DNA of 24,000 bases from Paenibacillus terricola (GTDB taxonomy: Bacteria; Bacillota; Bacilli; Paenibacillales; Paenibacillaceae): positions 824,066 through 848,065 of the forward strand of contig NZ_JACXZA010000002.1 in the NCBI RefSeq assembly GCF_014779765.1, in the 5' to 3' direction. Under the pieces are notes generated by a model. It was not told the DNA's origin and made no database searches. It saw only the letters and a program-made list of their open reading frames with translations. How positions within the stretch are numbered: the first letter of the stretch is position 1; each line of letters opens with the position of its first letter. The position numbers and the translations under genes are program-made. Positions 1 through 24,000 of this stretch are shown here, one piece after another.

Positions 1-77
1 TCGAGCTAAGGCTAAATAAATAGAGAAAGAGACAATCTCTACCGGCTGCTTGCCGCTCAAGATAGTCTCTTTTCAAG

Positions 78-851
78 TTACCGCTTATAAGATGCTATCA
101 TTTCACCTGCTGGCACCCCGTTAATGATTAGTCCTTCAATGCTGCAATTCTCAATTCTGACGCCATCTAAGTTACTGTTCATAATCACACTGTTCGTGAA
201 ATCTACCGCATCAATATGTATCGGCTCGTAAGGTTCCGGCTGGAGCAGCCAGCTATCCTTAAGCGACGAGCCTTTAATCCGCATACCGGATAGATTGCAG
301 TTCACCAACTCAACATTAGCCAAGTCGCAGCGATCGACCGTGCTGTGTTTAAAATCATTTTCCGCGAATCGAATAGGTGTCGTATGTCCGCCTAGATCGT
401 GGATAACAGCGCCGTTCATTTGGCTGAATCCGATCTTCAATCCGTCCAGATCCAAATGCTTCAGAGAGAGATTAGCCATGCCGCCATGGTGAATTCGCAT
501 TCCATTAAGCCGACTGTCGAATATTTCGGCGCCGTCCATCACTACATCTCGCATGATAACGCCACGCAGGTTCGAGCTCTCGAACTTTGCTTTTTCCAGG
601 TCTTCACGCACCATTGACTTTCTCGCATGAATCTGAGTCTCTACTCGTCCGAAAAACAATGAATCAATCGTACAGTTAAACAGCTTTGAGATCTTCGGCA
701 GTAAAGTGATGTCCGGCGTCGTAATGCCTGTCTCCCACTTGGAGACGGCTTGACTGGTCACGCCTAGCAAATTACCTAACTCCTGTTGAGTCATATTGCG
801 CTCGACACGGAGTACTTTAATGCGTTCATGAAACTTGATCTCTTCTACCAT
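78..851 (-). CDS. XRE-family helix-turn-helix transcriptional regulator fused to a pentapeptide-repeat-like C-terminal domain
   Basis: The N-terminus ERIKVLRVERNMTQQELGNLLGVTSQAVSKWETGITTPDITLLPKISKLFNCTIDSLF is a classic Cro/C1 HTH. The C-terminal 170 aa show recurring five-residue periodicity (ANLSLKHLDLDGLKI, CDLANVELVNCNLSGMRIKGSSL, VDFTNSVIMNSNLDGVRIENCSIEGL) typical of pentapeptide repeats. Confidence 0.8.
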   Translation of the reverse strand: MVEEIKFHERIKVLRVERNMTQQELGNLLGVTSQAVSKWETGITTPDITLLPKISKLFNCTIDSLFFGRVETQIHARKSMVREDLEKAKFESSNLRGVIMRDVVMDGAEIFDSRLNGMRIHHGGMANLSLKHLDLDGLKIGFSQMNGAVIHDLGGHTTPIRFAENDFKHSTVDRCDLANVELVNCNLSGMRIKGSSLKDSWLLQPEPYEPIHIDAVDFTNSVIMNSNLDGVRIENCSIEGLIINGVPAGEMIASYKR

Positions 852-873
852 GGAGGAGAATCACCAACTCTCT

Positions 874-1182
874 TCAGGATGAACTTATGATGACATAGGT
901 TGGAACTAGCTGACAATGGAAGCAAAGTTGATCGTGTACAACTATTGGTTGTATCGAATGCTTAATCAAAACGTATAACATCATAATTACATTATTGTAA
1001 TTGATGTCCCCGAGAATGAAGTTGTCTTGCTAAGATTGATTAACCGAGTGTTAATAAGACCGCCCAGTCCCCTTATCCGTAACTTTGTAAGTCATATTCT
1101 CATTATGACGGATCAACTGAACATCCGGATCTATGAATGAATACTGCTCTAGAACGGTCCTATAACAATTTGAAAGAACCAT
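874..1182 (-). pseudogene. Possible decayed phosphotransferase (APH/CotS-like) gene remnant
   Basis: My own translation gives ATG 1182 to TAA 1051, encoding MVLSNCYRTVLEQYSFIDPDVQLIRHNENMTYKVTDKGTGRSY. This resembles the N-terminus of APH/CotS-type kinases. After two in-frame stops the same frame reads QDNFILGDINYNNVIMM, resembling the HGDxxxxN catalytic loop with H replaced by L. The total length is far too short for an intact kinase. Confidence 0.3.
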
Positions 1183-1219
1183 ACTCTCACATTACACTCC
1201 AATATGAATTATTGGATAC

Positions 1220-1251
1220 AAATTGAATAAAGCCCGCGCCAGGCGCGGACT
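1220..1251 (-). terminator. Intrinsic terminator after the GNAT gene
   Basis: A GC-rich hairpin (plus strand agcccgcgccaggcgcggact) is followed on the minus strand by CTTTATTCAATTT. It lies 7 nt after the stop at 1258. Confidence 0.55.
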
Positions 1252-1257
1252 TCATTC

Positions 1258-1668
1258 CTAATCATTAAGCTGTTTTTTGAGAAAATAGTGCTGGTGTCCG
1301 CTTGGCGCATCTTCGATGATCGCGATGACCTCGTATCCATACTTTCGATAGAAATCAGGCGCTTGGAAACTGAATGTATTCAGCTTGATGAAAGAGCAAT
1401 GATGCTCCCTCGCAATCCGCTCAGCTTCCGTTAATAAGCGGGATCCGAGTCCCTCGCCGCGATGATGCTCATCCACCCAAATAATATCAATCTCCATCCA
1501 GTTCCAGCACACCGCGCTATTGAGACCAGCGATGATATCACCTTGGTCATTCTTCACACACAGATTGACCTCTTCATAACGTCCATTCGGTACATGAGCC
1601 GAATTGAATGCGATGAGTTGGTTTCTTACATGGGACGCTTCTTCAGTCGTACCTTTAATTAGCTTCAT
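1258..1668 (-). CDS. GNAT family N-acetyltransferase (positional equivalent of B. subtilis yuaI)
   Basis: The acetyl-CoA binding core VDEHHRGEGLGSRLLTEAERIAREH and the C-terminal FYRKYGYE are typical of GNAT. The start overlaps the floT stop by 14 nt. Confidence 0.85.
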   Translation of the reverse strand: MKLIKGTTEEASHVRNQLIAFNSAHVPNGRYEEVNLCVKNDQGDIIAGLNSAVCWNWMEIDIIWVDEHHRGEGLGSRLLTEAERIAREHHCSFIKLNTFSFQAPDFYRKYGYEVIAIIEDAPSGHQHYFLKKQLND

Positions 1669-3163
1669 CAGTCAATCCTTTAGATTCTGCGTTTCCGGTT
1701 GCGACGTTGTTTTGTCTGTTCGTCAGTCCTTTAATCAACTTATTCAGATCAAGACCGGATACGCTCTTCAGCATCTCTGGAGCCGTCGCCATTAGCGAGG
1801 TGACATAGTTACTTACTCTAGCGGCACCTTCACCATGACCGGTGTCAACAACCGTCAGTTGATCAATCCCTTTAATCGGCTCAGCAACTTTGCCGGCGAG
1901 TTCTGGCAGCATTTTGACGACGATATCAAGCACGGCAGCTTCTCCGAATTTCTCGAAAGCTTGCGCAAGCTTCTCCTTCGCCTCTGCTTCTGCTAAGCCT
2001 CTCAGACGAATAACCTCCGCCTCCGCCGTACCTTTCGCGCGTTCTGCATCCGCTATTGCGAGGCCTTCAAGCCTGCGCTGCTCCGCATTTGCTCTTGCCT
2101 CTGCTTCGATCCGGTATTGCACGGCATCCGCCTCACGCAGCTGCTTCGCTTTATCGGCTTCAGCTGCCTGCTCAACTGCATAACGGTCTGCATCGGCTTT
2201 CTTCTTCACTTCAGCATCGTACTGCTTCTCGCGGCGAAGAATTTCTTTGCCTTCGAGGTCGATCTCACGCTCTTTGCGAACGAGCTCTACGCGCATCTGT
2301 TCCTCGACCACAGACTGCTTCGCACGAGCTTCGTGAATCGAATAGGCTTGGTCCGCTTCTGCTTTCGCCGTGTCCTGCTCCTTCTTAAACGCAGCGATCT
2401 TCAGCTCTTTCTCCTTGCCGGCCTCTGCGATATTCGTATCCCTCAGCAGTTCCGCCTTCTGGCCTTCTTCTTCCGCTCTTGCTTTCTGTATTCTCGAGTC
2501 ACGGATCGCTTCAGCCTCAGCAATGTCCGCATCACGCTTAACAGCAGCAATACGCGGTTTACCGAGTGCTTCGAGATAACCATGTTTATCTCTTACATCC
2601 TTGATCGTGAAGGAAACAATCAAAAGTCCCATTTTCTTCAAATCGCGTGCGGCAACGCTTTGTACTTCTTGCGCAAACTTGTCGCGGTTACGATATACTT
2701 CTTCCACTGTCATGGAACCGAGAATCGCACGCAGATGACCTTCCAGCACCTCTTGGGCTTCAGATTTCAAAGACTCAATTGGTTTGCCCATGAACTGTTC
2801 AGCCGCTGTTGCTACGTCCTCAACAAGACCACCGATTTTGATGATCGCTACACCATCTGCGAGAACAGGCACACCTTGTTCTGTGTACACTTCAGGTGTC
2901 GATACATCAAGCTTATGAGACAGAAGCGATAGAAACTCCGACTGCTGGAAGATAGGCAGAATGAATGCGCCACCACCGCGTACGATTTTGATTTTACGAC
3001 CGGTATCATCGGTAGAGACGTTGCTGCTGCCCAAGAAAGAACCGGTAACGATCATTGCCTCATCCGGACCGACAGTCTTATATCTCGCCCAGAATGCAAG
3101 CCCCAGTACAATAATAACTCCAACAACAATTGACGGTATAATCAAATAATCAGGCATATTCAA
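1655..3163 (-). CDS. floT: Flotillin (SPFH/Band-7 domain protein, FloT/YuaG-like)
   Basis: 502 aa. It has an N-terminal membrane hairpin (IIPSIVVGVIIVLGLAFWARY), an SPFH domain and a long Ala/Glu/Lys-rich coiled-coil flotillin repeat region. The N-terminus MNMPDYLII parallels B. subtilis FloT. TTG start with AGGAG 5 nt upstream. Confidence 0.95.
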   Translation of the reverse strand: MNMPDYLIIPSIVVGVIIVLGLAFWARYKTVGPDEAMIVTGSFLGSSNVSTDDTGRKIKIVRGGGAFILPIFQQSEFLSLLSHKLDVSTPEVYTEQGVPVLADGVAIIKIGGLVEDVATAAEQFMGKPIESLKSEAQEVLEGHLRAILGSMTVEEVYRNRDKFAQEVQSVAARDLKKMGLLIVSFTIKDVRDKHGYLEALGKPRIAAVKRDADIAEAEAIRDSRIQKARAEEEGQKAELLRDTNIAEAGKEKELKIAAFKKEQDTAKAEADQAYSIHEARAKQSVVEEQMRVELVRKEREIDLEGKEILRREKQYDAEVKKKADADRYAVEQAAEADKAKQLREADAVQYRIEAEARANAEQRRLEGLAIADAERAKGTAEAEVIRLRGLAEAEAKEKLAQAFEKFGEAAVLDIVVKMLPELAGKVAEPIKGIDQLTVVDTGHGEGAARVSNYVTSLMATAPEMLKSVSGLDLNKLIKGLTNRQNNVATGNAESKGLTDEAN

Positions 3164-3187
3164 ATCTTCTCCTCTCTCTGATTGGAT

Positions 3188-3721
3188 TTATATATCGAAT
3201 TTCGATACGAACAGGACACCTTCTGACGCATCGACATCGACAACGATAATTTTGGCTTCCGATGGAATATCAGTTCCATAAAAGCTGGAAGCAATATAAT
3301 TGGAACGCGCTGCGCCAACCTGAATCAGGACCTCACCGAATCCTTGTGCGGGAATCGGGACCAGCACCTCGCCAATCAGACCTTCCAGCTCGCGAATCGA
3401 GAACCCTACTGAATTCTCGCTCCTTTCCATCGGTCGGATGTAAGCGAAGTACAAGCCCAGAGCAAGTGCTGACGCAATGAGGAATGTTAGGATGAGAACC
3501 ACGATATTACCCAATTCGGTGTATTCATGTAGAAGCAAGCCTGCCCCGCCGAATATCGTTACCCAACTAGCAATGACAGTAGGTCGGAATAAGCTGTACC
3601 CTTCGACCGACAAGAAATCGAGCGCACCGTCCAGCGATGCACTAATCCAATCACCTAATAGAACACTAATTATGGCGAATAGAATGCCTCCGACTAGACA
3701 TGACAAGAATAGCGTTTCCAT
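3188..3721 (-). CDS. yuaF: NfeD-family membrane protein (YuaF-like)
   Basis: 177 aa with several N-terminal TM helices and a C-terminal soluble beta domain (GEVLVPIPAQGFGEVLIQVGAARSNYIASS). It sits immediately upstream of flotillin, as in the B. subtilis yuaF-floT-yuaI operon. SD AAAGGAGGTG precedes the ATG. Confidence 0.85.
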   Translation of the reverse strand: METLFLSCLVGGILFAIISVLLGDWISASLDGALDFLSVEGYSLFRPTVIASWVTIFGGAGLLLHEYTELGNIVVLILTFLIASALALGLYFAYIRPMERSENSVGFSIRELEGLIGEVLVPIPAQGFGEVLIQVGAARSNYIASSFYGTDIPSEAKIIVVDVDASEGVLFVSKFDI

Positions 3722-3843
3722 TCCTACACCTCCTTTACAAATTGCTTAGCAGCAGCTAACGAATGTTTACGATAACGTTGGAGTCAGGCTTTTTAGTGAC
3801 CCTAAATATATGCCATCATGCGCAACGAGTATGCCGTCATCTT

Positions 3844-3880
3844 GCAAACGTACAAAAGGAGCCCTTGGCGACAGGCTCCT
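3844..3880 (-). terminator. Intrinsic terminator-like hairpin with no adjacent upstream minus-strand gene
   Basis: Stem aggagcc (3857-3863) pairs with ggctcct (3874-3880), a 7-bp stem with a 10-nt loop. On the minus strand it is followed by TTTTGTACGTTTG. The nearest upstream minus-strand CDS ends at 4371. Confidence 0.5.
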
Positions 3881-4140
3881 CCTATGTATGAAACGTATTT
3901 GGTTAACTTACTATAACTGCTGCTTATTATTATTTTACTATCAAACACTTCAGATGTAAATGTTTTACTTTACTAGTGTGTACATCCTACGACGAATACA
4001 GCAGAATCAGAAATCCAATACGACATGCTGCCAATCCCTCATCATTCAGACCTTCCCCTATTCCGTGACTTACATCGTTGAAAAAAGGAAATACTTGTGT
4101 CGTAGCCGTGACTTTCGAGCGGAAAAGGAGGGAACACTTC

Positions 4141-4308
4141 ATGCACCAATATCCAACCGCATCTTTACCGGTAGATGCCGTTCAGCAGATTCAGGATCTC
4201 GAGCATGCGTTATCGCGATCAACGGGAGACAATATCATTCTTATTGCGTACCAGCAGGACTCGAACGAGCAATCCGATGCTGCTCAATCGTTCTACGATA
4301 AGGATTAA
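4141..4308 (+). CDS. Small acidic hypothetical protein (55 aa)
   Basis: The ATG at 4141 is preceded by AAAAGGAGGG with a 7-8 nt spacer. The 4078 start in the ORF track lacks an SD. Product: MHQYPTASLPVDAVQQIQDLEHALSRSTGDNIILIAYQQDSNEQSDAAQSFYDKD. I recognise no family. Confidence 0.5.
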   Translation: MHQYPTASLPVDAVQQIQDLEHALSRSTGDNIILIAYQQDSNEQSDAAQSFYDKD

Positions 4309-4328
4309 GTACATAGTGAATGAAGCGC

Positions 4329-4362
4329 TTAGCCCAGGGAGGATCGACTTCTCTGGGCTAAC
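4329..4362. terminator. Hairpin between convergent genes (possible U-tract-poor bidirectional terminator)
   Basis: A 9-bp perfect stem, ttagcccag (4329-4337) with ctgggctaa (4354-4362). It lies between the small plus-strand gene (ends 4308) and the DHDPS-family gene (ends 4371). There is no clear T tract on either side. Confidence 0.4.
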
Positions 4363-4370
4363 TGCATTCC

Positions 4371-5264
4371 TTAAGATTGAAGCGCTAGACGTTGAATAAC
4401 TTCGTCCAATTGTTGTCGTGCTTTCTCATCCAACCCTTGAATCGGCTGAGGCAGATTGGGGTTGCTGCCAATTCCGAGCCGCAGCGCAGCGGAGGCGATT
4501 ACACGTAATCCGCCATGCTGACGGAACAATTCCCATAGAGGCTCCAACTGTTCCGACAGCGCCAGCGCTTCCTCTGCACTGCCTGTTAGAGCAGCGCGTG
4601 TAATTCGAAGACTGATCTCCGGATATAATCCACCAAGTACCGAGTACCATATATCACAGCCTGCGTTTAATCCAGCTGCAGCTGACCAATCCCCGCTAAT
4701 GCCGATTTTCACATGTGAAGGGATAAGAGCGCGAAGCTGGTCCACCCTCGCCTTCGCTTCATCGTGGTTCGACGATACAGGCGGGATTTTAATCGAACCA
4801 ATATTCGGCAGTTGAGCGATCTCGCCCAATAATTCATCACGGAAGGTGAAATGCGTCACGCGAGGATTATCGTACACACATAACGGAATCGACAACGAAC
4901 GAGTGACTGTTTCATAGAGTGAGTAAACTTCCCGTTCAGTCAACGGCTGATAGGAAACTGGAGCTAACAGCACTGCACTTACGCCTGCTTCCTGCGCATC
5001 TTCCGCAAATTGAAGAACATCACGCGTACGCAGAGAACCAATCCCAACCATAACCGGGATTCCATTCGCGTGCTGTACTGCAAATGTTGCAGCGCGCTTC
5101 CGTTCTTCTCGCGTAAGATAGGCATAGCTGCCGGTTGATCCCAAAGCGCTTATCGAGTCGACCTTCGCATCTGCCGCCCGCTGTATGAGTCGAATGAAAG
5201 CCTCCTCATCTATTCCTGATTCGTTCATTGGTGTTAGTGGAAATGCAGATAGACCTGTAAACAT
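4371..5264 (-). CDS. Dihydrodipicolinate synthase family protein (class I aldolase/lyase)
   Basis: MFTGLSAFPLTPMNESGIDEEAFIRLI...GSTGSYAYLTREERK...IGSIKIPP matches the DapA/NAL family layout with a candidate Schiff-base lysine. I place the start at ATG 5264 (M31 of the track ORF), which has AGGAGTGGTGATT directly upstream. Confidence 0.85.
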   Translation of the reverse strand: MFTGLSAFPLTPMNESGIDEEAFIRLIQRAADAKVDSISALGSTGSYAYLTREERKRAATFAVQHANGIPVMVGIGSLRTRDVLQFAEDAQEAGVSAVLLAPVSYQPLTEREVYSLYETVTRSLSIPLCVYDNPRVTHFTFRDELLGEIAQLPNIGSIKIPPVSSNHDEAKARVDQLRALIPSHVKIGISGDWSAAAGLNAGCDIWYSVLGGLYPEISLRITRAALTGSAEEALALSEQLEPLWELFRQHGGLRVIASAALRLGIGSNPNLPQPIQGLDEKARQQLDEVIQRLALQS

Positions 5265-5309
5265 AATCACCACTCCTAGTAGAAGCTTCTCAATATCACT
5301 ATGTAGCTC

Positions 5310-5338
5310 ATCATATCGGTTTGGACCATTGAACACAA
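5310..5338 (-). promoter_or_regulatory. Candidate sigma-A promoter for the DHDPS-family gene
   Basis: The minus strand reads TTGTGT, a 17-nt spacer, then TATGAT, about 45 nt upstream of ATG 5264. Confidence 0.35.
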
Positions 5339-5370
5339 TCCATCTGCAGGTCAAAAATGGAAGTTCGTAA

Positions 5371-5401
5371 TATAAAAATCACCCCTCATTCGAGGGGTGA
5401 T
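5371..5401 (-). terminator. Intrinsic terminator closing the Cys-peptide operon
   Basis: A perfect 10-bp stem, atcacccctc (5378-5387) with gaggggtgat (5392-5401), and a 4-nt loop. On the minus strand it is followed by TTTTATA. It begins 9 nt after the peptide stop codon. Confidence 0.85.
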
Positions 5402-5410
5402 CTCTACAAT

Positions 5411-5575
5411 CTAGCAGCAGCCGAGATTATATTGGCTAGTCAGTGTGCAAACGCCATCGCAATTGTAATAAATTTTATATTGAAAAGTTCTTTGATAATA
5501 AGCGCCGCCGGAGCACTGTGTGCTCAAGCAAGTTGCCGCGATTGGGCAAACTGAGTTATCAACTACACATGCCAT
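5411..5575 (-). CDS. 54-aa leaderless cysteine-rich peptide (8 Cys), candidate disulfide-rich defensin-like bacteriocin
   Basis: My own translation, not in the supplied track (under 60 aa): MACVVDNSVCPIAATCLSTQCSGGAYYQRTFQYKIYYNCDGVCTLTSQYNLGCC. ATG 5575 is preceded by AAGGGAGGTGA plus a 5-nt spacer. It lies 29 nt after the upstream gene stop and has a terminator 9 nt after its TAG. There is no signal peptide and no double-glycine leader. Confidence 0.7.
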   Translation of the reverse strand: MACVVDNSVCPIAATCLSTQCSGGAYYQRTFQYKIYYNCDGVCTLTSQYNLGCC

Positions 5576-5604
5576 GATTGTCACCTCCCTTCATAGGCAG
5601 TTTG

Positions 5605-6009
5605 TTAACCCTCGCCTACCGTAATATAAGTCTTACAAATTGGCCGTTCTTCTATTTCCAGCGAGTATTCGTAAACCCCCTCTTCGATAACCGGGAATCG
5701 AACATGTCCTATCATATCAATCCCTGGCACTCGGCCTGGCGGGCGCATATTCAAGATTGGCTGCAGCCCTACATAACTAAGAATCTTACCTGAAGCATTT
5801 CTTACAACAACGGCTGGAGAACGATTCTCCACATCGCCTTTCATCGATTCGGGAAACAACACCTTGACCAGCACTTCCGTTACAACCGCTGCAGGGAAAA
5901 TGGGTACAGTCACATGATTGTACGCGTGATGCACATTATGAAACTTTTCTTTGCTGTTGAACTGAACCTGCTCTGCGATGACGAGTTGGCCAACCACTTC
6001 ATTAAGCAT
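5605..6009 (-). CDS. Hypothetical protein (134 aa), unknown function, translationally coupled in the Cys-peptide operon
   Basis: ATG 6009 is preceded by GAAGGTGAT and overlaps the upstream stop (ATGCTTAA, an 8-nt overlap). The track start 6024 is a GTG inside the upstream gene. The product is beta-rich in appearance (VVVRNASGKILSYVG, EEGVYEYSLEIEERPICKTYITV), with no TM segment and no motif I can name. Confidence 0.7.
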   Translation of the reverse strand: MLNEVVGQLVIAEQVQFNSKEKFHNVHHAYNHVTVPIFPAAVVTEVLVKVLFPESMKGDVENRSPAVVVRNASGKILSYVGLQPILNMRPPGRVPGIDMIGHVRFPVIEEGVYEYSLEIEERPICKTYITVGEG

Positions 6010-6451
6010 TCCGATCACCTTCACTGTTCAGCGCTTGCGCAATTTGATCAAGCTGTTCGCCGTTCCCGTATTCAAGCACTTGTCCATCTGTATTCACAAC
6101 ATAAACGAATGGCGTGACCGGCACGTTGAAGTGATCATCATAATCCTCTAAGAACGAATAGATCGGGAAGTCAAACCCGAAGTATTCACGCATATCTTCC
6201 GTTTCCTCCAGATCACCATCTGTTACGAGAATGAAGCGATGATTGCCATTGAAACGCGCAAGCTCTGGAATTAATCGCATGCATGTACTGCAAGTCATCG
6301 AAATGAAATAAAAGATCGAAGTCGATTCAAGTTTAGGGGTTGGAGAAAGCTTCTCATAAGGAAACCTTTCGTTCTCGTCAAAAGGAGTAAACTCCGTTTT
6401 GCGCCCCCCATAGGCTTCCATAAATTTGCTCTTCAATTTCTCTAGCGACAT
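6002..6451 (-). CDS. Thioredoxin-fold thiol-disulfide oxidoreductase (TlpA/ResA-like), CSTC active site
   Basis: IFYFISMTCSTCMRLIPEL contains a CXXC motif after a beta strand. The later VPVTPFVYVVNTDGQV carries the cis-Pro region typical of the thioredoxin fold. SD AAGAGGGTGA precedes the ATG. No signal peptide or TM helix is visible. Confidence 0.8.
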   Translation of the reverse strand: MSLEKLKSKFMEAYGGRKTEFTPFDENERFPYEKLSPTPKLESTSIFYFISMTCSTCMRLIPELARFNGNHRFILVTDGDLEETEDMREYFGFDFPIYSFLEDYDDHFNVPVTPFVYVVNTDGQVLEYGNGEQLDQIAQALNSEGDRNA

Positions 6452-6468
6452 GAATTCACCCTCTTCGT

Positions 6469-6930
6469 CTATACGATTTTGACTAGCGGTTCAACGATAT
6501 GATCGAACGCCCCCATGAACAGACAGTTGTTCGTTTCTACAACCTGTCCTAACCGATTAAGTACAAACCCGCTTGGCAGCTCCATTACCCGCATTCTCTT
6601 CGTCAGGTCATGTTTCGTTACCCGATAAACATGTGGTACCCGTTCACCGAACACTTGCTGCACTTCTTCAAACATTTCTTCTTTACAGTAGATCAGAATG
6701 GCTATGTTATAACGCTTATGATGCTGCTCAAGGAACTGATCGAGTATTTCCATGGATTCCAGACAGCTTGTGCATTCAACACTGTAGCATAAGAAGAACA
6801 AGTGGTTCGTAATGAGATCGTACAACCGGAGCTCCCCTGCGTTCAGTGTTTGAATCGATATATCCGGCAAGTAATCGCCAAGGATAAGCGGGGACTTGAA
6901 GTACCTACTAATAGAATCAGGTTGGTTCAT
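6469..6930 (-). CDS. Thioredoxin-fold thiol-disulfide oxidoreductase (AhpC/TSA-redoxin-like), CTSC active site
   Basis: GDYLPDISIQTLNAGELRLYDL...LFFLCYSVECTSCLESM is the redoxin-type entry to a CXXC, followed later by ELPSGFVLNRLGQVV. I prefer ATG 6930 (AAGGGAG with a 9-nt spacer, 16 nt after the upstream stop) over the TTG at 6960 in the track. Confidence 0.8.
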   Translation of the reverse strand: MNQPDSISRYFKSPLILGDYLPDISIQTLNAGELRLYDLITNHLFFLCYSVECTSCLESMEILDQFLEQHHKRYNIAILIYCKEEMFEEVQQVFGERVPHVYRVTKHDLTKRMRVMELPSGFVLNRLGQVVETNNCLFMGAFDHIVEPLVKIV

Positions 6931-6946
6931 GCTCTTAAGCTCCCTT

Positions 6947-7357
6947 CTAAGCAACGTCAAAGATTCGGCTGTGCTCGCGAATTCGATACTTCTGATCCGT
7001 GATCAAATAAGAAGGCAAGTCCATCAATTCAAGCTTACGAAGTCGCTCCGCATCTTCATCGGCAATAACTTGAATTCCAGCAGGCAGCTTTCTTTGCATC
7101 AGATCTGCTTTCCAAGCAGGCGCTTGTAACAATACAAGAATAGGAATCTCGCCATACTTCCTACGAATGTGCTCGATGTGACGCATATAGGCTCTATCTT
7201 CTAACCCGATGCCAAGGAGCGCTGTAACAGGACTTAATGAAATGCCCATCTCTTGCAAAATTACACTCTTCAGCCGCTGCTGTCGTATGCGAATGATACG
7301 AACCGAAACGGTAAACGCTGTCATGAATATAAGCCAAATCACAATGCCTAGTGTCAT
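6947..7357 (-). CDS. Membrane-anchored thioredoxin-fold-like protein lacking cysteines (redox-inactive paralogue)
   Basis: It has an N-terminal TM helix (GIVIWLIFMTAFTVSV). The C-terminal region is colinear with its two neighbours: ILVLLQAPAWKADL occupies the place of the CXXC, and LPSYLITDQKY aligns with PFVYVVNTDG and PSGFVLNRLG. The protein has no Cys at all. ATGA start/stop overlap with the upstream gene, and a GAAGGAGG SD. Confidence 0.65.
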   Translation of the reverse strand: MTLGIVIWLIFMTAFTVSVRIIRIRQQRLKSVILQEMGISLSPVTALLGIGLEDRAYMRHIEHIRRKYGEIPILVLLQAPAWKADLMQRKLPAGIQVIADEDAERLRKLELMDLPSYLITDQKYRIREHSRIFDVA

Positions 7358-7950
7358 AATGCCACCGCCTCCTTCTTCAGCTTATTCATATACGTCCATT
7401 CCACGTATAGCTGATAAAGATAAGCGATGGATGAATAGATGAGAAACATCGTAACATGCGGGTGTTCAATGCTTATGTAGGATGGTTGAAGACTTATCCC
7501 GAGCAAGGCTAATAGGGCGAGTATCGTATTGCGCACAATCGCGAGCTTCTGGTTCGTAAACTTATCGCTTCTGCCGAAGCAGGAGCACTTGATCGGTTTC
7601 TTGCTTAACTGTTGGCGCAGGAAGAGTAAGGAGAAACAAGCAAGCAATAGAAAAGCAGCAATGTAGCTGATACCAAGGAGGATGTTTAACGAGAAGGTAA
7701 CACCAAGCAGTAATTCAAGTCCAAGAACAGCAATGGATGCTAAGTAAGTCTTCCAATTAAGCTGTTTGCCGATAACATTGAAATCAACGATGGCGTATAA
7801 AAAAGGTCTGAAGCTGAGGAGTTTGGCCATGAACGAACTGAAAAACAACAGCGAAAAGATGCCAGGTAAAATTAGAATCGCAACCCCTACTTTCCAAGTG
7901 AGCGCTTCCACTTCTGTCCAATCACAGTTGTCTTGAGAGGATAATAGCAT
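7354..7950 (-). CDS. MauE/DoxX-family redox-associated integral membrane protein
   Basis: 198 aa with 4-5 predicted TM helices. A CSCFG motif lies between helices, matching the CxCFG signature I associate with the MauE family. It is the first gene of the operon. The SD upstream of ATG 7950 is weak. Confidence 0.7.
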   Translation of the reverse strand: MLLSSQDNCDWTEVEALTWKVGVAILILPGIFSLLFFSSFMAKLLSFRPFLYAIVDFNVIGKQLNWKTYLASIAVLGLELLLGVTFSLNILLGISYIAAFLLLACFSLLFLRQQLSKKPIKCSCFGRSDKFTNQKLAIVRNTILALLALLGISLQPSYISIEHPHVTMFLIYSSIAYLYQLYVEWTYMNKLKKEAVAL

Positions 7951-8001
7951 AGTGTTCGGAGTGAATCAACAAATTTATTTATCTTTTTATGGTTTTATTA
8001 A

Positions 8002-8030
8002 CTGATTTAGTCATCTAGATAGCAAATCAG
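8002..8030. promoter_or_regulatory. Dyad-symmetric element in the AT-rich region upstream of the Cys-peptide operon (possible operator)
   Basis: Plus strand ctgatttagtcATCTAGATagcaaatcag. The 7-bp outer arms CTGATTT and AAATCAG flank a perfect 8-bp palindrome ATCTAGAT. It lies 52-80 bp upstream of ATG 7950. Confidence 0.25.
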
Positions 8031-8171
8031 ATAATGTTGATATTAACGATTGGATTACTACTTTTTTTTATGATAAGTATGAATAACAAAGCACCCCTCC
8101 TGTTAGTCAGTTTCACCTCCTATCACTAGAAAATTCGATGAACAGAATCGCAATCACCGCTATACGATGCA

Positions 8172-8212
8172 CAAAAGGCTAAGGGGAAGTCTCTTACTCC
8201 ATCCCCTTAGCC
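8172..8212 (-). terminator. Intrinsic terminator after the 384-aa membrane-anchored protein gene
   Basis: An 11-bp stem, ggctaagggga (8177-8187) with tccccttagcc (8202-8212), is followed on the minus strand by TTTTG. Confidence 0.7.
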
Positions 8213-8232
8213 CTCTAATACGAACTACTGTA

Positions 8233-9387
8233 TTACTTCCCAGTCATCGCAAATTGCAAATCGCTGATCGACAAGAATTCAACGAGCTCATCGTCGTTTG
8301 TGTTAAGTAGCATACTTAAATAATAGGACGGCTTGTTCGTTGACTCATTCATCTCTGCTTCGGTAAGAAGATGTAAGGACCCCACCGTGTCACCGCTGCT
8401 AATTAAATAAGTCAAATACGGTGATTGATAAGAAGTCGCTAGTCCATAAAGCCCCTCTATCACTTTCCGACTGTTTAGTAGTCCCGCACCACGCACCGTC
8501 TTGTAGAGCGTCTTGGACTCCTCACTCAGTCGGATCGTTAGTGCGACTACTTTGTCGTTACGATAAGCTACCAGGATGCCGTCATATCCAACTCCGCCGA
8601 TTCGCGAATCTGATATTGGCTCCCCCACGATGGCCTCAGCTTCCTTCCTCGTCATGCCGAGTGATATCGCGGACTGAGCTCCTCCATCAACTTTAATCAT
8701 AGATAAGTCTGCTAGCGTAATCGGCAGAGCGGGTTCATCCAATATAACAGCCTCGTTCATCTGAGTAACGTGTTTCTCTAATGCTTGTGTATAATCACTG
8801 CGTGAGATCTGAATACTGGACAGGCTGCCTAGTGCGTTCGATCCGAACTGGAGTTGATAAAAATCGGGTTGCCCTTCAAGCTGTTTCATCAACTCTTCTC
8901 CTTGCACAAGGTCAAGCGAATCAGTCTTACTGTCCCAATGATACCCGTATGCCATTGAATTCGGGATGGAGGCTTCTCCAAGTTTCTCGACCGCTTCATT
9001 CGGGCTTGTTTCCAAGCTAATCCCGTTCGACAACGAAGAATTCTCCCCGAACGAGAATAACGCAAGATGATCATCCATATAACCGACCGTCACATCGTCA
9101 TACATATAGTAATCGCTGCCTTCTGGCGAAAGGTATGCTTCAGGCTCTCCGAGCAGATTATCGATCTGCTCCTTGGACATTCCCATCTGTATCGTGACCG
9201 TATTCCCGTCCTTCTGCTGTACAATCGTTAACGCCTTATCGGATACGATCAGATTATCCTCAGCATTATGCTTGTTTAAGAGAATCAGTGATCCACCTGC
9301 GGCGGCTGCAAGCACAACTCCCGAAATAACGGAATACACCAATCTTCTTTTATGGTTCAACAGCCCCACAAGACTTCCTCTTTTCAT
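8233..9387 (-). CDS. Membrane-anchored hypothetical protein with two repeated extracytoplasmic domains
   Basis: An N-terminal anchor (VYSVISGVVLAAAAGGSLILL) is present. An internal repeat is visible: GMSKEQIDNLLGEPE...VTVGYMDDHLALFSF versus GMTRKEAEAIVGEPI...ILVAYRNDKVVALTI. No catalytic motif recognised. Confidence 0.75.
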   Translation of the reverse strand: MKRGSLVGLLNHKRRLVYSVISGVVLAAAAGGSLILLNKHNAEDNLIVSDKALTIVQQKDGNTVTIQMGMSKEQIDNLLGEPEAYLSPEGSDYYMYDDVTVGYMDDHLALFSFGENSSLSNGISLETSPNEAVEKLGEASIPNSMAYGYHWDSKTDSLDLVQGEELMKQLEGQPDFYQLQFGSNALGSLSSIQISRSDYTQALEKHVTQMNEAVILDEPALPITLADLSMIKVDGGAQSAISLGMTRKEAEAIVGEPISDSRIGGVGYDGILVAYRNDKVVALTIRLSEESKTLYKTVRGAGLLNSRKVIEGLYGLATSYQSPYLTYLISSGDTVGSLHLLTEAEMNESTNKPSYYLSMLLNTNDDELVEFLSISDLQFAMTGK

Positions 9388-9465
9388 AATTCTCTATATG
9401 TAACACAGACAGTAATTGTATATTTCGACACCATCCTTATTTTACCTTTTTAAGCATCTTTACTA

Positions 9466-9512
9466 TCAAAACAAAAACGTATGTTCCATTCACAGTTACG
9501 CGAATGGAACAT
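9466..9512 (-). terminator. Intrinsic terminator after the phosphotransferase gene
   Basis: Stem atgttccattc (9481-9491) with gaatggaacat (9502-9512), followed on the minus strand by ACGTTTTTGTTTTG. Confidence 0.75.
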
Positions 9513-9525
9513 ACGTCGTATATAA

Positions 9526-10449
9526 CTAGTCCTCAACTCGAGCTACGCATTCATTGAAATAAGCTAACGCCTGCTCATATTGCGGCGTGTTCACATAATA
9601 ATTCAAATGATCGAGCCCTATCCAAATATGATATGCGTGCTCAAAGTCCTCGAAATCTATCGCATTATAGTCCGTCGTATAATGCGCTAAGAAGCTGCTT
9701 CGGAAAGTGTTGTATACTTGTTGATCGTTGTATTGGAACTTCATCCAATACGTCAATCGCGCGAGCTCCGCCATCCAATTGTACGACATTGCATCATCCC
9801 AATCGATCAACGTTAGTTCGCCTTGAGCATCTATCATGACATTTTTCGTCGACAGATCTCCATGATTCAACACCGATGGCAAATTATCGCACAGGCGCAG
9901 TCTCGCCATTATTTGCTCCTTAAGCAGGTTTAGCCGGGACTGCTCGAACAATCCATGACATATCAAGGCATTCGAGATATCGTCATAATTGTCACTCATG
10001 AACGCCGAGAACGACGTATAGCCAGCCTCGCCGCTGCCGATATAACCATAATTGCGAACTCGAATGGCATGAACCTGGGATACCAGTCGAGCTAATTTGG
10101 CATAAAATTCTGAACCTGACTCTAAATCAAAAGCAATCAACGCAGCGTTCGTGCCAGGCACATACTCCTCGATTAGATACCCTGTCTCGAAATAGGGATC
10201 GCTGCGATCAAAGACGATGAGCTTCGCACATCGAATGTGATGCTCGATTAATTGGCGGTTTACGTATGCCAGCTTGCCGTCTTCTGGCCATGTTCTCTGT
10301 TTATAGGTTTTGAAAATATACGGCTTGCCGTTCGCAATGATCTTATAAACCTTATTATTCGGCACGTTCTCGAATGGCTCAATGGCATCCACTGTGCCTT
10401 GTACAATCTGTTCAACCTTATTCCGTATGTATGCGTAATTTTCGTTCAT
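9526..10449 (-). CDS. Phosphotransferase family protein (aminoglycoside/choline kinase-like, APH fold)
   Basis: The catalytic loop and metal-binding motif LNHGDLSTKNVMIDAQGELTLIDWDDA match the Brenner motif HGDxxxxN plus DWD. Size 307 aa. SD GAGGGAGG. Confidence 0.85.
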   Translation of the reverse strand: MNENYAYIRNKVEQIVQGTVDAIEPFENVPNNKVYKIIANGKPYIFKTYKQRTWPEDGKLAYVNRQLIEHHIRCAKLIVFDRSDPYFETGYLIEEYVPGTNAALIAFDLESGSEFYAKLARLVSQVHAIRVRNYGYIGSGEAGYTSFSAFMSDNYDDISNALICHGLFEQSRLNLLKEQIMARLRLCDNLPSVLNHGDLSTKNVMIDAQGELTLIDWDDAMSYNWMAELARLTYWMKFQYNDQQVYNTFRSSFLAHYTTDYNAIDFEDFEHAYHIWIGLDHLNYYVNTPQYEQALAYFNECVARVED

Positions 10450-10479
10450 CGCTCCCCCACCTGCCTCCCTCTATTCAAG

Positions 10480-10518
10480 GATGATTACAACAAACCCTCT
10501 ATCTTATGATAGAGGGTT
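10480..10518 (-). terminator. Intrinsic terminator after mnmH
   Basis: A perfect 11-bp stem, aaccctctatc (10493-10503) with gatagagggtt (10508-10518), and a ttat loop. On the minus strand it is followed by TTGTTGTAATC. Confidence 0.65.
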
Positions 10519-10563
10519 GTACAATCCATATATAGATCAAGTTCAAATCTAGTCATTCTCTGC

Positions 10564-11601
10564 CTAATGAGCAGCTTGCCGATCCAGAATAGCCCGAACT
10601 TGATTCACCGCATCGTCCAGACTCCGGACAGATAGAGTCATCTGCGGCGATTCCTCATATTGATCCGTCGTATAGTTGTATCTTGGATCATAGTAGTACT
10701 CTAGCAGCATCCGAACAGCCGGTTCATATCGTTCAGCTTCCAGACAAGAAGCAATCTCAGTTGCAATTGGCGTATGAATACGAGATTTAATGCCATTAAA
10801 AGCTTTCAGGTACACTTCTTTATGTCCTGTCGGATAATCCTCGAGAATGCGCTGTACTCGCATATCCACTGGCGCTTCGATCATAATCGACGTACCTGCT
10901 TCCTTCTTCTTGACGAGAAAATCAGGAAGAACAGCCTTGCCGATACGCTTGCTCTCCGCTTCAAGAACGACGTAGGGCGTATCCTGCAGCGTCAGCAACT
11001 TCTCCAGCAGCAAGGCTTCGAACGTTTTCTGATTGTTTGCTCGTAGCCCGACCTCACCAAAGATCGATCCACGATGACCTGCCAGCTGCTCCAGATCCAA
11101 TACAGGATAACCTTCTGATTCAAGCTGCTTCAATATCGCCGTCTTCCCCGTACCCGTATTGCCATGCAGCACAACCGCGTTTGGTTTAAAATCAAACGAT
11201 TCCAGCGTCTCGACGACCCACTTGCGATACGCACGAAATCCGCCATTCAGCCGATAGACATGTATGCCCATCAATGAAAGAACGGTTGCTGTCGTTCTAC
11301 TGCGCATACCGCCCCGCCAACAGAACACAGCCTTTTTCTCTTTGATCTGATCGATCTCGCGGATGAATGCAGGAAGTTTCGCAGAGACGACCTCTAGCCC
11401 TCTCTCCTTCGCGGCTTGAATGCTCGTCTGCTTGTACAGCGTACCGATCTCGGCACGCTCTTCATCATTGAACAGTGGGATGTTAATGCTGCCAGGGATC
11501 GTCGATTCCCGAAATTCGGATGGGGATCGAACGTCAATCGTAACGAGCTCCCTATTGTCTCGTTGGGCTCTAAGTTCTTCAATTGTAATGTCTTGAAACA
11601 A
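10564..11601 (-). CDS. mnmH: tRNA 2-selenouridine(34) synthase
   Basis: An N-terminal rhodanese domain carries the active-site motif FCWRGGMRS. It is followed by the P-loop HGNTGTGKT. Length 345 aa. It lies downstream of selD. TTG start with AAGGAG 9 nt upstream. Confidence 0.9.
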   Translation of the reverse strand: MFQDITIEELRAQRDNRELVTIDVRSPSEFRESTIPGSINIPLFNDEERAEIGTLYKQTSIQAAKERGLEVVSAKLPAFIREIDQIKEKKAVFCWRGGMRSRTTATVLSLMGIHVYRLNGGFRAYRKWVVETLESFDFKPNAVVLHGNTGTGKTAILKQLESEGYPVLDLEQLAGHRGSIFGEVGLRANNQKTFEALLLEKLLTLQDTPYVVLEAESKRIGKAVLPDFLVKKKEAGTSIMIEAPVDMRVQRILEDYPTGHKEVYLKAFNGIKSRIHTPIATEIASCLEAERYEPAVRMLLEYYYDPRYNYTTDQYEESPQMTLSVRSLDDAVNQVRAILDRQAAH

Positions 11602-11615
11602 GTCGATTCGCTCCT

Positions 11616-11860
11616 TACATCAGGATCTTTGAACGGAGTTCAAAGTCACTCAGCTGCTACATCAGGATCTTTGAACGGAGTTCAAAGTCACTCAGCTGCT
11701 ACATCAGGATCTTTGAACACGACATAGGGATCTTTGCGCTCGCGCAAAGTCTCTCTGCTATCAAAGTCACTCTGCTGCTACATCAGGATCTTTGAACACG
11801 ACATAGGGATCTTTGCGCTCGCGCAAAGTCTCTCTGCTCTTAAAGTCACGCTGCTTTACA
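11616..11860. repeat. Tandem hairpin-forming repeat array filling the selD-mnmH intergenic spacer
   Basis: There are two identical 42-nt units (11616-11657, 11658-11699). Two 79-nt units follow (11700-11778, 11779-11857), identical over their first 59 nt. All four start with tacatcaggatctttgaac. Hairpins are CTTTGAAC-gga-GTTCAAAG and CTTTGCGC-tc-GCGCAAAG. Confidence 0.9.
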
Positions 11861-11868
11861 CCTTCAGG

Positions 11869-12918
11869 TTATTCAACAACAATGTGGCCGGGATGCTCGT
11901 CGACGACATGACCGATGATGCTTGCTTCAACGCCTTGCTGAACAAGCTGTTCAAGCAGTTGATCGGCTTGCTCTGGATTAACCGAGATGAGCAGCCCACC
12001 TGAAGTTACAGCATCGCACAGGATCCAGCGGTCGATCTGATCCATCGAATCCGGGAAAGTGACGAACGGCTGAATATGATTGAAGTTATTTTTTGTTCCG
12101 CCTGGTACAAAGCCTTGCTCGGCAAGCTCGCGAGTACGGTTCAGCACCGGTACTTGATCCTTTACGATACGTAGTCCAGCACCACTGCCTTTCGCCATCT
12201 CCGATGCATGACCTAGCAGACCAAAGCCTGTTACGTCCGTGCAGCCATGCACTTCATAATTGCTCATGATTTCAGCGGCTGTCTTATTGAGTGTCGCCAT
12301 TACGTTCGTCACGCGTTTTACTTCTTCTTCGGACAGTTGGTCCTTCTTGATCGAGGTCGTCATAATGCCAACGCCGATGGGCTTCGTCAGAATCAGCTTG
12401 TCGCCCGGCTTCGCGCCAGCATTTGCTTTGATTTTGTCCGGATGAATCAGCCCTGTAACTGCCATTCCGAACTTCGGTTCTTTATCGTCAATGGAGTGAC
12501 CGCCAACGAGCGTCGCTCCCGCCTCTTGTACTTTATCAGCAGCACCGCGCAGAATGTCTGCCAGCACTTGCTTGTCTAACGTCGTAATCGGGAATGCGAC
12601 GATATTTAATACCGTTAATGGCTTGCCGCCCATCGCATAAATATCGCTTATCGCGTTCGCCGCCGCAATCTGGCCGAAGGAGTAAGGATCATCAACGATC
12701 GGCGTGAAGAAATCGACGGTTTGAACGAGCGCCAGTTCGTCGTTCAAACGATATACGCCAGCATCGTCACTCGTATCCAGTCCGACGAGCAGATCAGGAT
12801 TGGGTGTCGTTGGCGGAAGACTGCGAATGACTTGCATGAGATCCGCTGGACCGATTTTGCAGCCGCATCCGCCTTTGCTTGATAATGATGTAAGTTTAAT
12901 GGATTCCGCTTGAGTCAT
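11869..12918 (-). CDS. selD: Selenide, water dikinase (selenophosphate synthetase), Cys-type
   Basis: The N-terminal motif SSKGGCGCKIGPADL is the Cys/Lys active-site loop. The AIR-synthase-like PurM fold is present throughout (DDAGVY, GGHSIDD). 349 aa. Confidence 0.95.
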   Translation of the reverse strand: MTQAESIKLTSLSSKGGCGCKIGPADLMQVIRSLPPTTPNPDLLVGLDTSDDAGVYRLNDELALVQTVDFFTPIVDDPYSFGQIAAANAISDIYAMGGKPLTVLNIVAFPITTLDKQVLADILRGAADKVQEAGATLVGGHSIDDKEPKFGMAVTGLIHPDKIKANAGAKPGDKLILTKPIGVGIMTTSIKKDQLSEEEVKRVTNVMATLNKTAAEIMSNYEVHGCTDVTGFGLLGHASEMAKGSGAGLRIVKDQVPVLNRTRELAEQGFVPGGTKNNFNHIQPFVTFPDSMDQIDRWILCDAVTSGGLLISVNPEQADQLLEQLVQQGVEASIIGHVVDEHPGHIVVE

Positions 12919-12998
12919 GACACACTTTCCTTTCGAATTGCTCGTAATGTATTGCCGATAACATCCTTCAGTAATAGTACATCATTCAGATTACTATC

Positions 12999-13027
12999 GC
13001 AAAATGAATGCCGCTTTGTGATATAAT
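12999..13027 (+). promoter_or_regulatory. Candidate extended -10 sigma-A promoter for the permease gene
   Basis: TGATATAAT (13019-13027) is a TGnTATAAT extended -10 element. A weak -35 (gcaaaa) lies 17 nt upstream. It is 35 nt before ATG 13062, whose SD is GGAGGG. Confidence 0.45.
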
Positions 13028-13061
13028 GTTGAAGCTTCAATTAGAATGATGGAGGGTAAGT

Positions 13062-14144
13062 ATGTCGCAGCACAATCAAACATCGATGAGACAACAGGGT
13101 GCCAACTTGAAAACCATTCTGTTGATTCTGGTATTCATCCTAATCGCTGCCGCAGGGCTAAGTTATGTGAAATGGTGGCCGTATTATCATAAAGCAATAA
13201 AAGCAATAACGGACCATACGATTGGATCTTCGATCTTAACAGGTAAAGAACCAACCGTTCCAAGTCCCTCCTGGAATGCAGCCTGGAGTTATGCTGTTAC
13301 TTATTACAAAGCAGTATGGAAAGCGGCTGTACTCGGCATTGTGCTGGGATCGCTTGTTCAAGTCCTGCTCCCTTCAGGTTGGTTGCAGCGTGCATTAGGC
13401 CAAACATCGCTTCGCAACACAGCGATTGGCGGCATGGCTTCTGTTCCTGGCATGATGTGCACATGCTGCGCGGCTCCGATTGCAATCGGCCTGCACAAGA
13501 AGAAGGTTTCTCCTGCTGCGACCCTAGCGTTCTGGCTCGGCAATCCGTTGATCAACCCGGCAACGCTCATCTTCATGACATTCGTACTATCGTGGAAATT
13601 CACGGTTATCCGTATTATATTCGGACTTCTTATTACGCTGGGCGTGAGCTACTTCGCTGCTCGACTAATGGGTAACGCGGAAGTTTCGAATGAAACCATG
13701 GAGAAATCGATGCCAATGGAACCACAACCACAGCGGGAGGCGCCAATGTGGCGCAGATGGATGGTTAGCATGTGGACAATGATACTCAATGTTGTACCAG
13801 CCTATTTCATCTCGGTGCTTGTACTTGGAGCTGCAAGAGCTTGGCTCTTCCCTTCACTTGGCGAGACAGGCATGGATATGGCGTTGATGGTCATCATTTT
13901 CTCCATTGCGGGCGCATTGTTCGTCATTCCAACGGCTGCAGAGATTCCAATCATTCAGTCGTTCTTGGCGCTTGGATTCGGCGGCGGACCAGCGGCAGCG
14001 CTTCTCGTTGTCCTGCCAGCGGTCAGCCTCCCTTCCCTGTTAATGATACGCAGCGCCTTCCCAGCGCGGGTCGTCTGGTTTATTCTCACCGCAGTGATTG
14101 GCTTAGGTTTAATAAGCGGCATTGTCGGTGCCATTGTTATATAA
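13062..14144 (+). CDS. Permease of the UPF0718/ArsP (predicted permease, COG0701-like) family
   Basis: 360 aa and polytopic. The signature region GGMASVPGMMCTCCAAPIAIGLHKKKVSPAATLAFWLGNPLINPATLIFM resembles the Cys-containing helix and the FLxxxPxxN segment of this family. It is transcribed divergently from selD. Confidence 0.8.
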   Translation: MSQHNQTSMRQQGANLKTILLILVFILIAAAGLSYVKWWPYYHKAIKAITDHTIGSSILTGKEPTVPSPSWNAAWSYAVTYYKAVWKAAVLGIVLGSLVQVLLPSGWLQRALGQTSLRNTAIGGMASVPGMMCTCCAAPIAIGLHKKKVSPAATLAFWLGNPLINPATLIFMTFVLSWKFTVIRIIFGLLITLGVSYFAARLMGNAEVSNETMEKSMPMEPQPQREAPMWRRWMVSMWTMILNVVPAYFISVLVLGAARAWLFPSLGETGMDMALMVIIFSIAGALFVIPTAAEIPIIQSFLALGFGGGPAAALLVVLPAVSLPSLLMIRSAFPARVVWFILTAVIGLGLISGIVGAIVI

Positions 14145-14156
14145 ATAAGCAAAGCG

Positions 14157-14190
14157 AAAACCACCTGAAATGGAGTCAGGTGGTTTTCCT
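14157..14190. terminator. Bidirectional intrinsic terminator between permease and ROK genes
   Basis: A 12-bp perfect stem, aaaaccacctga (14157-14168) with tcaggtggtttt (14176-14187). The A and T tracts on either side serve both strands. Confidence 0.8.
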
Positions 14191-14203
14191 CATTTTACCC
14201 TTG

Positions 14204-15259
14204 TTACTCATACATGTCAGAGCCCGTAATCATAAGATCAAGCGCCAAATGCTGCAGTCCACTCAAGTAATCTTCCTTGAAGTCACTCTTGAGCAGCACC
14301 GGCAAATGTTTCCTAGGCATATAGGTCGCGCTGCGTTCCTTGATCTTAGCTAGAAGTGCTTCATCAATCTCTTCGTTGCAGAAAATGACTGCTTTCGGGT
14401 TCGTAATCCCTGTAAAAGTCGCGATAAGACGGGCTACGGCATCGATCTGGCCATCTGTTGGCACTAGACTTGCGTTCTCGCTGGAACCATTATCGCTGCT
14501 GCCATTCTCATCTTTGAGTGCCTGTACGAAAGATCGATCCCCATCTTGCGGTACCAACGCAATCTCGCCAGCGAAGAATGTGCTCCCCCGTACAACATCG
14601 CCGTTGATCATAATACCGGAGCCTGGTCCATTCTGCCCGAAGTACAGATAGACAAGAGACTCGTTCTCAATCTCATTGTTGGAAGCAAAGCCAAGCACGG
14701 ACGCATTCATATCGTTCTCTACAATAACCGGAATCTGGAACCGAGATTCGATCGTCTCTTTCAAGTCATTATCGAGGAAGTTCGGATATGGCGGTATGAA
14801 AATAATCTGCCCGTTGCTCACTGCGCCTGGCACACCAATGGCAATCGAGCGGAGCTTCGGATATTTCTCAATCAGCGACTCAACGTGATTGCCCAGCAGC
14901 TGCACATCCTGTTGAAGAACGCTTGGCATTATGCCTTCTTCCTTGATCTCGCCAATACAGTTGAAGACGGTGTAATTCGTTTCTGTTTTCTCCACGAAGA
15001 TCGCCAATCCCAGCATATATTCCGGGTCATAAGCATACCGTTTCGCGCGTCTGCCGCCGCTCGAATCATCTTCGCCTACATAATGAATTTCGCCATCCTG
15101 CTCCATCTGCGTAAGAAATTTGCTAATCGTGGGGAAGCTAATGCCAAGGCGCTGGCATAAATCCGCCTTCGTTGCGCTGCCCATCATAATGAGTGCAGCT
15201 CGAATGCGCTGCGTGATTGCCTTCTTCATCTCTTTGGGGGACGTGTGTATATCAGTCAT
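14204..15259 (-). CDS. ROK-family transcriptional regulator (wHTH plus sugar-kinase-like domain), atypical
   Basis: An N-terminal winged HTH (ATKADLCQRLGISFPTISKFLTQMEQDGEI) is followed by an ROK/actin-ATPase-like domain (IAIGVPGAV, GPGSGIMINGDVVRGSTFFAGEI). I prefer the start at ATG 15259 (GAAAGGTGA with an 8-nt spacer). The canonical CxCGxxGC zinc motif is not visible. Confidence 0.8.
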   Translation of the reverse strand: MTDIHTSPKEMKKAITQRIRAALIMMGSATKADLCQRLGISFPTISKFLTQMEQDGEIHYVGEDDSSGGRRAKRYAYDPEYMLGLAIFVEKTETNYTVFNCIGEIKEEGIMPSVLQQDVQLLGNHVESLIEKYPKLRSIAIGVPGAVSNGQIIFIPPYPNFLDNDLKETIESRFQIPVIVENDMNASVLGFASNNEIENESLVYLYFGQNGPGSGIMINGDVVRGSTFFAGEIALVPQDGDRSFVQALKDENGSSDNGSSENASLVPTDGQIDAVARLIATFTGITNPKAVIFCNEEIDEALLAKIKERSATYMPRKHLPVLLKSDFKEDYLSGLQHLALDLMITGSDMYE

Positions 15260-15375
15260 AAGGTGCATCACCTTTCATTGCGAAATCACTCAACTTATTA
15301 AATAAGTTTAATAAGTTGAGATCATCATAGCAAATAACCGATGGGAAGAGCAATATGAAGAAGCGATTTTGGCTG

Positions 15376-15409
15376 TAAAAAAATAAAAAGCCGCTAAAAT
15401 CGCGGCTTT
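15376..15409 (-). terminator. Intrinsic terminator after the SDR gene (end of the ECF41 operon)
   Basis: Stem aaagccgc (15387-15394) with gcggcttt (15402-15409), followed on the minus strand by TTATTTTTTTAC. Confidence 0.8.
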
Positions 15410-15438
15410 CTTCGTATATGACGTTGTCGATTAACCAA

Positions 15439-16230
15439 TCAGAATCCGCCTCTAGAGTGAATAATTTGCCCCGTAATCCATTGAGAATCTTCACTTGCTA
15501 AGAAAGTCGCCAACCGGGCTGCATCGTCAGGTGTTCCAATCCGCCCCATTGGAAATTGCGGCAGAAGTGCTTGCTTCACATCATCAGACATCCAACCCGT
15601 ATCTGTAGGACCAGGATCAATTGCATTAACCGTGATATGCAAAGTAGCAAGCTCTGCAGCAAGTGATTCAGTAAATACAGAGATAGCCCCTTTCGTAGCT
15701 GCATATGCGAGATTGCCGGGCATTGGACCTTTGCCTTGGCCCGATGTAAAGTTGATGATACGGCCTTCAAATAAGGTAGAATGCGCCCGCTGCTCCGCTT
15801 CGAGCATTCGTGCGAATTCAGCAGACAGCATGAAAGTGCCTCTAATATTGACAGCACAGTGCGCATCGATAATGGCCTCGTTCATCTGACGAAAGTCTGT
15901 ATCAACACTATACGTAGCATTGTTGATAAGTATCGTTGGCAATCCTATCGTCTGACGAGCCGTTTCAAGCAAATGCATCGCTGCACCAGAAGCGGCCAAA
16001 TCCACACTCATATGCGCAACTTGCACATTCAATTGGCGAAGCTCATCAGCGAACTTATCCGGCCAATGCAGATCAGCGCTATTCGGATAATGTAATTGTT
16101 CGTAGTCATACAGGTGAGTGAAGAAAATGTTCGCGCCTTCCTGGGCGAATGCTCGGCAAATGGCAGCCCCGATTCCCCCTTCACGGCTAGCACCCGTGAT
16201 AATAGCTGTTCTGCCTTTCAATCTAGTCAT
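15439..16230 (-). CDS. SDR-family oxidoreductase (short-chain dehydrogenase/reductase)
   Basis: Cofactor motif TGASREGGIGAAI and catalytic YAATKGAI (YxxxK). 263 aa. SD GGAGGAAATG. Confidence 0.9.
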   Translation of the reverse strand: MTRLKGRTAIITGASREGGIGAAICRAFAQEGANIFFTHLYDYEQLHYPNSADLHWPDKFADELRQLNVQVAHMSVDLAASGAAMHLLETARQTIGLPTILINNATYSVDTDFRQMNEAIIDAHCAVNIRGTFMLSAEFARMLEAEQRAHSTLFEGRIINFTSGQGKGPMPGNLAYAATKGAISVFTESLAAELATLHITVNAIDPGPTDTGWMSDDVKQALLPQFPMGRIGTPDDAARLATFLASEDSQWITGQIIHSRGGF

Positions 16231-16268
16231 GAGACATTTCCTCCAATAAAATAAACCAATACTAGTAA

Positions 16269-17132
16269 TTAAATATGCCGCAGCTTATCGGGGTTGGCGA
16301 CGATGTAAATCGTTTCAACTAGATTGTTCTTATAACCGAACGAATAAACATATTGTACCTGATCCTGGATTCGGAATTGAAGTCCAGGCATCCCGTTCAC
16401 AATACAATAATCCATTAAGTATTGGCCATCGTTAATGCGAAGAAGGTTCGTGAAGAATGCACTCACCTTGTCGATGCCAACAATCGGAATCCTAGCCGCT
16501 TGAACCTTGCCTCCGCCATCGCTATATACAACAACTTTATCGCTAATTAGTTCGAGCACCCTACTCGTGTCCCCCATCGCGATCGAACGGACGAACTCCT
16601 TAATATAAGACTCAGCGATCGAGATCGATGGCATCTGTTCAGGCTCAAAATGAATGCTATGCTGAGCGCGATGATAAATTTGCCTGCAGTTCGCACTGCT
16701 TTTCCCTACCATATCTGCAATCTCATCGTAACCGTAATAGAAAATTTCCCGCAAGAGAAATACCGCGCGTTCGACCGCATTGAGCTGCTGAAGCAGAAGT
16801 AGATAAGCAGTCGAGATCGATTCACGCTGCATATAGGCAGCCGATGGATCATCATCCGGTGACTCCCGGTTAATGAGAGGCTCCGGCAACCAAGGTCCAA
16901 TGTACAATTCCCGCTGCTTGGCGGAGGATCGCAATAGATCCAAGCAGCGGTTTGTCACCATTTTATATAAATACGCCCGTTCATTCTGAATGGATGAGAC
17001 ATCTGGCAGTTGATCATAAGTGAGAAATGTTTCTTGTACGATATCTTCTGCATCCATAACGCTTCCCAGCATTCGGTATGCCAGAGAAAACAGCTGTGTG
17101 CGGTACGAATTATACAATGCTTCTGTGCTCAT
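16269..17132 (-). CDS. sigJ: ECF sigma factor, group ECF41 (SigJ-like) with fused SnoaL/NTF2-like C-terminal domain
   Basis: Sigma-2 and sigma-4 regions are present (DAEDIVQETF, ERAVFLLREIFYYGYDEIADMVGKSSANCRQIYHRA). A roughly 100-aa C-terminal extension carries the DGGGK (SDGGGKV) and NPDKL (ANPDKL) motifs described for ECF41. No anti-sigma gene is adjacent. Confidence 0.9.
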   Translation of the reverse strand: MSTEALYNSYRTQLFSLAYRMLGSVMDAEDIVQETFLTYDQLPDVSSIQNERAYLYKMVTNRCLDLLRSSAKQRELYIGPWLPEPLINRESPDDDPSAAYMQRESISTAYLLLLQQLNAVERAVFLLREIFYYGYDEIADMVGKSSANCRQIYHRAQHSIHFEPEQMPSISIAESYIKEFVRSIAMGDTSRVLELISDKVVVYSDGGGKVQAARIPIVGIDKVSAFFTNLLRINDGQYLMDYCIVNGMPGLQFRIQDQVQYVYSFGYKNNLVETIYIVANPDKLRHI

Positions 17133-18432
17133 GAATTACCTTATTCTCCGTTTCTGTGTGTGAGAGTATATGGGCAACAGCCCGCTTCGCGCTTGCTGTC
17201 GCAGCATCTACAAGCATTTCACCATGCGATACCCATTCTCCTGCTACATACAATCCAGTAATTTCCGGTACAACGGGTCCCGGTTTCGATTGGCGCTGCA
17301 GATGGACGAAGTCATGCGATACCGTCATATTCGGAAGGAATTGCTTGGCCGCCAGCTCATTCCGCCAGCCGGGATGCACAGTATCCAGTAGTTGTTCCAG
17401 ATCCCGCAAATCTTGATCGGCATCTTTCTCTTTGCCTTGGTATTTAATGACGCTAATCACCTGAGCGCCTTCATCACTCAAATGCGCTGCTTGCGAGTGA
17501 TTCGATAGGAACACCGTCTGATCAATGCCATATACGATATTGATTTTCTGCTGCGGCACTTTACGTAGGGCAACGTCTAATGTAGCTGTTGTCATCTCAA
17601 TGGCTTGCTCTTTCCAGATGCGCAGCGCTGTTGCTTCCGCTTGGGGAACTAATTGATAAGCAGCTGCTGGTGGTATAGCTGCAATAACGTTATTAGCCTC
17701 GATCACCGTACCATCCTCACAACGAATCTGCTGCACACGTCCTTCCTGATGCTCAATCGCAACGACTTTTTGTTTTGCAATGAATTGAACACCAAGTGCT
17801 GCTGCCCGCTGACGCATCTCCTCTATGATCGAAGCCCAGCCTCGATCCATATACATGACACCATTCAGAGCACGCTGCAGTTGTTGGATGACCGGTCCTG
17901 CTGCTTGCAGATCAGGCGCCATCACATAGGTGGACGAGCGAATAAGCGAATATAAAATATGACGAGCCATCGGATCGTTCACATTTCCCTCCACCCACTC
18001 ACGTACGCTCAAGTGGTTGTAATTATCGGTCTGTATCTTACCGAGCTTCGTGAACCATTTGGCAAACTCCATTTTGCCTTTCACAGTGAGGAGCGATGTT
18101 GTTAGCAGCGATTTAACACCTACAGGCATCGTACTAATCTGACCTTTCCATAATCCATGCGCTTCGATAGCGGGCTTACCACCCTTCAAGCTTAACTTCA
18201 AGTCACGGAAGGTTGCGAGGGCATCGCCATGAAACAGGGCATGACCGCCCAGATTGAAGTAATGTCCTTGCTTTTTGTTCGTCATTGCTCTTCCGCCGAG
18301 CCGCTCCTGCTTCTCGATTAGAATGGTGCGTTTGCCTGCTTGCGCCGCATACAGTGCAGCCGTTAAACCTGCAACTCCCCCGCCTACAATTGCGATATCG
18401 AAATTCGTTGTTGGAATCGTCATATCCGTCAT
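17110..18432 (-). CDS. NAD(P)/FAD-dependent oxidoreductase (phytoene desaturase/amine oxidase-like)
   Basis: An N-terminal Rossmann dinucleotide motif DIAIVGGGVAGLTAALYAAQAGKRTILIEKQERLGGRA. 440 aa. The stop overlaps the sigma gene start by 23 nt. An alternative start at ATG 18423 has better SD spacing (GAAAGGG with a 9-nt spacer). Confidence 0.85.
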   Translation of the reverse strand: MTDMTIPTTNFDIAIVGGGVAGLTAALYAAQAGKRTILIEKQERLGGRAMTNKKQGHYFNLGGHALFHGDALATFRDLKLSLKGGKPAIEAHGLWKGQISTMPVGVKSLLTTSLLTVKGKMEFAKWFTKLGKIQTDNYNHLSVREWVEGNVNDPMARHILYSLIRSSTYVMAPDLQAAGPVIQQLQRALNGVMYMDRGWASIIEEMRQRAAALGVQFIAKQKVVAIEHQEGRVQQIRCEDGTVIEANNVIAAIPPAAAYQLVPQAEATALRIWKEQAIEMTTATLDVALRKVPQQKINIVYGIDQTVFLSNHSQAAHLSDEGAQVISVIKYQGKEKDADQDLRDLEQLLDTVHPGWRNELAAKQFLPNMTVSHDFVHLQRQSKPGPVVPEITGLYVAGEWVSHGEMLVDAATASAKRAVAHILSHTETENKVIHEHRSIV

Positions 18433-18456
18433 CCCTTTCGGTTTTGATACTCGTAT

Positions 18457-18483
18457 GACGGGAAGCTCATTCCGTTTGTGACA
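18457..18483 (-). promoter_or_regulatory. ECF41-type promoter upstream of the oxidoreductase-sigma-SDR operon
   Basis: The minus strand reads TGTCACA (18483-18477), an exactly 16-nt spacer, then CGTC (18460-18457). This matches the ECF41 target motif TGTCACA-n16-CGTC as I recall it from the published ECF41 characterisation. It lies about 25 nt upstream of the start codon. Confidence 0.6.
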
Positions 18484-18611
18484 ACAATGGAACCATTTCT
18501 TGAGAAAAATACGAAAGGACTCTCTGAAATTGCTGAAAATGCTGACATAACACGGGTTTTGTCGATCTGACAGATGTAATGTATGTTCATGTTATTAATG
18601 AATTTATTATA

Positions 18612-18640
18612 TTGATTTGCCAAATATTGAGTATTATAAT
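18612..18640 (+). promoter_or_regulatory. Sigma-A promoter for the GH12 gene
   Basis: TTGATT (18612-18617), a 17-nt spacer, then TATAAT (18635-18640). Confidence 0.6.
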
Positions 18641-18646
18641 CGTCTA

Positions 18647-18660
18647 CGAAAGCGCTTTCT
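18647..18660. promoter_or_regulatory. cre-like CcpA operator (catabolite responsive element)
   Basis: cGAAAGCGCTTTCt contains a perfect 12-bp palindrome at 18648-18659. It matches the core of the cre consensus TGWAANCGNTNWCA at 12 of 14 positions. It lies just downstream of the -10 box of a polysaccharide hydrolase gene. Confidence 0.55.
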
Positions 18661-18673
18661 ATCCCACAACCGT

Positions 18674-18695
18674 AAGGAGGTGATCATTAGTGTAG
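18674..18695 (+). promoter_or_regulatory. Leader-embedded perfect Shine-Dalgarno followed by a GTG-TAG start-stop pair
   Basis: AAGGAGGTGATC (18674-18685) is a 12-nt match to the anti-SD. GTG (18690) is immediately followed by TAG (18693). This sits about 140 nt upstream of the real GH12 start. Confidence 0.4.
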
Positions 18696-18831
18696 AAGTT
18701 CGTCGTCCGTCCCAGAACGCCGTCGTCTGCCTCCCCGTTTCACCGATGACGCAAGTGAGCATGAAGCAGGTTTTTTCGTTTTAACGATGAATCGAGGAAT
18801 GTACACCAATAATTATAGGAGGTTATTCGCT

Positions 18832-19560
18832 ATGAGAAACAAAGGCCGTACAACACTGATGTCTTTGGTTACCGCACTCATTCTCGTATTCTCTTCCTTC
18901 TCGGTCGCTTATGCTGCTACTTGGAGTTCCTCTGCACAATGGGCAACATGGACGAATGGCGGTTACACGATTTATAACAACATTTGGGGCAGCGGCGCAG
19001 GCTATCAAAGCATCTGGGCGAACTCGTATAGCAACTGGGGCGTATGGGCGCAGCATCCGAATACGGGCGGCATCAAATCGTATCCGAACGTTACGAAGAC
19101 GATCAACAAGAAGATCAGCGCCATCTCTACGCTTAAGAGCAGCTTCAATGTAACGGTTCCTTCGAGCGGTTCGTACTCCTCCACGTACGATGTCTGGGCA
19201 GGCACGAACAACGCTTATGAAATCATGATCTGGATGAACAAAGCTGGCGCAGTCAATCCGATCTCGTACAACTGGTCCTCTTCAGGCACGCCTGTAGCGG
19301 TATATTCGAATGTTAGCGTTGGCGGCCATACTTGGAACGTGTACCAAGGCAGCAACGGCGCGAACGCCGTCTACTCTTTCGTCCGTACAAGTAATACGAA
19401 CTCCGGAACAGTAGACATTCTAGCAATCACGAACTGGATTAAGTCTAAAGGCTGGTTCAGCGATGTCGTCGTGAACAGCGTGCAATTCGGCTTCGAGATT
19501 ACCTCTTCCGCATCTGGCTCTGATTTCATGGTGAACAGCTATTCCGTTACCAATAGCTAA
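18832..19560 (+). CDS. Secreted glycoside hydrolase family 12 endo-beta-1,4-glucanase
   Basis: Signal peptide MRNKGRTTLMSLVTALILVFSSFSVAYA/ATW. GH12 hallmarks are present: YEIMIWMN (nucleophile Glu region) and VQFGFEI (acid/base Glu region). ATG 18832 is preceded by AGGAGG with an 8-nt spacer. The track start 18787 lacks an SD. Confidence 0.9.
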   Translation: MRNKGRTTLMSLVTALILVFSSFSVAYAATWSSSAQWATWTNGGYTIYNNIWGSGAGYQSIWANSYSNWGVWAQHPNTGGIKSYPNVTKTINKKISAISTLKSSFNVTVPSSGSYSSTYDVWAGTNNAYEIMIWMNKAGAVNPISYNWSSSGTPVAVYSNVSVGGHTWNVYQGSNGANAVYSFVRTSNTNSGTVDILAITNWIKSKGWFSDVVVNSVQFGFEITSSASGSDFMVNSYSVTNS

Positions 19561-19591
19561 AACGGTTTCGTGGCTAACTCCTCTAAGGGGG

Positions 19592-19626
19592 GGGGGCGCA
19601 TAAGGTACTAGCACCTTATGCGCTCC
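19592..19626. terminator. Shared hairpin terminator between convergent GH12 and E1-beta genes
   Basis: A 15-bp stem with one mismatch: gggggcgcataaggt, loop actagc, accttatgcgctccc. It is preceded by a G10 run (19587-19596) and followed by CTTTCTCCC. Confidence 0.6.
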
Positions 19627-19637
19627 CTTTCTCCCTG

Positions 19638-20615
19638 TTAGAAATCCAATGCTTTCTCCATTCCAGCAGCAATTCGTTCAACGGTCGGCAGCCATTGATT
19701 TTCAATTTGTCCGAATGGATAGACGGTATCCGGAGGAGTAATCCGCATGACCGGTGCATCTAGACTTAAGATGGCGCGTTCATTGATCTGAGCGATAACC
19801 TCTGCTGCTATACCGGATGTACGCTGCGCTTCTTGGACGACAACGGCACGGTTTGTTTTGCGAATCGATTGCACAATCGTATCTATATCAAGTGGCATCA
19901 ATGTTCGAAGATCAATAACCTCGACAGTGATCCCTCGCTGCTGTTCCACTTGTTCAGCTGCTCGGACGGACAGCGCGACCATCGCACCGTATGTAATGAC
20001 CGTTAAGCTGCGGCCTTCTCTAACGATGTTGGCTTTACCAAGCGGAATCAAGTAAGCCTCTTCCGGCACTTCCTCACGATATAAGTGGTACAGCTTCAGA
20101 TGCTCGAGGAATATGACAGGATCGTTATCAGCTATAGCAGACATCAACAACCCCTTCGCATCATAGGGATTGGAAGGTGCAACAACTTTGATGCCAGGTG
20201 TTTGTATCATTAAACCCTCGAGCGAGTCGTTGTGCATCTCCGCCCCGTTGACACCCCCGCCATATGGAATACGGTACGTAATCGGCGCATGATAGCGTCC
20301 GCCCGATCGATACCGTAGACGTGCTGCTTGGACAAGCATCTGATCCATCGCTTCAAAGATGAAGCCGATGAATTGAATTTCGACGATCGGACGTAAACCT
20401 TGCGTACTCATCCCCACTGCCATGCCACAAATAGCAGATTCCGCGAGCGGAACATCAAATACGCGGTCCTCGCCATACTTCCGCTGCAAGCCCTCTGTTA
20501 CACGGAACACGCCGCCAACCCCTCCAACATCTTCACCGAAGATCAGTACATCATCGTGAGATGCAAGCGCCGTATCAAGCCCCTGGCGAATCGCCTCTTT
20601 CATATTCATAAGCAT
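19638..20615 (-). CDS. 2-oxoacid (pyruvate/acetoin/branched-chain) dehydrogenase E1 component, beta subunit
   Basis: It is colinear over its full length with PdhB/AcoB-type proteins (IFGEDVGGVGGVFRVTEGLQRKYGEDRVFDVPLAESAI, GGRYHAPITYRIPYGGG, PYDAKGLL, VVVQEAQRTSGIAAEV). I place the start at ATG 20615 (MLMNMKEAI), giving 325 aa. The 36-aa N-terminal extension in the track is AT-rich and implausible. Confidence 0.9.
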   Translation of the reverse strand: MLMNMKEAIRQGLDTALASHDDVLIFGEDVGGVGGVFRVTEGLQRKYGEDRVFDVPLAESAICGMAVGMSTQGLRPIVEIQFIGFIFEAMDQMLVQAARLRYRSGGRYHAPITYRIPYGGGVNGAEMHNDSLEGLMIQTPGIKVVAPSNPYDAKGLLMSAIADNDPVIFLEHLKLYHLYREEVPEEAYLIPLGKANIVREGRSLTVITYGAMVALSVRAAEQVEQQRGITVEVIDLRTLMPLDIDTIVQSIRKTNRAVVVQEAQRTSGIAAEVIAQINERAILSLDAPVMRITPPDTVYPFGQIENQWLPTVERIAAGMEKALDF

Positions 20616-20798
20616 CTGGACAGCACCACCCATCGATAGAATGTTAATATCTACCTGAGTAATTATATGATACAGGTTATTAAATTGTATATAACAGCAA
20701 CTTAAATTTGTGATTATTTTCATTAAAATAGATCATTCTGTACCAAAAACAGTTTGGTGAATTAGTGTACAACAGATACGATACAGATCAATGCAACT

Positions 20799-20825
20799 TT
20801 AAAAGAGCCGCATCCTGTGCAGCTC
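20799..20825 (-). terminator. Intrinsic terminator after the small membrane-protein pair
   Basis: A 7-bp stem including one G-U pair, gagccgc (20805-20811) with gcagctc (20819-20825), and a 7-nt loop. On the minus strand it is followed by TTTTAAAG. Confidence 0.5.
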
Positions 20826-20891
20826 TTGTGCCTTACTTATGATTGGTCCAGTCACATAGACAGCATCGACGGTAATCGTATCATTATCGAT

Positions 20892-21068
20892 CTAAAAGCT
20901 TTGATGAACCGGCAGTTTCGTGACTGGGCCATCTTCTTGCAATGCATGAATCGAACCCCCGATCCCTCGGTCCATGTCATTCGTAAACTTCTGAATGTAA
21001 TACGGGATTAGAAGGACGAGGAGAACAACGAGGATCGACCTTCTCACTATAATGAATACATATTTCAT
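20892..21068 (-). CDS. Small membrane-anchored hypothetical protein (58 aa), not in the ORF track
   Basis: My own translation: MKYVFIIVRRSILVVLLVLLIPYYIQKFTNDMDRGIGGSIHALQEDGPVTKLPVHQSF. It has an N-terminal TM helix. It starts 20 nt after the stop of the 66-aa gene and has a terminator downstream. The SD is only weak (GAAGGGG, 11 nt upstream). Confidence 0.4.
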   Translation of the reverse strand: MKYVFIIVRRSILVVLLVLLIPYYIQKFTNDMDRGIGGSIHALQEDGPVTKLPVHQSF

Positions 21069-21088
21069 CTTGCTACCCGCCCCTTCAA

Positions 21089-21289
21089 CTAATCGAAACG
21101 TCCCCCTATCATTAGCAACAGCCCAATAATGACACCTATCACGCCCCCAACTCTTGCCATTACCTTCGCGGCGTCGCTCGGTTCAGCGTTCTTGAATTGC
21201 CATCCATATTTCATACACCAACCAGCTCGTGGAAATACAATGTTCAAAACTCCGATTATGATGACAATGAAGCCGAAGAACCCTACCAT
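21089..21289 (-). CDS. Small two-TM membrane protein (66 aa)
   Basis: Two hydrophobic helices (FFGFIVIIIGVLNIVF and GGVIGVIIGLLLMIGG) flank the loop GWCMKYGWQFKNAEPSDAAKVMAR. The upstream SD is GTGAGGTGATTAC. Confidence 0.6.
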   Translation of the reverse strand: MVGFFGFIVIIIGVLNIVFPRAGWCMKYGWQFKNAEPSDAAKVMARVGGVIGVIIGLLLMIGGRFD

Positions 21290-21405
21290 GTAATCACCTC
21301 ACTCATAAGGAGTCGATGTCGTCTGACAGCATCGGTCTCGGGTCATTTGTTAACCCTGATAAATGTTAGACGTATAAAATGGTAAAAAGTAACTGACCAG
21401 AGTTG

Positions 21406-21446
21406 AAAAAGGGAAAACAAAAACAGACCACCTATTGGCAGTCTGT
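21406..21446 (-). terminator. Intrinsic terminator after the alpha/beta hydrolase gene
   Basis: Stem acagac (21423-21428) with gtctgt (21441-21446), followed on the minus strand by TTTTTGTTTTCCCTTTTT. Confidence 0.7.
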
Positions 21447-21489
21447 CTGAGGAAACCATTGACTGGCTATATTAACGTGCTAGGCATAC

Positions 21490-22248
21490 TCATTTAACCT
21501 GTCCAACACTCGCTAGAAACCGAAGAATCGTATCATTAACCAGAACGGGATATTCCCTTGTCATATGTGGTCGATGACTTCCGCCCGGCACTACATCATA
21601 CATCGAACCCGCGACAAGTGATGATAACCATCTTACCTTCTCCTCACCGGCATAAGGATCATGCTCCCCTGTGATGAATAACGACGGACATGAGATTGTT
21701 CTTAGCTGCTCCTCTGTCAATTGCGGATACAGTCGCCAATCCTGCGCCGATTGCCGCATGAATTGCTGCCAATCTCCTCGATGCGCTTCTTCATGCCGTT
21801 CGATCATTTGATTGATCGTATCCTGCCGGTGATGCACCAGCAGCCATTCTGGTTCAAATTGTTCAACGCCATCGGGCTCACATGTTCCGCCTGTCCCGAT
21901 CGTTGTCAGGGAAGCGACCCTATTCGAATGATTCACAGCGATATATAAGCCGACATTCGCACCAGAGCTGTATCCTACGATATGAGCTTTATCAATGCCA
22001 AGTTGATCCATGAATGCGATGATATCGTTAGCGTGACCTGGTGTTGACCATTCCAGATTGCTGCAGCGGGTACGACCATGTCCTCGAAAGTCAGGGAAGT
22101 AACAGCTATATTGCTGCTGAAAATCAAGCATCTGACTCGCGAAAGCTAATATCCCGCGGGAGTAATGGCTATGCAAGAAAATGAGCGCTTCCGAAGCGCC
22201 CATTTTCTCATAGAACATCTCCATATCATTGATCTGTACATAAGGCAT
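21490..22248 (-). CDS. Alpha/beta-fold hydrolase
   Basis: The nucleophile elbow HIVGYSSGANVG (GxSxG) is present. The oxyanion-region LIFLHSH lies near the N-terminus, and a C-terminal His sits in GGSHRPHM. 252 aa. Confidence 0.85.
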   Translation of the reverse strand: MPYVQINDMEMFYEKMGASEALIFLHSHYSRGILAFASQMLDFQQQYSCYFPDFRGHGRTRCSNLEWSTPGHANDIIAFMDQLGIDKAHIVGYSSGANVGLYIAVNHSNRVASLTTIGTGGTCEPDGVEQFEPEWLLVHHRQDTINQMIERHEEAHRGDWQQFMRQSAQDWRLYPQLTEEQLRTISCPSLFITGEHDPYAGEEKVRWLSSLVAGSMYDVVPGGSHRPHMTREYPVLVNDTILRFLASVGQVK

Positions 22249-22283
22249 ACTCCACTGGCCTCCGTAACCATATGCGGTTCATC

Positions 22284-22538
22284 TTATTCGATATCTGTGA
22301 GCACTTCATTCTCTCGTTTAAGATGATGTTCATCCATTCGCTTGCGAAGCTCAGCAATCTCAATAAGGCGCTTCTCCATCCGTTCCTGCCGCTTAAGCTT
22401 AAACTGATTGATAATATCACTTGGTGTCTGAGCATCCAGCAAGTTCAGGAGCGCTTGATCGGTCTCCTGCCTTTGCTCCAATCGTTGCAGCCTATACTTC
22501 AATACGACTTCGCTTGTAGTTGGTCTAGATTGCGCCAT
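22284..22538 (-). CDS. Small coiled-coil hypothetical protein (84 aa)
   Basis: ATG 22538 is preceded by GGAGGTG with a 6-nt spacer; the track start 22586 lacks an SD. The product MAQSRPTTSEVVLKYRLQRLEQRQETDQALL...KRQERMEKRLIEIAELRKRMDEHHLKRENE is highly charged with a heptad-like pattern. Confidence 0.55.
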   Translation of the reverse strand: MAQSRPTTSEVVLKYRLQRLEQRQETDQALLNLLDAQTPSDIINQFKLKRQERMEKRLIEIAELRKRMDEHHLKRENEVLTDIE

Positions 22539-22609
22539 TGAGAACACCTCCACCATTATTCTATTCAAGGGTGAGATGTGCCACAACTAGACGAATCACA
22601 ATCCTATGT

Positions 22610-23002
22610 TCAATCGCTATTCTTATTACCCGAGCCAAAACCGATGACATAGCCGTCAGGATCCTTCACCGAAAACTCCTTCCACACACCCCAATCAAAT
22701 TCGATCTCGACTGGTTCAGCGGCAATATTCGCGCCATTCGACTTTAGTTCTTCGAATAGTGTGTCGAGCTCGCCATGCGTGCGAACATACGCGTACGTAT
22801 TCCAATGATTACGGTTAGGACGAACGTCTTCGATCGATTCTGCTTGAATGAGTTTGAAGCCCAATGCGAAGTCATCGCGAATCGCCCAGAAATCATTCAC
22901 GTCACATCCAAATGCTTCGGAATAATAAGCCTGCGAACGTGCCAGGTCCGATACTAACAATACCGTCAACGAATTTTCGATTCTTGCTTTAACGATTTCC
23001 AC
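22610..23002 (-). CDS. VOC-family protein (glyoxalase/bleomycin-resistance/dioxygenase fold)
   Basis: 130 aa. LLVSDLARSQAYYSEAFGCDV and the C-terminal FSVKDPDGYVIGFG match the paired beta-alpha-beta-beta-beta module pattern. GTG start with AGAGGAG upstream. Confidence 0.8.
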   Translation of the reverse strand: MEIVKARIENSLTVLLVSDLARSQAYYSEAFGCDVNDFWAIRDDFALGFKLIQAESIEDVRPNRNHWNTYAYVRTHGELDTLFEELKSNGANIAAEPVEIEFDWGVWKEFSVKDPDGYVIGFGSGNKNSD

Positions 23003-23091
23003 AGCTAGAACGCTCCTCTATAATATGGAATAATTACCCACTAATAGAATAGCGAATATATGTTCGGTTGTAAACATGAACTTGTAGTTAT

Positions 23092-24000
23092 TTATTCATT
23101 TCGATTAATACCTTCCAATAGCGGTTTCAGCTGCTTCTCCCAAATCCTCTTCGGGTTATATTGCTGTCTTGCAATCGTTTTGGCGCGCAGCATCGTCTCT
23201 CCCTCCATCCGCTTCGCGATGGCAGCCGCGTGCTCTCGAATATAGGCCTCCTCAGAGGGGTTATATTGCTCCTTCGTCTCATACCCGAAGTTACGGGCAT
23301 TCCACCTCATGAAATAGGCATTCATCTGTCTTCCCAGCTCTTCCAACGCCGGGACCGCTTCATTCAGTACAATGAAATTGCCCCGAGACGCTGCTTCAAG
23401 CACAATAAGTCCGAATGACTCCGAATAAGAGGAACAAATAAACAAATTGCTAAGCCCGAATAATTCCATCACAGCTTGATGTGGTAAACCGTCTGGCCAG
23501 CCCTCGTCCGATGTAAAAACCACACCTTTTCCTTCAAGCCCGAAGCGCTCTCCTGCCTGTCGAATTTGTTGCTTATATGCTTCGCTGCTAATATCCATCG
23601 ACGGGAAATCACAGAACACGATCTTAGCGTCGAGTCCGGTCTCGACAGTCATTGCCCCTACCAAGGCAGCCGCCTTATCGAATTGCTTGCCTGGCGTCAG
23701 TCTGCCGGGATAGATCGCTAGAATATCCGGGGTCATCAGATCCACGCGCGATCCCAACTGACGCAGCGCTTCACTGGATTCAGCATATGGATTCCAACTA
23801 TTCGAGATCACGTGGCACCGTGCCGGATCAATTCCATACTGCCGAGCTAGCGCTGGAAGCCCCGAAGCAGTCGGATAAATATATTCCGTATTCGGCATCG
23901 CTTGAAACCTTGCAGACAGCGGCCAATTCGCACGGAACGGCCGTACAGCAGGAAGCGAATGCGTCATCGCGAGGAACCGAAGATGCGGCAGACGCTCCTG
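23092..24000 (-). CDS. GT4-family (GT-B fold) glycosyltransferase, 5-prime partial (continues past the window end)
   Basis: The C-terminal Rossmann domain carries SSYSESFGLIVLEAASRGNFIVLNEAVPALEE, the E-x7-E-like region of retaining GT4 enzymes. The reading frame stays open upstream of M at 23967 to the window edge (QERLPHLRFLA-MTHS). Confidence 0.8.
   Translation of the reverse strand, partial: QERLPHLRFLAMTHSLPAVRPFRANWPLSARFQAMPNTEYIYPTASGLPALARQYGIDPARCHVISNSWNPYAESSEALRQLGSRVDLMTPDILAIYPGRLTPGKQFDKAAALVGAMTVETGLDAKIVFCDFPSMDISSEAYKQQIRQAGERFGLEGKGVVFTSDEGWPDGLPHQAVMELFGLSNLFICSSYSESFGLIVLEAASRGNFIVLNEAVPALEELGRQMNAYFMRWNARNFGYETKEQYNPSEEAYIREHAAAIAKRMEGETMLRAKTIARQQYNPKRIWEKQLKPLLEGINRNE

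What the first reader, a model, noticed from the sequence alone, without database searches (positions are those of the whole stretch)
5371..7950. Self-contained operon pairing a MauE-like membrane protein and three thioredoxin-fold paralogues with a terminal octa-cysteine peptide
Seen in sequence: six minus-strand genes are packed as one translationally coupled unit.
- There is an ATGA overlap at 7354-7357 and an 8-nt overlap at 6002-6009.
- The remaining gaps are 16-29 nt, each with its own SD.
- The unit is bounded upstream by the terminator of the preceding gene plus an AT-rich region of about 220 bp.
- It is bounded downstream by a perfect 10-bp hairpin terminator.

Gene order: MauE/DoxX-like membrane protein (CSCFG), TM-anchored Cys-less Trx-fold protein, CTSC redoxin, CSTC thioredoxin-like protein, unknown 134-aa protein, 54-aa peptide with 8 Cys.

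Established knowledge: MauE and MauD are required to mature the disulfide-rich small subunit of methylamine dehydrogenase. Dedicated thiol-disulfide oxidoreductases also sit in some bacteriocin loci (bdbA/bdbB with sublancin, PedC with pediocin, BlpG with thermophilin 9).

Inference: this is a private oxidative-folding module for the peptide encoded at the 3-prime end. The unusual points are:
- There is no leader peptide, no ABC exporter or peptidase, and no RiPP-modifying enzyme.
- Both CXXC proteins lack visible export signals, so where oxidation happens (which side of the membrane) is unclear.

I do not know of a described system with this composition.
Basis: partly seen in the sequence, partly recalled or inferred. 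Interest (0 to 1): 0.88.

Follow-up and report, generated by a model that had tools for sequence, protein, structure and literature searches.

The report
Cysteine-rich peptide with own folding enzymes
A six-gene Paenibacillus operon encodes a small eight-cysteine peptide together with a membrane oxidase (MauE) and thioredoxin-like helpers that most likely staple it with disulfide bonds. The same helper genes sit, so far undescribed, next to the known defensin-like bacteriocin laterosporulin, so this is a new variant of a partly known antimicrobial-peptide system.

Summary

- **Source and conservation.** The window is from Paenibacillus sp. PR3. The six-gene cassette recurs intact in P. cellulosilyticus and six other contigs while its flanks vary.
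- **The peptide is a real gene.** The 54-aa ORF, mostly missed by gene callers, is under purifying selection (dN/dS 0.05-0.25) and all 8 Cys are invariant.
- **Distant relatives.** MauE-subfamily loci in Paenibacillus, Rossellomorea and Brevibacillus carry the same helper set: two signal-less CxxC thioredoxin-fold proteins, MauE, a TM-anchored Cys-less protein and a DUF6941 beta-sandwich. Each complete locus also has a ~600-aa ABC exporter and a leaderless Cys-rich peptide starting M-(A/V)-C.
- **Link to laterosporulin.** In P. alba and B. laterosporus B9 that peptide is a bona fide laterosporulin. The published 4-kb laterosporulin cluster stopped just before MauE.
- **What differs here.** The window is a laterosporulin-type cassette without the exporter, with an orphan 8-Cys peptide that fails the laterosporulin HMMs.
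- **Mechanism (inferred).** MauE, a DsbB-like quinone-linked CXC oxidase, oxidises the CxxC carriers, which put four disulfides into the peptide.
- **Topology (predicted only).** Charge bias and missing export signals place the whole relay on the cytoplasmic face.

The third thioredoxin fold is unconfirmed. Antimicrobial activity and export route are unknown.

The parts
8166..8213 (-). Intrinsic terminator of the preceding 384-aa gene; upstream boundary of the unit
   Evidence: An 11-bp or longer stem GGCTAAGGGGA/TCCCCTTAGCC followed by a T-run. Folds at -28.8 kcal/mol, z = -5.0. Sequence read.
7926..8060 (-). Conserved non-coding control region. It contains upstream blocks (GTAATCCAATCGTTAAT, ACATTATCYGATT, TTAATAAAACCATAAAAAGATAAATAAA), a -35 TTGATT (7964-7969), an extended -10 TGcTATTAT (7941-7949) and a conserved 5' leader CCTCTCAAGACAACT.
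   Evidence: The promoter scan finds TTGATT-17-TATTAT with a TG. A five-locus DNA alignment shows long invariant runs here, although synonymous sites in the genes are close to saturated (dS 0.4-2). No Rfam family matches. A regulator-binding role is inferred.
7354..7911 (-). MauE-family membrane protein, 185 aa from the GTG at 7911 (the mechanical ORF runs to the ATG at 7950). It carries a C-S-C active-site motif and conserved Lys30 and Glu66. It is the predicted quinone-linked disulfide generator.
   Evidence: PF07291 at 68.7 bits. Homologues are 185 aa. C109, C111, K30 and E66 are invariant or nearly so in 142 aligned MauE sequences. A 2026 preprint shows that MauE replaces DsbB and that the CXC is its active site. 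K/R bias places the CXC loop on the cytoplasmic side.
6947..7357 (-). 136-aa protein with one N-terminal TM helix, then an Arg/Lys cluster, then a Cys-less alpha/beta domain with a conserved xAPEW(K/R) motif and a later (F/Y)P(S/A) motif. Here called TM0. Predicted orientation is N-out/C-in. Candidate membrane-anchored scaffold.
   Evidence: Start overlaps the MauE stop (ATGA). Homologues directly follow MauE in all eight distant loci. No Pfam or PDB match. The thioredoxin fold is not confirmed.
6469..6930 (-). 153-aa soluble thioredoxin-fold protein with CTSC. Here called TrxA type; it is the orthologue of laterosporulin-cluster ORF3.
   Evidence: Weak Pfam Thioredoxin_8/Redoxin hits and a weak NCBIfam ResA hit. 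The family profile hits tryparedoxin and ResA structures at E = 2e-4. BLASTP links it to L015 and L024 counterparts. No N-terminal hydrophobic segment.
6002..6451 (-). 149-aa soluble thioredoxin-fold protein with CSTC, pI 4.4. Here called TrxB type; it is the orthologue of laterosporulin-cluster ORF5, which was annotated 'AhpC/TSA' with MauD-like hits.
   Evidence: The family profile hits ResA/StoA structures at E = 8e-7. BLASTP finds the counterpart in all seven distant genome loci at 1e-8 to 1e-15. No signal peptide. Relatives mostly carry CxHC or CSYC motifs.
5605..6009 (-). 134-aa DUF6941-like beta-sandwich protein; soluble, role unknown (candidate chaperone or immunity factor)
   Evidence: The window protein scores 16.9 bits against PF22091 over its full length, below the cut-off of 27. 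Six of 10 family members hit it, best E = 5.5e-9. The AF2 model (pLDDT 74) is all-beta and Ig-like, with only generic PDB matches. It has the lowest dN/dS in the cassette, 0.04-0.075. It is present in every distant locus.
5411..5575 (-). 54-aa leaderless peptide MACVVDNSVCPIAATCLSTQCSGGAYYQRTFQYKIYYNCDGVCTLTSQYNLGCC. It has 8 Cys, net charge 0 and 7 aromatic residues. It is the presumed substrate and product of the cassette.
   Evidence: A strong SD (gggaggtga) lies upstream. The ORF is present in all seven related contigs at 72-93 % identity, with all 8 Cys invariant and dN/dS 0.05-0.25. Only one database homologue exists. It has no hit to the laterosporulin HMMs or to PDB. Its Cys framework is in the same order as the 8-Cys peptides of L015, L018, L024 and L025.
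5372..5401 (-). Intrinsic terminator closing the operon
   Evidence: A GC-rich hairpin with a 4-nt loop and a T-run. Folds at -25.9 kcal/mol, z = -8.1. The same hairpin is conserved after the peptide gene in L001, L002, L003 and L007.

Best explanation
The six genes form one operon that makes and oxidatively folds a leaderless, disulfide-stapled peptide of the laterosporulin type of system (class IId, defensin-like bacteriocins).

**Proposed relay**
1. MauE is the disulfide generator. It is a DsbB-like membrane protein whose C-S-C motif is re-oxidised by a membrane quinone held by the conserved Lys and Glu.
2. MauE passes disulfides to the two soluble CxxC thioredoxin-fold proteins: the TrxB type (CSTC, MauD-like) and the TrxA type (CTSC).
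3. These carriers introduce, and perhaps shuffle, the four disulfides of the 54-aa peptide.
4. The TM-anchored Cys-less protein that always follows MauE probably tethers the carriers or the peptide at the membrane.
5. The DUF6941 beta-sandwich is a conserved accessory, possibly a chaperone or self-protection factor.

**Where it happens**
None of the soluble parts has an export signal. Both membrane proteins have a charge bias that puts their functional parts inside the cell. The relay is therefore predicted to work on the cytoplasmic face, before release of the peptide.

**Shown versus inferred**
- Shown here: operon architecture, conservation, selection, gene-for-gene homology to the laterosporulin locus, and conservation of the catalytic residues.
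- Inferred: the direction of electron flow, the order of the carriers, the topology, antimicrobial activity, and the export route (this clade lacks the ABC exporter found in relatives).
For: **Architecture and selection**
- Translational coupling, one promoter and one terminator.
- The cassette is kept intact in 8 contigs while its flanks vary.
- All six genes are under purifying selection. The peptide has dN/dS 0.05-0.25 and 8 of 8 Cys are invariant.

**Rarity and subfamily**
- An exhaustive MauE profile search finds only 124 representatives at E <= 1e-3.
- They define a ~170-aa subfamily with invariant CxCFG.

**Distant loci**
- Seven loci (L008, L015, L018, L024, L025, L026, L028) and B. 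laterosporus B9 (L044) carry MauE, TM0, the DUF6941 protein and the TrxB type.
- Where the sequence reaches far enough, they also carry the TrxA type and an ABC gene.
- A leaderless 6- or 8-Cys peptide gene with a strong SD is present in every locus whose sequence extends far enough.
- The P. alba peptide is 51 % identical to laterosporulin (E = 6e-19) and passes NF033806 and PF17861.
- The B9 locus shows laterosporulin-TrxA-ABC-TrxB-MauE-TM0-DUF6941 contiguously, with overlapping stops and starts.
- This matches ORF2-ORF5 of the published 4-kb region by order and exact sizes: 486, about 1851 and 435 bp.

**Biochemical background**
- Laterosporulin has three structural disulfides and loses only its initiator Met (PMC3293901 and PMC6510442).
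- MauE complements a dsbB deletion, its CXC is essential, and a conserved Lys and Glu sit at the quinone (preprint). These residues are invariant here.

**Topology**
- No N-terminal hydrophobic segment in any TrxA-type or TrxB-type protein.
- TM0 has its K/R cluster after the helix.
- In MauE, K/R count is 9-13 on the CXC side against 0-2 (mostly 0-1) on the other side. Gram-negative MauE gives -3 to +3 on the same measure.
Against: - The window peptide has no detectable sequence similarity to laterosporulin or to the other 8-Cys peptides: BLASTP E > 1, hhalign 1 %, no HMM hit. Homology of the peptide rests only on context, on leaderless M-A-C...CP...CC features and on the order of its Cys residues.
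- The peptide is uncharged, unlike most bacteriocins.
- There is no exporter, immunity-like small membrane protein or regulator in the cassette or anywhere in the 24-kb window.
- Cytoplasmic disulfide formation runs against the reducing cytoplasm. It also runs against the periplasmic topology reported for the two MauE proteins tested experimentally.
- The topology argument is only a positive-inside count.
- The TM0 fold and the DUF6941 role are unknown.
- No expression or activity data exist for this locus.
- In L007, MauE carries an in-frame stop at codon 6.
Confidence: 0.7

Rival explanations
1. Same dedicated folding module, but oxidation happens outside the membrane as in canonical MauE/DsbB systems. 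MauE's CXC would face out and oxidise the peptide after it leaves the cell. The signal-less CxxC proteins would act inside as holdases or reductases that keep the peptide unfolded and harmless until export.
For: The two MauE proteins tested experimentally work in the E. coli periplasm and are predicted to have the CXC outside. Known bacteriocin-linked oxidoreductases such as BdbB and PedC act extracytoplasmically (established knowledge). Relatives have an ABC exporter in the operon.
Against: The CXC loop and loop 1 carry 9-13 Lys/Arg against 0-2 on the other side in this subfamily, which is the opposite of the Gram-negative pattern. TM0 is predicted N-out/C-in. Under this reading two conserved CxxC proteins would have no redox partner. 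The window clade has no exporter at all.
Confidence: 0.17
2. The module folds the peptide, but the peptide is not an antimicrobial. It could be a structural, spore-associated, signalling or metal/metalloid-binding Cys-rich peptide that stays with the cell, which would explain the missing exporter.
For: The peptide has net charge 0 and the clade lacks an ABC exporter and an immunity gene. The cassette sits beside selD, selU and an ArsP-type permease in all close relatives. There is no sequence similarity to any characterised bacteriocin.
Against: The accessory set is gene-for-gene that of a proven bacteriocin locus. The sel/ArsP synteny is absent from the distant loci, and variable genes are inserted between selU and MauE. 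The N-terminal part of laterosporulin is also non-cationic (PMC3293901).
Confidence: 0.1
3. The redox genes are a general thiol-disulfide or stress system, and the small ORF is a passenger or is not translated.
For: Only MauE passes a curated family threshold. Gene callers skip the small ORF in most contigs.
Against: The peptide ORF has dN/dS 0.05-0.25 with invariant Cys and a conserved strong SD. A Cys-rich leaderless ORF co-occurs in all informative loci across three genera. The MauE subfamily is rare, with 18 representatives at E <= 1e-10 among 1.8 billion, which is not what a housekeeping gene looks like.
Confidence: 0.03

Closest known systems
Laterosporulin / laterosporulin10 locus of Brevibacillus laterosporus (class IId defensin-like bacteriocin; NCBIfam NF033806, Pfam PF17861)
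   Same: - The peptide is leaderless and starts M-A-C...CP.
- It is a disulfide-stapled small peptide.
- The accessory genes are homologous one for one: TrxA type (= ORF3), TrxB type (= ORF5), MauE, TM-anchored Cys-less protein and DUF6941 protein.
- Genes are translationally coupled.
- There is no peptidase or RiPP enzyme.
   Different: - The window peptide has 8 Cys rather than 6, ends in CC and is uncharged.
- It fails both laterosporulin HMMs and pairwise tests.
- There is no ABC exporter and no LuxR-type regulator.
- The gene order is permuted, with the peptide last instead of first.
- In the literature only ORF1-ORF5 of the laterosporulin locus were described. MauE, TM0 and DUF6941 were not.
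Methylamine dehydrogenase maturation genes mauE/mauD
   Same: A MauE-family membrane protein is paired with a CxxC thioredoxin-fold partner to make a multi-disulfide small polypeptide. The CXC, Lys and Glu are conserved.
   Different: - There are no other mau genes.
- The TrxB-type protein scores 13.7 bits against MauD, whose cut-off is 188.6.
- The partners lack signal peptides.
- The predicted topology is opposite.
- There are two CxxC carriers plus two extra conserved proteins.
Sublancin locus sunA-sunT-bdbA-sunS-bdbB of Bacillus subtilis SPbeta (own knowledge); also PedC (pediocin) and BlpG (thermophilin 9)
   Same: A bacteriocin operon that carries its own thiol-disulfide oxidoreductase pair: a membrane oxidase plus a thioredoxin-like protein.
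   Different: - The membrane oxidase there is DsbB-family (BdbB), not MauE.
- The precursors have leaders cleaved by a C39 ABC transporter.
- Oxidation there is extracytoplasmic.
- There is no DUF6941 or TM0 counterpart.
Engineered cytoplasmic disulfide formation with inverted DsbB or VKOR (CyDisCo variants; Hatahet & Ruddock 2013, cited in PMC4727284)
   Same: It is the same logic as the predicted topology here: a quinone-linked membrane oxidase whose active site faces the cytoplasm and feeds a cytoplasmic thioredoxin-fold carrier.
   Different: That system is man-made. Here it would be natural, MauE-based and dedicated to one peptide. The topology here is predicted, not measured.

Membership tests
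MauE (Pfam PF07291) | Profile match above the gathering score | tested here: met
   68.7 bits against a cut-off of 27, covering residues 24-152 and profile positions 4-126 of 128.
MauE (functional, DsbB-like oxidase) | CXC active-site motif between TM3 and TM4, plus the conserved Lys and Glu proposed to hold the quinone | tested here: met
   C109-S-C111, K30 and E66 are invariant or nearly so in 142 aligned sequences, including Gram-negative MauE. The features are defined in preprint 10.64898/2026.03.05.709764.
MauE (functional, DsbB-like oxidase) | CXC loop on the extracytoplasmic side | tested here: not met
   A positive-inside count puts the loop inside: 8 K/R in the loop and 4 in loop 1, against 1 in the N-terminus plus loop 2. 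This is a prediction only; experimental mapping is not possible with these tools.
MauD (NCBIfam TIGR02661) | Equivalog profile match | tested here: not met
   The 149-aa protein scores 13.7 bits against a cut-off of 188.6. It is MauD-like only in a broad sense.
TlpA/ResA-like thioredoxin fold | Sequence-profile match to solved thioredoxin-fold structures, a CxxC motif and a cis-Pro | tested here: met
   The TrxB-type family profile hits ResA/StoA at E = 8e-7, and the TrxA-type profile hits tryparedoxin/ResA at E = 2e-4. CxxC and the later Pro are invariant. Single sequences fall below the Pfam cut-offs.
TlpA/ResA-like thioredoxin fold (the Cys-less 136-aa protein) | Detectable thioredoxin fold | tested here: inconclusive
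   hhalign gives 13 % against the TrxA type and 2 % against the TrxB type. There is no PDB or Pfam hit. The AF2 model has pLDDT 60 with a beta-alpha-beta-alpha-beta-alpha-beta-beta order that is compatible with the fold, but the fold search returned Rossmann-like noise.
Laterosporulin family (NF033806 / PF17861) | Profile match of the peptide | tested here: not met
   The window peptide has no hit even at E <= 10. Positive controls pass: the P. alba peptide scores 52.5 and 36.7 bits, and BGSP7 scores 109.7 and 81.7 bits.
Laterosporulin family (NF033806 / PF17861) | Six-Cys framework C-x3-CP...C...C...C...C | tested here: not met
   The window peptide has 8 Cys with spacings 6, 5, 4, 17, 3, 9, 0. 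Laterosporulins have spacings 3, 13-16, 14, 7, 7.
Laterosporulin-type gene cluster | Leaderless peptide (only the initiator Met removed) encoded with the TrxA type, TrxB type, MauE, TM0 and DUF6941 genes | tested here: met
   Gene-for-gene BLASTP and profile correspondence. M-A-C N-terminus.
Laterosporulin-type gene cluster | Dedicated ~600-aa ABC exporter in the operon | tested here: not met
   It is absent from the cassette, from the whole 24-kb window and from the flanks of all close relatives.
DUF6941 (Pfam PF22091) | Profile match above the gathering score | tested here: inconclusive
   The window protein scores 16.9 bits against a cut-off of 27, but the match covers the full length. Six of 10 aligned family members match, best E = 5.5e-9.
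Bacteriocin (functional class) | Secreted peptide with antimicrobial activity and producer immunity | not testable with these tools
   No activity, secretion or immunity data exist. The assignment is inferred only from the homologous accessory set.

The most novel reading that the evidence does not exclude
The MauE of this subfamily would be a naturally inverted disulfide generator. Its CXC loop, the two signal-less CxxC carriers and the TM-anchored partner would form a quinone-driven oxidative-folding relay on the cytoplasmic face of a bacterial membrane. It would staple a leaderless peptide inside the cell before release. That is a natural counterpart of the engineered inverted DsbB/VKOR systems, and a dedicated cytoplasmic disulfide pathway in a mesophilic bacterium. 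As a corollary, MauE, TM0 and DUF6941 would be the missing host factors that made heterologous laterosporulin expression fail.
Probability: 0.35. Interest if true: 0.85.

Novelty: new variant of a known kind. Interest (0 to 1): 0.64.

Why it matters
**1. A hidden helper set for defensin-like bacteriocins.** The work defines a conserved set of MauE, two CxxC carriers, a TM-anchored partner and DUF6941. This set accompanies defensin-like leaderless bacteriocins in Paenibacillaceae and Bacillaceae. It lies just beyond the end of the published laterosporulin cluster. Two groups reported failed heterologous expression of that cluster (PMC6510442). Including the three downstream genes is a direct, cheap test.

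**2. An unannotated peptide family.** The loci expose 8-Cys, CC-terminated leaderless peptides that gene callers usually miss. These are candidate new antimicrobial scaffolds.

**3. A physiological client for MauE.** MauE has only just been shown to be a DsbB-like oxidase. These loci give it a natural dedicated substrate in Gram-positive bacteria.

**4. A possible natural cytoplasmic disulfide relay.** If the predicted inverted topology is right, this would be a naturally occurring membrane-linked cytoplasmic disulfide-forming relay. That matters for redox biology and for producing disulfide-rich peptides in bacterial cytoplasm.

Tried and rejected
- **Word-indexed homologue searches.** Searches with the peptide, the 134-aa protein and MauE returned only the narrow clade.
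- **PDB sequence searches.** Searches with the peptide, the 134-aa protein, an 8-Cys relative and the TM0 profile found nothing useful.
- **The search for related loci.** I replaced it with a degenerate DNA pattern for F..CxCFG..TN..RN.
- **Same pattern on metagenomes.** It added no new type of locus. About a third of the hits in both scans were chance out-of-frame matches.
- **Peptide homology to laterosporulin.** BLASTP and hhalign tests were negative, so I do not file the window peptide as a laterosporulin.
- **Thioredoxin fold of the 136-aa protein.** It could not be confirmed.
- **Rfam scan of the region.** It returned only a sub-threshold GcvB hit over the terminator, which I rejected.
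- **Selenium link.** selD, selU and ArsP lie upstream. I set this aside because the synteny is limited to close relatives, and variable genes are inserted between selU and MauE.
- **20-codon ORF with a strong SD at about 8027-8089.** It is not conserved in the other loci, so I did not count it as a part.
- **Literature search for MauE plus bacteriocin.** It returned only author-name matches.

Full report
**Observation**

The minus strand between 5371 and 7950 carries six tightly packed ORFs.
- I confirmed the ATGA overlap at 7354-7357 and the 8-nt overlap at 6002-6009.
- The remaining gaps are 16, 17 and 29 nt, and each start has a GGAGG-like Shine-Dalgarno sequence.
- The downstream hairpin (ATCACCCCTC-GAAT-GAGGGGTGAT plus a T-run, 5372-5401) folds at -25.9 kcal/mol, z = -8.1.
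- The upstream gene ends in its own terminator at about 8166-8213 (-28.8 kcal/mol).
- An AT-rich stretch follows that terminator (GC 0.32).

- The ATG at 7950 lies inside a conserved extended -10 box (TTGATT-17-TGcTATTAT). Homologues start at the GTG at 7911, which gives a 185-aa MauE.
- The Cys-less 136-aa protein could not be shown to have a thioredoxin fold.

**Identity of the products**

- Only MauE passes a curated threshold (PF07291, 68.7 bits).
- The two CxxC proteins give weak Thioredoxin_8, Redoxin, ResA and MauD hits on their own.
- Family profiles built from the relatives found later hit solved ResA, StoA and tryparedoxin structures at E = 8e-7 and 2e-4.
- The 134-aa protein is DUF6941-like. 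Its own score is 16.9 bits over the full length, and six of ten relatives match, best E = 5.5e-9.
- Its AF2 model (pLDDT 74) is an Ig-like beta-sandwich with no specific structural neighbour.
- The peptide is MACVVDNSVCPIAATCLSTQCSGGAYYQRTFQYKIYYNCDGVCTLTSQYNLGCC. It has 8 Cys, net charge 0 and 7 aromatic residues.
- The peptide has no Pfam, NCBIfam or PDB relative.

**Close relatives**

- The window is from Paenibacillus sp. PR3, since the 134-aa protein is 100 % identical to H8B09_11070.
- The same six genes in the same order occur in P. cellulosilyticus and in six Logan, JGI and ENA contigs.
- Gene callers had skipped the peptide ORF in six of the seven contigs, but tblastn finds it in all of them at 72-93 % identity with all eight Cys invariant.
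- Pairwise dN/dS for the peptide is 0.05-0.25 at dS 0.7-1.7. The other five genes give 0.04-0.26. The small ORF is therefore a real gene.
- The flanks vary. Different genes are inserted between selU and MauE, and between the peptide and the DHDPS or NfeD genes. The cassette behaves as a unit.
- A block of about 135 nt upstream is almost invariant across the five variants. It holds the promoter, three upstream blocks and the 5' leader. This is a probable regulator-binding region, and no Rfam family matches it.

**Distant relatives**

- An exhaustive profile search with MauE found only 124 representatives at E <= 1e-3, of which 18 are at E <= 1e-10.
- They form a ~170-aa subfamily with invariant C-x-C-F-G...R-N.
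- A degenerate DNA pattern for this motif retrieved eight Bacillales loci from the species-representative genomes.
- Seven of them are distant from the window, with MauE 30-39 % identical.
- All seven carry MauE, then a TM-anchored Cys-less protein with a conserved xAPEW(K/R) motif, then a DUF6941 protein. A TrxB-type CxxC protein sits directly before MauE.
- Five of them also have a ~600-aa ABC exporter and a TrxA-type CxxC protein further upstream.
- Every locus whose sequence reaches far enough carries a leaderless Cys-rich peptide gene with a strong SD. These are L015 (MACSCP..., 8 Cys), L018, L024 and L025 (8 Cys, ending in CC) and L026 (6 Cys).
The linkage survives it.

**Connection to laterosporulin**

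- The L026 (P. alba) peptide is 51 % identical to laterosporulin variants published in PMC6510442 (E = 6e-19).
- It passes NCBIfam NF033806 and Pfam PF17861.
- The L024 8-Cys peptide aligns full-length to laterosporulin at E = 1e-4.
- Table S1 of the original laterosporulin paper lists, in a 4-kb region: a LuxR regulator, laterosporulin, a 486-bp hypothetical ORF with weak thioredoxin hits, an 1851-bp ABC transporter, and a 435-bp 'AhpC/TSA' ORF with MauD-like hits. The sequenced region ends there.
- In B. laterosporus B9 (CP011076, unannotated in PLSDB) I found these genes with the same sizes. They are followed directly, with overlapping stop and start codons, by MauE (5989-6522), TM0 (6519-6935) and DUF6941 (6953-7351 of L044).
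- The published cluster was therefore truncated.
- Both groups that tried heterologous expression failed and suspected missing host factors (PMC6510442).
- A literature search found no paper that links laterosporulin with MauE.

**What the window system is**

- It is gene-for-gene the accessory set of a laterosporulin-type locus: TrxA type = 153 aa, TrxB type = 149 aa, MauE, TM0 and DUF6941.
- The gene order is permuted and the peptide comes last.
- There is no ABC exporter or regulator in the cassette or anywhere else in the 24-kb window.
- The peptide cannot be tied to laterosporulin or to the other 8-Cys peptides by sequence: BLASTP E > 1, hhalign 1 %, no HMM hit.
- It shares with them only a leaderless M-A-C start, a C-P motif, richness in aromatic residues, a terminal CC and the same order of eight Cys.
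- I therefore do not file the peptide as a laterosporulin. I describe the locus as a new variant of that kind of system.

**Mechanism**

- A 2026 preprint shows that MauE proteins from two Gram-negative species replace DsbB in E. coli.
- The same work shows that their CXC is essential and that a conserved Lys and Glu are predicted to sit at the quinone head group.
- These four residues are invariant or nearly so in 142 aligned MauE sequences, including the window protein.
- The most likely flow is peptide thiols to the CxxC carriers, then to the MauE CXC, then to menaquinone. This flow is inferred.
- In most relatives the TrxB motif is CxHC or CSYC. A His before the second Cys is the hallmark of oxidising DsbA and PDI motifs (established knowledge).

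**Location of the relay**

- No TrxA-type, TrxB-type or DUF6941 protein in any locus has an N-terminal hydrophobic segment.
- TM0 always has its Lys/Arg cluster after the helix, which predicts N-out/C-in.
- In this MauE subfamily, loop 1 plus the CXC loop carry 9-13 Lys/Arg. The N-terminus plus loop 2 carry 0-2, mostly 0-1.
- Gram-negative MauE sequences give a difference of -3 to +3 on the same measure. Two of those loci also have lipoprotein-type exported partners.
- Taken together, this predicts a cytoplasm-facing relay.
- An engineered precedent exists in inverted DsbB or VKOR, but a natural one would be new.
- This step is a prediction from charge counts only.

**Rival explanations**

- Extracytoplasmic oxidation with canonical topology is the main rival.
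- A non-antimicrobial role for the peptide is possible. It is neutral, has no exporter, and lies beside selD, selU and ArsP.
- A housekeeping role for the redox genes is very unlikely, given the rarity of the subfamily and its strict co-occurrence with Cys-rich peptides.

**Verdict**

- The helper set itself, the 8-Cys peptide family and the predicted cytoplasmic topology are, as far as the searchable literature shows, undescribed.
- All of these points are directly testable.

Noticed in passing
L044 (B. laterosporus B9, NZ_CP011076.1 229544-242044), positions 2045-7351; also L008: The published 4-kb laterosporulin cluster (HE579167) ends at its ORF5. MauE, a TM-anchored Cys-less protein and a DUF6941 protein follow it directly with overlapping stop and start codons. 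This may explain two reported failures of heterologous expression. The PLSDB record has no annotated features in this stretch.
   Followed up: yes
L018 2149-2349; L024 986-1177; L025 (reverse complement) 710-901; L015 (reverse complement) 3026-3223: An unannotated family of 63-66-aa leaderless peptides with 8 Cys, ending in CC or CCG. Each has a strong SD and lies upstream of the TrxA-ABC-TrxB-MauE module. None matches the laterosporulin HMMs. One aligns to laterosporulin at E = 1e-4.
   Followed up: partly
window 10564-14144 (and L001-L007 upstream parts): selU (rhodanese plus SelU AAA domain), selD (AIRS/AIRS_C) and a divergent ArsP_1 permease lie upstream of the cassette in all close relatives. 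Variable genes are inserted between selU and MauE. No functional link to the cassette was found, and the distant loci lack this synteny.
   Followed up: partly
window 4141-4305 (+): A conserved acidic small ORF of about 54 aa (MHQYPTASLPVDAVQQIQDLEHALS...) with no Cys. It is 75 % identical to small genes called in L001-L006 between the cassette side and the NfeD/flotillin genes. The mechanical 113-aa ORF at 3960-4301 in another frame is probably spurious.
   Followed up: partly
L007 4024-4578: In this Logan contig the MauE gene has an in-frame stop at codon 6 (VEALT*KVG) and no alternative upstream start. It could be a pseudogene, a sequencing error or a different start. The rest of the cassette is intact there.
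   Followed up: no
window 7926-8060 (-): The non-coding block upstream of the promoter is nearly invariant in five diverged loci. It contains two copies of an ATC(N)GTTAATA-like motif about 55 nt apart. This is a probable operator for an unidentified regulator, and no regulator gene is adjacent.
   Followed up: partly
window 8027-8089 (-): A 20-codon ORF (TTG start, MLFILIIKKSSNPIVNINII) lies behind a strong AGGAGGGG SD just upstream of the conserved block. Its 5' half is not conserved in the other loci, so it is probably chance.
   Followed up: partly
P0035-P0135 (MauE representatives): Nearly all 124 representatives recovered by the profile share the Lys/Arg-rich CXC loop, including longer proteins of 286-363 aa with C-terminal extensions. 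The predicted inverted topology may therefore extend well beyond the bacteriocin-linked Bacillales group. Their taxonomy and context could not be examined.
   Followed up: no

What the first reader, a model, noticed from the sequence alone, without database searches (positions are those of the whole stretch)
5411..5575. Unannotated 54-aa leaderless peptide with eight cysteines; pattern resembles laterosporulin-type defensin-like bacteriocins
Seen in sequence: the ORF MACVVDNSVCPIAATCLSTQCSGGAYYQRTFQYKIYYNCDGVCTLTSQYNLGCC falls below the 60-aa cutoff of the supplied track. It has the best ribosome-binding site of the region (AAGGGAGGTGA with a 5-nt spacer) and a terminator 9 nt after its stop. 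It has 8 Cys, 7 Tyr, a Tyr-rich central stretch that looks like a beta hairpin, and a C-terminal GCC.

From memory, to be verified: laterosporulin and laterosporulin10 from Brevibacillus are leaderless, roughly 50-aa class IId bacteriocins. They begin Met-Ala-Cys, contain a C-P-x-A segment, a C-x-G, a YY/Y-rich strand and a C-x-N/D-G segment, and fold like defensins with three disulfides.

The peptide here shows the same landmark order: ACV, then CPIA, then CSG, then YY, then NCDG, then C. It has four potential disulfides rather than three.

Inference: it is a divergent new member or relative of that family.
Basis: partly seen in the sequence, partly recalled or inferred. Interest (0 to 1): 0.85.

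Follow-up and report, generated by a model that had tools for sequence, protein, structure and literature searches.

The report
New cysteine-rich leaderless bacteriocin candidate
A real, conserved and mostly unannotated 54-residue, eight-cysteine peptide gene ends a five-gene disulfide-bond-forming operon whose only relatives sit beside the defensin-like bacteriocin laterosporulin in Brevibacillus and beside unstudied peptides in Bacillus cereus, so it is probably a new kind of disulfide-stapled antimicrobial peptide.

Summary
The ORF is real. It lies at 5411-5575 on the minus strand, in Paenibacillus sp. PR3. It has a strong RBS and a strong terminator. It is intact in five sequence variants at syntenic loci, all eight Cys are invariant, and dN/dS is 0.05-0.26.

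By sequence it is not a laterosporulin. The Pfam and NCBIfam laterosporulin models, a PDB search, BLASTP, hhalign and shuffle tests show at most marginal similarity, and the cysteine framework differs.

The peptide is the last gene of a six-gene operon:
- a MauE-like membrane protein with a CXC motif
- a membrane-anchored protein
- two CxxC thioredoxin-like proteins
- a DUF6941 protein
- the peptide

All five accessory proteins have one-to-one homologues next to a laterosporulin10 gene in Brevibacillus laterosporus. They also have homologues in Bacillus cereus megaplasmid clusters that carry triplicated leaderless 40-48-residue peptides ending in GCC. The Paenibacillus peptide is weakly similar to those peptides.

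The Paenibacillus loci lack the ABC exporter found in the other two clades.

Verdict: this is a new peptide family within a laterosporulin-type, MauE-dependent disulfide-maturation system. Antimicrobial activity, fold and disulfide pairing remain untested.

The parts
5411..5575 (-). Structural gene: 54-aa leaderless peptide with 8 Cys. After Met removal the product is 53 aa, 5764.5 Da when reduced, pI about 5.9.
   Evidence: Intact in 5 variants, all Cys invariant, dN/dS 0.05-0.26.
5581..5591 (-). Shine-Dalgarno AAGGGAGGTGA, 5 nt before the ATG.
   Evidence: AA(A/G)GGAGGTGA is conserved in all five loci.
5366..5408 (-). Intrinsic terminator: hairpin core ATCACCCCTC-GAAT-GAGGGGTGAT followed by a T-run. 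It is the only terminator of the operon.
   Evidence: -25.9 kcal/mol, z -7.8. one search shows the stem conserved and the loop variable in all loci.
5605..6009 (-). 134-aa DUF6941-like protein with a predicted Ig-like beta-sandwich and no signal peptide. It lies immediately upstream of the peptide gene. Role unknown; chaperone, immunity or adaptor are candidates.
   Evidence: Homologues: L010 p132 (DUF6941 35 bits) and L014 p134 (42% id, 2e-25).
6002..6451 (-). Thioredoxin-like protein B, 149 aa, invariant C-[SA]-T-C motif, no signal peptide.
   Evidence: Homologues: L010 trx144 (9e-13) and L014 trx148 (4e-13).
6469..6930 (-). Thioredoxin-like protein A, 153 aa from the conserved Met (the ORF extends to 6960), invariant CTSC motif, no signal peptide.
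   Evidence: Homologues: L010 trx161 (2e-4) and L014 trx154 (1e-16).
6947..7357 (-). 136-aa protein with one N-terminal TM helix followed by a K/R cluster. It has no Cys. An A-P-x-W motif is conserved in all three clades. It may be a degenerate thioredoxin fold; that test was inconclusive.
   Evidence: 2e-8 vs L010 p138; hhalign vs Trx-likes prob 4.7%, E 0.0085.
7354..7911 (-). MauE-like membrane protein, 185 aa from the GTG at 7911. It has an invariant C-S-C motif in the TM3-TM4 loop. It is the presumed quinone-linked disulfide generator.
   Evidence: Pfam MauE 7.9e-19; start, conservation; 34% id, 3e-24 vs L010; 30% id vs L014. The MauE CXC active site is from bioRxiv 10.64898/2026.03.05.709764.
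7941..7969 (-). Sigma-70-type promoter TTGATT-17-(TG)-TATTAT, invariant in all five loci. It overlaps the ATG at 7950, which is therefore not the start codon.
   Evidence: A 1-nt indel among loci between 7912 and 7950 shows this stretch is non-coding.
7970..8061 (-). AT-rich block of about 90 nt upstream of the promoter, conserved across loci. It is a candidate regulator-binding region.
   Evidence: alignment A4. No Rfam match.

Best explanation
The ORF encodes a ribosomally made, leaderless, disulfide-stapled peptide. It is the structural gene of a laterosporulin-type class IId bacteriocin system, but it belongs to a previously undescribed peptide family with eight Cys and a C-terminal GCC.

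Proposed mechanism:
1. The six-gene operon is transcribed from one sigma-70-type promoter to one terminator.
2. The initiator Met is removed, because Ala is the next residue.
3. The eight cysteines are oxidised to up to four disulfides by the two CxxC thioredoxin-like proteins.
4. Those proteins are re-oxidised by the CXC loop of the MauE-like membrane protein, which passes the electrons to the quinone pool. This parallels DsbB/DsbA and MauE/MauD.
5. The Cys-free membrane-anchored protein and the DUF6941 beta-sandwich protein act as scaffold, chaperone or immunity factors.
6. The compact peptide then leaves the cell through an exporter that, in this clade, is not encoded in the operon.

Shown: the gene is real and under purifying selection; the operon architecture; the homology of all five accessory genes to those next to a laterosporulin10 gene and next to the B. 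cereus peptides; the conserved redox motifs.

Inferred: the electron path, four disulfides, export and antimicrobial activity.
For: Real gene.

One operon: genes overlap or lie 16-29 nt apart, with a single conserved promoter and a single terminator.

Accessory proteins:
- MauE family, 7.9e-19, with CSC in the TM3-TM4 loop.
- MauE is shown experimentally to replace DsbB through a CXC site and is proposed to act through thioredoxin-fold partners (bioRxiv 10.64898/2026.03.05.709764).
- Both Trx-like proteins keep their CxxC motif in every locus.

Homology to the B. laterosporus B9 locus L010:
- L010 holds a peptide that scores 5.5e-21 on Pfam Laterosporulin and 1.4e-36 on NCBIfam laterosporulin.
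- It is followed by homologues of all five accessory genes: MauE 3e-24, trxB 9e-13, p136 2e-8, p134 2e-6, trxA 2e-4.

Homology to B. cereus megaplasmid loci L014 and L015:
- The same five genes are present (p134 42% id, 2e-25; trxA 1e-16; trxB 4e-13; MauE 5e-10).
- They are followed by three tandem leaderless Cys-rich peptide genes and an ABC transporter.
- The window peptide is weakly similar to those peptides: shuffle z 2.5-3.7, p 0.002-0.02; hhalign E 0.0086 over K..CDG..GCC.

From the literature:
- Laterosporulin is a leaderless, Met-processed peptide with three disulfides and antibacterial activity (PMC3293901; PMC8529825).
- Its 4 kb and ~6.7 kb clusters failed to express heterologously (PMC6510442). 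That fits a requirement for further linked genes.
Against: - No exporter or ABC ATPase homologue lies in the window or within 6-10 kb in any Paenibacillus locus. Both related clades have one.
- No regulator gene is linked.
- The peptide is near-neutral (pI about 5.9), not cationic.
- Homology of the peptide to laterosporulins is not statistically detectable.
- The AlphaFold2 model has low confidence (pLDDT 53). Foldseek against PDB found nothing below E = 2, so the fold and the disulfide geometry are untested.
- No activity data exist for this peptide or for the B. cereus peptides. No paper holds their sequences.
- The family is tiny: five variants, and one species among 185,579 genome representatives.
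Confidence: 0.6

Rival explanations
1. Strict family membership. The peptide is a true, highly diverged homologue of laterosporulin with the same four-stranded defensin-like fold. Six of its Cys (3, 10, 21, 39, 43, 53/54) reproduce the beta-defensin-like C1-C5/C2-C4/C3-C6 pattern, and Cys16 plus the second C-terminal Cys add a fourth staple.
For: - The accessory cassette is shared.
- Precursor length is identical to LS10 (54 aa), and both have the Met-Ala-Cys-Val start and a Cys-Pro.
- Shuffle p is about 0.04 against LS10 and BGSP9-type sequences.
- The AF2 model, though of low confidence, is all-beta with a hairpin turning at C39-D40-G41.
Against: - The Pfam and NCBIfam laterosporulin models do not match.
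- hhalign aligns only 3-4 columns.
- Every inter-cysteine spacing differs.
- The better, though still weak, sequence match is to the B. cereus GCC-type peptides, which themselves show no similarity to laterosporulins.
- Relative to the B. cereus peptides, the extra pair would be Cys10 and Cys43. That does not fit a simple 'laterosporulin plus one disulfide' mapping.
Confidence: 0.25
2. Same components, different geometry. The MauE-like protein has the canonical orientation with its CXC loop outside the cell. It oxidises the peptide after export, directly or through housekeeping BdbD-type proteins. The two cytoplasmic Trx-like proteins act reductively, either keeping the precursor reduced before export or protecting the producer by reducing re-entering peptide.
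For: - Tested MauE proteins place the CXC loop in the periplasm (TOPCONS prediction plus complementation of a dsbB deletion).
- The CXC motif lies in the same TM3-TM4 loop here.
- The preprint notes that an earlier study proposed MauE acts as a reductase.
Against: - No CxxC partner with a signal peptide or membrane anchor is encoded in any of the three clades.
- The only anchored protein lacks Cys, and its K/R cluster follows the TM helix, which suggests its domain is cytoplasmic.
- K/R residues are concentrated in loops 1 and 3 and the C-tail of the MauE-like protein in all three clades.
Confidence: 0.25
3. Not a secreted antimicrobial. In this Paenibacillus clade the peptide has a cell-associated role, for example a Cys/Tyr-rich structural or redox peptide of the envelope or spore, or a signalling peptide. 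The exporter would have been lost.
For: - No transporter is linked in any of the loci, yet purifying selection is strong.
- The peptide is rich in Cys and Tyr and near-neutral, in a spore-forming genus (that spore-coat proteins are Cys/Tyr-rich is my own knowledge).
- All soluble cassette proteins look cytoplasmic.
Against: - The promoter is an invariant sigma-70-type extended -10 element, not a recognisable sporulation-sigma promoter.
- The only characterised relatives of the system are secreted bacteriocins.
- An exporter may be encoded elsewhere in the genome, which could not be searched.
Confidence: 0.12
4. Chance ORF or non-coding sequence below the annotation cut-off.
For: - It is unannotated in PR3 and was not called in the metagenomic and Logan loci.
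- No domain hit.
Against: - Intact in five variants with dN/dS 0.05-0.26 and dS up to 1.7.
- RBS and terminator are conserved and all 8 Cys are invariant.
- It is annotated in P. cellulosilyticus.
Confidence: 0.01

Closest known systems
Laterosporulin / laterosporulin10 (Brevibacillus; PDB 4OZK, 6LWY, 6LWZ; Pfam PF17861; NCBIfam NF033806)
   Same: - Leaderless Met-Ala-Cys start and a 50-54-aa precursor.
- Cys-rich and polar, not strongly cationic.
- Cys-Pro near the N-terminus, C-x-G, an aromatic-rich centre.
- Encoded beside homologues of all five accessory genes: MauE-like, TM-anchored protein, two Trx-like proteins, DUF6941.
   Different: - 8 Cys against 6, every spacing differs, and a C-terminal CC.
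- No match to the family models or to the solved sequences.
- The peptide gene is last in the operon here and first in Brevibacillus.
- No linked ABC transporter and no LuxR-type regulator.
Uncharacterised peptide clusters on B. cereus-group megaplasmids (L014 NZ_CP106676.1; L015 NZ_CP053952.1). Peptides are annotated 'hypothetical protein' (WP_196776159.1, WP_000035098.1).
   Same: - The closest accessory proteins (p134 42% id, trxA 31%, trxB 30%, MauE 30%).
- The DUF6941 gene immediately precedes the peptide gene(s).
- Peptides are leaderless (MGAC.., MAPC..).
- Shared C-G-[SN], C-D-G and Y-x-G-C-C end. Similarity is weak but above shuffles.
   Different: - 40-48 aa with 6 Cys, and three tandem copies.
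- The ABC transporter is present.
- Carried on a plasmid rather than at a syntenic chromosomal site.
MauE/MauD of methylamine dehydrogenase maturation, and MauE as a DsbB-like disulfide generator (bioRxiv 10.64898/2026.03.05.709764)
   Same: - A MauE-family membrane protein with CXC in the TM3-TM4 loop.
- It is paired with CxxC thioredoxin-fold proteins.
- It sits next to a small, very Cys-rich substrate.
   Different: - The substrate is a leaderless 54-aa peptide, not a Sec/Tat-exported enzyme subunit.
- The Trx-like partners have no signal peptide or anchor.
- The charge distribution suggests the opposite membrane orientation. That is inference only.
Sublancin 168 operon sunA-sunT-bdbA-sunS-bdbB (B. 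subtilis SP-beta); from my own knowledge, not checked here
   Same: A bacteriocin operon that carries its own thiol-disulfide oxidoreductases for a disulfide-containing peptide.
   Different: - The sublancin operon uses BdbB (DsbB family) and BdbA, a leader peptide, a C39-peptidase ABC transporter and a glycosyltransferase.
- None of these is present here.
Actifensins and other defensin-like bacteriocins (PMC6989792)
   Same: Small, disulfide-rich, ribosomal antimicrobial peptides from Gram-positive bacteria, proposed as a 'defensin-like' class II subgroup together with the laterosporulins.
   Different: - Actifensins are cysteine-stabilised alpha-beta-type peptides with leaders and unrelated operons.
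- No sequence or context similarity was found.

Membership tests
Laterosporulin family (Pfam PF17861 / NCBIfam NF033806) | Significant match to the curated family models or to the solved members | tested here: not met
   - No hit at E<=10 (Pfam) or E<=1 (NCBIfam) for the window peptide.
- The L010 peptide scores 75 and 125 bits on the same models.
- PDB phmmer found nothing at E<=10.
- BLASTP E 0.33-0.54.
- hhalign probability 0.9-1.6%.
Laterosporulin family | Six-Cys framework C-x1/3-C-x13-C-x14-C-x7-C-x7-C | tested here: not met
   The window family has C-x6-C-x5-C-x4-C-x17-C-x3-C-x9-CC, invariant in 5 variants. Six Cys can be put in the same order only by allowing gaps in every segment.
Laterosporulin family | Leaderless precursor starting Met-Ala-Cys, with Met removed | tested here: met
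   MAC start with no signal peptide, in all variants. Met removal is inferred from Ala at position 2 and from N-terminal sequencing of laterosporulin (PMC3293901).
Laterosporulin family | Twisted four-stranded beta-sheet stapled by three disulfides in a beta-defensin-like pattern | tested here: inconclusive
   - AF2 with a 2-sequence alignment gave pLDDT 53 and three strands.
- Foldseek against PDB found no match below E = 2.
Laterosporulin-type gene cluster | Linked MauE-like, TM-anchored, two Trx-like and DUF6941 genes | tested here: met
   One-to-one homologues of all five. This gene set is defined here from L010; I found no publication that describes it.
Laterosporulin-type gene cluster | Linked ABC exporter and transcriptional regulator | tested here: not met
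   tblastn with the L010 and L014 ABC proteins finds nothing in the window or in any Paenibacillus locus. There is no LuxR-type gene next to the cassette.
Class IId (leaderless, linear, unmodified except for disulfides) bacteriocin | Secreted peptide with antimicrobial activity | not testable with these tools
   Needs purification or synthesis and bioassay.
MauE family (PF07291), for the 185-aa protein | Pfam match above threshold, and a CXC motif in the loop between TM3 and TM4 | tested here: met
   - 68.7 bits against a cut-off of 27.
- C-S-C at residues 109-111 of the 185-aa form, invariant in three clades.
Thioredoxin-fold thiol-disulfide oxidoreductases, for the 153- and 149-aa proteins | Thioredoxin-like fold with a CxxC motif | tested here: met
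   - Sub-threshold Pfam and NCBIfam hits to Thioredoxin_8, Redoxin, ResA, StoA and MauD.
- CTSC and C[SA]TC invariant.
- Homologues in L010 and L014 hit AhpC-TSA, Thioredoxin_2 and ResA.
- No model reaches its curated cut-off, so these are divergent members.
DUF6941 (PF22091), for the 134-aa protein | Pfam match above the gathering score | tested here: inconclusive
   - The window protein scores 16.7 bits, below the cut-off of 27.
- Its L010 homologue scores 35.4 bits and its L014 homologue 20.9.
- Membership follows by transitivity only.

The most novel reading that the evidence does not exclude
The cassette may be a naturally cytoplasm-facing oxidative-folding pathway. In this reading the MauE-like protein is inserted with its CXC loop towards the cytoplasm. 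There it re-oxidises two signal-peptide-less CxxC thioredoxin-like proteins, and these staple a leaderless peptide with up to four disulfides inside a mesophilic bacterial cell, before export or release.

What fits this reading:
- No export signal on either Trx-like protein in any of three clades.
- The K/R cluster lies after the TM helix of the anchor protein.
- K/R residues are concentrated in loops 1 and 3 and the C-tail of the MauE-like protein.

The orientation was not tested with a topology predictor and has not been tested by experiment.
Probability: 0.25. Interest if true: 0.85.

Novelty: new variant of a known kind. Interest (0 to 1): 0.62.

Why it matters
1. It adds an uncharacterised, very compact eight-Cys scaffold. 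It also points to the related B. cereus GCC-type peptides. Only the laterosporulins and actifensins have been described as expressed defensin-like bacteriocins (PMC6989792).

2. Comparing three clades defines a conserved five-gene maturation module: a MauE-like disulfide generator, two Trx-like proteins, an anchored Cys-free partner and DUF6941. I found no description of this module in the laterosporulin literature. The published 4 kb laterosporulin fragment stops before the MauE-like gene and could not be expressed heterologously. A ~6.7 kb fragment also failed; I could not establish which genes it contains. The missing module is a concrete, testable explanation.

3. It gives MauE, only recently shown to be a DsbB-like enzyme, a dedicated natural substrate in Gram-positive bacteria. 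It also raises the possibility of oxidative folding on the cytoplasmic side.

Tried and rejected
Searches for relatives of the peptide:
- Direct homology searches found only the P. cellulosilyticus orthologue. This covers the 5.8-billion-cluster word-indexed search and full HMMER against 1.84 billion representatives. The other HMMER hits were translations of repetitive DNA.
- The genome-contig scan with the peptide alignment returned only P. cellulosilyticus. A second hit lay out of frame inside recA and is spurious.
- The metagenome scan with the MauE-like alignment returned only same-clade loci and one 1.1-kb fragment. No intermediates were found.
- Word-indexed searches with the 134-aa and MauE-like proteins found only the same clade.
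- The decisive link came instead from tblastn against plasmid records.

Structure:
- The AF2 model of the peptide had low confidence, and the Foldseek search on it was uninformative.
- The model of the 134-aa protein (pLDDT 74) matched only generic Ig-like beta-sandwiches. That gave no functional clue.

Other checks:
- The weak Pfam hit of the peptide to DUF2436 (16.5 bits against a cut-off of 25) was dismissed as compositional.
- Rfam found nothing in the window.
- A 'MauE + bacteriocin' literature search mostly matched author names.

Ideas considered and set aside:
- Metallothionein-like metal binding. The peptide has seven aromatic residues and sits in a disulfide-forming context.
- A glycocin, sactipeptide or other modified ribosomal peptide. 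No glycosyltransferase or radical-SAM gene is present.
- A functional link to the nearby selD/selU genes. The spacing and the intervening genes vary among loci.
- A spore-coat peptide. This is kept as a low-probability rival.
Full report

The window encodes the 54-codon ORF MACVVDNSVCPIAATCLSTQCSGGAYYQRTFQYKIYYNCDGVCTLTSQYNLGCC at 5411-5575 on the minus strand.
- The RBS AAGGGAGGTGA (5591-5581) is followed by the spacer CAATC and the ATG.
- The alternative GTG at 5584 lies inside the RBS, so it is not the start.
- Downstream, the hairpin ATCACCCCTC-GAAT-GAGGGGTGAT plus a U-tract folds at -25.9 kcal/mol. This is z = -7.8 against shuffles.
- The peptide has 8 Cys, but 6 Tyr rather than 7.

The neighbouring proteins are 100% identical to Paenibacillus sp. 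PR3 proteins H8B09_11070 and H8B09_11090. The exact peptide is not in the 15-billion-protein collection, so it is unannotated in PR3. The only hit is a 55-aa 'hypothetical protein' of P. cellulosilyticus, 78% identical.

**2. Is it a gene?**

I fetched the syntenic loci through the neighbouring 134-aa protein. tblastn found the ORF intact in every one.
- There are five distinct variants, 72-93% identical to the window peptide and all 54 aa, with all 8 Cys and the block NCDGVCTL.SQYN..CC invariant.
- Nei-Gojobori dN/dS is 0.05-0.26 while dS is 0.7-1.7. One pair is saturated.
- The RBS and the terminator stem are conserved, while the terminator loop varies.

This is a protein-coding gene under strong purifying selection.

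**3. Is it a laterosporulin by sequence?**

No. The sequences I recalled were confirmed against PDB entries 4OZK, 6LWY and 6LWZ. More variants came from PMC6510442.
- phmmer of the window peptide against PDB found nothing at E<=10.
- BLASTP gave E = 0.33 and 0.54 in single comparisons.
- hhalign of the five-variant profile against three or six laterosporulins aligned only 3-4 columns, with probability 0.9-1.6%.
- Global alignments scored z of about 0-2 against composition-preserving shuffles.
- Pfam PF17861 and NCBIfam NF033806 score a real laterosporulin10-like peptide at 5.5e-21 and 1.4e-36. Neither matches the window peptide.
- The cysteine spacing differs in every segment.
- Full HMMER against 1.84 billion representatives found no distant relative. 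The extra hits were repeat-DNA translations.
- The peptide structure model was of low confidence (pLDDT 53), and Foldseek was uninformative. The fold is therefore untested.

**4. The surroundings**

The peptide is the last gene of a tight minus-strand operon. In order of transcription:
- **MauE-like membrane protein**, 7354-7911. Pfam MauE 7.9e-19, with C-S-C in the TM3-TM4 loop.
- **136-aa protein**, 6947-7357. It has one N-terminal TM helix, then a K/R cluster, and no Cys.
- **Thioredoxin-like protein with CTSC**, 6469-6930.
- **Thioredoxin-like protein with C[SA]TC**, 6002-6451.
- **134-aa protein**, 5605-6009. It gives a weak DUF6941 hit. The AF2 model (pLDDT 74) is an Ig-like beta-sandwich with only generic structural neighbours.
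- **The peptide**, 5411-5575.

Genes overlap or are 16-29 nt apart. The alignment of upstream regions shows three things:
- An invariant TTGATT-17-TGnTATTAT promoter at 7969-7941.
- A 1-nt indel between it and the GTG at 7911. The longer ATG start at 7950 is therefore wrong.
- A conserved AT-rich block of about 90 nt further upstream.

A 2026 preprint shows that MauE proteins replace DsbB in E. coli through a CXC site in exactly this loop. It proposes that they work through thioredoxin-fold partners. The operon is therefore a dedicated disulfide-forming module attached to an eight-Cys peptide.

**5. Relatives of the module**

Word-indexed searches with the 134-aa and MauE-like proteins found only the same small Paenibacillus clade. 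tblastn against plasmid records was decisive.

*Brevibacillus laterosporus B9, locus L010.* The MauE-like protein matches this 1.38-Mb replicon at 34% identity (3e-24). The locus contains:
- a LuxR-type regulator
- a laterosporulin10-like gene, MACVNQCPDAIDRFIVKDKGCHGVEKKYYKQVYAVCMNGQNLYCRTEWGGPCQL
- a Trx-like protein with CKYC
- an ABC transporter
- a Trx-like protein with CSYC
- a MauE-like protein with CSC
- a TM-anchored 138-aa protein
- a DUF6941 protein (35 bits)

Reciprocal BLASTP pairs every window accessory protein with one of these: 3e-24, 2e-8, 2e-4, 9e-13 and 2e-6. The first genes match the published 4 kb laterosporulin region of regulator, peptide, hypothetical protein, ABC transporter and 'dehydrogenase' (PMC3293901). 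That published region ends before the MauE-like gene.

*Bacillus cereus-group megaplasmids.* A second tblastn led to loci L014 and L015. Their gene order is:
- two Trx-like proteins
- a MauE-like protein
- a TM-anchored protein that shares the A-P-x-W motif
- a DUF6941 protein
- three tandem leaderless peptide genes, MGACKDVRTGVKKCANACGSTKLLRWEKIQVICDGKEAGTKDDYIGCC or MAPCQYLFEFCAGDCGNGRQLKWKKYVCDDGNKDVYVGCC
- an ABC transporter

These accessory proteins are the closest to the window's: p134 42% identity (2e-25), trxA 1e-16, trxB 4e-13, MauE 5e-10.

The window peptide is weakly but reproducibly similar to these peptides:
- BLASTP E of about 0.01.
- Shuffle z of 2.5-3.7 for two of the three Paenibacillus variants tested (p 0.002-0.02). 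The third gave z of about 1.9 (p about 0.05-0.06).
- hhalign E = 0.0086 over K..CDG..GCC.

The B. cereus peptides show no similarity to laterosporulins. I found no paper containing these peptide sequences or the name DUF6941.

**6. Interpretation**

The accessory module is clearly homologous in three clades. The peptides it serves have diverged beyond reliable sequence recognition into three types:
- laterosporulins, with 6 Cys
- the B. cereus GCC-type, with 6 Cys
- the Paenibacillus type, with 8 Cys

The Paenibacillus peptide combines landmarks of both others. It shares the Met-Ala-Cys start, Cys-Pro and a Cys after the C-D-G turn with laterosporulins. It shares C-x3/4-C-[GS], C-D-G and the terminal GCC with the B. 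cereus type.

I therefore read it as the structural peptide of a laterosporulin-type system, but as a new peptide family rather than a member of the curated laterosporulin family. Antimicrobial function is inferred from the one characterised relative.

**7. Mechanism and open points**

The shown and inferred steps are listed under the best explanation. Two points stand out.

*No exporter.* No Paenibacillus locus carries the ABC exporter, or any ABC ATPase homologue, within 6-10 kb. Either export depends on a gene elsewhere, or the peptide is not secreted.

*Possible cytoplasmic orientation.* None of the CxxC Trx-like proteins in any clade has a signal peptide or anchor. The anchored protein has its K/R cluster after the TM helix. 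The K/R residues of the MauE-like proteins sit in loops 1 and 3 (the CXC loop) and the C-tail. By the positive-inside rule, the whole relay would then face the cytoplasm, opposite to the tested MauE proteins. This rests on charge counting only.

A Gemmatirosa MauE-Trx fusion that I looked at for comparison did not give a clean control. I rate the inverted-topology reading at about 0.25.

**8. Novelty and value**

The kind of system is known: a defensin-like, leaderless, disulfide-stapled bacteriocin. The following appear to be new:
- the peptide family
- the B. cereus relatives
- the recognition of a conserved MauE-based maturation module shared with laterosporulin

Heterologous expression of the 4 kb laterosporulin fragment, which lacks the MauE-like gene, and of a ~6.7 kb fragment both failed (PMC6510442). 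The module offers a testable explanation, at least for the shorter fragment.

The cassette has a slightly lower GC content than its surroundings, 44.5% against 47.3%. It sits at the same chromosomal site, between selD-selU and the NfeD-flotillin genes, in all Paenibacillus loci. The neighbouring gene content varies.

Noticed in passing
L014:8347-8851 and L015:6448-7080: B. cereus-group megaplasmids carry three tandem copies of leaderless 48-aa or 40-aa six-Cys peptides ending in GCC. They lie downstream of the same MauE/Trx/DUF6941 cassette and upstream of an ABC transporter. All are annotated as hypothetical proteins, and no paper holds their sequences.
   Followed up: partly
L010:4975-9351: In B. 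laterosporus B9 the laterosporulin10-like gene is followed by MauE-like, TM-anchored and DUF6941 genes. These lie beyond the published 4 kb cluster and may be the 'other host factors' blamed for failed heterologous expression. The record carries no annotation in this stretch.
   Followed up: partly
window 7970-8061 (-): An AT-rich block of about 90 nt upstream of the operon promoter is conserved at the nucleotide level across the Paenibacillus loci. It contains repeated GTTAATA motifs and a partial inverted repeat, CTGATTT..AAATCAG. It is probably a regulator-binding site. No regulator gene is linked.
   Followed up: partly
window 7912-7950 (-): Gene callers disagree on the MauE-like start: 158 aa in the PR3 record, 199 aa in P. 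cellulosilyticus and 185 aa in the metagenomes. A frame-breaking indel and the invariant promoter show that the GTG at 7911 (185 aa) is the start.
   Followed up: yes
window 11616-11855: Two overlapping tandem-repeat arrays lie in the intergenic region between selU and selD. One has a 42-bp unit in 2.5 copies at 100% match. The other has a 79-bp unit in 2.2 copies at 95% match.
   Followed up: no
window 4141-4308 (+): A conserved 55-aa acidic protein, MHQYPTASLPVDAVQQIQDLEHALS..., is present at all syntenic loci (73-83% identity to the metagenomic variant) next to the NfeD-flotillin genes. Its function is unknown and it is not part of the cassette.
   Followed up: partly
L016:2200-3415: On a Gemmatirosa kalamazoonensis plasmid, a MauE-thioredoxin fusion (CGC loop, CAHC) is immediately preceded by a reading frame. 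That frame ends in a signal-peptide-like segment plus a six-Cys tail, ..GACTDLLRGCDINTCTGTCKRTFDSAGNFIGCDCV. MauE may be coupled to small Cys-rich peptides well outside Bacillota.
   Followed up: no
window 8233-10449 versus L001:2413-7413, L002:2843-3301: The stretch between selU and the cassette is a variable spot. PR3 has an APH-like kinase and a 384-aa BamE/DUF7738-like protein. P. cellulosilyticus has an RND transporter, an ECF sigma/anti-sigma pair and a 277-aa protein. Another relative has a DinB_2 protein. The SDR and HbpS-like genes found downstream of the peptide gene in some loci are absent from the window.
   Followed up: no
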